Source: Fimicolochytrium jonesii (lineage: Eukaryota). Taken from it: a stretch of 64,000 bases of DNA. Positions 1 through 64,000 of the stretch are shown here, one piece after another. Every line of letters begins with the position of its first letter. The first letter of the stretch is position 1. The notes beneath the pieces are model-generated. The model ran no database searches. It was not told where the DNA came from and was given only the letters and a program-made list of their open reading frames with translations. The stretch covers positions 62,001 through 126,000 of the forward strand of contig NW_026515673.1 of NCBI RefSeq assembly GCF_025526975.1, in the 5' to 3' direction. The position numbers were made by a program, and so were the translations under genes.

Positions 1-1930
1 AACTGCCATTCAACCATCGCCTCCGCTGACTGATAAACTCCGGCACAGAGTCCGGCACGTCCGTTTCGGCAGCACTCGACGCTACATACTTCAAGGTATA
101 CTGACATTGCGGCTTGACACACAACTCCAACGCCAAAATTCGGTCCTCGGCAAGGTATAAATTGGCCGCGAAAATCTCCGTCCCCGACGTCGTCTCCGGT
201 CTCACTTCTCCTTTGAAGTACGACGCTAACGGACCGCGATTGGGCATATTATCCAACAGCGCTGTATATCGGTATGCGGAGAAGGCACCGGGGAGCACGC
301 CGATGTATCCGAATACAGATTCAAGGGACTTGTCGAGGTTGTTCGACACTTTGTACTCGAAGTTTTGGGCTGCGACTAGTGGGTTGAAGTAGCTGGTAGC
401 TGACATTTGGCAACGGATTTCGCCGCATGCTCCCGCGCAGTTCGGATCTCGCTCGAATGCCTTCCATAGCTTGTAGATACTGTTGGGTAGAGGGCGGGTT
501 CCGACATCAAGAAGCAGACAGATCTTTGGCTTCAGGAGCGGGCAGATCGCGTTGAAGAAGTAGCGATGGGAGTTGATCTTTTTCAGATTCTGTTCTTTTA
601 GCACGAAAATCGTCTGGACAGGGGGTATTCCATTTTGCGTGCTCCAGAAGTGTAAATCGGGGTCCAAGACGATTTGCGATGTCGATTCGTAGATGTGCGC
701 GGTCGTAGGCTTTTTGTTCACGGACTGCTGCTCCAGACCAGGCACGTAGATCCCCATCGTCTGAAGCGCCAACAAGAAACTCGGGTCGCATTTCTTACGT
801 CCGTCGGAAACAATGACAACGACAATCTTCTTCCACCCATCGACATCCCATCCGTACTTCCGCTTCTGACAGAAATGCTGGATGTTCTGAAACACACCGA
901 AAAGGGTTCTGTTGATCTCGGCAATCGTCTCATTGTAGCTGGTGATGACGATGGCGATCTCCGTATCGCGGTGGTATTCTTGCGCGGTGCGCAGAGTGTA
1001 GCCGTTGTTCACAAAGTCGTCTGGGTCACAGGTAGCGGCGGTATATTTGATCGTTTCGAATTCAGATCCCTTGTTGTATGCGACTCTGGCCAGTAGAGAC
1101 TCTGCGTGGTGTTCCGTAATCGTGAAATTTCCGCTAGAAGGCAACTTCACGGTCTTGCGTTTCCTCACGGTCCCTACGCCTCGGGATAGGCCCCCACTCG
1201 ACGCTGGGAATGAGTATTCCTCCTCACCCGGCACAACGAGCGTGTTGTTTGAGTCCATCGACGTCATCTCCAATGGGGGCGATAGTGGCGCTAATGGCCC
1301 GTTCTTCAAGCGGTTTGCAGCCCTGACCGCTTCTCCGGCGAATGTGACGCCGCGTGCGGCTTTCTTCGGTGATCGGATGACCTCATTGATGTCTCCTTCG
1401 TCGTTGTTGGATGGGGTCACAAAGAGACGCGGTGAGGGTTGCATCGAGGATGTGCCATATCTCTTTGCGGAGTTCTCCCCAAAGGAAGAGCCGTCGGCAG
1501 CCGAAGCTATGGATTGATCGAACGGAGTTTGGGGAAATTGAGCAGCCGGGAAGTGCACGGCTTGTGGGGGTTGATATGGCGCGGTGACCGATGTGCCACG
1601 CGGTGGCACTGCTGGGCTCGTATTTGCATGAGCAGAGTAGTCCGAGTTGGAGGGGCTCGGCGGGAATGGCACCCTGACTCTAGGGGGCGGTCTAACTCCT
1701 GCTTCCGGCTGAGGTTGCGACTGTTGACCATACGCCCCGGTCTGTGATGGCGCCCGTTGGTGTTGTGCTCTACCATATACGCTGTCACTGCGAGTCTGCG
1801 ACGGCGCCCGGCGGTGTTGTGCCCTATTATCGTCACTTCCAAAACCGGCCGCTGACGGTTGCACGTTACTATGGGTTGACCTCGACGATGCCTGCTCACC
1901 GGCCCAGGGGTTATGAGCTGAAGACGACAT
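1..1930 (-). CDS. CHS: Chitin synthase (division 1, class I/II/III type), 3'-truncated by the window edge
   Basis: Manual minus-strand translation from the ATG at 1930 is open to base 1. It contains KYTAATCDPDDF, LKEQNLKKINSHRYFF, LDVGT, NPLVAAQNFEYKVSNNLDKSLESVFGYIGVLPGAFSAYRY, YLAEDRIL and QRRRWLNG. It is absent from the ORF track because there is no stop in the window. Confidence 0.97.
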   Translation of the reverse strand, partial: MSSSAHNPWAGEQASSRSTHSNVQPSAAGFGSDDNRAQHRRAPSQTRSDSVYGRAQHQRAPSQTGAYGQQSQPQPEAGVRPPPRVRVPFPPSPSNSDYSAHANTSPAVPPRGTSVTAPYQPPQAVHFPAAQFPQTPFDQSIASAADGSSFGENSAKRYGTSSMQPSPRLFVTPSNNDEGDINEVIRSPKKAARGVTFAGEAVRAANRLKNGPLAPLSPPLEMTSMDSNNTLVVPGEEEYSFPASSGGLSRGVGTVRKRKTVKLPSSGNFTITEHHAESLLARVAYNKGSEFETIKYTAATCDPDDFVNNGYTLRTAQEYHRDTEIAIVITSYNETIAEINRTLFGVFQNIQHFCQKRKYGWDVDGWKKIVVVIVSDGRKKCDPSFLLALQTMGIYVPGLEQQSVNKKPTTAHIYESTSQIVLDPDLHFWSTQNGIPPVQTIFVLKEQNLKKINSHRYFFNAICPLLKPKICLLLDVGTRPLPNSIYKLWKAFERDPNCAGACGEIRCQMSATSYFNPLVAAQNFEYKVSNNLDKSLESVFGYIGVLPGAFSAYRYTALLDNMPNRGPLASYFKGEVRPETTSGTEIFAANLYLAEDRILALELCVKPQCQYTLKYVASSAAETDVPDSVPEFISQRRRWLNGS

Positions 1931-3073
1931 TTTGCCGGTGGCGGAGGTGGCAGATTCCTTGAGGCGAGACAACCGTTGGAAAAGAGAAGGGCTTCCCGTG
2001 AGAGCTCGGCGTTCGAATTGGGCTCAATTGAACCGCTGCCAAAAAGCCAGGCGGCTACTCTTCCCGCTCGATACTGTGCCCCTATTCCGTTCTCGGTACA
2101 GCCTGAACTCCCAGATGTGTCACTATAGAACAAGCCTATGCTGTACGATGCTTTGCGGAGCTGCGTGGTGGGTGGCCTGCCGATGTTAGGGCATTGTGCT
2201 TTCTATATAGTAGGCGTTTTGGCAGCCAACACATTTGTGGTCGGACTTTCGCACGCTTCGACGACCACAATCCGGTCGGAACGCCCCTTGTTTGTTTGAG
2301 CGGCCTTGAAACGCGTGTCTGCGTTCATCACTCCTGATGGAAACGCCCATAATAAGTGGAACACAACGCGCTCATTGTGTCACAGAGTCGAACCCTATAA
2401 CCCCCCAAACGCGTCCCAGCGGGAAAGTACACGCAGGAAACAGAACGCAGAGAGCAATGGGAAGGACATATTGGGTGGCATAATCGGCACTGTGATCGTC
2501 GTCACCTCAATCTCGAACCAAATTCAACAGGCCTTTGCCAAGTGAAGACGGTGATGCCTTCGCTTCAATCCGCCTTACGGAAAGAGGAAGCAGAAATATG
2601 TTCCGGTCGTCCTCGCAGATTCGGGAAGCACTTAGCAGCCGCCAGAATCATAAAAGTCTCTCACAGCAGAAGCACATGCACCATGGCCCCCATCAACCGT
2701 TGAGTAAGCGCCACGCGTGAGGTAAGCCGGGAAAAAAACGCGTGAACGTGATTTGCCGTTTGGCGAGGTTGGGTGTGTTTACTGGGTGTGATGGGGCTAA
2801 GCTGGGTACGACGCAGAGTGCTGCTGTCGCGGCGAATGTGATGAGGGTGTGGCGGCTGTCGTTGCTGGTCGTTGGCGCTTTTCCTTTTATACAGGCTCGC
2901 TTTTCCTTTGAGCTGCCTCGCTTTTCCTTATGTATTTTTGGCTTTCATAACAACCACATATTTCTTTCCTTCTGCTGCATAACCATTACATGGTAGTAGG
3001 ATACCGTCCAAGAAAAACTGCCTTATAATTACGGGAGTGTACATTCACATCACTGTGGGGTTGGTTAGATGGC

Positions 3074-3082
3074 ATGACTCAT
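3074..3082. promoter_or_regulatory. Perfect ATGACTCAT bZIP (Gcn4/AP-1 type) site between the divergent CHS and ABC genes
   Basis: Exact consensus seen; function inferred only. Confidence 0.3.
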
Positions 3083-3989
3083 CCTTGATCCACGATGACG
3101 CAATGAAAACCGGCGGTGGGGAAAATTTCATTATTGAGATTTGAAATCGAGTAATTAATTTCTTCCTCCGAGGGGAAGCACCCGGCGGTTGATACTTATT
3201 ACGCATTGCACATAACTCTCAAGGAGGAACGGGCCCCTGGTACCCTGGCCAGTAGCCATCGGTTTGGAATATTCCAAGCCGTGGGAAAACATTTGTGGGG
3301 AAGGAACTTGAACGTATCGCGATGCGCGCTCTCCCATTTCGGTGTCCGAGTTGCATTTTCATCATGGGCATTGATGGAAAGCCCACGAAGAGACGGCCAC
3401 TGTGGCGAGTCGGTCTCAACTCGATACATATGGACGTGGGCTCGTGTGTAAACGTGGCCCATTTCTTCGGACGTTCCAATCCCGACGGCGTTTGATGAGA
3501 TATGCGCTGAGAAGAACGATCCGACAGCGTCCATCAGGGGTCATGTGCCGTAGCCCTCCCCCCGTGGATCGAGTCTCCAGCTATGCCAGAAGGATTGAAG
3601 AGTACCGACAGGCGCGCTCTGATTGATGTTACTTCCCATAAACATTTTTTGATCATGGGCGTCCTTCTTTTACGACGCCAATCGGGTTGGAACTCCGTCG
3701 TTGGTTTCTGCTGCTGAGAAGGAGACGCAGATCCGTCTTGAGCGATATCTTGCGCCATGGTGGATATCTTGTGTGTGGGGACCGCAAGCTATGTCCACAG
3801 TCCTTGAACTCTCCACCCGGAAAAACATACTGTATACAAGACGCAAGCTGGCGGTTGAATAGGAAGCGTTTGTCCGTTGCGGTTATTCTTGTCCGTAGGA
3901 AGCCCCACCTCCAACCAACGCTTTTGGACAAAGCAAAAGTTCGTCTGAAGGTCTGAGACCAACGACCTCCCTCATCCCCCTCCCAAGCA

Positions 3990-8930
<4,941 letters not shown>

Positions 8931-9481
8931 TGAAAAATCCTTCCAGCCCTGCTTTTGGCTGGACTTTCGCACCTGGGCCCCTGTTTCGTGCCCAACCTAC
9001 TCCATTGGTAAACCTACCAATAATGCGTCTTTACGCCTGTTGAACTCTGTTTCATTCCGTTTTTTTTGTATCTTGGACATCTTATCTTGTATGCTTTATT
9101 CTTCCGTCTTTGTCAACTTGTACCATGGTTGTAATCACATAATTGGACACCCAATGGCCGCCTCGCACTCTTGTGAACTACTGTATATTCCACCGGGAGT
9201 TGTCAACACCGCGAGAGCGGATTTGAAACGCGTAAGTTAGCGTAACTTGGCTTTTTTCCCATCGACATACATACTAGACCACAATTTCAGGTGCCATTGC
9301 AGTCGGTATCACGGAACGCAGAGCGCACCATGCTAGACTCTCGTCTTTCCACAGAACCACAGTAGGATTGGAGCCCACTATCGGTCTGCCGTTCTTCTTC
9401 TGCTTGCTGAGCGTCGCGCGAAGGCGGATGGACGCACGAGAGGGCACGGGGTTTGGATTTCAGCTGGGATTGCCTCGCATC

Positions 9482-9586
9482 TTACAGTACAGTACATTCT
9501 GGCGACGACATTCGTGCGCCACCCTTACGTTGTTCCCAGTATCGTCCTTCGCATAGGCAAGTTAACATGCAGTTACTGTACTGTAA
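9482..9586. repeat. 13-bp inverted repeat (TTACAGTACAGTA / TACTGTACTGTAA) flanking about 80 bp
   Basis: Arms at 9482-9494 and 9574-9586 are exact reverse complements. The sequence is low-complexity, so this could be chance or a tiny MITE relic. Confidence 0.4.
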
Positions 9587-9918
9587 CATGCAAGAGCTGA
9601 CGGGGCTAACTTCGTATATATATATGTACGACACAGTGCGAGACGCGAACCAGCATATCTTGTACAGTACATACATATGTAAGACACCTGTACGACGTGC
9701 AACTCGGCGACCGCAATAACCCTGGCCGACCGCAATAACCCTATGAGTTCGCGACTCTGATACTGTAATAGGCCCTCCCGCGGCTTACGGTGGACGACGG
9801 TAGGGCTGGTCCGCCTTCGTTTGCTTTCTCTTGCCTGAGAAGCTTAGCCATCTAGCCATCTCACATCCGCCTTGGTTCACCGAGATTCTCGTACGCCCGT
9901 AGAACAGCGCTCCGTGCG

Positions 9919-12110
9919 GTGGTGGTTCTCGCTGTTCAAAACTCACCAGTATCGGGGAAGACTGGAACGAGAGTGTTCACCGATTCCAAAATGGCGGCCA
10001 ATCCTCGTTCGCTCACCGGGATTGTGAATGGGGACGATCCTTCGACAGCCGCTTTCGTCGTGCCTCTCAACAAGGAAGTCCTCAACCACGGCGTCGGTCG
10101 GTTTGCCGAGCTTCTTACCCAACAGGTTCCTCGTCTCCGGTCTCTCGGCAGTGGCAGTCCTCGAAATGGGTCGTCCTCTCGGAAACTGTTTGCGGAACAG
10201 GGACAACGTCCAACGAAGCTTTTCCGGATATGGCGCGTGGACGAGTCGCCAAGATGCAATTCCGAAGATCCAAGGCTACTTGCGGCCCACCAACATCTAG
10301 TTTTGCACGGCGATCTGATAGCTTTGCCGTTAAGCTCCCAGTTTGTGGCCACAGAGGTGCCTGAAGATTCTGATGAAGGCGACTTTTACGACGGGCGGTC
10401 AAAGTCTAGATCTTTGGACCTTCGTGATTGGTTTCCCTTAGTCCCTCCGCCGCGCAGCCACTCCAAGGGCGTAAACGCAATAGGAGGGCAGCCCCTCGAT
10501 TTCTTGGTGGAAATTGTTGACACTTCTAAGGAAGAGACGTTGATGATGTCGCAGAGTGGTCTTACGCCGTATGCTGCCGGTGAAAGACCTATGGAGGAAC
10601 CTTTCTCCGACCCATCCCCGGAAATGTCGCAAAGGAGACTTTTTGCCGCGTCATCTATGGCGTCCACTGTTCCCATCAAAGGAGCTTCGGAGCAATCCTT
10701 CGACATCCGACCTGCGAGCAATGAAATGGCCGAGCAAGCCCCGCCAGCGTACTCCTTGTTTGGCTCCGCATCGCTGTCGAGGGAGTACACCACGCTGACA
10801 CCCGCGGCTTCAATCGCCGAGACGACAGGCCTTCGCGATGGCGCGAAGGCCGAAACTGCCTTCCAAAAGCTCAAGTGTCCGTTCATGAGGTCACGCCAAC
10901 GTGTCATCAGTTGTGCCTTGCTCCTGCTCCTTGTCGTCGTTGCGATAATAGCTTCAACGACCGCCGTGGTCCTCAAGTCTAAGGCTTCTGGTGCTGCCAT
11001 GCGTTCGTCCTTACCGTCACAGCCGGGGGGCACCAGTACAGCCTCGTCTGTTGCAACACCGCAACCCACGAGCAAACCGATCGCACCTGGTACTATGGTC
11101 AGAAGGATAGTCCTCGGGGAGAATCGTACCTGGATCGCAGACGTGAAGGCTTCGCCTAAGGAGGATTTTCTGTATGTGGGCCTGAATAATGGTACCATAT
11201 TTGGCTGGAATCGGACCACATTGCTGAGGAGTACCGCCTCAGCTCCGCCTCCGGACGTGACGGTGACAGTCCCCGAATTGAGGTGGCTGTCCTTCGATAC
11301 ATGCGATGATCCTGAATCAAGATATCTTTACGCAAGCAGTGACGCATTTCCCTGTACGCTCTATCGCATGGACAGGCACGCGGAGCACACCCGCTCTGTC
11401 ATCCCGAATGGGACATGCGCCGCGCAGGTTTGCGGACGCACGACGGTGGCAGTGGATGAAAGTCCGGGTAGGATCGAGTTAGGGTTCGTATTCGCCAACG
11501 GGACTCGCCCTATCTTCTATTTGACGACTGGGCTGATCCCTTGCTGTCACCCGACGGCAATACCCTTGTCGCAATATCTTCGCCCGGCGGGGTGTCGCAA
11601 CGTATTGCCGCCAACATTGCGATCGATGTTCCTACCTTCCAAAATCGCTCCAACTTTGATCCCGACAATCCGCTGACTGATCCCGCGGTGGTCGACGTCA
11701 CAATGCAAGCGTACCTGGCCAACATCTTCTCCGCGGATTCAAACTGGTTGTACACACGAATCAACGAGACCGTCGTTGTTACGGGAAACAAACGATATGG
11801 CTATCCCCGGCTCCTGGCTTCATTTCCAAGAGATATCGACCCGAAATGTCCGAACATTTCGGACGAATACTTTCGCTACTTTGACACGAATATGTGGGTT
11901 ACCTCCGATAACCGTCGCCTTTTCTTTTTGAGGAACACCAGGGGCGCCGGACGGCGCTTTGCCCAAATCGACGCAGTCACAGGCCAGATCAACGGGGAAA
12001 TAGTGTCCACGGAGACAGGGGGCCAAGATCCGCGTGTGGCTACGCTCGGCGATTTTATCTTCATCGCACGCACGTTCACCCTCTCGCAGTGGAGCATGTT
12101 CCCCGTGTGA
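9919..12110 (+). CDS. Uncharacterised type II single-pass membrane protein with a WD40/beta-propeller-like C-terminal ectodomain
   Basis: Disordered N-terminus, hydrophobic helix CALLLLLVVVAIIASTTAVVL, Ser/Thr/Pro stalk, then propeller-like motifs (FLYVGLNNGTIFGW, LSPDGNTLVA, FSADSNWLY, VTSDNRRLF). A putative 44-nt GT-AG intron at 11428-11471 joins the two ORFs in frame. The start is uncertain (first ATG at 9991). Confidence 0.6.
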
Positions 12111-13136
12111 AACGTTCGGGAAACGGGGCCCCGTCGGCGTGGGCGTCACGCGGAGTTTCTTCTTAGCTCGTTCGATTAGACTTCTTTTGTTAGAATATCC
12201 CCCACTCTCTTGCTTCGTGCCCTGACCCATAGGCGTATCCTCTGACTACTATAGATAGATAGATTTTCTCCCTGATACCCTCCTTCTTTGTTCCCTAAAA
12301 CCGCTTCGCCCCCGGATCTCGAACCTCCGTACCCTGAACGAATGTAATAGAGAAGAGCTCGTATGGAGAAGTAGTTACGTACTGTACATTTCCTACCTTC
12401 TCGCGACATACTCCACGACAATTCTTACTGAGCTCCCTGCTCGCGATGTCTTTATATTCTTACTTTGACACATACTCGTTCCAAGAGACGCCCCTTGTTG
12501 AAACTCCATTACCTGCGCCGCAGTAGAGCGAGGCCACTGAAGGCGACCTGGTTCAAGCTTCGAAACCACCATTGCACCGCCGCTATCAAGATGTCGGTGA
12601 AATGGCGGTGTGACGACGCGTCGTTGGCAGAGATGCCACGCGTCGGGCTGACGAATCATGAAGATGCAGAATGGCGAGCGGGTGACGGCGCTAAGCGGCC
12701 GTCCCTACCTCCTGCACTCGCGCCCGCGGACAGTTCGTCCAGGACAGAATGGAGTGGCGCAATTTGCTGGCGCATTCCCGGCCTCCCGAGTCAAGCCCGA
12801 CCACATTCGGCGACATCTGAAATTTACAGATGGATGTGGGACTGAAAGGGGGCAGGCGACCAGACAGGAGAGGGCCTGGAGCGGAGCTGACCTCCTGCAG
12901 AGAAACAGAAATCGGGACGGGGGAGGGAGGCGGCTCTTTCATAGCCGACGGGATGAGGGGGAGGCTGGGAGCAAAGCGGGGCCACAGGAGAGTTTCGGGG
13001 GACCCTGGGCTGAATCGATGCCCCTTTTTTGCTTACGAGACGTGTAAGTTCTGACCGGGAGCGGTGGCAGGGTCCCGTCGTCGAGAATTACAGTATGTCC
13101 GCGGACGCGTTATGTTGGATGTTGGATTGTTAGGGG

Positions 13137-13160
13137 TGAGTCATGCGTGATGATGATTCA
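13137..13160. promoter_or_regulatory. Gcn4/CpcA-like sites (TGAGTCAT at 13137-13144, TGATTCA at 13154-13160) upstream of ILV6
   Basis: TGA(C/G)TCA consensus about 250 bp upstream of an amino-acid biosynthesis gene. Confidence 0.45.
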
Positions 13161-13392
13161 CATGCTTCACTCGCTTCCAATCTCCCAACTCTCAAGTCGT
13201 CCGTGGGAAACTGTGAACGAGGCGAACGAACAACTTCCCACAAAGAGACACCCTCTACGTCCTCAGAGAGTTAGTTCATATTCGCACCTATAGCCTGTGT
13301 TCGTTGCGGCTGTTCCAAAGCGGCTCTTTTCACCGATTCCACATACGTACTGTACAACGAGTCAGATCGTCTCAGAGCGCTTCCTTTCGGTC

Positions 13393-14552
13393 ATGTTGTC
13401 GATGCGTTCGACCCACGGCGGCCAGGCCACAATGCGTGCGGCAACGGTACGTTGGAGAGCTCTAGTATAGGCTCAGGTCACCGTGGTAAAGCGTCGTGTG
13501 CATGCCCCCGTCTCACGTTCAATCTTCTCTAGGCTCTTTATGTCGGTACTCGGACTGCATCTTGCGTCGGCGCAGGGCGTAGATCGTTTGCATCATGTGC
13601 GACCCTACGTACACAAGCCCCAACAGCGGCGCCCGTTCCCCACTTCCGTCGCCGCCGAAAGAAGCCCGCTTTCTTGGACCCAGAGCCCTTCTTTTCTTCC
13701 GCTGAGCAGGCCGTCAACAACATCCTCTATAACACCCCAACCGCAACTCAAGCTCCCATCACCCGCCACGTCCTCAACTGCCTTGTTTCCAATGAGCCAG
13801 GGGTGCTGTCGCACGTCTCTGGGACTTTGGCAGGGCGTGGCTTCAATATCGAGTCTCTAGTCGTTGCAAAGACGGAGGTCGCGGACTTGAGTCGGATGAC
13901 CATCGTGCTGAGCGGCCAGAAGGCGGTCATTGAGCAGGCGAGGAGGCAGTTGGAAGATATGGTGCCTGTATGGGCTGTCTTAGATTTCACGCACGGGAGG
14001 ATCGTAGAGAGGGAGATGCTCTTGGTGAAGGTTTCCACAGTGCCAAAAGAGCATGCTGTGCACTTCGATTATGAATCTCACGAGGCGGACGAGCAAGCTG
14101 TGAGTTTGAGATGCGCGACGCTAATTCGCGAATGAACGTCCCGGCGCATCACACTTATCGTTCTCTTCAATAGACACAGTCGACGCTCTCACCTTTGTTA
14201 GGAGCTGCGATGCAACGTCAAGCGATCACAGAATTGGCCCGTCTGTTTAAAGCTCGCGTCACGGATGTCAGTATCGATGGCATTATAATCGAATTGACGG
14301 CCAAGCCCGATAGAATCGACGCGTTTATGAAGCTTCTCAAGCCCTTTGGAATCATAGAGGCTGCACGATCTGGTATGAAGGCACAATTCTTTGATACCTT
14401 CATCAGGTCTCTCTACTGATCTTTACTCTTTAGGTGCGATGGCCATGCCCCGTAGTCCCGTGGATGGAGTGTACGAAGACGACATCACAGTAGAAGAAGA
14501 GGAAGAAGAGCAGCATGGCAAGATCGACGCGACCATGCTTCCCCCGGGATGA
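13393..14552 (+). CDS. ILV6: Acetolactate synthase small (regulatory) subunit, probably mitochondrial, multi-exon
   Basis: ACT domain HVLNCLVSNEPGVLSHVSGTLAGRGFNIESLVV, SRMTIVL, IEAARSG and C-terminal LPPG*. The Arg/Ser-rich N-terminus resembles a mitochondrial presequence. Confidence 0.95.
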
Positions 14553-15209
14553 ACTCATAAGAAACTCCACCGCGCTTCCCTGCTTCCACTCTAATATCAC
14601 AAAATCGATTAGCCAGAACGATGTGCAAATACACTATGTACATATGCCGAGAATCATGAAAATACATCGGAGAGCGTTCAGCCATTGTCTACGCCCGGAG
14701 TTTATCAATAGTAGACTCATCGCTATCACTTTATTCGGCATTAACCCTTATCTAGTACCTCAATTGTTCACGGCCTTTAGCCTCCTTCGCCGACGCCTCC
14801 TTCAACGCTGCCTGCGATGCCGCGCGCTTCTGTGGGTCTAGTCCCCCAATAAGCTCTTGTATAAGTGGGTCGATGTGGTTATGCGTCCGCGACATGCGCC
14901 GACACGGTTTGAAGTTGCGAGTGCTGCCAGCTTGCTTGTGCAGGTCGTATTGATATTGCTTCAGCCGTGTCAGCATTGTGGCGCGGTGTCTGGCTCCCAT
15001 CGGAGGCTCACCCGACGCACCGGATCACGGTAGCTTTCTTTGGGCCATAATGGGCGCAGTCAACGTCCAAGCCCCGTTCCCGAGGGTCGTTTGACTCGTT
15101 TCCATCGATTGCCGCCTTCGTCTCTTTCGTCCTGAGATGACCGGCCGAGATCTCTCCATCAATCTGATACCCAAACACACACATCTCTGACATAGAAACC
15201 GCCATCGCA

Positions 15210-17062
15210 ATGACGGTCACAAAAACCCCATCGCCCACCCCCACCTCCTCTCTCCGCCTCGTCCCCGCCTTCCAACATCTCAGCGACGCTCAAATCGCGC
15301 CCTTCGCAGACGCTGCCGAAACCCTGCACCTGCAGAAAGACGAGCTGCTCTTGAAGTCTGAACAGTTTCTTGGAGCTCTTTATGTTGTGCAGAGCGGTGA
15401 ATTGGCATGGACGACCAAGACGAAGGTGTCGGATGAACAGCCGGAGCAGAGGTCGGAGCTGCGGCCCGTTGGGGAGGGGGGGTATATGGGCGTTTGTGCT
15501 TTGGTGAGTGGATGTGCAGTTCAATGGAAAGTGCGCATCGCTCAAGCGGTTTTCCTGACATAATGGTGTCGATAGTTCTCGGATTACGCGGCACCCTCAG
15601 ATGTGATCGCAGTCAAACCAACAACCGTCATCAAACTCTCCGCCGCATCCGCGGAACCTCTCATTGCCAAAGACCCCGTCGCGGCGTCTTCCCTCATCCG
15701 CTACCTCTCCTCAGAGCTCTCCCAGCACTGGGTGGACAGTCTCGACGAAGCGAAGAATGCTGCACGTAAACCCGTGATTACGTTCTTTGTAAGTACTGAG
15801 TCCTGAGATCAACGCATATCTCTTCGGGACCGGGGCGCTGATGATGTGATGTCCGTTGTGAAGGATGCCAAACCGTACATGACCAAGGTGTTCAGGGCCG
15901 AGAATGAGAAACGAGGGAACAAGTTTGATTTTGACTTTGTGAAGCTGAAGTTGGATGAGAGCTCTGTTCGATTGGCTTCGGACTCGAAGGTATTCTATCG
16001 CGGGAGTCTGTCTCAACGCGTCGCAATGCATGCTGAATGCGGTTACACGTAGATCGTCTGCATCTTTGTCAACGACCAAGTCAGCGCCTCGATGGCCTCC
16101 ACCCTGCAACTACACGGCACCAAGATGATCGCGCTCCGCTGCAACGGCTCCGACAACGTCGATCTCGAAGCATGCACCAAGCTCAAAATCTCTGTTGCAC
16201 GGGTACCAAACTACAGCCCGTACAGTGTCGCAGAGCATGCGACGGCGTTGATGCTCTGCCTGAACCGGAAGCTGCATCGCGCGCATTCGAAGACTGTGCA
16301 TGGCGATTTCGGGCTGGATGGGCTTGTTGGGTTTGATATGCACGGCAAGACTGTGAGTGTGCGATGGGCGTGTCTGACGGGTTCGTTGTACCCCCAATTG
16401 ATGTTTTGAACGATCCACCAGGTCGGCGTCTGCGGAACAGGCAAAATTGGCCAATGCCTCGTCGACATCCTCCTCGGGTTCGGCTGCCGCGTCCTCTGCT
16501 ACGACAAATACCAAGCCGACTCGCTCAAATCCCGCAAAGGCGTAACCTACACCACCATCGACACCCTCCTCTCCCAAAGCGACATCATCTCCCTCCACCT
16601 CCCCCTCCTCCCAGACACCCAATACTTCCTCAACGACGAAAAGCTCTCCAAATGCAAAAACGGCGTCATGATCATCAACACCAGCCGCGGCCCACTGATC
16701 GACACCAAAGCCCTGCTGAAGCATTTGAAGACGGGAAAGGTTGGGTATGCGGGGCTGGATGTGTATGAGGGCGAGAAGGGGTACTTTTTTGAGGATAAGC
16801 GGCAGGAAGGGATTGTGGACGATGTGTTGGCCAGGCTGATGAGTTTCCCGAATGTGGTGATTACGGGGCATCAGGCGTTCTTGACGACGGATGCGTTGGA
16901 GAAGATTGCGGAGACTACTTTGGATAATATTGAGGAGTTTTTGGTAGGTGTTGCGCGTGATGACGTGCTGTGCGGGAAGGATGCATGTGCTGATCGTTTG
17001 AATTTGCTGGACAGTCGGGTAAAATGTTGACGGAACTTACCAACTCCTGTAACACGAAATGA
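15210..17062 (+). CDS. D-lactate dehydrogenase (LdhA-type D-2-hydroxyacid dehydrogenase) with an N-terminal cNMP-binding-like domain, multi-exon
   Basis: LdhA motifs IALRCNG, VARVPNYSPYSVAEH, GFDMHGKT, GTGKIG, INTSRG, LDVYEGE and TGHQAFLT. The N-terminus has LRLVPAFQHLS, LYVVQSGEL and, after splicing, GGYMGVCALFSDYAAPSDVIA, typical of a CAP/cNMP fold. Confidence 0.88.
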
Positions 17063-19147
17063 GCTGCAGCTTCAAAGACTTCTTCCTCTCCATAGGCAGA
17101 GACCCTGCAACGGATCAGACAATCGCTCTCACGCGTCGCTCGCCTTGGTCAGATAGGAAATTCTTACTACATCAGCTCGTCGAAGTAGACAATAGCAGCC
17201 TTTCACAGTCACTCTCCTGACGCTCCCGGGTATCAATGTAGTAGATGTATGCAGCCCGTTATCACATACCGTCGCAGATGTTGAAGATAAAGGACGATGC
17301 CTGCATTCATCTTTTGCAGTTCTTCCTTACTTGTATGACCTTGCCTGGCCTCGGAGTGTTGGGGTGGCTCGCCACATTTAACCTCCGCAGGAACAAGGTA
17401 CCTATAAGCTATAACTACCGGCGAAATGAAGAGCCCGTCCCATCTTACCTACCAGCCATCACCTGTCTGCATCCTTCGGCCGAGACCCCGCAAGGGGTTG
17501 ACGAGTGGGGGCACCCTGGAGGCGTTATCGACCCCTGCGCGGAGGGACGGAGCGAAAAGCTCCAGCGGTGTTGGTTATGTAGCGACGATGACTCAAGGCT
17601 TCCCAGAGAACGGAAAGAATGGAGCGATATAGTGAAGTAAACAAAATGGACGTAAGGCCAGGTCATGGCGCCCCTGCGCGGAGGAGTGGAGGGGGCAGGC
17701 CGACAACTTGAGACGACGCGACTTCATGATGACTAAGCAAGGTATTGACAGCTGAACCCATTGTGGTCACTTCTAGAAGCTCTCGGACCCACGGACGGGT
17801 GATGATGCGCAATGGATTGTGCAATGATAACCCCCGTTGATCCTGGCTGCACACCGCAGCATACGAATCTTGGACTTTGTGCCGATCGATTGTATAAATA
17901 TAAAGGAGATCGGGATGATAGAAAGTATGTCGATCGCTTTGAAAACTTTACAGTGAAGCTTAGAATGAAGCGCCCCCTTTAAGTGGGGCCCCGTGGCTCA
18001 ATTGGTAGAATGACGAGGGTACGGGGCGACATCATGCACACAATCCGCGTTTGGCAGTCGTAAAAAAGCCATGAAGCGCACATACCGGAGGGCCAGATAC
18101 CCTCCCGATTATTACCAGCAGCTAGGAATGACGCTGTAAGTATATGATGGCGTGCACCCGCCACGTATAGGGCTGTGAGACCCGCAGGATACCAATTGTG
18201 CATTTTCGGGATACGATTTCTCCCATCTGTACATAATTGTTGCCCAACCCTCCTTTATGGCGCCTTTCGTCGGGAGACCTTCAACCTGCGATTGAGATAC
18301 GGTGGATAGTACGTAGAACGCTTCTCCGAGAGACACCCAGGCACACATTTACGCCCCCACAGTGAGTAACACGATGGTAACGTTTGCGCCAACAATTCCA
18401 CATTGAACTTAAAAGCCGAGACGTTGACTTCATGGAACTCTTTTATTTTTGCCGCACAGCTTCCGTCGCCGGAAAGGAGCCCTAACACTGAGCGGGCATT
18501 CGCAACGAGGACGACCATCGGCCACCCAGAGGCAGAAGAGCATATTGCGGATCAGGTAAGACGGTGTGCGGAAACTGTCAGTGCCCGTCATTATGGAGCC
18601 ATGGCCCTGCGGTGAACGACCACAACTGAGGCATGGTTTTTTATTTGATGGCGCGAAGGAAGGATCGGCGCAGACGGAGGGCTGCAAAGTTGGACGACGA
18701 GGGCAACGGTGGCCTCGCATATCTATGTGATGTGTGGGATGGATGGGAGGGAGGGCTCGCTGTTGCCGGTGACTGAATGAATGGATGAAGGAGGGTTGAA
18801 TGTGAATGCGTGCCGTAGGCTTGTCAAGATCAATGTGAGAAAAGCCACAAGGAGGGGCCAACTTTTTGCTCCTTTGAGCATTGACCATCGCAATTTGCAA
18901 CTGGAGGGGTCTACTCGGCAGACTATTGGAAGGGCCCAATGAGCGAGCACCAGCACCTGCTCTCAACTGGCTGTCGTTGGACGGCAGACCTCCAACAGCT
19001 GAATCCTCATCGGCAGCGCAGCCTCCTCACCGGTCGACCCCGTCATGCACTGGAAGGGGTCTATCGGGATTCTTCACCATCGCCTATCCACAAAGGGTCT
19101 AACTTTCTTCTCCCTTTTCGCCCTCATTATCTCTCTTTCTATTCGAT

Positions 19148-22100
19148 ATGTCCGGAGGAAAGAAACGACAACGATCGCCCAGCAAAGGGTGGTTCTCTCG
19201 GGGGGATTCCTACTCGCTTGAGGGCATTCCTCACTGTGACCGGGAGAATCCTTCTCTTCCAGGACGGGACTTTCGCAGCTACAGTCAGCAACACTCGGCC
19301 AGTCTCGCTGCGGCGTACGACCAGCTTGTCACTGGTCAATTGCAGCCGCCTTCTTCCAAGCGCCGGAAAGGCGGACTCTCCGCTTCAGCGGCGGCAACAG
19401 AGGCTACAGACGGACGGCGACCAGGAATGACGCAGACGGTCGGTATGGATGGGCATAGTGGTCGAGGCTCTTGTGTGGCAAATCCTTTTCGAGCTGGACC
19501 CGAGGCTACGGAATCTCAGTCACGACGGCCCGTAACAGGGCTATTATTAGACCACGCTCCAGAGTCGACTTTATTGGCAAGCCGGCGACGTCGCAGTATT
19601 CCTCGCTTGACGAACCTTCCCGCCTTCACGTCGCAAGGATCATCGTCACAAGCTGCATCGTTTACGAACGAAAACTCTCTGCCCACGAAAATCCCAACAC
19701 CCAGCCCCGCGCGACCCATGCTAGATACCGTCTCATTATTTGCTAGCGCACTGAACGTCAGTTTGGTCGACCCTCTGACCGACTTGACTTTGATCGCACA
19801 AGACTCGTGCCACACGACTGCTACTTACAGGGGTCGTCTTGGACATATACCCGTGCTTGTCAAAGCCGCGTCTCAGGATGGGCCAAGAGGCGTAGAAGCG
19901 GTCGCTCAATTGCGCCACGAGTACAATATCATCAAACATTTGCTTGTCGATCGATCGGCCCAGATGTTATCGCCGCCAGCTACACGCATCAGGCAATCTC
20001 CGGCTGATGGATTCGGAGCTGCGGCCTCACTCACACCAGGGATGTCGACGTCTTCGTCTTCCCTATATAAAAGTGCTCACGAAGGCATGATCGCCTTACC
20101 AGATGCTATCTTTCCACTGGAGTCGCCAGGCACTGCCTCGTCCGCTGAGGGCTACTTTGCAATGCCACGGCAACGAAGTTCAAATGGACTGGTCCCAAAC
20201 GTGCAAACGGCTATCATCCCTCCTTTCCCTTTCTCGTCATCAGCACAAGGGCTGTTGCTGCCCTTCCCCGATTACTCGGAGTTCACCCTCCACGGCATTT
20301 TGGAACGACGCGGAAAACCATTTCCTGTGCTGGCTGCGCTGAAATTGATTCAGCAGATCGGAATGGCTCTCGTATTCATCCACGACGGCGGCATTACCCA
20401 CAAAGTGAGTAAAACACTCAGCCTACAACGTTTCCGGATCACGGGATGAATATTGATTTTCTTCCATTTTCCAGAACCTCTCGTCTTCGTCCATCGTTGC
20501 AGCACCGAAAGCACCGTCCGACCCGGAATGCGAAGATTTCGATGTGCGCATTGTAGATTTTGGACACGCTTCGCGATTAGAAACGGAAAAATATAGCGTG
20601 AACCTCAATCCGGGGATGTCACCTGTTGGACTGGAAGGCGACTTGGCGTATATGGCACCGGAGGCAACAGGGCGGACCAGTAGATCGCTGGACTACCGCG
20701 CCGATTTCTACTCCCTCGGATGTGTCTTCTACGAACTCCTGACGATGCAGACGCCATTCAAATCATCGGATTTGGGTCCTGCCGAATTGGTATTCGCTCA
20801 TCTTGCACGCTCTCCACCGCCATTACCGGATAGCATTCATCCGAAATGCGCAGAAATGGTCTTCAAAATGCTTTCGAAGAACGCTGAGGACAGATATCAG
20901 CACGCGATGGGTATTTCTGCCGATTGCAACCGACTCAGTACGCTGCTTCGTCGAACGCACCACCGGAATGGCACGGTCGCACACAATCATCGAGGTCTCG
21001 CTCGCTTTACTCCCGGCATATACGATGCTAGATCGCGGCTGGTGTTCCCAAACAAATTGTACGGGCGCGAGGAGGAGATACAGAAGTTGCTGGATTCGCT
21101 GGAAATCACTCGTAAGGGACGTCCGGTTCTGTGTTCGGTGGGAGGATATTCCGGTGTGGGAAAATCTGCTTTGATTTCCGAAATCCACACACCGGTCGTA
21201 ACGGGCGGGTCGTGGTTTGCGGCGTCGAAAGTGGATCAGTTCTCGGCGCGGCTACCTTTCCACAGCTTTATTCAGGCGTTTCGGGAATTGGTGGCAAACA
21301 TCTTGGCGTCGCCCGTCGAGCTGTTGGATGCATTTCGAGCGAAGTTCGATGAGTTGATTGGAGCGGATGGGCTGGGGGGAATCATCGTCCAGATCTGCCC
21401 GCAGCTGGAACAGGTGGTCGGTTTGCAGCCCGTTGCGGCCAATCTGGAACAGGCGCAAAGAAAGCAGCGGTTCATCACCGTCATGCTGAAATTCATTCAG
21501 GTGTTCACGTCCCTTCCTTCGAACATCGGCGATGATCGGCGAATGTTGGTCCTAGTCTTGGATGATATGCAGTGGGCGGATACAGGGACTCTCAACATGA
21601 TTAGCTCGATCATGTCGGATCCGGAGAAGAGTCTTGGCGGCGTACTTCTCATATTAGCATACCGGAACAACGAAGTCGACAAACTGCACCCACTGTCCGA
21701 AATCCTTACCTCCTTACGCAAAGCCCCGGATGTCCAACGGTACTTGATTGAAATCGAATTAAAGCCGTTGGATCCAACAGCAGTAGCTGAACTCATAGCC
21801 GACACTCTCGGATGGGAAAAGGCGAGGCGCGTCCCGTCGATCACTCACAGCTCTTCAGCTTTGGCCCGGAGTGCGTCCGAGTCGAGCGACTCGGACACGT
21901 CGGATCATGAGACTTCCTCAGCCGCTGGGAGTAGCTACGGGAGTCTGCCAGGGACCCCGTCGGCGTCGGCGCATGGCTCGTTCTCTTCGCTTCCAGGAAA
22001 GGAGGAGGCACCGCCTGCGAAAGCCATGAGCTTGACGAAGCTAGTGCATGCTCAGACGGCGGGGAATCCGTTTTTTTTGTTGCAGGTATGTGCGTTCTTC

Positions 22101-25100
22101 TGTTGTCTGCACATTCGGCAGGACTTCTCGATTTACGGTTCCGTACAATACTGACCCCTTTTCATTACAGCTGTTGAAAAGCTTCCATCAGACTGACAGC
22201 CTGACCTTCAACTGGACGAAACGGAAATGGATCTGGGACCCGGCCTCAGTTTCGGAGGCAGGACTGGCGGAAAACGTGGTTGACTTCATGGTCACGCAAA
22301 TGCGCAAGTTGACGCTTAATGGACAACGCGTGCTCAGTCTCGCGGCCTGTATAGGAGACACATTCAACCTGTTTATGATCAGCAAGCTGCACGAGAAGCC
22401 GGTGGATGCGACAGTGACGGAGCTGTGGGAAGGCGTTGAAGGGGGCTATATCGTTCCTCTGGATCAATCCTACAAAGTCCCGTTGGCATTGTCCGGTTAC
22501 GCTGGCTCTGAGCATTTACAGGGTGGTACCGCCCACATTCGCGTCAATTACAAGTTTCAGCATGGTATGTACATACCGCTACTACGTAAGTGAAGCCATC
22601 ATCAGGAAAACGCTGATGCATTTCCCACTCCATAGATCGTGTGCAGCAAGCGGCCATGTTGCTTCTCAGTGAAGAAGAACGAGTGCAAACTCATCTGAAG
22701 GTCGGCCAGCTCCTCATCATGTACACGCCACCAAACGAGGTGCAGGACCGCATTTTTGAGATCGTAAATCAGCTCAACAAGGGGCAATCCCTGATCACGT
22801 CCGAGCGAGCCCGTGAGGAATGCGCAAAGTATAACTGCATGGCCGGAACGAAAGCGAAAGACGCCGCGTTTGCAGATACCGCTTCGGAGTACTTCAAGGT
22901 CGGGCTGGAGATGTTGGGCGGCGAGGAAGCTAGCTGGGGGCGGAACTACGATCTCGCTAAACAGCTGCACTTGGATCTCATTGAGGCGGAGTACAATTGC
23001 TGCCGATACACGAGGGCCAAAGATCTCATAGATAACGCGAAACTGAACCTCCGCAACGTAACCGAGAAGGCTCAACTTGGGCTCATCGAGGTGAAGTACT
23101 GGACAAGTCAAGGGTTGACGCAAGAAGCCATCGCGACGGGCCTGGATGTTCTGACTGTTTTGGGGTGCCCCATCCCGCCAGCGGGTAGTCCGGAAGTGGA
23201 TGCACTCCGGGCGGGACTGGACCTGACCGATGCGGAGATTCAGCATTTGGAGCATGCCCGGATGATGGACGAGAATGAAAACACGGCGAAGGCTCTGGAG
23301 ATGATGTCTGCATTGATACCCCCGATTTACTTTGGAGCGCCTGAGCTACTTGTTCCTCTTATCCTCACTATGGTTCGCATCAGTGTGGACAACGGAAATA
23401 CGGCGAGCAGCTGTTATGGCTACATTCTCTACGGTCTACTCCTGTGTGGTGTCTACCAGGAGATGACCAAAGGCTATGTTTGGGGATGTGTCGGAAAGAA
23501 CCTTGTATCTGACCACTGGGAGAACGATCCCATCAAGTGCCAGGTTTACAAAGTGTTCGCCTCGCACATTCAACCTTGGACCGAGCCGGTACGGGAATGC
23601 ATGCAGAGTTACAAAATCGCATGGAACCATGGTTTGGCCACGTGCAACTTCGAATACATGGGATACGCCGCGACCGAGGATATGATGTACTCTGTCCTGT
23701 CTGGAGAGAATCTGAGCGAAATCGACGAAAAGAGCACGCAGCAGGCCAATAAGGTCTATGAACAAAAGCAGGCCATTGGATCGGCCTACATCCGCATCAC
23801 CCACCAGCTTGTCAAGACTTTGATTGGGAATCCCGAGGCTGAGCCAAAGGACACAACGATGTTGGTCGGGGAGGTCTTTGATGAACGCACGATGCTCACC
23901 CCAGAGGTTCAAAAGATGCAGCTGTGTATTTTTGCGTATCACTGCTACAAGCTTATCCTGGCCTACGTCTTTCGCGAGTACGATCAAGCGGTGGAGCAAG
24001 CAGCCCTCGCTGAAAGCGTCGTGGCTGGCGGTGTTGGTCTCCTTCTCGTCGCGGAACTCAGCTTTTATCAGTCACTAGCCCTGCTGGCTGTCGCTGACAT
24101 CGACAGTCCATCCTGGCCGGCCGCGGAGGAGACAGTGATCCGGAATCAGAAGCAGATGCAGGTGTATGCGGACAGTGCGCCTGGAAACTTCCTGCACAAG
24201 TACAAGCTTGTACAAGCGGAGTACGAGCGGGTTGCGGGCAATAAGTATGTCGCTATGGAGTTGTACGATGAAGCTATCGCCATGGCGCGCACGAACCGGT
24301 TCACGCACGAAGAAGCACTGGCTAGCGAGCTCGCGGCTGAGTATTACGCGGCAGCAGGGAAAATGAACGTCGCCGGGGCGTACGCCGCGGACGCGTTTTA
24401 CGCGTATGTGCTCTGGGGCAGCAAAGCGAAAACCGCGCAGTTGCAGAGTATGGGTGGCATGTGGAGCTGGCTTAGTGCGGGGAGAACTTCGAAGATCGAG
24501 GAAAAGCATGACGAGATTGACATAGAAGCTTTGTTGGTAAGTGCGGAATGGCGATCGATCTGCGTGTGTTGAATCAAGTGCTTACAAGGGGTCTGGCTGT
24601 CGCACTAGAATGCAACCAGGGCTATATCGACGGAGATTGTTTTCCCGCGCCTTGTCAAGCAAGTCATCGCCAATATCATCCGCAACACCGGCGCCTCGCG
24701 GGCGTTCTTGATGCAAGTGCGCGACCATGATCTGGTCCTGGTGTCGTCTGGATCTCTCGCAGTGCGCAACCCCAATGAGGCCACTACGAACCCGAATGCT
24801 CTTGACGAGATGTCCGATGCACCCAAAGCGGGCGATCAGGCCGCGAACGGCACTCCACGTCCTTCCGTGGCAGCCGTTGATGGACAACCTGCATCACAAA
24901 CGTCGTCAAGTAGCTACTTCTCCGGTGCCAATGGGTCGAAGCTTGACATCAAAGTCACCGAGTCCGCCATCTCCATCACCGACGCCTCAGCCGAAGTACC
25001 AGCGTGCCTTATCAACTATGTTTACCGGACCCAACAGGTTGCAATGAGCACATGTCTGCCGGACTCGTTACGGCGAGCATGCCTCGTTGAGCCCTGTTTG

Positions 25101-27451
25101 AGAATGCGAAAACCGCAGTCTTTACTTTGCACGCCCGTTCTCTTGCAGGGCAAAATGACGGCTATCCTCTATCTGGAGAACGACTTGATCGCTGGAGCCT
25201 TTACGGAATCGCGTCTCAAGATCTTGCAGATTCTTGTCTCCACGGCGGCTGCAGCGCTCGAGAATGCATCGCTGTACAAGCGCCTCCAAGATTATAGCTT
25301 TAACCTGTCGAATATGGTTGAACAGCGCACGAAGCAGTTGCAGGAAAAGAATGCAATCCTGGAGGTTGAAGTTCAGGAAAGGATCAAAGCGCAACAGGAC
25401 ACGCACGAGGCGCTGGAGATGGCAAAGGCTGCAACTTTGGCGAAGAGTAGCTTCCTGGCAAATATGAGTCATGAGATAAGAACGCCAATGAATGCTATCA
25501 TCGGTATGGCGAATTGCTTGTTGGAAAGCGGCCTCAACACGCTGCAGGAGGATTACGCGAACATCATTCACACATCCGGAGATGAACTGCTGAGCATTAT
25601 CAACGATATCCTGGACTTCAGCAAAATCGAGAGCGGGAAGCTGGATTTGGAAGAAGTTCCATTTTCTCTTCGCACCTGTATAGAAGGTGCCTTAGACCTA
25701 CTTGTGCCCAAAGCAGCGGAGAGGAATTTGGAGCTCCTCTATGTCAATAACGACGAACCTGGTACCTTTGTTGGAGATCCCACTCGTTTGAGGCAGATCC
25801 TCGTCAATCTGCTGTCCAACGCCGTCAAGGTGAGTCTTCGTTTTCGTTTTTGTTTACGGTCGCGCTGTGGCGATTTTCCTGACGCTGTTGAACCTACGCT
25901 TTTTAGTTTACAACCAATGGCGAAGTGGTGGTATCGGTGGAGAACAGACGGCTGGATCAGGCGGGGGACACGCCGATGGAAGAAGGCTTCTACGAAATCA
26001 CCTTGAAAGTAAAGGATACTGGGATAGGCATCCCGGCCGATCGCATGCATCGCCTGTTCCAGAGTTTTTCGCAGGTCGATTCAAGCACAACTCGTACTCA
26101 TGGAGGTACAGGATTGGGCTTGGTGATCAGCAAACGACTTGCCGAAATGATGGGTGGAACGATGTGGGTAGAATCTGAGAGTGGTGTGGGATCCACATTC
26201 TTTTTCACCATCCGCGTGCGAGCAGCGCCAGATGTGGACGCCGACGCCGTTGACCATATGCAGATATTGCAGGGCAAAGGCGTGCTCGTCGTGGACGATA
26301 ACCGAACCAATCGCCGGATTTTGGAGCAATTCTGTTCCAGCTGGGGTATGCGTGTCAAATGCGTGGGTAGCGGAGAGGAAGCTCTCAAGGCGTTGGAGAC
26401 GGACTCCGGATTCGATTTGGCTTTACTGGATATGATCATGCCCAATATGGACGGATACACCCTCGCCACTCGCATACGTCACCTGAGTCAGAAGCCGAAG
26501 ACCATGCCCTTGGTGCTCTTGACCTCTATGGGCTGCCGTTTCGGAGAAGAGGAAAAGCAAATAGCGCAATTCTCCGCGATGATGATCAAGCCCATCAAAA
26601 AGCTTCGCCTAAAACAGCAACTGGTCGAAATGTTCCTGCGATTGGAACGGATGTCACTGTCGCCAGTAAAAACTCACCCATCCACTCCGTTGACCCCTTT
26701 GAAGTCTCCGAGCGTTCAAGAGCTCGTCGATGAAGAAACAATCGGGGTCAATGGCAATTCGTCACCCACACCCGACGTGAAGCCCCGACATCCAGATACA
26801 CTGGATCATCAACGGAAACAGGGATCGTTCTTGATATTTGGGCCCAGCACCATCGAAGAGACACCTAAGGCTAGCCCGAAGATCACCAAACGCCGGTTAC
26901 AAAGCGGAAAGCGTGGGTCTTCCACCGAAGACTTAGAATTGCTGCAGCGGGCGAAAATCCTTCTAGCCGAAGACAACCCTATTAACCAGAAGGTCGCCGT
27001 TCACATGCTAAAGCGCGTGGGCATCACGATGGACATTGTGGAAAACGGAAAGCTAGCCCTTGAGGCCGTTATGAAATCACATTATGATTTGGTTCTCATG
27101 GATCACATGATGCCCGTCATGGACGGCCTCACAAGCACTCGGCTCATTCGGTCGAGTTTGCCGCCTGATCAACAACCTCGCATCATCTCATTGACCGCCA
27201 ATGCGATGATGGGCGATCGCGAGGCGTCTCTGGCCGCTGGTAGCGATGAGTACTGCAGCAAGCCCATCAAGTTGGATGCGCTGCTCGACGCAATGCTGCG
27301 GTGTCTTGACCCGGACGACGCTGCTAACTCGTCACCGGACATGAAACCCATCAGAGAGGAGCCTGCAAGAGCTCGCTCGCAGAACCATTCGCGGCGCCCA
27401 TCTGCCAGTGCGCTTCCCCCTCTACCGCAGCGGTCGAAGACCGACGGATGA
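19148..27451 (+). CDS. Hybrid histidine kinase, STK-like/AAA ATPase/TPR-like/GAF/HisKA/HATPase/2xREC (group X, Chk1/Mak2-3-like), multi-exon
   Basis: IVDFG and AYMAPEATG (kinase fold); LYGREEE, GYSGVGKS and LDDMQWAD (AAA); GAF with LYLEN; H-box FLANMSHEIRTPMNAIIG; NLLSNAVK, DTGIGI, FSQVD and GGTGLGL; receivers LLDMIMPNMDG and LMDHMMPVMDG. Confidence 0.95.
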
Positions 27452-28235
27452 GGGTAGATGTTGCGACGATGCCCTGCCTTTCTCCCTATCGCTGCATAGT
27501 TGGGAGTTTGAGCCAGTGCGAACGCAACCGGACCTCGTATAAGTCCGGCTCGTGCCCGACATCGAGTGGAGCACCACCTCTTAGGGAGTTCCCAACTTTT
27601 TGATGCCGCCATCCATGCGTCGACTACGACATTCTCCCCCAATGGCGCTCACATGGCCTGTCCTTGAGGCAGCTTCGCCTAACAACATTTCGATAGCCAC
27701 ATGTTTTCACGTTCTCTCCGCGCGTACATCCATTAATCACCGCCACTTCAACTTCCGTCCAACCTCCCGCTCATAGAGACGAGATACGTTCACACCCTTC
27801 CTGTACCTTTTTGTCATTTTTGGATCATTCAGCATATTGTTCTTCACCCTCAACCTGTTTTCATATGATACCCCGGCTTTGCACTTTTGCTCTGCTTCGA
27901 TAATGTTCTACCTTCTCATGTCTATGTAATTCATCTTTTGACTGCTTTGAACCATGGGTTGTTTATATAGTGTCATCATTATTGGCCGTGGTTTACCTAA
28001 TGTCGAAACTGTATACCGCTAGATCACATTCACGTTGCTCCTTTATGGACAGTTTACCGGCAGACATACAGGAAGCCCCTTCTTCCAGAATCAGCTTCTG
28101 GTCGGTTTCATCCTATATATTATCGATAGAGCTCGACGTCCTCCACTCAACATCGATGAATGTGAAGCTAGGTGTGAACGCCGGCTCAGCCTCTCTTTCA
28201 CACTTCGGACAATAATGGCCGGTTTGACAGACGTA

Positions 28236-29602
28236 CAGTCAGTGGACATAAAGCTGTGTGCATGCCAGATTAAGTCAGTGTCTGACGCGCGTTGCGCGAC
28301 ATCAACTCATCATCCTTAATCTTGGGGCATTGCGAAACCTGACCTAAATGAATGGATCTAGATCTGAATTTTGCTAATACCTAGTTGTCCCCCCATTGGC
28401 TGCGATTACGGCTGCCATGCTTGATGGCATTGACCGTGTCAATGCATCAAGATGCGGCTGCATTGTGGGCCATATAGTTTGCACAACGTTGTCCAACATT
28501 CCAGGGGTAGGGTTCGCTTTCGATACCTTCCGTTTGAGCATTGCCCACAGATTCTCAATCGGATTGAGATCTGGACTCTGCGCTGGCCAGGGAAGAAGCT
28601 CAATGCCGTGTTCATCAAAGAACTGTCGAGTTTCAGCCGATGTATGAATAGGGGCGTTGTCCTGCATGAAGAGAGGATTGGGAAGAAAAATCTCTAGATT
28701 CCGCCACATCGGCAACATGTTAGCAGTAAGATGTTGCACATAGGCAGTAGAGTTAATCCCTCCACGGTTTTGACCCTCTCGCTGAACACGCTGCATCTCT
28801 TTCATTGGACCTACTGCATTTCCAATGAATGCTCCCCAGTACATGAATGTTTTTTGTCCACTCTTCCTGGTGCCCTGGATGCAATCGGGATGAAAACGTT
28901 CAGTTCGTAAGCGCCAGCACCGCATTTTAGGTACCCAGCCAATTTCAAAGGACGTCTCATCAGTCCAGAAAACACGAGACCAGTCCGCTTCCATCCAGTC
29001 TTGGTGCTGCAGTGCAAATGCAAGGCGTGCTGCTTTATGGTCCTCTGTCAATAGTGGCTTTCGGACCTTGAAACGCGAGGTGAGATAGAGCAGGTCCCGT
29101 AGGTAGCGACGCACTGTTTTTGCAGACACCTGGAGTCCGGTGAGCTGTGTGAATTCAAAAGTGATCTGTTTTAGTGTTTTCTCCCGAGTGCTACTGTCAG
29201 CAACGACAATACTGCGGAAGGCAGCCAAATCATCGTCAGAAGGCTGGTACTTAGCTGGTCTTCCTGTTGGCTTCTTCGATTGATAGGCGGTTGGTGCAGT
29301 GGCACTCTCGTTCGCAAACCTCTTAATAGTGTTCCTCACAGTATTCCTGTGAACGTGCTCCTGCCTTGCAATTTCAGATGTCGTCTTGCCTGCTATATGG
29401 AGGGCAACTATGGCTGCCCTTTTTTGTGGTGTGAGAGGTTTCCCCATAGCTGAGGTGGTGAAGATGTTGGCGTGCATTTCGCCATCACGGCTTCGTCGCT
29501 GGCTTCAATACTCAAGCTTGCGGCTCCAAAACGCGCGGTGCGCTTTGTGAAACGGTCATTGAAATCCATATGGGGTGCACACAGCTTTTTGTCCACCGAC
29601 TG
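28236..29602 (-). mobile_element. Complete Tc1-family DNA transposon (1367 bp) with 27-bp TIRs and TA target-site duplication
   Basis: Left end TA|CAGTCAGTGGACATAAAGCTGTGTGCA (28236-28262). The right end reverse-complements to TA|CAGTCGGTGGACAAAAAGCTGTGTGCA (2 mismatches). TA at 28234-28235 and 29603-29604. Confidence 0.95.
28374..29447 (-). CDS. Tc1 transposase, DD34E, intact ORF
   Basis: N-terminal HTH, TGRP, KPLLTEDHKAARLAFA, WTDETSF, FMQDNAPIH and WPAQSPDLNPIENLW, with 34 residues between the second D and the E. Confidence 0.96.
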   Translation of the reverse strand: MGKPLTPQKRAAIVALHIAGKTTSEIARQEHVHRNTVRNTIKRFANESATAPTAYQSKKPTGRPAKYQPSDDDLAAFRSIVVADSSTREKTLKQITFEFTQLTGLQVSAKTVRRYLRDLLYLTSRFKVRKPLLTEDHKAARLAFALQHQDWMEADWSRVFWTDETSFEIGWVPKMRCWRLRTERFHPDCIQGTRKSGQKTFMYWGAFIGNAVGPMKEMQRVQREGQNRGGINSTAYVQHLTANMLPMWRNLEIFLPNPLFMQDNAPIHTSAETRQFFDEHGIELLPWPAQSPDLNPIENLWAMLKRKVSKANPTPGMLDNVVQTIWPTMQPHLDALTRSMPSSMAAVIAANGGTTRY

Positions 29603-31272
29603 TACTTCCCATTTATGGAGACATCTCGTTCCTTTTCTTTTTTCCGGCATTTTCTCATGGTGTGTGCAGACTGAGTCTCATTGCCATCGTCATCATAATT
29701 CATAAGACCCCCCAAGTCTTGAAGACCAGCCAGCGACAACGATATGCATCAGAACAAAACCTATCCCCAAGAATTGGTCGGACATATGCTTGTCTCATAG
29801 TTTTGTGAAGTATTGTCATCATCGCATAACGTTGTCACTTTGGCAAGGTAGCGCCTTTCGTGTCATATACGTGAACAAAGCCCGACGGGAAGAAAGGCCC
29901 TTTTCGCGCATGTTGACGCAGATGCGACGAAGAGACGGACACCGGCGCTTTACCCTTTGATTGCCTTATGCAGAGGAATATCGAACCTGAGATGCAGAAC
30001 GAAATAAGGGAGTAATGGTAAGTGTTTGCTTTCGAAAACGTTTACCACGAAGTCAAATACATTGACGGTGATCAGTTTTGGCATGAATGTATAGTAGTAG
30101 TTTTTTTCAGCATCGAGAAACTCGAATCTGACTCGTCATCTAGAGTTCATCAATTCACCCAAGAGTCCGCCGGCATAGGAGCCCGGTACTCACCATTCAG
30201 TAGGCCTTGATAACGGAACCAACGACGGGTGTAGCGATAGAGAATCTGCCGATGATGGGAAGACATGATGAGTATGCGCAAACCGGCATATCGTCGAACA
30301 TAACAACTGGATTGGTAACCATCAGCTATGCACTAATCTACATAATGTTTCAGTGCCCAGTGCTAAAGGCGTCGCCATAATGTCAGTTAGGCGACGCCAT
30401 CACGCGGCTCCTTCCGGTTGCGTTGTGTGAGATGGAGGCTCTTACTCACCACTACTGAGAGAACGACGAACACGAACGTCGAAAGCGGGATGGGGGTAAT
30501 AAGGCAAGCCTATCGAGCAAAAGAAGATCGATAAATAAGATGATTCTAGATGGTCAGACGCAATCAAAACCATTCCGTGGGAGCTCAGTAATCCTTTTTC
30601 ACAGCAGGATGCATCAGACGGTAATTCCATTTTGCGTAGTTGTTTGCCAGGATAACTCATCTTCGCTGACCCACGGAAGGCAGACATTGATATCAAAACG
30701 CACCTTATTCTCACATCCCTCGCCCAAACCGTTCGAGGACAGCACTCTTGATGGATCCAAACGATGCCTGCGCACGGAGACAGTGGGTTAGATTGGAGCA
30801 CAGGCAAAGGTACATGAGAGCCGAGAGAGCTCTGCCAGGATGCCAGGAAGTTCAGAGACGCGACTATCGTCATTACCCTTATTGGGTTTGGAGACTCTAG
30901 TTTGTATTGATCTTGTCATGGATCATCAAGACGTCGCTCGCAAGCTGGCAGGCTAGCCGGTGGCGGCAAACAAACAACAACAATGACCTACCATTCTGAG
31001 TGTTGAGCCGAAACAGCTAGCTGTGAGATTGCGGAGAGTGGTGTGGGAATGTCTAGGGAAATCAAAAGTTGGAAGCGCCTTTTTGTAGTGCGCGAGAAAT
31101 GAGGGAAGTGGCGCAGCAAAGAAAAGATGTGGCGTTGATGTGGCCCAGTGTTGTTAGCCTGGGTAATCAATTACGTACGCACACAAACGCGACAAACGCG
31201 TCAAGAGAGCACGTCGCACGAGACTTCGAACAGCACTTCAAAGTTTCAACTACCATATCCATTGAAGACAAT

Positions 31273-33871
31273 TTATTCTAACAGCACAACCTGCCAAATA
31301 CCAACGCGCCACACATCGCCCTTCCAGTTGCCCAACTGTTTATCTAAATCATCGAAATGTATATGTGGTAGGCCCTGTGTGTACCATAGTGGACAAAGTG
31401 TTCTGTTGCTTGGTTTCAAGGCATCCGCAACTGCTGGATGTATGTACGTTGGCGCAACCAGCAGCAATCTTCAGTTGAAGACAAATGAAAAAGGCGTCAG
31501 TAAAGTATTGAAGGACGAAAACTCTCTGTTCCTTTCATGCAGATACACACCGTTCATTAACGCCATTGGGCGATTTGGCAAAGAGTGCGCCATCCCTTGT
31601 GCGGAGATCGCCACCTGCCGTGGCTTTCGGACAGCCCACTGGGAGGGCAAAGTTATCAGTTTGAGCAATGACTTTACTCACAGGTCCTCCCGCAAGTTGA
31701 ATCACACGCGTGTTTCTGGCGCTTATGGCTATGTCAAGAAATCGTCAGTCAGGTGAATTCTTTGAAGTAAAGGAAACGTTAGAAGCACTCACAATCTGCT
31801 TGGAGCGCTAACAAGTGCCACGGTGGCGAGAACAGTTTATAAAACGCGATTGTGGTCTCATAGTTCTCCAACGTTGCTGTGGTAGCATTGTTTGGGGCAC
31901 AGGCAATGCCTCGCGTCGTTGACGAGTCCACGCAGTGACCCGCCACCTCAATCTCATGCTGACTCAGGTGTATCAAGGATGGAACGACGCCGCTTTGGTG
32001 CATTCCACCAAAGAACGCGCCTTCGACGAGGTTGATGATGATCCATACGGCCTGGAACAATATGGATATTGCGTTGAGTTCGAGTTTATGAGGACGCCTA
32101 GACGTATGTAAAACTTCAGGCCTCACCCAAAACCACTTAGCAAGTCCCGCTCGCAAGTTGGCCACATGCGGTGCTGCCAATAGGACGACAGGCACGAGGA
32201 AGGGTACGACAAATCGCGGCTCTTGATGAGGCGCGGCAGACAGGAAAGCCAGCCCGGACGCCACGCTGCCAAAGGAAGCTGACAAGCGTGAGTCATGAAA
32301 GCTCCCCAGCCCTGACATCGGGCTTGAGCAAACGGGCTTACCTAACATCCAAAGCTTTGACCTCTCCGTTTTCCGCAAAGCCATAGGTATGCAGGCGACT
32401 AGGGGCCCGTATAACATAGGCATGTTCACCGCCGCATGCAACCATCGTGGATGTATTCCGTGCACAGTTAGATTCTCCTTGTCCAAATTGTAAAGGAGTA
32501 GATTGACAATGGTGAATGTGGGCTGGCCCTACGTTATGTAACGCGATCGAGACTGTGAGCTTTTGCGGCTCTTGGCCAACATTTCCGTGCGCGTGAAACA
32601 TTGGTTTCCTGCACCTACCCTTATACGCAAATCCAACACCTCAGAGAGCTGCATGGAAAACAAATCTCGTAACGACAACGGGATTTCCCGCAGGATCAGC
32701 GACATCGTCCCGTAGTATAGCGAATCAGCCAAAATGACGATATTGCCTACGGCCGCGAACCCGGCCGCGATCGCCAGAATGTTGTTGACAACGGTCATCC
32801 AGGGTTTCTGATGGTGAATCAAGCGCGCTAGATGCGCCAGACAGAAGGGGCCAAGAACAGCTGGTGCCTCGACCCTAGTGGATAGCCCCAACGCAACGAG
32901 AGCGCCGATGAACGCTGAGCGTGGAAGTGATCCTGGGTTCTTCTGTGATAAGCCAGAGACACGTACTCAGCATTCTCCCCTCCATGGCCCTTCTATACTG
33001 TTTGTACCCTTGCGAGCGACGAATCCGCCAGACTCACATTGGCAAAGACTAGCATGTAGATGACGGCGACAATGATGCCGAGCCACGAATTTGAAAAGGG
33101 TCGCATCATGTAAACAAACGTGACATGTGAGATTGATAGTAGCATCAGGGCCGTGCGGTGTGGGACGTTTTGAACACGGCAAACTTTAAACACTGCGTAA
33201 TCTGAAACCCAATGCGCCGCAATTCAACAGAATGAGTTTGCTCTGCGTCGAATGTTTCTCCAAGAGCTTCGGTAGGAGCATACAAGTAGAACGCACCAAG
33301 AAGCAACGACACCAAGAAGCTCGTAAGGCGAGGTGCATAAAATGCCCATAAGCCGATATCCCTCCGTCCCATGCCGATAAGCCGTGACACGTATTTCAAG
33401 ACGTTGAACGGGATGCCGACGGACAGAAATCTGCACAGAGCCATAGCACTAGTTAAGCTTACCGACCTATCGTAACGCAAGTTGCAGCCCTATCGCATAG
33501 TCAGCCCTGAATGAAAACTTACGGCCCCAGCACACTCCGGGCCGGCCCGGGAGGAGTAAGTCGCCACTCCCACGGTGGGTCAGTGACAAATTTGAACACC
33601 GAGCCTATGAGCCACCGGGGGAAGGGCAACTGAGCTCAAGGGACATCGCGGGATGAACAAGACAGAGTAGTGCAGTGGCAGGCACCAAAAGAGAGTCGAG
33701 ACATTCACACGTACCAGCCATTATCTCGGTGCTCTGAAAGTGCTCATCGGGGTGGATGTACCCTGTGCACAAGAGTGCCCATGCCAGGCGCCATACCAAT
33801 GAGAAGCTGTAAGCAATGGCGAAAGAGCCCGATGCAGGGCCTGACCCCGAGGCGCTCGTTGTTGGCTGCAT
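31273..33871 (-). CDS. SMP3: GPI mannosyltransferase 4 (Smp3/PIG-Z, GT22 family), multi-exon
   Basis: GYIHPDEHFQSTE, HGIHPRWLHAAVN, SAAPHQEPRF, GGMHQSGVVPSL, FYKLFSPPWHLL and C-terminal PHIHFDDLD; many hydrophobic segments. Confidence 0.88.
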
Positions 33872-34170
33872 CTTTCAGCCAATCTGCTCGAGGAAGACAG
33901 CAAACCAAGTGCACTGCAGCGAGATGGAGCTGCTGCTGGCAGCTTCTTTTTGAGAAGGGTGGCCGAATGGGCGGCTCACTTCTGAGTTGCATGCAAGTGT
34001 TCCATATCATCACCGTGAACGCGTGACAGCAGGATCGGAGTCTCGGACGTCGATATTCACAGCCCGCAAATGTACATGCAGTACGTCCGAGATTGTGCGT
34101 CGGACATACAATACTAATATTTGATCTTCAGCGAGGCCGCACCTGCTTGTAAAGAGCCTATCACATAATC

Positions 34171-37100
34171 ATGCTGCCATCCCCTTTCTATACTCCGCCG
34201 TCGCCGATTCGGCAGTACGGCGGTGACAGAGCGAAATCCGCGGCTCCAACAAGGCCGCTATCTAGCCGAACACCACGACCACATCGGATTCTTTCCGCAC
34301 CGGGATCAAGGCCAGAGGCAGTGCGACCTCGCACAGCCCGCTCTGTGAATGTTGTGTTCAGCCGCTCAGACTCCGCTCGGACAGATCGGACGAGGAGGGA
34401 CAGTGTGTTCAGTCCGTGGACGTCTCGGGCTGCTAGTGCTCGGCAGAAATGGGATAGCGCTGCGTTGGAGGATTTCTCACATCTGGAGCTGGAGGAGGAT
34501 GAGCAGATTGCTTGGAGTAGACTTCAAGAGAGGGATTCGGCTCTCGCTCAGGTTGGGTTCCGAATTGGTCCATACCCGATGTTCGATTCCATGGTTTTGA
34601 TATCGAAAGCACTCTCTGCAGGAGAAGGACGCTCAGGTTCAGGATGTCCTCATGCCTCGCATGCTCCCAAGAGCAGCAGAGCAACAAGCAACATCGGAGA
34701 ATGAGGTGAAATTCGAAAGCAAGCGACCTGGTACATGGAGGTTGAGTCCCTCAGAGGAGAACCGTGCACGACCAAAATCAGCGAAAGCCGTAAGTAGATC
34801 CCCTCAACCGCTCCCGGTTTGATAGCTTTCTGAACGTCTCCTAGGTAGCGAAGCAGTTAAGACAGCATCCTGTCACCAACCAGCAATCAGATGCAGCTCC
34901 GAGAAGGCTTACGACCTCCGGTACCCCGATAACGCCGAAGCCTGTGTCTGTAGCGCCATTTCACACTACCCACATCCCCTCTCTGCGAAGGAGCATACAA
35001 CCCAAACTCGATGTAAACGTGGATGTGATTAATCAAGAAGGGCTGTTTCCACTGATGGATCGCGGGAGGATACCGCACACGGCAGACGTCAGTCGGTGCT
35101 TGCTGGATGGACTGGTAACCAGCTTGAGGGCGTCTCAACCGTCGGCAAAGGAGAGCGACGTACCGAAGAGTACGCATGTTGAGCTGGAAGCTAGAAAGGT
35201 AACGCTTGGTCATCATTTATCTGTCAAGTCGAAGAGAAATTTCTAATCCGTCTGGCCTTACGCATAGCCGCCTCTCATCACTATCGATGTGCCAGTAGCT
35301 GCTCTAGCCTCTCCAACCCCGTGTCCATCTACGCCAACGAATTCGAAGGTGCAAAGCTTAGGTGAATTTTGCTCATCCAGTCACATATATCGAACTCTTG
35401 CTCAAATATCAACCCCCCTCATGCAGGCAACTTGAAAGAAACGGCGGTCACAACGGAGGCCCCGGAGAACGTTGACAAAACCGAATTTCTCATCTACGAC
35501 GGTGTCACCGTCGAGACCTCGCCGACCTACCAGTGGTTTGCGGATAGCACAGAGGCGCCTATGCTAGCAAAGGGATTGATTCTAGATCGCATGGAGACGT
35601 TCTGTAGGAAATATGGAAGTCTGTAGCTTTTCTCGTTATATCCGGCGGCAGTTCAGGGACTGATGCGCTACTCTCCACTTTCCTGCTTAGTCGGTTCAGC
35701 GGAAGTCAGCTGCCGAGCCGTCTTCCGCCTGTTAGAACGGCCGCTCGTGTTGCCGATCACTCGGGACGATTTGTTAGGCTGTCTGGCGAACGGCCAGAAG
35801 GTGCGCCCGTACATTATCCTGGCTTAGACTACTGTCGTGCTCATCGACCGTCTGATAGATCCGCAAAGCTCTGCGACTCCCGGAGCATCGCTTCCACGAT
35901 CCAGACGCCGCACCTACTTTGATCCAATCCTGGTGGCGTATGATGAAACTCAGGTACGATCGGAATGCTTAAGCGATATCCAGCTGTGAACTGATGAGTC
36001 TTGCGACCCAGGAAGACATGCGTATACCTATCGTATCCGCCGCGTGCGAGCTGCCAAAGTCTTGTGGGGGTACTGGCGGCTTAGAAGAGCAGGGTGGGAG
36101 ATGCGACGGCGAATCAACGTAAGGTCGCATCGGGTCTCACACCGCAGACTTGCATTCTCATCCTCGAGTCGCATTGATGTGGCTCATGGCCAATAGGAAA
36201 AACGCATCACCCATCTCGAGGTATGCACGAAGTTGACGCTGAAGCTCAAGCGCGAGTGGAACCGAAACTATAAGAACAGTAAAAGGTATGCGGATGGCTA
36301 CTACTCTCTTGTATCTAGCCTCCCATTCACGGCTGACAAGGTCCGATGTCTACCAGGATCATGATTCATTTACCGCCGAGAATTGCGAGCGAGGCGGAAT
36401 ATCGGTTTCCGGATCTAGGAAGGTCTGCACAAGGACTGAGAGCTTTGTAGGCATCGGACATGCGTGTGATCCTGATGCGTGCCACTCTTCAGACTCATGG
36501 ACTTGAAGGACTCTGAGACGACACTTGTTCTGATCACACCGGTTCCGTATGCTAGTGTCAAGGACCAAGTACAGCACTACATGCGTAAGCGAGCGCTGGT
36601 GATGATGTTCAGATCAACTCAACCCAAAGCACTAACTGTTTGCCCCAAATGGTTGTCCTCCCGGTTTCAGAAATGTCCTTCAGCGCAACAAACTCCGTCC
36701 GCCTCCACAACCTATACCCCGAAGCGCTCCCGATATTCAAAGGGCCTAGTTCACCTGCATCCTGGGTTCTCGCGTCGCCGTCGGTGATGCGGATTCTAAG
36801 GGAGCTGACGAGCAATCGGGAATGTGTGCTGATACCTGATGCGGTCGGCAGCGCAGAGATACAGCTCAGTGCGGTGAGTCTCTCCGTCTGATGCGAGGGG
36901 AAGAATCGGATATCCTTCTCGGGAAGTCTTATGAGACCAAGCTTTGTACGACGATCTAGGAACTTAAAATACCATTGATGACACTTCCATCGAGCGCATC
37001 AGCAACATGCACAGCTTCCAAATTGAGGAAATTCTTGGAGGTGGCCGGTGCTCCCACTCTTCCTGGAATCGGTATGCGACACATCCAGTCTTGCTCCGCC

Positions 37101-39380
37101 TGCTCCTCTGCTCACGTAAGCGTTTGATGGCAGCTCTACAAGATGCCTCGCGTGACAGATGGGTGTCTACGTTGCAAGATCTGGTAAAAGAGCATCCGGA
37201 GATCCGATTATGGCGGCTCGACGTTGATATACCCCGACACAAGCTTGTTCCGGCGCGGCCGGATCACCCGGAGCGCACGCCGGTGCCTATGCCCACCGTT
37301 ATGTATATAGGTTCGTGCGGCTGTCACTTCGCCTTTCCTTCCCCACATTGTTCACTTCAATCTCGATCATACGGGAACAGAGTCAAAAGACAACATCCAA
37401 TCAGTTCTGCAAGATGTGCTTACTAGCCCTACAGGCGACTCGGGCGCGATCCAGGCCGCTGGAGCCGACATAGACGTCGGCTGGGGACTGCGCGCTCAAC
37501 AACGACATTCAGTGTGTGTACTAGTTGAACCTGATGGAGATGTGTCTGTCCTGGGCAGCTGCGACCATGTAAGCTGCTGGGACCATTTTTTTGGACTGGG
37601 AGGCAGAGGGTTGACTCAGACGTTGATTTATCTGAAGTATACCAGCTCAAGACCCCGCAACGGTGCTCAGAGTACCATAGCCTCGCCATCAGGGCTTTAC
37701 CGCCCCCCAGCAAAGGCGACAGTATTCCCCACGCAGATCCCGCAAGCCTCAACGTTACTCCGGCAAGCGGCCGTAATAGCCAAATGCGCATACACGAAAC
37801 TCCAGCTTTTCGGGTACTACCTCATCGAATTCGGGACCATGTTTCAAGGCTCGGTATGTTAACGAATACATGGACATACCATTGAAATTCATCACTTACT
37901 CGGCTTATTTGACATCAGGAAACGCTTTACGCGACAGCTATCAAGACAGGCTACACACCTCAGCACGCCGGCATTCAGTTCTTCACACTCTGCACACGCT
38001 GTAAATACAATGCGGCTAGCAACAACTTCGAGTACATCGCCGTGAAGTTTGAGAATCCGGGTTTGACGTATGCTGAGCAGATTGCTTGGGCGGATAAGGT
38101 AAACCTGATAACTGAGCGTTGCGAAAGTTGCAGTGAAGTATGATGCTGAACCAGCTGTCATTACTATCATCAGAAAATCATCAAGCAAAGCACAAAAGAA
38201 CAAACATCTCACACGAGGACGTGCGTGTACATCCCCCAAATACGACATTCGATGCTCCCAGAACGATCATGGGCTGGAGTGGCCGCTGTTGCGAGCCTCG
38301 ACTACGATTTCCGGGTACGTTATACTCGGCCTGTATGGGAAGCCGTGTTTTGATCCTCACCACGAGTCTCGACTCATTAGACCCGGCATGGAAGCCTATT
38401 CTCACGCGTCGCGCGGCCAGGCGATCCAACGTCTTTTGCTGAAGCGATGTAAGTCACGTACAAAACATTCGTGATGAGCTCGCCTCCTGACCCCACATTG
38501 TTTGGCATTCAACAGGTTTATCGACGAAACAGTGTCCTCCGCTCTCATGATCGCTCTGAGCGGTATACATGCCGTCGACTCTGCGCTATCGTCTGCGCAC
38601 ATGGGTGCGGATGGAAAATGGAGACGGATTGGGGACTCCACTCATTTTGAGGTGAGATAGACATGTTGCGGCGCGAACGATGAGAATGAGGGTGACAGTA
38701 ATATGATACTGAGTCTCCTGCTGAATCGCCTTTTGTAGGAAACGGCATGTGTTCTGGCCCGTCTCCTGAGCGAAAGGGAGAGTATCCCTCTATCAACCAT
38801 GAGGAAGACTGATGACACAAGCACGCTAGAAGTACCCTCCGCGCCTCCATCATCAGCGCCAGCACCGGCACCAAGCGAATTCCCGGACGTCATGACCCTC
38901 ATCACCTCTCTCTCAATCCCACTCTCCCGCTCCGGCGCCCTCGACGTCATACCCGCTGATTTCACCACCCCACGCCGGTCCAAGAACGCCCCAAAACCCA
39001 CCTCAACCCTCGACTACGCCCTTCTCTACTCCGCGATCCCTTCCTCCCGTCTCTCCTACAACAACCCAACCTGGAATGACTTTTCCGAGCCCGTCGCGAT
39101 CCTCCCGACCCTCGAGTTCAGACTCCCACGTATTCCGCTCGGTCTCACCACCGAGCAGTATCTGAAGTTTGTGGAGTTGTGGGTGGGCGATGCCATTGAG
39201 ACGGAGGAGGATGAGAAGTTGAGAGAGGGGATTAGGATGTTGAGGGCGGGGTTAGAGGGGTATGATGAGATGGGGAATGCGGTTGGCGAGGCGAGTGCAA
39301 GGGCGGCGGTGCGAGAGGAGCAGCGGCTGAAGAGGCTGGCTGCGAAGGCAAAGAAAGCGAAAAAGATGCGCGAGATGTGA
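34171..39380 (+). CDS. Large multi-exon IQ-motif protein, IQCH-like (flagellar/ciliary-associated)
   Basis: IQ-like motifs (AAPTLIQSWWRMMKLR; AAKVLWGYWRLRR) followed by an IQCH-like region (RLFRLMD, SPASWVLASPSVMRILRELT, VLIPDAVGSAEIQLS, VCVLVEPDGDVSVLGSCDH, VFPTQIP). The exon structure is approximate and the family call is by recognition only. Confidence 0.6.
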
Positions 39381-39740
39381 TGCTGGACTGACGCTCTGTA
39401 CTCGCGGCTGCGCTTGCTAAGCTGAGGTGTAGATAGCGATTCAATGTACAATGCTCTTGCGGCGAACGTGATTTCGTTCTCTGTTCCCCTTAGCTGTAAT
39501 ATATATATGATCTCATTGTTCCTACTACCGCACAAAAGAGGAACAACGGCATCGTCAACTACACGCACTCTCACTCTTTGCCACGCGTTTGGCGACAACA
39601 CGCGCAACGTAAGCACACTGGGATGACTCACGCGCCTATTTGGCCTGAAGGTTACGATTAGGTGAGGTTTTCGACAGAACGGCCCGCAAGTAAGAGCCAG
39701 AGGTTTGACATCTCGCACTCCATCTAGGCCCCAGGCCGCC

Positions 39741-40113
39741 ATGGCAGCCGTACTACAGAAGTCCCCGAGTCGGATGCTCGAGGTCCTCGAACAGATCCTC
39801 GAATACCTTCCTCCCAACGAACGTTTCAAATCGCCGTCTCTCTCCGAGTCCTCCATGTTCGCAATCGCACGCTCCCCTTGCTAGGCTGGCCAGCCTCTAT
39901 GGACCGCGCTTCGGAGAAGGGCTGGGTCGACCTCTTGGACATCTGGCTTGATGAACTGCATCTCAAATGTTCGTACATGAACCGCGCAATGGACTAAGCC
40001 CCAATCCCGGAGTCTTGCAGTGGTGGCTCGAGAGCGGGCTAGAGCTGAACTACACCACGCGCGCCATGGACTATGCGAAAGACACGCAACTCCTCGGAGG
40101 AGGAGCTCGCTAG
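39741..40113 (+). pseudogene. Decayed F-box-like/ankyrin-repeat gene fragment
   Basis: EVLEQILEYLP, then after a frameshift SMDRASEKGWVDLLDIW...AMD*, then after a second frameshift GVLQWWLESGLELNYTTRAMDYA, a divergent ankyrin repeat. Confidence 0.65.
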
Positions 40114-41418
40114 AAAAAACTTCAGTGAGGAGATGAAGGGGGAATTCGACTTAGACGCGATGGGCATTTACTCTTGTCAGTAAAGAGCTTGGCGTGGGTT
40201 CGGTAGTAGGAAGCGCTGTATTACGTATCTTTCTTCATAATCTGTTGCGTAGTTGGTAAATCTTTAGAGATGGTGGCGCTAGATGCCGTTCATGCCTCCC
40301 GCGGTAACGACAACGATGATCACTGGAGCGGTCAGGAAACCGGAGAAGGAACTCGTGGTCCGGCCCGAAAAAGGTCGCCATCGACTCAAGCAAGCGCGTC
40401 TCACAAAAGCACTGCCAATTTCCCACCCCGCATTGAGCACACTCCACGAGCCCATCTAGCGTTATCCGCCGCCGTCAGCTTCAAGAGCACCGTTCTTGCC
40501 AATTCTCTCGCCTTCTCTCCTCTTCAGGATTTCTGTTTTAGCTCCGGAGTCCAAGGAAACAACATAAAAGATACATACATTCATACCCGACCATAATCGA
40601 TTGTCACAGGCAAGTTCGCACGCCGACACGTGCCCAAGTACCTCCTCTATATCTGATGATGGGACAAAGTTGATGAGAGGTTCGGATCCCATCTCTCGCT
40701 TGTTCGACGCGTCATGCACGCGTTCACGAGTCTTCTGCAACCAAACTCCGCATGCAAATTCCATGAAGTTGTTGAGCGTGCTTCACCGACCTACGCACAT
40801 GTCCCATTCCAACACATAAGTGCAACACATCCATGTGGCTACGCCGTCTTTTTGATTCTCATCTCGGCCACGTCACCAACCATGGTAGCCGATGAAATGG
40901 CCAAGTTCGCGTCGGAAAACACGAACGTAAGCACGCGCGTCTCACGTAAGCAGACTCCCACACTGTCCAATGGCCATACCCCAGGTCACACCCCGACCGA
41001 GTTTTCTCCCTTACCATATCCTCCCCTACCTACCTGACGATGGGATGGCAAGTCCTTCAGCTCGTTCTTCATTTCCCCTCGTTAGTGAGGGGATCGGCCT
41101 ATGGAGCCATGGGTATGGAACCGCCGACGACGTTGGCATCTCTCTTAGCAGGATACCTTTGTACTTCGGCTCCTGTAGCGTGGCCCGTTGGTTTCCCGCT
41201 GTTGGCGGCCAGTGGTTGTGCGCATTGTGCAGTGACGGCACCTCACCAGAACCTTGCGGACACAACTCCGTCTCCACCGCGCTTATTCGTCCATTCCGTT
41301 GCTCATGTTTACTGGCATCTATAGCTCTACCAATATGACAATTTGCCAGTGATAATATTGCAACAGAAGAGTGCAAAACGGAAAATTCAGGAATACATAA
41401 AATCATCTAAAAAAAACG

Positions 41419-42656
41419 TCACACACCATCCTCCGCCCCATGCGTCTGCTTCGGCGTCCCCTTCACCAAATTGGTTTTACTCTGGCCCCCCACAGCAGAC
41501 GACCTAACCGTATCCATCCGCTGGACACTAACGTTGTTCTTTGCCCCGCTGGATGTGAAGGCGAACGCGCGTGCTCCTTTAAAGAGATCTGATTGCAGGA
41601 CGGTGGAGACGGTTTCGAAGAGGTTTTCGACGAAGAGCATTCCTGTCATGTTTAGGGTTGCCATTGGGTTGAAGTAGTTTGAATCTATTGATGGAGAGTA
41701 AGGGGTCAACAAAAGCACGTTTTCCAGGGATGCATGGTAGACTCACGTTGCAGCGGAAACATGATAACCAGCTCCGTTGTCGCAAAAAAAATAACCGCCG
41801 CCCCCATCGCATCATTCATCACCCTCATCGTCTTCAGCCTCGAGAAGCCGCCACTAACATTGTTCAGGGATTCCTTAGGCAAATTCCACGAAAACGCCAG
41901 CGTCCCGCACACGATGTACAGGCCGATGGGGATGAACGGCAGGCCGCAGAAGAGGTTGGAGAAGCGCGTGGGCGAGCTGGTGGAGTTGTGAACTTCGGAA
42001 TAGCCTTCGTAGAAGAATCCGATGCCGAAGAGGAAGAGGACGGCGGCGCCTATTTGGCGGACTCGCTTGCGCTTTTCTTCGTTGATGATGACTTGGGAGC
42101 CGCGGAGGAGGCCTGAGTATGCCGTCAGGATCTAGGGTGGTGGATGCATTTCATCAGTATCCGACTCACAGTTGAGATAGGCAGGGAGTTCTCCAAAAAC
42201 CGTAAAACCTACAAGCATTCCCATGAACGATCCGACAGCGACATAGTCAGCGGTCTTATCCCCAAATCCCCCCATCCTAATGGCAGCGATCTGCGAAGCC
42301 ACCCATATCGCATGGCAGACCTCAGCCACGAACACCGTGGCACTTCGCACATTCACGATCCGCCGCAAGCGAAGGCCAGCCAAGAGCAGACCGAGGATGA
42401 CAAACGGGATAGTGACGCCGATGATGAGGATGGGTCCCGAGGCTTCCGATATCGCCGCGCTGGCTATGATCGGCGTCGCTTGGAAGAGTAACTGCACTTG
42501 AGTGTAGTTGGAAACAGCGGCCCCGAACTCTGTAAACCCCAGCTGTACCAGTGCGCCCGCTGCTGCCGGGTCGGCCGCCTGCCCGGTTGCCATGAACCCG
42601 GTCCCGCATGCTTGTTGTAAAGCGAGGGAAGGTGAAGGTGTGTCTGAAGATGCCAT
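41419..42656 (-). CDS. Orphan multi-pass (about 7 TM) membrane protein, three exons
   Basis: The spliced translation gives seven hydrophobic segments with a basic KKKRKRVR loop and a polar C-terminal tail. No family motif was recognised. Confidence 0.65.
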
Positions 42657-43181
42657 GGTTAAGGGATATAGAGTGTTCGAAATTGTGATGATTTGCGGCG
42701 TTACCGCTGTAGCCTAGTAGGCTTTTATAAAGGTTCTTTATGGTCAAGTTTTGCCCATGGATGGACCGATGCAGCTACAGCATCTATGCCGGAGCTTTTT
42801 CCGGAACATTGGGTTTAGGCTCTGGTAAAGTTAACAAACGCCAGACAAACAATACGGAGGTTGGCAGGGATTTCGCCTTGAAGCGAGCCGCGGTTAGTGT
42901 TCATGGCACAATGCGTTTTTGCCGTGGAATGACACGCTGTCAAAGTCGGCAACAAACACCGAGGCCGATGACGTGTTGGAGACTCAACAGAAATAAAAAC
43001 GAGCGTCAGGACACGTGCACTGTGATATTATTTCGATCCCGCTGACGCTGCGGCAACGGGTGCGGCTCGACTTTCCAACCTTCCAACGTCCGTCCGGCTT
43101 TTGACATTTGCCAGAGCATCCCCATCACAGGACAGGACAACGAAGAGCAAAGCCTTTATAGGCCAACATCGATCAGTAACA

Positions 43182-43916
43182 ATGGCACGGCAACTTCACC
43201 GAGTCCTCATCCTCGGCGCAGTCTTCCTCACCCTCCTCGTCTTCTACAACTTCGGCCCCTCCTCCTCCTCCTCCTCGGACTCCTCCGACACCGCCACCTC
43301 CAAAGCCTCCAAACTCCGCGACTCCATAGTCCACAAAGCCAAACAAGACCTGCCCGGCTACTCCCCCCAGAAACGCTCCGACTCCACCCCCGACCAACCC
43401 GTCGACATCCACGCCTTCACCCATCGCGTCTGGTTCGAGGTCACCCAAGGCGGCCAATCCCTCGGGCGGATCACCATCGGCCTGTACGGCAACGCGGTCC
43501 CGATCACCGTCGAGAACTTCCGCGCGCTCTCGACGGGCGAAAGAGGGTTCGGGTACAAAGCGTCCAAATTCCACCGGGTCATCAAGGACTTTATGATCCA
43601 GGGCGGCGATTTCACCCGCGGCGACGGGAGGGGCGGACGCAGCATCTACGGCCCGAAATTCGATGACGAGAATTTCTTGTTGAAGCATGAGGGCCCGGGG
43701 TATCTGAGTATGGCGAATTCGGGGCGGAATACGAATGGGAGCCAGTTTTTTATTACGACGGCTAGGACGGAGTGGTTGGATGGCCGCCATGTGGTGTTCG
43801 GCAAGGTGGTGGATGGGATGGATGTCGTGAAGAGAATCGAGGCCGTGGAGACGGGGAGGATGGATAAGCCGCATTTGGATATTATTATTTCCGATTGTGG
43901 GGAGTTGAAGCTTTGA
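43182..43916 (+). CDS. Cyclophilin B-type peptidyl-prolyl isomerase with an N-terminal signal anchor
   Basis: [53 protein letters not shown] and [12 protein letters not shown]; hydrophobic N-terminus. Confidence 0.95.
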
Positions 43917-44396
43917 AGGGGGATACATCAATCTGAGTCTACCCAATGCCTAATGTGGACGGGCTCCCTGATTGCAATGAGCGACACGGCGTCGCAGGGA
44001 GTGCGGTCGGGCCATAGTTCGCTAAGTTGGTAGGTCGATAGAGGGCTCCCACGGTCAGATAGGAGTACGGCAGGGATTGGGGGCGTTGCATCATTCGCAG
44101 CTTGGCTGCGTCCTAGGGGTACCAGCGGCGTAGTTATCGTATTTTATTGTCCAGCCTGGTTTCCTGAGCAAAATATACTGGGTACATCAGGGAATGCGGT
44201 GTACCCTTCTGTCAACTTCACGCGCTTTAAGTATGTAAGCAGTGGCCATAACGATCGACCTGCGTTCCTCCCCACATGAACATGCGCTTCAGGAGGCCGA
44301 ATTCAGAATTCAGAAATCTAAAATACATGCTCTCTCCGCCCAAGACATGCCTCCATCTCCCCCCATTCCACCGCAGTCCCCTCCTCTCCCGTCCCC

Positions 44397-46817
44397 CTAC
44401 CTCTTCCTCCTCCGAAAACTATCCATACTCCCCCCATTCCCAATAGTGGGCGTAACAGTCCCGTCACTCCGCCCATCATACTCCTCCCCCTCCTCCCCAT
44501 CCTCATCCTCCGACTCGCTCAAAACCGGCGATGCATCACTCCACGGTCTCGTCAACGGCGTCTCCACGGGGACGGCCGCCGGGCCCGAGATGGCACGTTT
44601 GGGTGGCGGGGCGGTCGGGATGGACGTTGATGCCGTGTTTACGGTTATGGCTGCCGAGGTCCGGCGGCGGGTGACGGGGTGTCGGCCGCCTCCCTTGCCG
44701 CTGTCGGTGACTAAAGGCGCGAGGTTAGTTTGTGATTTATCGTTTTTGAGGGCCATTAACAGGGCTGTTTGGATGGCTCGCGCCTCCTCTTCCTGTTCGA
44801 CGACGTTGGAGGGTGTCGCGTCCAGCCCGAGGCCGTCCTGGAGCGTGCCCATCCGCGTCACAGGTCGTGACGCAGCGACGAGCATGCGTTGGGCGGAGAT
44901 CCGGCCGTCCAGGACGATTTTCTGGCCCGTTTCGTCCATGTGGCCCTGTCCGATTTCCAACAGGGATCGGATCTGGTTTTCGGAGATCCAGGGCACTGTT
45001 GCGACTTTTGTGGGTTCGACGCTGACGGTGGTTGAGGAGGGGTCGCCCCAGGTTTCGGCGTATTCGTGGAGGAGGCCGAGGATCGCGGGGTACACTGTCT
45101 TGTCCAGACCTCGAGCCCATAAGAAACAGATGTGCTCGTATTCGTCTACTTTGAGGCAGTAGACGGGGGTAGCCGTCTCCTGCAACAGCCAGGTCATGTC
45201 GGCTAGGGTATCTTTCCCGCCGTAAAAGAGCGCGATGGGGGTCTGGATGTGTTCGGTGGGGAATTTGGGCACGACGTGGCCGGATTGCGAGTTGGGCAGC
45301 ATGGTGGGGCTTTCGTCGTACATTTGGAAGCGCCCATTGCGGATGATTTGGAACCAGTGGACCTGTAGGGTGCGCTTCGCTTTAGTGCAAGCGTTCCCTT
45401 GTAGAGCGCGCGCAAAGCAAACTTGCGAGTCCATCACGTACCACACATTTCACCGAAGTGTAAGAGTAAAGATGCTGATAAACCACATTCTTATGGTCAA
45501 TCATCTCCGCCTTCCATCTGAACAAGAAGTTACACGCAATGTCGATCGTCCAGGCGAAGCTCAATGGGGATAAGATACTCTGCCAGAACGGCGTCACTGA
45601 GAGCAACGACTTGCGGCCGAAGAGGAGGAACACGACTTCTGGCGAGATTTTCAACATTGTTCCGAGGGTTTTGTTTTCGAGCCCTGGATAATGAAGACGG
45701 TAAGACTTACGGCGCGAGAGGGACAGTAGACGGAGGAAGGTGCTCACCCATTGGTTTGGCAGCGGGTGCCAGAGCCACAAAAAGGTTGACGCGTTTGTTC
45801 AGTCTTGGATTGATCGACAAGGACGAGAAGCCTTGTCCGCTGCCTACAAAAGCATGTGAGCAAGTTCAATATGCGGTTTCAATCAGAGCTACGCCGGCAA
45901 ACAGTGTCTCGACATACCCTGCGAGAAACCGACGTATGAAAGAGACGGAACGCCAGTGACTTTCAAAATATACTGGAATCATAACGTGAATGAGATTCCT
46001 GAGCATGCGCTTCACGTCCAACCCGAAAAAAGCGCCCAAACATACATCAACGGCATCCGGCAAGTCATACAACGCCAAATGATCCATCGAAAAATCCCAA
46101 AACGCCTCCTCAGTCGGTTTCAAATACCGATGCTTGCAGCTATACTTATTCCCCCTCGTATTGCCCATCCACACATCATACCCGGCCTCCGCCAACGTGA
46201 ACGCCAACGACAGCTTCGGATCCGGCGTGCATATCCACACCTCGGAGCACATAAGGAAGCCGTGCCAGAGAAGAACGACGGGGCGGTTGCCTTCCGGGTG
46301 GGACCCGGTGCTGCGGAGGCCGAGGCGGCGGTTAGCGGCTTTTTGCTTCTTCTTGGTTTCGTGCTCAGCGCGGGAGTAGGGGATGCGGTGGAGGGCGAGG
46401 ATGTAGCCATCTTTTGTGGTTACGTAGTGGTGTTGGAATGGGAAGCCCCTAGTGGGAAGGCAAAGGGTGAGAAAGGCGTCTGGGAATAAAGCGTCAAAAC
46501 CGCAAAGAGACAAACCAGAATCTAACAAACTCCTCAGACGAAGAAAACCCCTCCAAAATCTTCTCCGCCTGCTGTATCCCCTCGGGTCCGTCGCCATTGA
46601 CGCCATCCACACCGTTCACGCCCTCATCGTGCGGTTTGCCTGTGAGCAGTGTCGATGGGAAGACCTTGCGAATCCCGTCGACGATGTAGCGCAAGGGCCA
46701 GAAGATGCCAAAGATGAAACGGAGGATGGGCTCGAATACCAGCACGCAGACGGCGATGCACAGACGGAGATAGTCTGCGATGCGCAGGCGCCCGATGACG
46801 GGGATGGAGGATAGCAT
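44397..46817 (-). CDS. Alpha/beta-hydrolase sterol esterase/acid lipase (Tgl1/Yeh-like), multi-exon
   Basis: HYVTTKDGYILALHRIP, VLLWHG, LAEAGYDVWMGNTRGNKYS, FWDFSMD, GFSQG nucleophile, GGKDTLAD and YEHICFLWA. Confidence 0.92.
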
Positions 46818-47458
46818 TTTGGAAATCGCGTTCCCGCTATGTGACTTAGGGAGACTATGTGGTAAGAATAGATGCTCAAGTACAGCGAGGATGGTCAATG
46901 GACGCTACGTACTGAGGGGAAAAGCGTACGCTACGCTATGCTAGTATGTAAAGTCTACTGCTGCTTTTACATAGGGGCCACGTTCACGGAGGACGCAGGT
47001 TTTCCCACGCAAAATGGGTATAGGAAAGAGTGCTTCACGTGCGTTGTGTTTTGCTGCTGAGCCTGGGCGTGTTAATTCGTACTACGCGCCAAAGCCAAAC
47101 AAGAAACAGGGCTTTCTTTGAGTTGACATGGGGGGATGATGGGCCCACGCGTCGCTGCCCACTCACAAACGGACTCCGAAAGGTGCGAGCGACATGATGA
47201 CGCTGCAAACCGAACTTGCGCAGCAGAAAAGGCAACGGGTCACCCGCCGCTCATCAAACTCCGACACCTTTCTTTTCCTATACCGTTGGAAACTTCCTTC
47301 AAATTCATCTTCAGGCAACGGTCGAGTCGCAGCTGTCACGTTTGCGCAAGTCGATTAGGATTCAGCCAGACCAATACTCTTCCGCCCGATGTCGCAGATC
47401 TCGTTGTCCAACACTTCAACACCAGGCGCCGTGACCTCCCCGCCAAACCACCCACTTT

Positions 47459-48579
47459 ATGACCGCGGTGGCCTTTGCGAGAATGGAGTCGTCAAACCTT
47501 TGCGACCGTCCGCCCGACAAATCCAGGGTACGATTCCGCCGGATATCATGGCGATCTCTTCCTGAGCACGCTCCTCCACACAACCTACGGTTCGACCTCC
47601 CGCCTCCAATAGCGAAGAACGAAGCTGTCTTGCAGAATCTGCTGCAGCACAAAAAGTCCAGATTGGCTTCGTCACCAACCTCGCAAGCCCCTCGGAAGCT
47701 CAATGCAGGTCTGTTCAATATGTCATGGTGCCAAAGCTTCTCTGAACCGTGCAACCCACAGTTTGACACCAAGTCTTCGATTTTCACTTTCTTGAAGGTA
47801 GGACTTCCAAATCTTGCTGACATGTGTCTGCTCGATGATACCCTTTGCCGCCGCATAGTTGCAGCCACCGGTGGAACCGCAGGCAGACCTGAAGCAGCGG
47901 ACGGTGTCCTTCATTCGTGGACGCAATTCCAAAATGCTGTCGTCGTGAGACACCAAGCTAATCTCATACGCCATTTTCTGGAGAGCACTTCGGCGTTTGA
48001 CCCCGAGCTGTGGTATCTGTATATTGACTTCTTGTCGATGGCGAAGTACTATCGTCATGCGTCGCAGCCGCCAGTGAATCATGATGGCTTTGTGCCTTGA
48101 TCGCTTTAGGAAAGGTCTGGAACGGATGCCGAGACACCCAATGTCTCGCAGTCTTCAGTCTGACGAGAGACGCCTGTCGAAATGGCGATTCTCCCATTCC
48201 TGTATCGGCTGCAATGGCACTTTCCCATGCTCCTTGATCCACATGTCTTAGGTGTTCTCTCTGATGCAGCAAGAGGGTGCCGTCTAGCGGTCCTCAAACG
48301 GTCCGCAAACATTCATGGGAAGCTTACATTCCATTGACCCACGGCCTTGATCGACTACTTTCTTCAGTGGAATGGCACTTGAAAGCAGGATACGACCTGC
48401 GGCTTGTTGGGCCTGAGCGTCGGGATAGGTTTGGACCCCTTGGGCCGTCGTTACAACTTCTGGCTAAATACGGTTCGCCATGGGCGGAGAAAGATTCTAG
48501 AAACGGGCAAACCTATGAACCTATAAAGCCGAGGTCGGGGGATACCCGAAAGGCGTGTACAGATAGGGCCTCGGCATAG
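47459..48579 (+). pseudogene. Possible decayed protein-coding sequence of unknown family
   Basis: Protein-like ORFs of 213 aa and 100 aa separated by in-frame stops; no recognisable motif. Confidence 0.2.
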
Positions 48580-50006
48580 CGTAGGTAGTAGTGCAAGGTT
48601 GCATGCGCATTGGACGCTGCTGAGGTCTATCGGTTATTTCAGCTCAACTCCGAAGAACAGTTCTCATGCATCGCTGGCATCCTTATTTCCACGGTATGCG
48701 ATAATAGCTGCACTGCGGGTGCAACCGATTTACAGCAACAATGATCTGATCGGTGTTACTAGTACGATGGTATTTTAAGCTTGTTGATGTCGGATTGGTA
48801 CAGTTTACTGTACACATCTAAGCATGGATTGGTACGTTCTACTGTACACATTCGAGCATGGCCGCCGCCCATCGTCAAGCCTCCACCTTTGCGCACAACA
48901 GCATGCGGTAGTCGTGACCATGATATTGATGTGTGGGGGCGTTCGGGAGGTCATAACACCGCAGTCATCCGTCGCGAATGGCAACAATGCCAGCGCCACC
49001 AAGTTGGATGAAGATAGTTTAACATAAGGCCGACCGGCATCTAAAATCCCACTGTGTCGTCCAGCCTCGAGAGCGGCGAGGTGTTCCGTGCCACCGCCGC
49101 CAACAGCAACTGCACCAATCCTTCCCAACCGCCTCGGAGACCCACGGCCCGAGCGACAATCTAAAATCGCCACACGCTTCCCTTCCCTGCGCATGCATAT
49201 CATTGCACAGCGACGCACCAGTCAAACGCTTTGGGCAGCTTTCCTTCCTGGAGATCTGGCTGGTTGGAGCGACCACAAGACATTTGAAAAAGATCTTGGC
49301 AATCACACAAGAAGAACCTTCCGCGGGGCGGGCGACAAAATTAGAGTTCTCACGTGGTGGGCCGTAAATCTGGTTCGTTAATTCTGAGATAAAGCCGGTG
49401 TTGATCTGAAACTCAAGTTTTCCGCGGACCATTGTCCGGGCCGCCGGTTACTGTTCATTTTCATCAGAAATACCGGGGGAAGGAGGTGCATTGAAAGACG
49501 ATACAACAATGGCGAGCATTGGTGGATGAGACAGGAGTTGAACAGGAGCTTTGTGCGAAAACCGGGGATGCCCATTGTCCAATGGCCGACCGTGTGAGAA
49601 TCGGAGCCAACTTGGGAAGATGCGGTTCGCACAGACGGGTTTTTTGATTAGGCGCCTTTAGTGCGAGTGGTCCGCGTCCCTCGAATGTGGTAAATGAACA
49701 TGGCTTGCAAGTTTTCACCCAGTGGCCCCTCGCTCGCTCCGCAGCCCCCATTCATCAGGAAGGCGCTTTACCACGCTGGGAAAAAAGCCACCACCCCGCT
49801 TGCTCAGATATGCCTGCTGGGAAAGGAGGCCCCCGACCTAAGGTGGAAGTTAGTGCTGGTGCGGCGTCAAGGCAGGGGCCAACAAAAGCAACCGAGAGCG
49901 GCAAGCCCGCTGGCCAGTTTCCATACGCAACAAGAGCAGATTACCGTCGACTCCCACCCCATTCCAGAATTAAACGCTCAACGGGCGTCCGGCATTCTTC
50001 GCCGAC

Positions 50007-51524
50007 ATGCGCGCACGCTGGTGGACAGCCGCTCTCGCGCTCCAGCTTTCGGCCGCCGGCGGTCTAGCTCAGAACGACAACACCAACACCTTCTCTGCCG
50101 AGCTGGGGAGCCCAAGCCCTATTTCGGCCACTCCGTCTGAACCCGCTTCTCCCCCGCCGAATAGCAGCCCCGCGGAGAATGTTGATATTCGACCAACTCC
50201 GACGGGTGCCCTCGACGCCGACTTGGACGTTATTATCACCGTCACCAATACTGTTCGTGTGACTCGCACCGTTGAGCCTGACGAGAGCTCTGGGGTCTCG
50301 ACAGCTACTCCCGATGTTCCCAGCAAAACCAGGACTAGAACTCGTACAGGGACTCGCACGGGGACTCGTACGGGGACTCGCACTGGCACCCGTAGTCGCA
50401 CCGGAACCGAGAGCAGGACTCGTACCCGGACTCGCACGCGGGCTTCTACTACTACCAGCGTCGAGTCTGTCACTACCACGGCGGAGTCTGTTACTAGCAC
50501 TGCAGAGCCCACCACGGATGTAACCACCACGTCGAGGGAAACAACGACGACGGGGGCTTCTGAGACTAGCACGGCAGAGCCCACCACGGAGGTGACCACT
50601 ACCACGGGGAGGGAGACATCGACGACGGCGGAGTCTGAGACTTTGTCGACGTCAACGGCGGATGTGACGACGACTGAGAGGGAGACTACTACCACTGCTG
50701 CTACGTCGACTGAAGCAAGAGTTACTTCCGAGGTTGAGCAGACCACCACCGCGACGTCGGATGAGCCTCCGAAGACGATCGAGCAAACCATCGCGCCATC
50801 TGCAACAGCTTCTCCCGAACCGGCGTCTAGCTCGACCGAAGCGCCACAAGCCACTGACACTGTTCCACCGGTTCCTTCCGCCACAGATGCACCTGTGCCT
50901 CCTGCAACGTCGACCGCCGAACCGGAGACCAGCAACGTCCCGGAACCAGTTTCATCGGAGCCCGCGAGCACGGTTGCCGCACCCACGGTCGGGCCACCCC
51001 CATCCCCCGAACCCGTTTCTTCGGAACCCGCGAGCACGGTGGCTGCACCCACGGTCGGCCCTCCACCGCCTCCAACGCCTGTCCCCTCTGAGACTGCGGC
51101 ACCTGCCCCTTCCAACATACCCACTCCCATTCCTGAAACAACCCCACCACCCGCCCCCAAGCCGACCGATCCTCAACCCTCCCCCAGCCAGCCCACAGAA
51201 CAGCCCCCCAAAGACAGCACAACAGACATCACAACAACACCCTCCACCCCCACCGCCATCACCACCCCCCTCATCGTGATCCCCACACCCGTGGTCCAGA
51301 ACCCCAATGCCCTCCCCTTCGTGATCCCTACCGCGCTCGCGCAAGCCGCTGGCGGTGCCTTCCCGGGCCAGGCTGGCGACAGTTCCGACCCACTCCCCGT
51401 TGATGGAACCGTCCCGCTTTGGTACAGCGAGTCGGCGACGAATGTTAGCGGTGCCGATAAGCTGAAGTGGGCTGGATCTGCTGTTGTTGGAGTTTGTGTG
51501 GGTGCCTTGCTGCTCGCGTTTTGA
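50007..51524 (+). CDS. Secreted Thr/Ser/Pro-rich mucin-like protein, probably GPI-anchored
   Basis: Signal peptide MRARWWTAALALQLSAAGGLA, an RT-repeat tract, Thr-rich repeats, a duplicated PEPVSSEPASTVAAPTVGPPP and a C-terminal hydrophobic GPI-like signal. Confidence 0.85.
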   Translation: MRARWWTAALALQLSAAGGLAQNDNTNTFSAELGSPSPISATPSEPASPPPNSSPAENVDIRPTPTGALDADLDVIITVTNTVRVTRTVEPDESSGVSTATPDVPSKTRTRTRTGTRTGTRTGTRTGTRSRTGTESRTRTRTRTRASTTTSVESVTTTAESVTSTAEPTTDVTTTSRETTTTGASETSTAEPTTEVTTTTGRETSTTAESETLSTSTADVTTTERETTTTAATSTEARVTSEVEQTTTATSDEPPKTIEQTIAPSATASPEPASSSTEAPQATDTVPPVPSATDAPVPPATSTAEPETSNVPEPVSSEPASTVAAPTVGPPPSPEPVSSEPASTVAAPTVGPPPPPTPVPSETAAPAPSNIPTPIPETTPPPAPKPTDPQPSPSQPTEQPPKDSTTDITTTPSTPTAITTPLIVIPTPVVQNPNALPFVIPTALAQAAGGAFPGQAGDSSDPLPVDGTVPLWYSESATNVSGADKLKWAGSAVVGVCVGALLLAF

Positions 51525-51956
51525 GTGCTTTGAGCATTCGATTTCGTTTTCGAAGGATAGATGGACATTTTCACACCGGCGTATGCCTCGATAGATTTTC
51601 TTCTCATATGACAGATTCCACTAGTTTTACACGTAGCGTAATCTAGAGAAACTTTCCCCGCTACGTAGAGTCTACTTCGTAGACCCTCTCTTCTGTAACA
51701 AGCTGGACTTCGCATACACAATCATATACCGTATCCCTGAATTCATATCCCAGAAAATGAGCAACTGATAGAAATCGACTCCCGTGTCACGTGTGCAGTT
51801 TATCTCCCGATCTGTCATCTGTCCGAAATCCCCGTCCGAATCTGTCTGACGCTCACCTTTTGACGCACAGTTCGGAAAGGAAGCTCAGCTCAGTTCCCCA
51901 CCAACAACGATCGCATATCACGACCCTCGGGCCGAATATACACCGTCTTCGCCGCA

Positions 51957-53670
51957 ATGGTCCTCTGGGTAGACAAACACCGCCCCACAACCCTCGACAA
52001 GCTCGACTACCACGAGGGGCTTCGGGCTCAATTAACCCATCTCGTACGAATTTCTACCACTCCCGCTGAAGCTTGCTTCTTCAAAGGTTAACACTAATGC
52101 CTCATTTGTAGGCCTCGTCGGGCGATTTCCCGCATTTGCTAGTCTATGGCCCCTCGGGCGCAGGGAAGAAGACGCGGATTGTGGCGCTTTTGAGGGAGAT
52201 TTATGGGGCTGGGGTTGAGAAGGTATAACGCGAGGAGTTTTTGGAGGTCCGACGCTGGGGGAGATGGAAGCGACTGCATAGCCGGAGGAAAAGCTCACAG
52301 GATAATTTTTGGAATGTGGACAGTTGAAAATCGACCTCCGGCAATTCCAAACCTCAGGCGGCAAGAAACTGGAGATCAATGTCGTGAATAGCAACTATCA
52401 TATGGAGATGACGCCCGGGTACGTCTGCGTGGGAAAACAGCGGTTGACAATGGGATATTCCGTGCGCATCGGGGGACTGAGACCGTTGCCTATTCGTGGG
52501 TGTGTTGTAGGGACGTGGGGAACTACGACCGGATCATCGTCACGGACTTGATCAAAGAGATCGCCCAAACGCAGCAGATTGACAGTAACGCCAAACGGCC
52601 ATTTAAAGGTACCGTTTCCATCACCTGCGTCCTCTCCTCTCAACCTCTTACTCAATCCGGCCCCCAAAAACAGTGGTAATCCTCAACGAAGCCGATGGTC
52701 TAAGCCGCGACGCCCAGAGCGCGCTGCGCAGAACGATGGAGAAATATATGACGAATCTCCGCATTATCTTGGTCTGCGAGTCGACGTCGAAGATCATCTC
52801 GCCTATTCGGAGTCGGTGTTTGTTGGTTCGGGTGGCTGCGCCGGAGGTTGATGATGTGCGTACTTTTCAGCATTTGGCTTAGAGGGTGGCGGTTGAAATG
52901 GTGGAACGGGATTTCTGACCTCCTTGAAACTCCCGCGCAGATAACGAGAGTAATAACCAAAGTCTGCAAAAAAGAAGGCCTCTCAATACCCCCAACCTTC
53001 GCAACACGCCTAGCCGAATCCGCGAACGGGAACTTGCGGAAAGCGATCTTGATGCTTGAGGCCGCGCGGATACAACAGTGAGTTTGGGAGAGTAGCGCGT
53101 GCTCGCATCATGGTGGTAGTATGTACTGATTTACGATGTATGTGGTGATGGGAAGGTACCCCTTTGAAGAGAACCAGCAGATTTTCTCGACGGACTGGGA
53201 ACGTGTGATTAAGGAGGTTGCGATGGAGATATTGAATGAGCAGAGTCCTGCAAAGTATGTGTTCCGCATCAGTCTCCCACACACCTTCCCGCCCTCAACC
53301 GTTACATGCCGATGATTTAGACTCCTGAAAGTCCGACAAATGTTCTACGAGCTCCTCTCGCACTGCATCCCCGCGGACCTGATCATCAAGCAGCTCGCGT
53401 TTGAGCTGATGCGGAATGTGGATGGGGAGCTGAAGAAGGTTGTTGTTTTGACTGCTGCTCAGTTTGTACGTATCTTCCCATCTGTCTCGAGGGTGTTCTT
53501 GGGGGGAAGGGGGGTGGATTTAGGGAGTGGGGATTGATTCCATTTGTCTTTTTTTTTTGTAGGAACATCGGTTACGACTTGGGAATAAGTCGATTTTCCA
53601 TTTAGAGGCGTTTGTGGCAAGGTTTATGGCGGTCTATAAGTCGTATTTGATGGAGATTGGGGCTGCATGA
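51957..53670 (+). CDS. RFC5: Replication factor C subunit (yeast Rfc5 / human RFC3), multi-exon
   Basis: [51 protein letters not shown] and IFHLEAFVA. Confidence 0.96.
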
Positions 53671-53984
53671 GGTGGGGGTTTCGGTTACGTTTGGAATTTG
53701 GATTGGGGACATGGCTGGCTTCCTGCTTTTCTGCGCTCGATTGCTGGGATTATGGATCCGGTTGTGGCCCTCTAGACCACCGTGTGAACTCGTTTCCCCG
53801 CTCTGATCCCTCCCTCCCTCCCTCTTGGGTAGTCAGGTAGCAGATAGAAGAGGGTCAGTTCGATTGTGTGAGTGTGTTCGTAGTGGCATTACGGCATTCA
53901 TCATCGCTTTGGATTTCACGTTATGAAGTTAAAGAAGAAACGCCCGTTGAAGGGCTCAGATCCAAACGGACGACGCAGGATCTC

Positions 53985-54934
53985 TTATGAGTGAAGACAT
54001 ATATAGAATTGCACTGTATGAAACAACTGAGAGCCGCAACACGCTGCTTGCAACCTTTGCATACATGGACTTGGAGTATCTATCCACCACCTTCCATACG
54101 GTCGCGGAGCACCGGCGCGAACAGACTCGAGCATATGCTCCTGACTGAACTCAGGAGCGGTCGGAAAATGGAACCAATACGCCTTAAGCAAGGTGTTCGC
54201 CGCCATTTGGATTAGGCTTTCCATATGCTTGACTTGCAGAAACTCAGCCATCGCAATGATGACGATCGAGGTGTGCTCGTTGAGCAGCAAGGCTTCTGGT
54301 TGCTGGGTATACCAGGACAGTACCCTTCTTCCGAACACCCTGACGTGAAAGTCAGGGAGTAAGGGATGGTGGACGGGTATGCTCGTCGGGAAGGTGAACT
54401 GGGTATATAAGCAGGCCACATGCCTCTGAGGATGCTGCATTCACTTGCATGCGCGAGCAGTGAATCGCAGCCTGCATATCCAGTCGTGCGTTGCAGTGGA
54501 TGGCCCGCAAAATGGGGTGCGGAGTATTGGTAGTATGCTGCGCTGGCCGTATGTCCATTAACCACGACGGCAATGATTCTAGCTGAATTCGCGCTCACTT
54601 CCTGACTTTCACGGCCGTTGGTCCGTATGCATGTGCTTTGCAGTTTCAATATGCCTGGTAGTGGGAACGGGGCGGGGCGGCCGGCGGTTCGGATCTGAAC
54701 GCGTCCATAACGCGTAAAACCCCAGAGTCCGGACGAAAGTGTCCGAATCTGAATGTTCGATAGCCGTTCTCTTTCCCGCGTAGGGGCTTTCGGGCTTACG
54801 AGAGAGTGATATGCTCCGAGGTGGAACCTGAAGGAGTGCCTAGATTCAAGCTCATGTATGCTTCCCGCCTCAACCTGCGGATCATATGATTTCCAGGTCT
54901 CGTATTTCGTTTTTGGAGAGATTGTAATGAACAA
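53985..54934 (-). pseudogene. Possible BTB/Skp1-like gene or remnant
   Basis: IVIIAMAEFLQVKHMESLIQMAANTL resembles the C-terminal helices of BTB/Skp1 domains. Two overlapping frames, no clear gene model. Confidence 0.25.
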
Positions 54935-55180
54935 ACATTCCGCCCAATCACTTGTCGATCCCCAACGGCAATCAGAAACGGAAGCTACATGTTACAATTC
55001 CATTACAGCTTAACAAGTTGATATCGATTATCGACGGGTCGAGGCTACACTGTGGATTTCTAGTCTGCTTCTTGAAGTTCTATCCACCTCCGTCCCTTTT
55101 CACCCGCCCAGATGAGATAGTCGTGACAGGTACGTCTATGATCGCGCGTAATGAAGGCACCCTGTCGCTCCTCACCCGCC

Positions 55181-56173
55181 TCATTTAGGGTCGCGCAAAA
55201 GCATTCCCTCATGATCTGCAATCTGGCAAGGCTTCGACATTTCCTCCGGAAATTTTTTCAGGATCTCGCTCTCCACATCCGTCGGCTGCCCCGCCATAGC
55301 ATTCTGGAACACAGTGTGCAGCACACTCGTTTCCAAGCCCCAAATATGGAGCATCAATGGATTCACCCCATCAGGTACGTCAGGGAACCGGATCAGGAGT
55401 CGTTCCTCGTTCACTGGGATTTGCAGGATGGCGAGGATAGCATTGTGCGCATACAATACGATCGTCTTGATCTCTTCGAAAACCGCATACTCGCCAAACA
55501 CTTGTTTCTGCAAGGTCGGCGACATGTGTGCGTGCGCCCACGTTTTGACAGGCAGCACGCGGATGTGGCGGACATCGCACCATTTATACTTTTTGGTCCT
55601 TGTTAAATGCGAGATCGCAAACCCGTCCTTGCCGAGTCTCAGCTTTCTTTGCCAGCGCAAGAGAAGCAGTTTGAATAGAACCGCCACGGCTGTGTACCAT
55701 ATAACGGAGACGCACGCGCCAGTCAGGACTTCGGAGACGAATGGGTTATCGTTCCATGTCCACACATTCTCCACGTGCCAGCCCAACGTTGCAGAGGCGT
55801 CGGGAACAACCAGACGCGGGATACGGTCCACGTCGGTTATGGGAACCGGTTTTGCATCCGGTAGTGGCGGGTTGGGGAAGTACCATGGGAACGTTTCGAT
55901 AAGCGGGGGAAAGGGCTGGGTCCAGGCCTTATACATGAGGGAGATTTCGTTGAGGTTGAAGACCGTCAGCATGAGTCCGAAGCCGAGTCCGAAGTATAGA
56001 CCACCTTTTAAATGCGTTTTCCAGGCGAAGCGATCGTTTTTGGTTCCCATGGGGAAGGTGAAGAGGGAGGTGTAGTCGGCGGGAGTATCGATGCGTGTTG
56101 GGTGCGCCGGGGACGGCGCTACTAGCAGCGTCGTCTCGGTGTTCTCGGTGCGTGCGTCGATGGTGTCGTTCAT
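55181..56173 (-). CDS. Hypothetical intronless membrane protein (2 TM)
   Basis: 330-aa ORF with two hydrophobic helices (GGLYFGLGFGLMLTVF; ACVSVIWYTAVAVLFKLLLL). Confidence 0.6.
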   Translation of the reverse strand: MNDTIDARTENTETTLLVAPSPAHPTRIDTPADYTSLFTFPMGTKNDRFAWKTHLKGGLYFGLGFGLMLTVFNLNEISLMYKAWTQPFPPLIETFPWYFPNPPLPDAKPVPITDVDRIPRLVVPDASATLGWHVENVWTWNDNPFVSEVLTGACVSVIWYTAVAVLFKLLLLRWQRKLRLGKDGFAISHLTRTKKYKWCDVRHIRVLPVKTWAHAHMSPTLQKQVFGEYAVFEEIKTIVLYAHNAILAILQIPVNEERLLIRFPDVPDGVNPLMLHIWGLETSVLHTVFQNAMAGQPTDVESEILKKFPEEMSKPCQIADHEGMLLRDPK

Positions 56174-56706
56174 TTCGATGCGTGTTCTGCGGATTGTGAA
56201 CTGAGAAGCCGAGGGTGCAAGGTTGCAACTTTAGTGTATGAATTTTGAAGGGTTGGCTCGAAATACGAAGGGAAAACTGGGGTGGTTCCAATAGGTGTCT
56301 TGCATGGCGTCGGAAGGCGTCGGCCTTGGGGCTGACATTGCTTACGTACGCATTGGAGCCCGGAAGCGCACCAAGGTCATTCTCCAAGCGGGTCAGGATG
56401 TCCCGATCCCCATGCGCAAAAAACTCCGAGGATGACAACTTCGCCATCAGGCTTCCCACAAAACTGTTGTGGAACTCGTTGCTTTAATTCTCGTTCACAC
56501 ACACCACTCGTTTTATAGACATTCGATCGGACGGTCTGCACACACACACACCAGCTTTCTCTCTGCAGAGAGGAAAAGGGGGGGGTACGGTAACTATAAA
56601 AGGAAGCTGTGGCTGAAACAGGTTGATACAGGTTTTTTACAACACTCCCTCTCAGACTGCAGATCGAATTCAGTCGCAGTCACAGTCGCAGTCGCCGTCG
56701 CCATGC

Positions 56707-56922
56707 ATCGTTCGAGACAGCTTGGAATAGGGGCAGGCTCGCGATTCACTCTTCACGTCACGATCGCTTCGAGACCAGCTTGGAATAGGGGCAGGCTCGC
56801 GATTCACTCTTCACGTCACGATCGCTTGAGGTGCAGCCTGGATTTTGGGCACTCGCGGTACGCTCTCTCGACTTCCCAATCGCTTGAGGTGCAGCCTGGA
56901 TTTTGGGCACTCGCGGTACGCT
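56707..56922. repeat. Minisatellite of four related ~58-bp units (A-A-B-B')
   Basis: Units start with ATCG(C)TT at 56707, 56763, 56821 and 56879. The A copies are near-identical, the B copies are identical over 44 bp, and A and B align with each other. Confidence 0.9.
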
Positions 56923-57408
56923 ATCAACTTCCGTCATCGCTTCGCCGTCGTAGTCGTGGATGCCTCGGTAAAAACCTCTCCCAGGTGTAAAAACCTCCGT
57001 GAGGAAAAAAAAATAGATCCTGGGAGTAGGAAAAGAGCGCATCGTCGTATCAGGCAACATCGGCTTTTCAGCGTACTCGTCGTTATCAAGCAACAGTCAT
57101 CACCGCCGCAGCAATTCGAACGACTCGAAATCCGACCGAGAAAAGTAGAAGAATCCTCAACGGCGCCAACTGTGATGCTGGCGCCAACGGTGATGCCGGT
57201 GCCAACGTCAATCCCGCTCGCACAACCCCTTTTTTTTCCCGAACGAGCCGCGCATCCTTCAGTGGCGCGCGCCGGACGCAATGTACCCATTTTGCGGTTT
57301 TTTCCCCATTGGCATTGGCGACATTCACGCCGAGGCCTCCGATCTACACGATACGACGACGAACGCGGCTCAATCATCGACAAATAAGCAACCTCCGAAT
57401 GAAGTCCA

Positions 57409-57880
57409 TTGTGCTTTGGACGAGGAACGTAGTCCTCTAGAGTCTATGGACGAGGAGGAGGTTGCTTACTATCCCACCTCAACTACCCACCGCACTAAGC
57501 ACCTCCTCCTCACGCCGCATTCGCCGCATTCGCCGCTCAAACCGCATCGGTTTATTTATCAGCATCGCCTTCCACGGCGCAATCAACGACTACGCAAAGG
57601 TTTTACGGGTTTCCCTGGACATTAAGTCCTAAATGCGCTGCTCTGCGCGCTGCGGAGTAGCGTTCCCGAATAGACAGCTCATCTTCATCGACCATCCCTC
57701 CCTCCCACCGTAGCGTTCAGTCATAGCACTCGATAGCTCAAAAGAGATAAGGGAAAGGGAGCTATACGCACCGCAATCTGTTATTTATGCTGTCACTCGA
57801 GAAGGAAAATAGAGAAGCTTAGTAAGACCATAGACTCGTCCATAGACTCTAGAGGACTACGTTCCTCGTCCAGAGCACAA
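57409..57880. mobile_element. 472-bp non-coding element bounded by 46-bp inverted repeats (MITE/foldback-like)
   Basis: 57409-57454 (TTGTGCTTTGGACGAGGAACGTAGTCCTCTAGAGTCTATGGACGAG) is the reverse complement of 57835-57880 with one mismatch. No clear TSD. Confidence 0.7.
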
Positions 57881-58036
57881 AGTTCGCCTGCGGCAGCCCA
57901 GGGCTCCAAAGGCGCGCGCGAGAGTGCGTGGCCCCTCTCTAAGTTATTACAAGGCTGGCCTCGGCGGCGTTGCCGCCTCTAATATAAGCGACGGAAGGCA
58001 GGTCCAGAACAAAGGCTCTAAGTGAAGGCTCCAAGT

Positions 58037-58124
58037 CCGGCCTTACACCCATCACGCCCGGCCTTACAGCTTCACGCCCGGCCTTACACTGCATACATGT
58101 ACAGCCTTCACGCTCGGCCTTACA
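58037..58124. repeat. Four copies (one partial) of TCACGCCCGGCCTTACA upstream of the Fanzor gene
   Basis: Copies at 58037 (partial), 58052, 58072 and 58108. Confidence 0.85.
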
Positions 58125-58462
58125 GGAAGACTGTGACCTGTACTGTACAGTAGACGCGCGGCCTAAGGTTCCTTCCTTCCCAACCCCATTCTTTCCCAAC
58201 GCAATTGCGAGCAGATCTGTACTCGCCGACCACCACCAGGTAACAACCGCAATTCCTCACCGTTCTCAGCTTCATTACCACAGCACTGATGCAAGTTCTT
58301 TGACAAACAGCTACCCACAGCTTTCACGGCAATCACCTGCAACACATGTACACACACCAGTTATCTCGGCTGCGGGCAATCTGACCTCAACGCATCCACT
58401 GTGGTTGAATCAGGTTGTTCTGCTAGAGTGGTTCTCAACCGACATCATCTCTAGCAGGCATC

Positions 58463-61199
58463 ATGTCATCACACCAGGCGCTCCAGGGGCACCTGTGGTG
58501 TGGCTTCTTTACCGGAGTTACCACACCACGGCGGAAGAGGAGGAAGGTTACTCCGGTTACCCCGCGGTTGCCCATACGTCTGCCAACCGCTGTGCAGACA
58601 CCATTGCAACCCCCGCGATTCGAGTTCCCACCTTCTGTCCATCGCCACTTGCCCCAAGCAATTGCAGACATGATTAGGGAGAGTTCCGGCGAGAGTTCCG
58701 GCGATGAAGACGGGCAGCAGCACCAGCAGCGAGGGCTTTCACCCGTGGACAGGGGTCTGCAGCGTCCGTTGAGCCTCCCCGCTCCCAATCCTTTCCTTTT
58801 TCCCAGCACACCGGGCGGATCCCTGGTGTATGAACCACCACCACCACCGCCACCACCACCAGTTCAACGACCCCGCCCGCAGACACATGCCAGCACCAAG
58901 GTTTCGCTTCACCGAATTCATAATCAAAATCAAAATCAAGTTCAGAGGGAGCGCCTGACAACATTCATCGGCAATGTTCACGTCCTTGCGCGCCACACCA
59001 CCTTCTTTCTCAAGTACTACCTTGGTGAGTTTTTGAGGTACACTGCAGTGTATATTTCCCATAAAACAATGTCCTGACTACTACAATGTCCTGACTACTA
59101 CGTCTGCCCACCACAGCTGATCATCCTCTACACGATTTCCCGGACATCACCGACAAGCACATCAGTGTGATATTTGAGCTGCTAAATAACCCAGGCTACA
59201 ATGGCAATCCAGTCATCGCGCAAGAGTTACGTCCACGGGTTCAAGACTACTGTGATGTTCACGGATTCGCCCCCATCCGCATGCGGAATTGCCAACAGAC
59301 CGCAGCGTACACGGCTACGTGCATCCTCACAAACCTCAAAGTCAACGTACAAGAGCATTTCATGCAAATGTTTCTGCGCTATGTCAAAGAAAGGATTGGT
59401 TTGGAGCAAGTCATACTGCATCTCCGGAGAGCGCAGCGGCGACACTATTATCGGCGTGTGCGTCAATTTACAAAGTATGCGACGTTTGAAGAGTTTACAA
59501 CCAAAGAGGAGTTTGCGCGCCTCACACGACTTGAGTGGACCGTCCTCAATGAGTTATGGGCTCTGTTTCCTCCCCAGGATGAGCCGCTTGCGTACAGCCT
59601 TGCGGTGGACGCAATGCCATATTTAGGTGAGCTATGTCCCGTACATTTACCTCCCCCTCCCCCCCCCCCCTCCCCCCTGCGGCTTCCTCTTTTGTCTAAT
59701 CATGGTCAGCACCTGCCCTCGTCACAGGTGCCTATTGTGAGCTCTCACGCCTCTATGAGTGCCGTGGAATGCGGCTGTTTTCGGCCATCCCGCCGCGCAA
59801 ATCTCGAATCCAGTCATCTGTTCGGATCGACATAAAGATCCTAGCCACTCATATCCTGGGCTTGACCCACCGTCGCATGAGGAAATTCACCGATGAACGC
59901 AAGCGGGAGCTGTGGGGGCAGTTTCTCAATGTGAATGTAAGTCTCTATCCTTCTGCGCTTATTTCAATCACCTCACTGAATGACCGATTGCAGGACAAGA
60001 TCTTCAAGCATCGAAAGAAGCTTGGTCTCAAGTTCGATGGGTCAATCAGCACAAACGGGTATTCCGTTACCATCCACTTCAAGAAGCCAGGGCTCAAGTA
60101 TGGCCATCAGGCGCGGAAGCGCAGCCAGGCCCAAATGCGGGAAGAAGTCAACCAGCTGTATTTTGAGCACCACATTGCCGAACTAAGGGACGCTTCAAAC
60201 ATCATCAGCATTGATCCGGGCAAGCGTGACCTCTTGTTCTGTTGAGACATCAAGAAGGAGCGACCATTTCAGTACGTTTCAGTGGATTACTACTTTTGAC
60301 ATTCCGTTGCACCGTCCTCACAATGCACCACCCCATATCAGATACACATCCAATCAACGGGCGGTCGAGACAAAGTCTCGGTACTTTCAAAGAGACATGA
60401 CAGAGCAAAAGATCAATGCGGGCATCGCTGAGATGGAATCACATATTCCGTCGCACAAGAGCATGAACATCGAGGCGTTCTCAGCGTTCATTGTGGATTA
60501 CGAACATGCAGGTATGATGTTCTACTTCAACTTCAACTTTCAACTTTGGTAATACATGGGCTGACATCCATATCCCAGATCCCGCCCTGGATGAGTTTTA
60601 CCAGGATGAGATTCACGTGGCTCGCAGATTCAAGGCGTTCTCACTGCGGCAAAAGTCTGAGAGCAAGCTCATCAAGAACATGCGACGCCTGTATGGAAAG
60701 CATTTTGTGGTCATCTTGGGTGGTTGGAGCGACGCTGGAAAGACCATGCGCTTCCAGGAGTCGTCAAAGACCAAAGGGGGAGTGACTATCATTGGTACTA
60801 TGTATTATAATATGCTAACTCATCATGGAAATCAGACTCCGCACACTCTTCGCAAGAAACAACATTCCATGTTACTTGCTAGATGAGTATCGAACGTCCT
60901 CCGTGTGCCCGGACTGCCACGGGCGTGTGAAGAAACACATCTGACGGCGGCCGTCATCTCGGCCGTGGCAAGCTAGAAAGGGAAGAATGGAATACGTCCA
61001 TGGATTGGTGGGTTGCCCCAACCCCGAATGTATCAACCAAGACTGGACGCCATTTGAGATTCCTGGAAGACGACCACTACGGATGAAAGTGCACAATCGG
61101 GACATCCTAAGCACCAAGAATTTCCTCTCGATTGTGCGTTCGGTGGTGTTTGGCAATGGCCGCAGGCCAGACGCAATGACCAGACGCAATCTCCCGTAA
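58463..61199 (+). pseudogene. Fanzor1 (eukaryotic TnpB-like RNA-guided RuvC endonuclease), 7 exons, with disabling lesions
   Basis: Exons 58463-59024, 59117-59626, 59728-59936, 59994-60271, 60342-60511, 60579-60777 and 60836-61199 join in frame (about 763 aa). Motifs: FDGSISTNGYSVTI, RuvC-I ISIDPGKRDL, YTSNQR, VVILGGWS, LLDEYRTSSVCPDC, VHGLVGCPNPEC and RuvC-III HNRD. There are in-frame TGA codons at 60243 and 60942, and the last intron donor reads GG. Confidence 0.92.
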
Positions 61200-61320
61200 C
61201 CGGTAGTCTAGAATTTTCACCGCATTCCATTTTCCGTGGTGGTTATCTGCCATCCACATCATTGTACCTCTGCCTGAGGCGTCGCCGATGATGGCAACTT
61301 GTATTCCTGGAGCCTGGAGC
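61200..61320 (+). ncRNA. Candidate Fanzor omegaRNA region (boundaries unknown)
   Basis: Lies immediately 3' of the Fanzor stop, where omegaRNAs are encoded. Hairpins at 61236-61257 and within 61263-61303. Inferred from position and structure only. Confidence 0.45.
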
Positions 61321-61995
61321 GCTTCCGTTTGAAACGTACTTTAGCCCTCATCGCTGTTCTCAAGGCTTCTGGACCCTCCAAAAGCAGCCTTATGTGGAGT
61401 CATCTCTCGATGTAAGTTTCACCATCGCTGGATATTTTGCCACAACATCGGCGTTCATACGGACACTCGGCAATCCTTCGACGTCAGTGTATCACGACCT
61501 CATCAAGCCGAGTCCTATCCCGATCGGCTACATTGATCTCCTCCTCCTATCTTCGGCGTCGCACCCGAAAACATCGAAGAAGATACCTCGAGTAGAGAAT
61601 ACTCCAGAGTACAATCACAGCTGCAGGTCAAGGGAAAAGGATGGAAAGGCCCCGACGTATATGGAAGCTAGTTGAAAATGTCCAAGACGTCACTGTCTAC
61701 TCCGTTGCTGGTCAACTGAAGAGCTTGGGTAGACCTTACAATAGGAGCACCTAGAATATGTTAAAGCCACCAACACCTACAAAGTCCGGCGACCATCACA
61801 GGCACGACGGAGAAGATAGATCCCATGATTCGAAAAGAGTATCTGGGGGAACAATCCAAATCCCTTCATGGGCCTAGGAGCGTTTACATTGTACCCCGTG
61901 TTCAATGGGCAGGATGGCCACAGGTACTTGGGTATAACGACGACGGACCACCGATGTACCTCTGCCTGAGGCGTCGCCGATGATGGCAACTTGTA
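61263..61995 (+). repeat. Exact 41-bp direct repeat (61263-61303 and 61955-61995)
   Basis: TGTACCTCTGCCTGAGGCGTCGCCGATGATGGCAACTTGTA is present twice, 692 bp apart. Confidence 0.95.
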
Positions 61996-62417
61996 ACGAC
62001 GACGGAACACAAGGTCGTGCAGTCTTCCGCTGCCGCTGCTCAAGGACGTGTAGATTGGATACATTGCCAAGGGCCCAACTGGTGGGAGCTACGCTAGACT
62101 GCCTACAGCTATATACATACGCGGCATCCAAGGGGCCTTCTCCATAACGATAGGTTTGCGGAATCCTTCGACCACCTGTCCTGTTCCATCCCCAACAGTG
62201 CAGGACCGTTCAGAAATCATTGAAGAAATCTGACTGAACGAGCGTCGCGGAGCCTTCATGCCCAACAAGAGTGGTGTGAACAATGTTAAAACACGCCTGG
62301 GTGACTCACTGCTGTTCCCGCCCCCTGCTCTTTTCCCCAGGTGGACTTTCGTTTTTTTCTCACCCCCGTCCCACGATTCCCACTTTCCCATCCACCCCAT
62401 ACTCCTCAATAACGGCC

Positions 62418-64000
62418 ATGGCTGCCGCTGACCAAGATAACGGCTGGCGGTTCGCCCAGTGCTTCGGCGATAAAGGCGATGTCGAAGACGTCACAGAAGG
62501 TAAATCACCCCGCTGATCATCACGGAAAGCGGCCCGCGTGTTTCAATATACTTATTACTCAACTTCCTTCCTTCCCCCATCTAGCCGATATCATATCCGC
62601 GGTCGAGTTTGATTCCACTGGCGACTTTCTTGCGACCGGTGATAAGGGCGGAAGGATAGTCTTGTTCGAGCGGAGTGAGGGGGTGCGTTTCGTTCAATTT
62701 GGGAAGCGGCGACCCTAGATTCTGCTTAGAGGGGGCGAGCCTTATTTGCTATGAGGAAGCATGAGCAATGCGTGGGGTGGCCGCGAGGGAAGCAAGCGAA
62801 TGCGACTGTCTGTAGCAAGCGGATCAAGGTGCAGGGACGCTTGAGGCTGGCGAGCCGTAGGCGAGGCATTGGTTCGCGAGCGGACTAGCGAGCGAAGCAA
62901 GCAATAGATGTGAGCGGCAGGGAACGGTCGTGGTGTAAACGCGGCGGAGCTGCCGTTCCTCTTCAACTGCGAGCGGCCGCGAACGGTCGCATTTAGTCGT
63001 GAGCGATGTTTTATCTCTGCGGTCTCATCGAAATCATTGGCTGACGTCCACCCATCGCGAATTACCCTCACAGAAGAAGGGATGCGAATACAAATTCTAT
63101 ACAGAGTTTCAGTCTCACGAGCCCGAGTTCGACTACCTGAAAAGTCTGGAGATCGAGGAAAAGATCAACAAGATTCGGTGGTGCAGACGCCAGAACGCTG
63201 GGCATTTCCTCCTCTCAACCAACGGTATGAATCACCAATTCGCAGATGCCTCAAGCTTTTGTGTGATCGAGTCCTAATTGCTCCGAATAGACAAGACGAT
63301 CAAGCTATGGAAAATCTTCGAGAAACCACTAAAGGTCGTTTCCGAGACAAACCTCCTGGTAGACGCGACCCCCGCGCTCGGAGGAAACCTGACGAGGTCA
63401 TCTCTCAAAATGCCCCGCCTGATTCATCACGATACCATGATCGCTGCCGTCCCGAGAAAGATATACCAAAACGCGCACGCATACCACATCAACTCGATTT
63501 CGGTCAATTCGGATGGGGAGACCTTCCTGTCGGCTGACGATTTGAGGATCAATCTGTGGAATCTGAATGTGTCGGATCAGAGCTTTAGTACGCGTTGGAG
63601 TGCAGCTTAGCTCTCGAGGCGCGTCGCCGGCATGCTTATCTTCTACGAATTATAGATGTGGTGGACATCAAGCCTGTGAATATGGAGGAGTTGACGGAAG
63701 TCATAACGGCCGCAGAGTTCCACCCGTCGCAATGCAATCTGTTCGTTTACAGCAGTAGCAAGGGGACGATCAAACTCAACGACATGAGGCAGGCCGCCCT
63801 TTGCGATAAACATTCCAAGTGTGAGTTTGTGTGTGACAGCTATCGCAAACTAGCGACCGCTCGGGCTAACCGGTTTGGCCGTTGATCGGACAGTGTTTGA
63901 GGAGGAGGAAGATCCGGCAAACAAATCCTTCTTCTCAGAAATCATATCCTCGACATCAGACCTCAAATTCAGCAGAGACGGGCGATATATCCTGTCGAGG
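62418..64000 (+). CDS. CDC55: Protein phosphatase 2A regulatory subunit B55, 3'-truncated by the window edge, multi-exon
   Basis: [66 protein letters not shown] and [21 protein letters not shown]. Confidence 0.98.

What the first reader, a model, noticed from the sequence alone, without database searches (positions are those of the whole stretch)
58463..61199. Hidden six-intron Fanzor1 RNA-guided nuclease gene
Seen: seven ORF fragments splice into one frame of about 763 aa. It has a WED/REC-like N-terminus (STKVSLHRI...VHVLARHTTFFLKYYL), RuvC-I Asp (IDPG), a Gly at the usual RuvC-II position (ILGGWS), the shifted Glu in DEYRTS, a CPDC...CPNPEC zinc finger and RuvC-III Asp (NRD). Established: this rearranged RuvC is characteristic of Fanzors, the eukaryotic OMEGA nucleases such as Spizellomyces SpuFz1. 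Inference: this is a divergent, intron-rich fungal member that ORF-based annotation would miss.
Basis: partly seen in the sequence, partly recalled or inferred. Interest (0 to 1): 0.9.

Follow-up and report, generated by a model that had tools for sequence, protein, structure and literature searches.

The report
Dead six-intron Fanzor with guide-RNA end
This is a broken, six-intron copy of a Fanzor gene (a fungal relative of CRISPR DNA cutters) from a multi-copy family in a soil fungus, followed by a likely guide-RNA sequence and a duplicated end piece that may be a scar left by the enzyme's own cutting.

Summary
The anatomy is confirmed. Seven exons splice into 763 codons, 44% identical to SpuFz1, with its three catalytic residues in register; an intact-looking sibling folds onto SpuFz1 (TM 0.91). 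But this copy is dead: two in-frame stops, a GG donor at intron 6 and a small 3' duplication. It is neither lone nor unannotated: 57 gene models labelled Fimicolochytrium jonesii belong to the family, and one is an automated, truncated model of this very locus, named only 'uncharacterized'. Introns in Fanzors are published. That layout fits an aborted Fanzor-triggered homing repair (about 20%); ordinary templated insertion also fits. The six intron positions differ from two intron positions in metagenomic relatives, and SpuFz1 has none. The scan had no sequence look-alike; it noted dead Fanzor1 relics in other genomes. New member of a known kind.

The parts
58463..59024 (+). Exon 1: about 140-aa Pro-rich extension with a PRRKRRK basic patch (likely nuclear signal), then the start of the WED/REC part
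   Evidence: residues 1-121 of sibling P0051 have pLDDT under 50; extension shared by siblings and absent from SpuFz1
59025..59116 (+). Intron 1, 92 nt, GT-AG, phase 1 (SpuFz1 residue 65)
   Evidence: 11 of 57 models read through
59117..59626 (+). Exon 2 (REC region)
   Evidence: PDB hit SpuFz1 8gkh E 1.5e-20
59627..59727 (+). Intron 2, 101 nt, GT-AG, phase 1 (SpuFz1 residue 244)
59728..59936 (+). Exon 3
59937..59993 (+). Intron 3, 57 nt, GT-AG, phase 0 (SpuFz1 residue 311)
59994..60271 (+). Exon 4 with RuvC-I D501 (IDPG, 60210-60221) and the first premature TGA (60243-60245)
   Evidence: D501 aligns with SpuFz1 D383; siblings mostly Arg at the stop
60272..60341 (+). Intron 4, 70 nt, GT-AG, phase 2 (SpuFz1 residue 401)
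60342..60511 (+). Exon 5
60512..60578 (+). Intron 5, 67 nt, GT-AG, phase 1 (SpuFz1 residue 458)
60579..60777 (+). Exon 6 with the Gly at the canonical RuvC-II position (ILGGWS, 60713-60730)
60778..60835 (+). Intron 6, 58 nt, broken donor (GG), branch-like CTAAC and AG acceptor present, phase 2 (SpuFz1 residue 524)
   Evidence: 41 of 57 models read through this junction
60836..61199 (+). Exon 7: shifted catalytic E660, CPDC...CPNPEC zinc finger, second premature TGA (60942-60944), RuvC-III D732, 13-bp duplication near the end
   Evidence: (SpuFz1 E 5.3e-30)
61229..61303 (+). Candidate 75-nt omegaRNA scaffold and element right end, ending in TA; starts 22 nt after the sibling-type stop (TAG 61204-61206)
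   Evidence: 14 of 18 identical to positions 2-19 of the published SpuFz1 scaffold; stem-loop at scaffold positions 8-29; inferred, no RNA data
61304..61318 (+). Predicted 15-nt guide of this copy (flank after the right end)
   Evidence: inference from the SpuFz1 layout; no other match within 3 mismatches in the window
61933..61954 (+). TATA followed by 18 nt, the first 15 matching 61996-62010 at 14 of 15: possible cut target left behind
61955..61995 (+). Exact second copy of scaffold positions 35-75 (41 bp of right end, ending in the same TA) joined to a different flank
   Evidence: the only non-tandem exact direct repeat of 25 bp or more among 3 in the window

Best explanation
This is a disabled six-intron copy of a multi-copy SpuFz1-type Fanzor1 gene family in a Spizellomycetales chytrid, and its intact relatives likely work as omegaRNA-guided DNA nucleases that help a TA-inserting mobile element keep its place. 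Shown: the splice, the homology, the catalytic D-E-D register, the lesions and the family size. Inferred: spliced mRNA of intact copies makes the protein; a roughly 90-nt RNA made from the element's right end (here 61229-61303 plus about 15 nt of flank) loads on it; the complex reads a TA-ending motif, cuts an empty allele about 16-21 nt downstream, and repair from the occupied allele restores the element. A transposase would act in trans, since none lies beside the gene. This copy cannot make the nuclease, but its right end could still supply guide RNA to intact copies.
For: Splice and motifs; 43.9% identity to SpuFz1 with D501/E660/D732 on D383/E541/D606; AlphaFold2 model of sibling P0051, pLDDT 84.2, best Foldseek hits SpuFz1 (TM 0.91 by target, E 6e-53), then PpFz1 and GtFz1; 57 of 57 fetched F. 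jonesii-labelled models match, on 31 contigs by distinct length; the window copy nests among them (branch support 99, quick tree); two stops, a GG donor, 25 private amino-acid changes of which 9, both stops included, fit one CpG transition; omegaRNA core match in 44 of 20000 random 120-nt stretches; repeat boundary at the predicted terminal TA.
Against: No RNA run was available, so splicing and omegaRNA are not observed. No left-end inverted repeat was found although Spu-1 has 30-nt ones. The 3' regions of three metagenomic relatives do not align to the candidate above background (364, 737 and 3963 of 5112 windows score as well). The whole 75 nt folds no better than shuffles (20 of 200), the long stem 2 is not predicted, and the C6-G20 pair of SpuFz1 is broken. 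The 18-nt motif was chosen after seeing the match. Only 12 of 25 omegaRNA-contacting and 3 of 6 TAM-contacting SpuFz1 residues are identical, and N385 is Gly. Homing is not listed as shown for any Fanzor (PMC13565253).
Confidence: 0.85

Rival explanations
1. The copy is intact in the organism and the lesions are sequencing or assembly errors.
For: The GG donor lies in a G run; all three catalytic residues and four zinc cysteines are kept.
Against: Two stops, a donor change and a 13-bp duplication are independent; both stops fit CpG transitions, among 25 private changes; most sibling models are also fragments.
Confidence: 0.04
2. The locus is expressed as a shorter, nuclease-dead protein through other splice sites, as the automated model P0054 has it, and serves the host as an RNA-guided DNA binder.
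For: P0054 gives a stop-free 651-aa reading that keeps residues 1-508 and 521-643.
Against: That model drops the zinc finger and RuvC-III region, which hold many omegaRNA contacts in SpuFz1; the spectrum of private changes looks like neutral decay; gene predictors commonly splice round stops (own knowledge).
Confidence: 0.05
3. The Fanzor pseudogene is real, but 61229-61303 is not its omegaRNA: the match is chance and the right end is lost or lies elsewhere.
For: No left-end partner; negative alignment with relatives' 3' regions; a second 4-mismatch match of the motif exists at 39081; no Rfam family above gathering score.
Against: Position, length, stem-loop register and terminal TA all agree with the published scaffold; relative L007 also has TTTTCCG and ends TTGTA 76 nt later; the repeat ends at the same TA; PMC11423790 says the part beyond stem-loop 1 is unconstrained.
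Confidence: 0.2
4. For the downstream 41-bp copy only: an ordinary templated insertion at a random break, copied from 692 bp away with a local duplication, unrelated to Fanzor cutting.
For: 41 of 41 identity is what copying from the neighbouring sequence gives; CCAC on the left and TA on the right could be microhomologies; only 11 nt of the duplicated target are perfect.
Against: The copied piece ends exactly at the predicted terminal TA and joins a new flank; the left junction is 11-18 nt after TATA, close to where SpuFz1 cuts (16-21 nt); no other such repeat occurs in 64 kb.
Confidence: 0.6

Closest known systems
SpuFz1 / SPu-1 element of Spizellomyces punctatus (PDB 8gkh, 9ceu-9cez; PMC10432273, PMC3627910)
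   Same: 43.9% identity over 620 positions, same D-E-D register, zinc finger, sibling fold TM 0.91, multi-copy family with many partial copies, no transposase beside it, candidate 75-nt scaffold just after the stop that ends in TA.
   Different: Six introns against a single ORF; about 120-140 extra disordered N-terminal residues; 3 of 6 TAM contacts differ, so the motif may not be CATA; no terminal inverted repeat found; this copy is broken.
Intron-containing Fanzors such as CrFNuc of Chlamydomonas (PMC10530073)
   Same: Spliced Fanzor1 gene in a multi-copy mobile element; that paper reports up to about 9.6 introns per kb, against 6 in 2.7 kb here.
   Different: CrFNuc sits in Helitron2 elements and showed no cleavage in that paper; this family is fungal and close to the active SpuFz1.
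PpFz1 of Parasitella parasitica and GtFz1 of Guillardia theta (PDB 9cf0-9cf3, 9cer; PMC11423790)
   Same: Fanzor1 fold (Foldseek E 1.5e-32 and 1.1e-19); conserved first stem-loop; PpFz1 has a stem 2 of only four pairs, as is possible here.
   Different: About 20% and 16% identity; the PpFz1 RuvC insertion is not evident from the alignment; third catalytic residue is Asp, not the Asn of GtFz1.
Restorative homing by TnpB and IscB in IS605 and IS607 elements (review PMC13565253)
   Same: The proposed job of intact copies and the proposed origin of the downstream scar.
   Different: The review lists homing as shown only for these prokaryotic systems; here there is only one sequence footprint.

Membership tests
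Fanzor1 | RuvC-I Asp, RuvC-II Glu and RuvC-III Asp in register with SpuFz1 D383, E541, D606 | tested here: met
   D501, E660, D732; residue numbers from PMC11423790
Fanzor1 | Rearranged RuvC-II: Gly or Pro at the canonical Glu, catalytic Glu six residues before the zinc finger | tested here: met
   G624; E660 is followed by six residues, then C667; definitions. The Gly-to-Glu distance is 36, against 'about 45' in PMC10530073
Fanzor1 | Four-cysteine zinc finger (TNB) between RuvC-II and RuvC-III | tested here: met
   CPDC...CPNPEC; Pfam Cas12f1-like_TNB only E 0.013, below its cut-off
Fanzor1 | Bilobed WED/REC plus RuvC/TNB fold with enlarged REC | tested here: met
   On sibling P0051 (87.5% identical) as a stand-in, not on this copy. 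The three acidic residues were not measured in the model
Fanzor1 | Eukaryotic host and multi-copy mobile element | tested here: met
   Spliceosomal introns; 57 models labelled F. jonesii, Spizellomycetales
Fanzor1 | omegaRNA encoded at the right end | tested here: inconclusive
   Candidate 61229-61303; negative tests; no RNA data
Fanzor1 | RNA-guided, TAM-dependent DNA cleavage | not testable with these tools
   Needs a bench assay on an intact sibling
Active Fanzor1 gene (this copy) | Open reading frame after splicing | tested here: not met
   Two TGA stops and a GG donor
SPu-1-type element | About 30-nt terminal inverted repeats with TA duplication | tested here: inconclusive
SPu-1-type element | Single intronless ORF | tested here: not met
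   Six introns against the single ORF; a related family, not SPu-1 itself

The most novel reading that the evidence does not exclude
The piece at 61933-62010 is a fossil of Fanzor homing in a fungal genome: a Fanzor loaded with the guide that follows the second right end cut the empty TATA site 16-21 nt downstream, gap repair copied the flank, the TA and 39 nt of the element's right end from the occupied allele, then aborted and end-joined, duplicating the target. A transposase cutting at the element ends would not leave target sequence beyond the TA on the left side. It would be sequence evidence that Fanzor1 cuts its own empty sites in vivo, and it would predict a TATA-like motif for an active, six-intron, SpuFz1-class nuclease whose introns were gained independently of those in its relatives.
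Probability: 0.2. Interest if true: 0.75.

Novelty: new member of a known kind. Interest (0 to 1): 0.42.

Why it matters
The family offers a close relative of the best-studied Fanzor, with a full-length sibling, a predicted guide scaffold and changed TAM-contact residues, so it is a ready candidate for a nuclease with another target motif; its members carry only 'uncharacterized' labels. With about 40 sibling loci the ends, the motif and the omegaRNA can be read from one genome. The natural role of Fanzors is stated as unknown (PMC10432273); if right-end fragments with target duplications recur in this genome, that question becomes testable from sequence alone. Non-shared intron positions within one clade (none in SpuFz1, six here, two others in metagenomic relatives) point to repeated intron gain inside a mobile gene.

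Tried and rejected
No whole genome is held, so sibling DNA, element ends and genome-wide scars could not be examined. Sequencing runs: none was listed; no RNA holder listed, which says nothing about expression. Pfam: no exon and neither of two long siblings reaches a Fanzor or TnpB family cut-off; the precomputed PF26935 is not in this library and I do not know its name. Rfam: 4 weak matches, all below gathering score. Left-end search: best score 27 against a null 95th percentile of 30; best ungapped 19 of 30, far away; rejected. Alignment of 3' regions of L007, L009 and L012 to the window: not significant. No second Fanzor copy in the window. The Tc1/mariner at 28236-29602 was considered as helper transposase: it is TA-flanked, but its ends do not resemble the Fanzor right end (by eye). 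Breaks in L013 and mid-L011 gave no convincing intron. The bacterial promoter scan is not informative for a fungus. The careful tree did not finish; the quick tree is used. Supplement file 8 of PMC10432273 was the G. theta locus and not useful. Not in print as far as searched: 'Fimicolochytrium' (17 papers, 15 listed), 'Fanzor'+'chytrid' (2), two of Fanzor/Fimicolochytrium/Spizellomycetales/FjFz (7; the one with both words cites Fanzor only in its references), and supplement searches found no description of this family; one search also missed 'Spizellomyces', so it is a weak negative, and two files of PMC10432273 could not be read.

Full report
Observation. The window is fungal DNA with spliced host genes. 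The introns are 92, 101, 57, 70, 67 and 58 nt. Five are GT-AG; introns 1, 2, 5 and 6 carry a CTRAY branch-like site, introns 3 and 4 only weaker ones. Intron 6 begins GG. The frame holds TGA at codons 511 and 679, and a 13-bp duplication at 61167-61190 shifts the last codons away from the sibling ending, whose stop would be TAG at 61204-61206 (read).

Identity. Exon 7 and exon 2 each find SpuFz1 as best PDB match (E 5.3e-30 and 1.5e-20). P0061 has the residue numbering of SpuFz1, and the splice is 43.9% identical to it (272 of 620), 51.9% to a Gaertneriomyces protein and 87.5% to sibling P0051. D501, E660 and D732 align with D383, E541 and D606, the catalytic residues named in PMC11423790 (passages). 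The spliced protein could not be folded, so P0051 stood in: mean pLDDT 84.2, residues 1-121 under 50; Foldseek ranks SpuFz1 first (TM 0.91 by target length), then PpFz1 and GtFz1, with Cas12f and TnpB far behind. Of SpuFz1 residues listed in PMC10432273 (section 10) the copy keeps 3 of 4 metal ligands, 3 of 6 TAM contacts, 12 of 25 omegaRNA contacts and 9 of 13 heteroduplex contacts. HMMER finds 1841 cluster representatives at E up to 0.001: a large known family.

Family and state. All 13 hits of the exon-7 search are labelled Fimicolochytrium jonesii, a Spizellomycetales chytrid. In all, 57 such models were fetched and 57 match the splice, median identity 87.9%; they lie on 31 contigs, counted by distinct length. 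As 41 of 57 read through junction 6, about 40 loci are likely. A quick tree of the C-terminal 220 residues places the window copy among 29 of these models (support 99). Five of 57 have the WED start, D, E, D and both cysteine pairs; P0051 alone covers residues 1-759 without a long gap, though its activity is unknown. P0054 is identical to the splice over residues 1-500 and shares its private GGWS, so it is the automated model of this locus; it skips the first stop and leaves the frame at intron 6. The locus is thus annotated but unrecognised. Against the sibling majority the copy has 25 private changes in residues 140-751; 9 fit a single CpG transition, both stops among them, while 12.8% of coding bases are in CpG. 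Decay helped by methyl-cytosine deamination is an inference.

Candidate omegaRNA. In SpuFz1 a 75-nt scaffold lies between the stop and the right end, with U5, C6, C7, stem-loop 1 and stem 2 from U35 to A75 (sequence in supplement file 4). Numbering 61229 as 1, positions 2-19 match at 14 of 18. The window holds 2 such matches on both strands, and 44 of 20000 random 120-nt stretches contain one; the motif was picked after I saw the match. Positions 8-29 fold as a hairpin (2 of 200 shuffles as stable). By eye, the G13-C23 pair keeps the SpuFz1 register, four outer pairs are kept through changed letters around one bulge, A30-U31-C32 and U35, G36, U74, A75 are identical, and four pairs (two of them G-U) are possible at the base of stem 2. 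The rest of stem 2 is at background identity, which PMC11423790 expects (passages). Against: the whole 75 nt has z -1.33, C6-G20 is broken, Rfam has nothing, three relatives' 3' regions do not align significantly, and no left-end inverted repeat was found. Relative L007 has TTTTCCG after its stop and ends TTGTA 76 nt later, with a partial inverted partner upstream that was not tested against a null. I put the candidate at about 70-75%.

The duplicated end. Positions 35-75 (61263-61303) recur exactly at 61955-61995, the only non-tandem exact repeat among 3 of 25 bp or more in the window. The second copy ends in the same TA and continues into a new flank; just before it stand TATA and 18 nt, of which the first 11 are identical and 14 of the first 15 match that flank. 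SpuFz1 cuts 16-17 and 20-21 nt after its motif (section 8). A break there in an empty allele, repaired by brief copying from an occupied allele and then end-joined, would give this layout (inference from general knowledge of gap repair). It needs an element once inserted at that TA, 630 bp from this one. A templated insertion from the neighbouring sequence, helped by CCAC and TA microhomology, also explains it and the perfect identity, and I rank it higher (0.6 against 0.2; the rest for other end rearrangements). The review PMC13565253 (passages) lists homing as shown for TnpB and IscB, not for Fanzors; PMC10432273 calls the biological role unknown (section 11).

Introns. SpuFz1 is one ORF (PMC3627910, passages; PMC10432273). 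The six introns map to SpuFz1 residues 65, 244, 311, 401, 458 and 524. In 5 of 5 metagenomic relatives tested (L006, L007, L009, L010, L011; L008 nearly duplicates L007 and was left out; L012-L014 do not reach the site) the best-scoring join is a phase-1 GT-AG intron near residue 164, and L009 and L011 share another near residue 584. None coincides with the six. These are predictions without RNA. Repeated gain is the simplest reading. Intron capture by Fanzors is published (PMC10530073, passages), so the introns alone are not new.

Mechanism and verdict. Shown: a spliced Fanzor1 gene of the SpuFz1 clade, broken in this copy, one of dozens. Inferred: intact copies are nuclear RNA-guided nucleases that use a right-end omegaRNA and a TA-ending motif to cut empty sites and so keep a non-autonomous TA-inserting element; no transposase lies next to the gene, and the one in the window is 29 kb away with other ends. 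It is a Fanzor1 by every sequence and fold test that could be run, not an active gene, and not SPu-1 itself. I found no description of this family in the searches named under Tried and rejected; the preprint 10.1101/2023.08.09.552727 (passages) and PMC12247965 (passages) add nothing on it. Earlier notes of this scan had no sequence look-alike and none for this genome; word search gave ghost elements and dead Fanzor relics in other genomes, not used as evidence. New member of a known kind, interest 0.42, with one lead worth a genome-wide check.

Noticed in passing
window 28236-29602: Tc1/mariner-type element: TA on both sides, inverted ends (41-nt arms, 85% complementary) and a 376-codon open frame on the minus strand with HTH_Tnp_Tc3_2 and DDE_3 hits; looks intact at first sight.
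   Followed up: partly
window 57409-57880: 46-nt inverted repeat pair, 98% complementary, 380 nt apart, 580 bp upstream of the Fanzor start; MITE-like, no clear target duplication; not known whether it belongs to the element.
   Followed up: partly
window 56707-56909 and 58037-58125: Tandem arrays of 58-bp and about 20-bp units upstream of the gene; unexplained.
   Followed up: no
L006 647-702, L007 1877-1943, L009 1235-1293 and 2575-2638, L010 387-562, L011 498-552 and 1830-1888: Predicted GT-AG introns at two shared positions in metagenomic SpuFz1-like genes, absent from SpuFz1 and from the window gene.
   Followed up: partly
L007 958-985 and 3444-3519: Candidate omegaRNA and right end with a partial inverted partner upstream in a metagenomic Fanzor1 locus.
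   Followed up: partly
L001-L005: Five viral-contig loci with long Fanzor-like open frames at 21-28% identity, two of them on one contig.
   Followed up: no
window 62419-64000: Spliced host gene with WD40 repeats; it looks like the PP2A B55/Cdc55 subunit (name recalled, from no call).
   Followed up: no
window 19103-27451: Large hybrid kinase region: protein kinase, AAA_16, GAF, HisKA, HATPase and receiver domains.
   Followed up: no
protein P0082: A 35%-identical Fanzor1-like protein labelled as from a Bacteroidota bin on a 3.3-kb contig; likely a misbinned eukaryotic contig.
   Followed up: no

Follow-up and report, generated by a model that had tools for sequence, protein, structure and literature searches.

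Why does the 3′ end of a Fanzor element recur, without its gene, several hundred bases beyond the element itself? In the stretch of 64,000 nucleotides from Fimicolochytrium jonesii that was analysed here (the window), a 41-bp unit lies shortly behind the end of a Fanzor gene at 61263-61303 and returns at 61955-61995, with 100% identity and a spacing of 692 bases; there is no third copy elsewhere in the window. An earlier note on this DNA had pointed out both the exact duplication and the different 3′ flanks of the two copies, and these observations hold. It had offered two readings: either the unit is the 3′ end of an omegaRNA scaffold or of the transposon and the locus encodes two guides (a mini-array or a ghost omegaRNA), or the unit is the flank that donates the guide and copy 2 is a matching target.

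The Fanzor1 Pseudogene

The gene in front of copy 1 resembles SpuFz1, the Fanzor1 of Spizellomyces punctatus. It was delimited by exon matches to SpuFz1, by the tiling of related proteins and by intron ends, and its features are as follows.

58463..61206, + strand: Fanzor1 pseudogene, SpuFz1-like, about seven exons
60243..60245, + strand: in-frame TGA, Arg in sibling proteins
60942..60944, + strand: second in-frame TGA, Arg or Gln in sibling proteins
61167..61190, + strand: 11-nt repeat with a 13-nt period that shifts the last codons

Two of the exons, with stops read as X, match SpuFz1 (8GKH) with E-values of 5e-30 and 6e-15. Thirteen proteins among 42 candidates are longer relatives of the last exon; all are named Fimicolochytrium jonesii, are 67–92% identical, and tile 58463-61184 over about seven exons. 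Judged by sequence, the family probably has many copies in its host. The RuvC motifs are recognizable in the window as IDPGKRD, DEY (within DEYRTSSVC) and NRD, with the E situated six residues before the zinc finger, and homology together with the D, E and RD motifs places the gene in the SpuFz1 clade of Fanzor1. The reading frame is not intact in this copy, which has the two TGA codons, a terminal frameshift and probably a lost splice donor near 60778. All three RuvC motifs are kept in a sibling protein, P0007. A proline-rich N-terminal extension of about 135 residues (58463-58900 in the window) is found in the family proteins and is absent from SpuFz1.

The end of the gene requires a correction. 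The TAA at 61197-61199, formerly taken as the Fanzor stop, is an artefact of the frameshift caused by the local 11-nt repeat; sibling proteins end in PDAFSRNR, which places the stop of the family at TAG 61204-61206. The repeat was recognized by comparison with sibling proteins and with one contig, from a public DNA run (X1), in which an unduplicated gene end is joined to the scaffold.

Several other features surround the gene. An inverted repeat of 46 bases (57409-57454 and 57835-57880; 98% complementary, 380 bases apart, no obvious end duplication) is a small foldback element upstream of it. Tandem repeats with units of 58 bases (56707-56909) and 20 bases (58037-58089) also lie upstream and could be part of the left part of the element. 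Farther away, a 41-base inverted repeat (28230-28270 and 29568-29608; 85% complementary, 1.3 kb apart) is possibly another small transposon. A gene for a PP2A B55 regulatory subunit begins at 62418, about 420 bases after copy 2.

The omegaRNA Scaffold and the Right End of the Element

The region between the family stop and the end of copy 1 can be read against the scaffold of SpuFz1.

61229..61303, + strand: predicted 75-nt omegaRNA scaffold, ending in TA at the right end of the element
61236..61257, + strand: stem 1, a bulged hairpin at the position of SpuFz1 stem-loop 1
61263..61303, + strand: 41-mer copy 1, equal to bases 35-75 of the scaffold (by the numbering of SpuFz1, the stem-2 module)
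61304..61318, + strand: predicted guide of copy 1 (right flank)

Both scaffolds are 75 nt long; compared by eye and without gaps, 20 of the first 36 bases are identical, and TTTTCCG at bases 2-8 and the terminal TA are common to both. In the SpuFz1 scaffold the linker occupies bases 29-34 and stem 2 begins at U35 (PMC10432273), so that the 41-mer corresponds exactly to the stem-2 module.

Folding adds little to this comparison. The bulged hairpin described before is present in the minimum-energy fold and does begin 37 nt after the TAA at 61197-61199, although that codon is not the stop. The two small hairpins proposed within the 41-mer also appear in predicted folds, but the first pairs CCUC with GAGG and the second contains a C-A mismatch. 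Folding energies are within chance (z = -0.84 for the 41-mer and -1.17 for 61228-61303), and none of six folds, with z from +0.59 to -1.17, is better than its shuffled controls; the case for an omegaRNA structure thus rests on homology. A UGUA/UGUA closing stem, of the type found at the base of SpuFz1 stem 2, is possible on paper and has a pair probability of 0.0 in free-RNA folding. A search of Rfam gave four weak matches, all far under the thresholds.

The right end of the element was located with contigs from run X1, of which the region makes up a small share. Of 16 contigs matching 57000-62600, 8 were examined, as were all 5 of those matching 61170-62220. In all three contigs that reach the scaffold end, agreement with the window ceases immediately behind CTTGTA; two of the three form one consensus with an agreement of 0.7 and are not separable. 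This divergence sets the right end of the element at 61303. Including the two in the window, no fewer than four different flanks follow the scaffold end, so that a conserved scaffold lies behind the stop and reaches the end of the element, and a variable flank comes after it. These findings support the proposal that the unit forms the 3′ end of the scaffold and of the transposon, since conservation drops exactly there and the sequence aligns with the SpuFz1 scaffold. The opposite proposal, in which the unit donates the guide and copy 2 is its target, is refuted because it is the unit that stays constant, and the sequence following it that differs from case to case. On these grounds, copy 1 is the ordinary right end of a Fanzor1 element with its predicted omegaRNA scaffold. 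In X1 the contigs are deeper over the scaffold than over the gene, depth not being equal to copy number, and they leave the flanks of copy 1 and copy 2 uncovered. Two further contig matches were set aside as probably due to chance, one at 57158 (an 18-base tandem repeat) and one at 62126-62164 (7 differences in 39).

The predicted guide of copy 1 has no match of at least 12 of 15 bases elsewhere in the 64-kb window. No inverted match above background, of the kind expected for a Spu-1 type left inverted repeat of about 30 bases, was found in 56300-58470 or in the window, and no TATA followed by a remnant of the first guide was found upstream of the Fanzor gene. The TA at the right end may be a duplication or part of the element end. 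The element ends in CTTGT(A) (CTTGT at 61298-61302), and the CRe elements of Chlamydomonas also end in CTTGT, possibly by chance. Given this end and the lack of a left inverted repeat, the carrier might be Helitron2-like rather than mariner-like.

The nearest described system is Spu-1/SpuFz1 of S. punctatus (PMC10432273, PMC3627910, 8GKH), to which homology extends over nearly the full length of the protein (sibling P0012 versus 8GKH, E = 1.5e-133). The two share a 75-nt scaffold of the form xTTTTCCG...TA, the order of stem 1, linker and stem 2, and a four-base motif ending in ATA, putative in the present family. On the other hand, Spu-1 has a single open frame, whereas the window Fanzor1 has six introns; Spu-1 carries inverted repeats and none was found upstream here; stem 2 contains two small hairpins here, unlike that of SpuFz1; and the window copy is a pseudogene. 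Pattern scans of other collections gave one chance match of 20-23 bases in metagenome contigs, without scaffold or Fanzor, zero and one match in viral contigs, the latter by chance, and no match in genome contigs; protein scans of the viral contigs gave no relative.

Copy 2 Lies within a Duplicated Target

Copy 2 is framed by a direct repeat of 13 identical nucleotides, at 61935-61947 and at 61994-62006, which the earlier note had missed. A further TA precedes the left repeat copy, giving TATA at 61933-61936.

61933..61936, + strand: TATA, putative target-adjacent motif; the same four bases occur at a second scar
61935..61951, + strand: left target copy, TA plus 11 exact bases (to 61947), 14 of 15 matching to 61951
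61948..61954, + strand: junction of 7 bases
61955..61995, + strand: 41-mer copy 2, a 5′-truncated right end of the element
61994..62010, + strand: right target copy, TA plus 15 bases, which a full element inserted here would have as its guide

The order is therefore TATA, the start of the target, an altered junction, the 3′ part of the scaffold, TA, and the target again. The actual guide-target match at this locus is between the 15 bases behind copy 2 and the 15 bases behind the TATA in front of it; with 14 of 15 bases identical, it is the best in the window besides the sequences themselves. Of 63,750 positions in the window, 83 carry a 13-nt repeat at comparable spacing; they form seven groups, and four of the other six lie within or beside the repeat families D1-D3. 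Among the 2,225 positions where such a repeat would start with TA, only two have one, the bracket of copy 2 included. Within the junction, CCAC is compatible with the target, at one mismatch, as well as with the 3′ arm of stem 1; the three bases that follow agree with neither. The 8-mer 61947-61954 also has a match on the opposite strand at 61140, in the end of the gene, and it occurs by chance at 63175. A derivation of the two target copies from paralogous coding sequences (ITTTDHR and VTTTEHK in one frame) was considered and rejected, since the flanking frames have no homologs in Pfam, PHROGs, two word searches, a full representative search or the Atlas.

Copy 2 begins at scaffold base 35, and the sequence in front of it agrees with bases 1-34 at 10 of 34 positions; it is thus not a whole 75-nt scaffold without a gene, as a ghost omegaRNA is. 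In SpuFz1, U5-C7, stem 1 and the linker, all within bases 5-34, make most of the contacts to RuvC and NUC (PMC10432273). By this comparison, copy 2 should be unable to load Fanzor and inert as a guide RNA.

A second scar of the same layout was found in X1, at another site. Contig 4 contains CCTATA followed by 10 bases, then the linker minus two bases, scaffold bases 37-75, and the same 10 bases again. It is one of the five contigs matching 61170-62220, a single contig of 151 bases from one study. The inserted scaffold starts at base 35 in the window and at about base 28-30 in the contig, in both cases at the border of stem 1 and stem 2.

TATA stands at both scars and at 120 of the 2234 TA sites of the window (5.4%). 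The motif of SpuFz1 is CATA, and its cuts fall 16-17 and 20-21 bases past the motif (PMC10432273), with cut sites described as flexible (PMC11423790). The C pair of CATA is contacted by R96 and R291 of SpuFz1 (PMC10432273); by our own count on the alignment, P0012 and the window both have G and H in place of these residues, and P0007 keeps an Arg at the second place. The replacement of the two arginines fits a changed fourth base in the motif relative to CATA, and we infer from sequence that the motif of this family is TATA.

A Footprint Known from Chlamydomonas

Truncated copies of this kind have been described for the Fanzor1 elements CRe-1, CRe-2 and CRe-3 of Chlamydomonas reinhardtii by Bao and Jurka (2013), as 5′-truncated, 3′-intact copies with duplications of 7-19 bases after TTTT (PMC3627910). 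Copy 2 and contig 4 likewise have an intact 3′ end, a cut 5′ end and a duplication within this range after a motif. The footprint was counted at 150, 70 and 35 loci (about 255) for the three elements, against 1 of 200 for a sister element without Fanzor (PMC3627910). For the nine loci at which both ends can be seen, duplication lengths of 10, 9, 9, 12, 12, 12, 3, 19 and 11 bases were read, of which seven fall within 9-12 bases (PMC3627910 and its supplement), and the inserts range from 188 bases to the whole intron-containing consensus (PMC3627910). The likeness to copy 2 extends to the duplication directly after the insertion motif and, in some of the copies, to extra bases at the junction. 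The CRe elements differ in belonging to an alga, in having Helitron2 ends, the motif TTTT and inserts of 188 bases to kilobases, and in being mobilised by a different transposase; the inserts in the fungus are 41-46 bases.

In the available text of PMC3627910, the cause of the footprint is left open by Bao and Jurka and the pattern is read as one-ended rolling-circle transposition, a reading that predates the knowledge of RNA guidance. A later account by Craig likewise treats the cause as unknown and suggests, very tentatively, that Fanzor and an HUH enzyme cut together at insertion; variable duplications are also reported there for Chlamydomonas Replitrons that lack Fanzor (PMC10288648).

Origin of Copy 2

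We favor, at about even confidence, the explanation that copy 2 is the scar of an aborted, DNA-templated Fanzor homing event. One allele or chromatid would once have carried a member of the family at TATA 61933-61936, so that the omegaRNA of this member had the right flank of the site as its guide. An active Fanzor from elsewhere in the genome would have cut the empty allele 16-21 bases past TATA, as SpuFz1 does. The far end of the break, which would match the right flank of the donor, would then have invaded the filled allele and copied leftwards through the flank, the TA and the scaffold; the far end alone would match the filled allele without a mismatched tail. Copying would have halted at the base of stem 1, after which end joining would have connected the newly made end with the near side of the break, where 11-15 target bases remained. 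The repair would thus have copied only the last 41-46 bases of the element-bearing allele.

Homing of this type has precedents in bacteria, in which the guide of TnpB or IscB (IS200/IS605, IS607) matches the empty site and the cut drives copying from the filled allele. Those cases end in complete restoration, whereas a failed, one-sided copy is proposed here. In the available text of a 2026 review, restorative homing is reported as demonstrated for TnpB and IscB, and no homing experiment with Fanzor is listed (PMC13565253).

Several observations support aborted homing. The right end is the same in all three contigs that reach it, and the altered residues fit the putative motif TATA. The retained target lengths, 10 bases in the contig and 11-15 in the window, are within the cut range of SpuFz1; the same layout with TATA occurs at two different sites; and in Chlamydomonas the footprint is frequent at Fanzor loci and rare (1 in 200) in the sister elements without Fanzor. 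That the Chlamydomonas inserts reach from 188 bases to a whole element with introns points to a DNA template. Other observations argue against it. Only two scars were seen in the window and the X1 contigs, with no full-element allele at either, and of these the second comes from one contig, and the window Fanzor is broken. A fixed start at the motif, variable length and 5′ truncation are also the geometry of one-ended or target-primed insertion, and the variable duplications in Fanzor-less Replitrons weigh in the same direction. SpuFz1 works with 10-base guides, with a plateau at 13 (PMC10432273), so that the 14 of 15 match after TATA is perhaps still cleavable. The two scar starts lie within 7 bases of each other, which copying from DNA does not predict, and the distance of 692 bases from copy 1 is not explained by homing unless an earlier local hop is assumed.

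The strongest competitor, which we consider rather unlikely, is a one-ended insertion by a transposase. In such an event only the right end would be joined to TATA, the element would be cut off 40-50 bases in, and fill-in with strand displacement would duplicate 10-13 bases. An insertion of this kind works without a guide, and its local donor could be copy 1. The geometry is the same, copy 2 has an identical end 692 bases away, Bao and Jurka gave this name to the Chlamydomonas pattern (PMC3627910), and the Fanzor-less Replitrons show that variable duplications arise there too (PMC10288648). However, the Fanzor-less sister Helitrons, which use the same enzyme, leave the footprint at only 1 of 200 loci (PMC3627910), and the footprint recurs with different transposon ends. 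The end in the contig, which comes from elsewhere, is also identical over 39 bases, so copy 1 is not singled out as the donor.

Repair templated by RNA is improbable in our estimate. Here the far DNA end would be extended on the omegaRNA, first on the guide and then on the scaffold, by a polymerase or reverse transcriptase of the host, stalling at stem 1 and leaving a scaffold piece of 41-46 bases inside its own target. Both scars begin at the border of stem 1 and stem 2, and neither extends beyond the 75-nt RNA, but this is a sample of two. In Chlamydomonas, copies flanked by such duplications extend to kilobases and retain their introns (PMC3627910), and the match of 61947-61954 to the opposite strand at 61140 would require DNA, although this 8-mer also occurs by chance at 63175.

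A local templated duplication during ordinary break repair, independent of Fanzor activity, would suit the short distance to copy 1 and the several short tandem duplications nearby; we regard it as very improbable, since the end of the copy coincides with that of the element and TATA stands in front of it at two unrelated sites. Slightly less credible still is a 5′-truncated insertion by a LINE reverse transcriptase that copied a LINE tail or, in trans, the omegaRNA. Variable duplication and 5′ truncation are the textbook footprint of LINEs, but no poly(A) or repeat tail exists, the flanks following directly after CTTGTA; the unit runs on from the Fanzor gene end without a break and shows homology to the SpuFz1 scaffold, and no foreign guide stands behind the insert. 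Finally, the earlier suggestion that copy 2 is a second working guide, in a mini-array or as a ghost omegaRNA, can hardly be right: copy 2 does reproduce the scaffold 3′ end exactly, with another flank behind it, and shares with the ghost Spu-1 elements an omegaRNA sequence without a Fanzor gene, but those ghosts, of about 550 nt, have both inverted repeats and the whole working 75-nt scaffold (PMC10432273), whereas copy 2 has 41 bases and one end and lacks the parts (U5-C7, stem 1 and linker) that bind RuvC and NUC in SpuFz1.

Implications for Fanzor Biology

The footprint itself is already in print for an alga. What is new here is its occurrence in a fungal family of SpuFz1-like elements, at two sites and shortened to one RNA module, together with the explanation by homing. 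An explanation of such copies by aborted Fanzor homing was not found in the literature, although subscription papers, preprint supplements or the locus files of S. punctatus may hold one, or further cases. Were the copy templated by RNA, Fanzor would write its own guide RNA into its own cut, a natural form of cut-and-reverse-copy; even with a DNA template, the scars would document Fanzor homing in the genome of its host and account for the motif-anchored duplications that have lacked an explanation since 2013. If truncated right ends inside their own targets are scars of homing, each records a real cut, and the motif, the guide and the approximate cut position could be read from assemblies alone; the duplications at about 255 Chlamydomonas loci would gain a mechanism. 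Homing predicts three alleles per site, duplications no longer than the cut distance, and dependence on the nuclease. The role of Fanzor in its host genome would thus become testable from assemblies alone.
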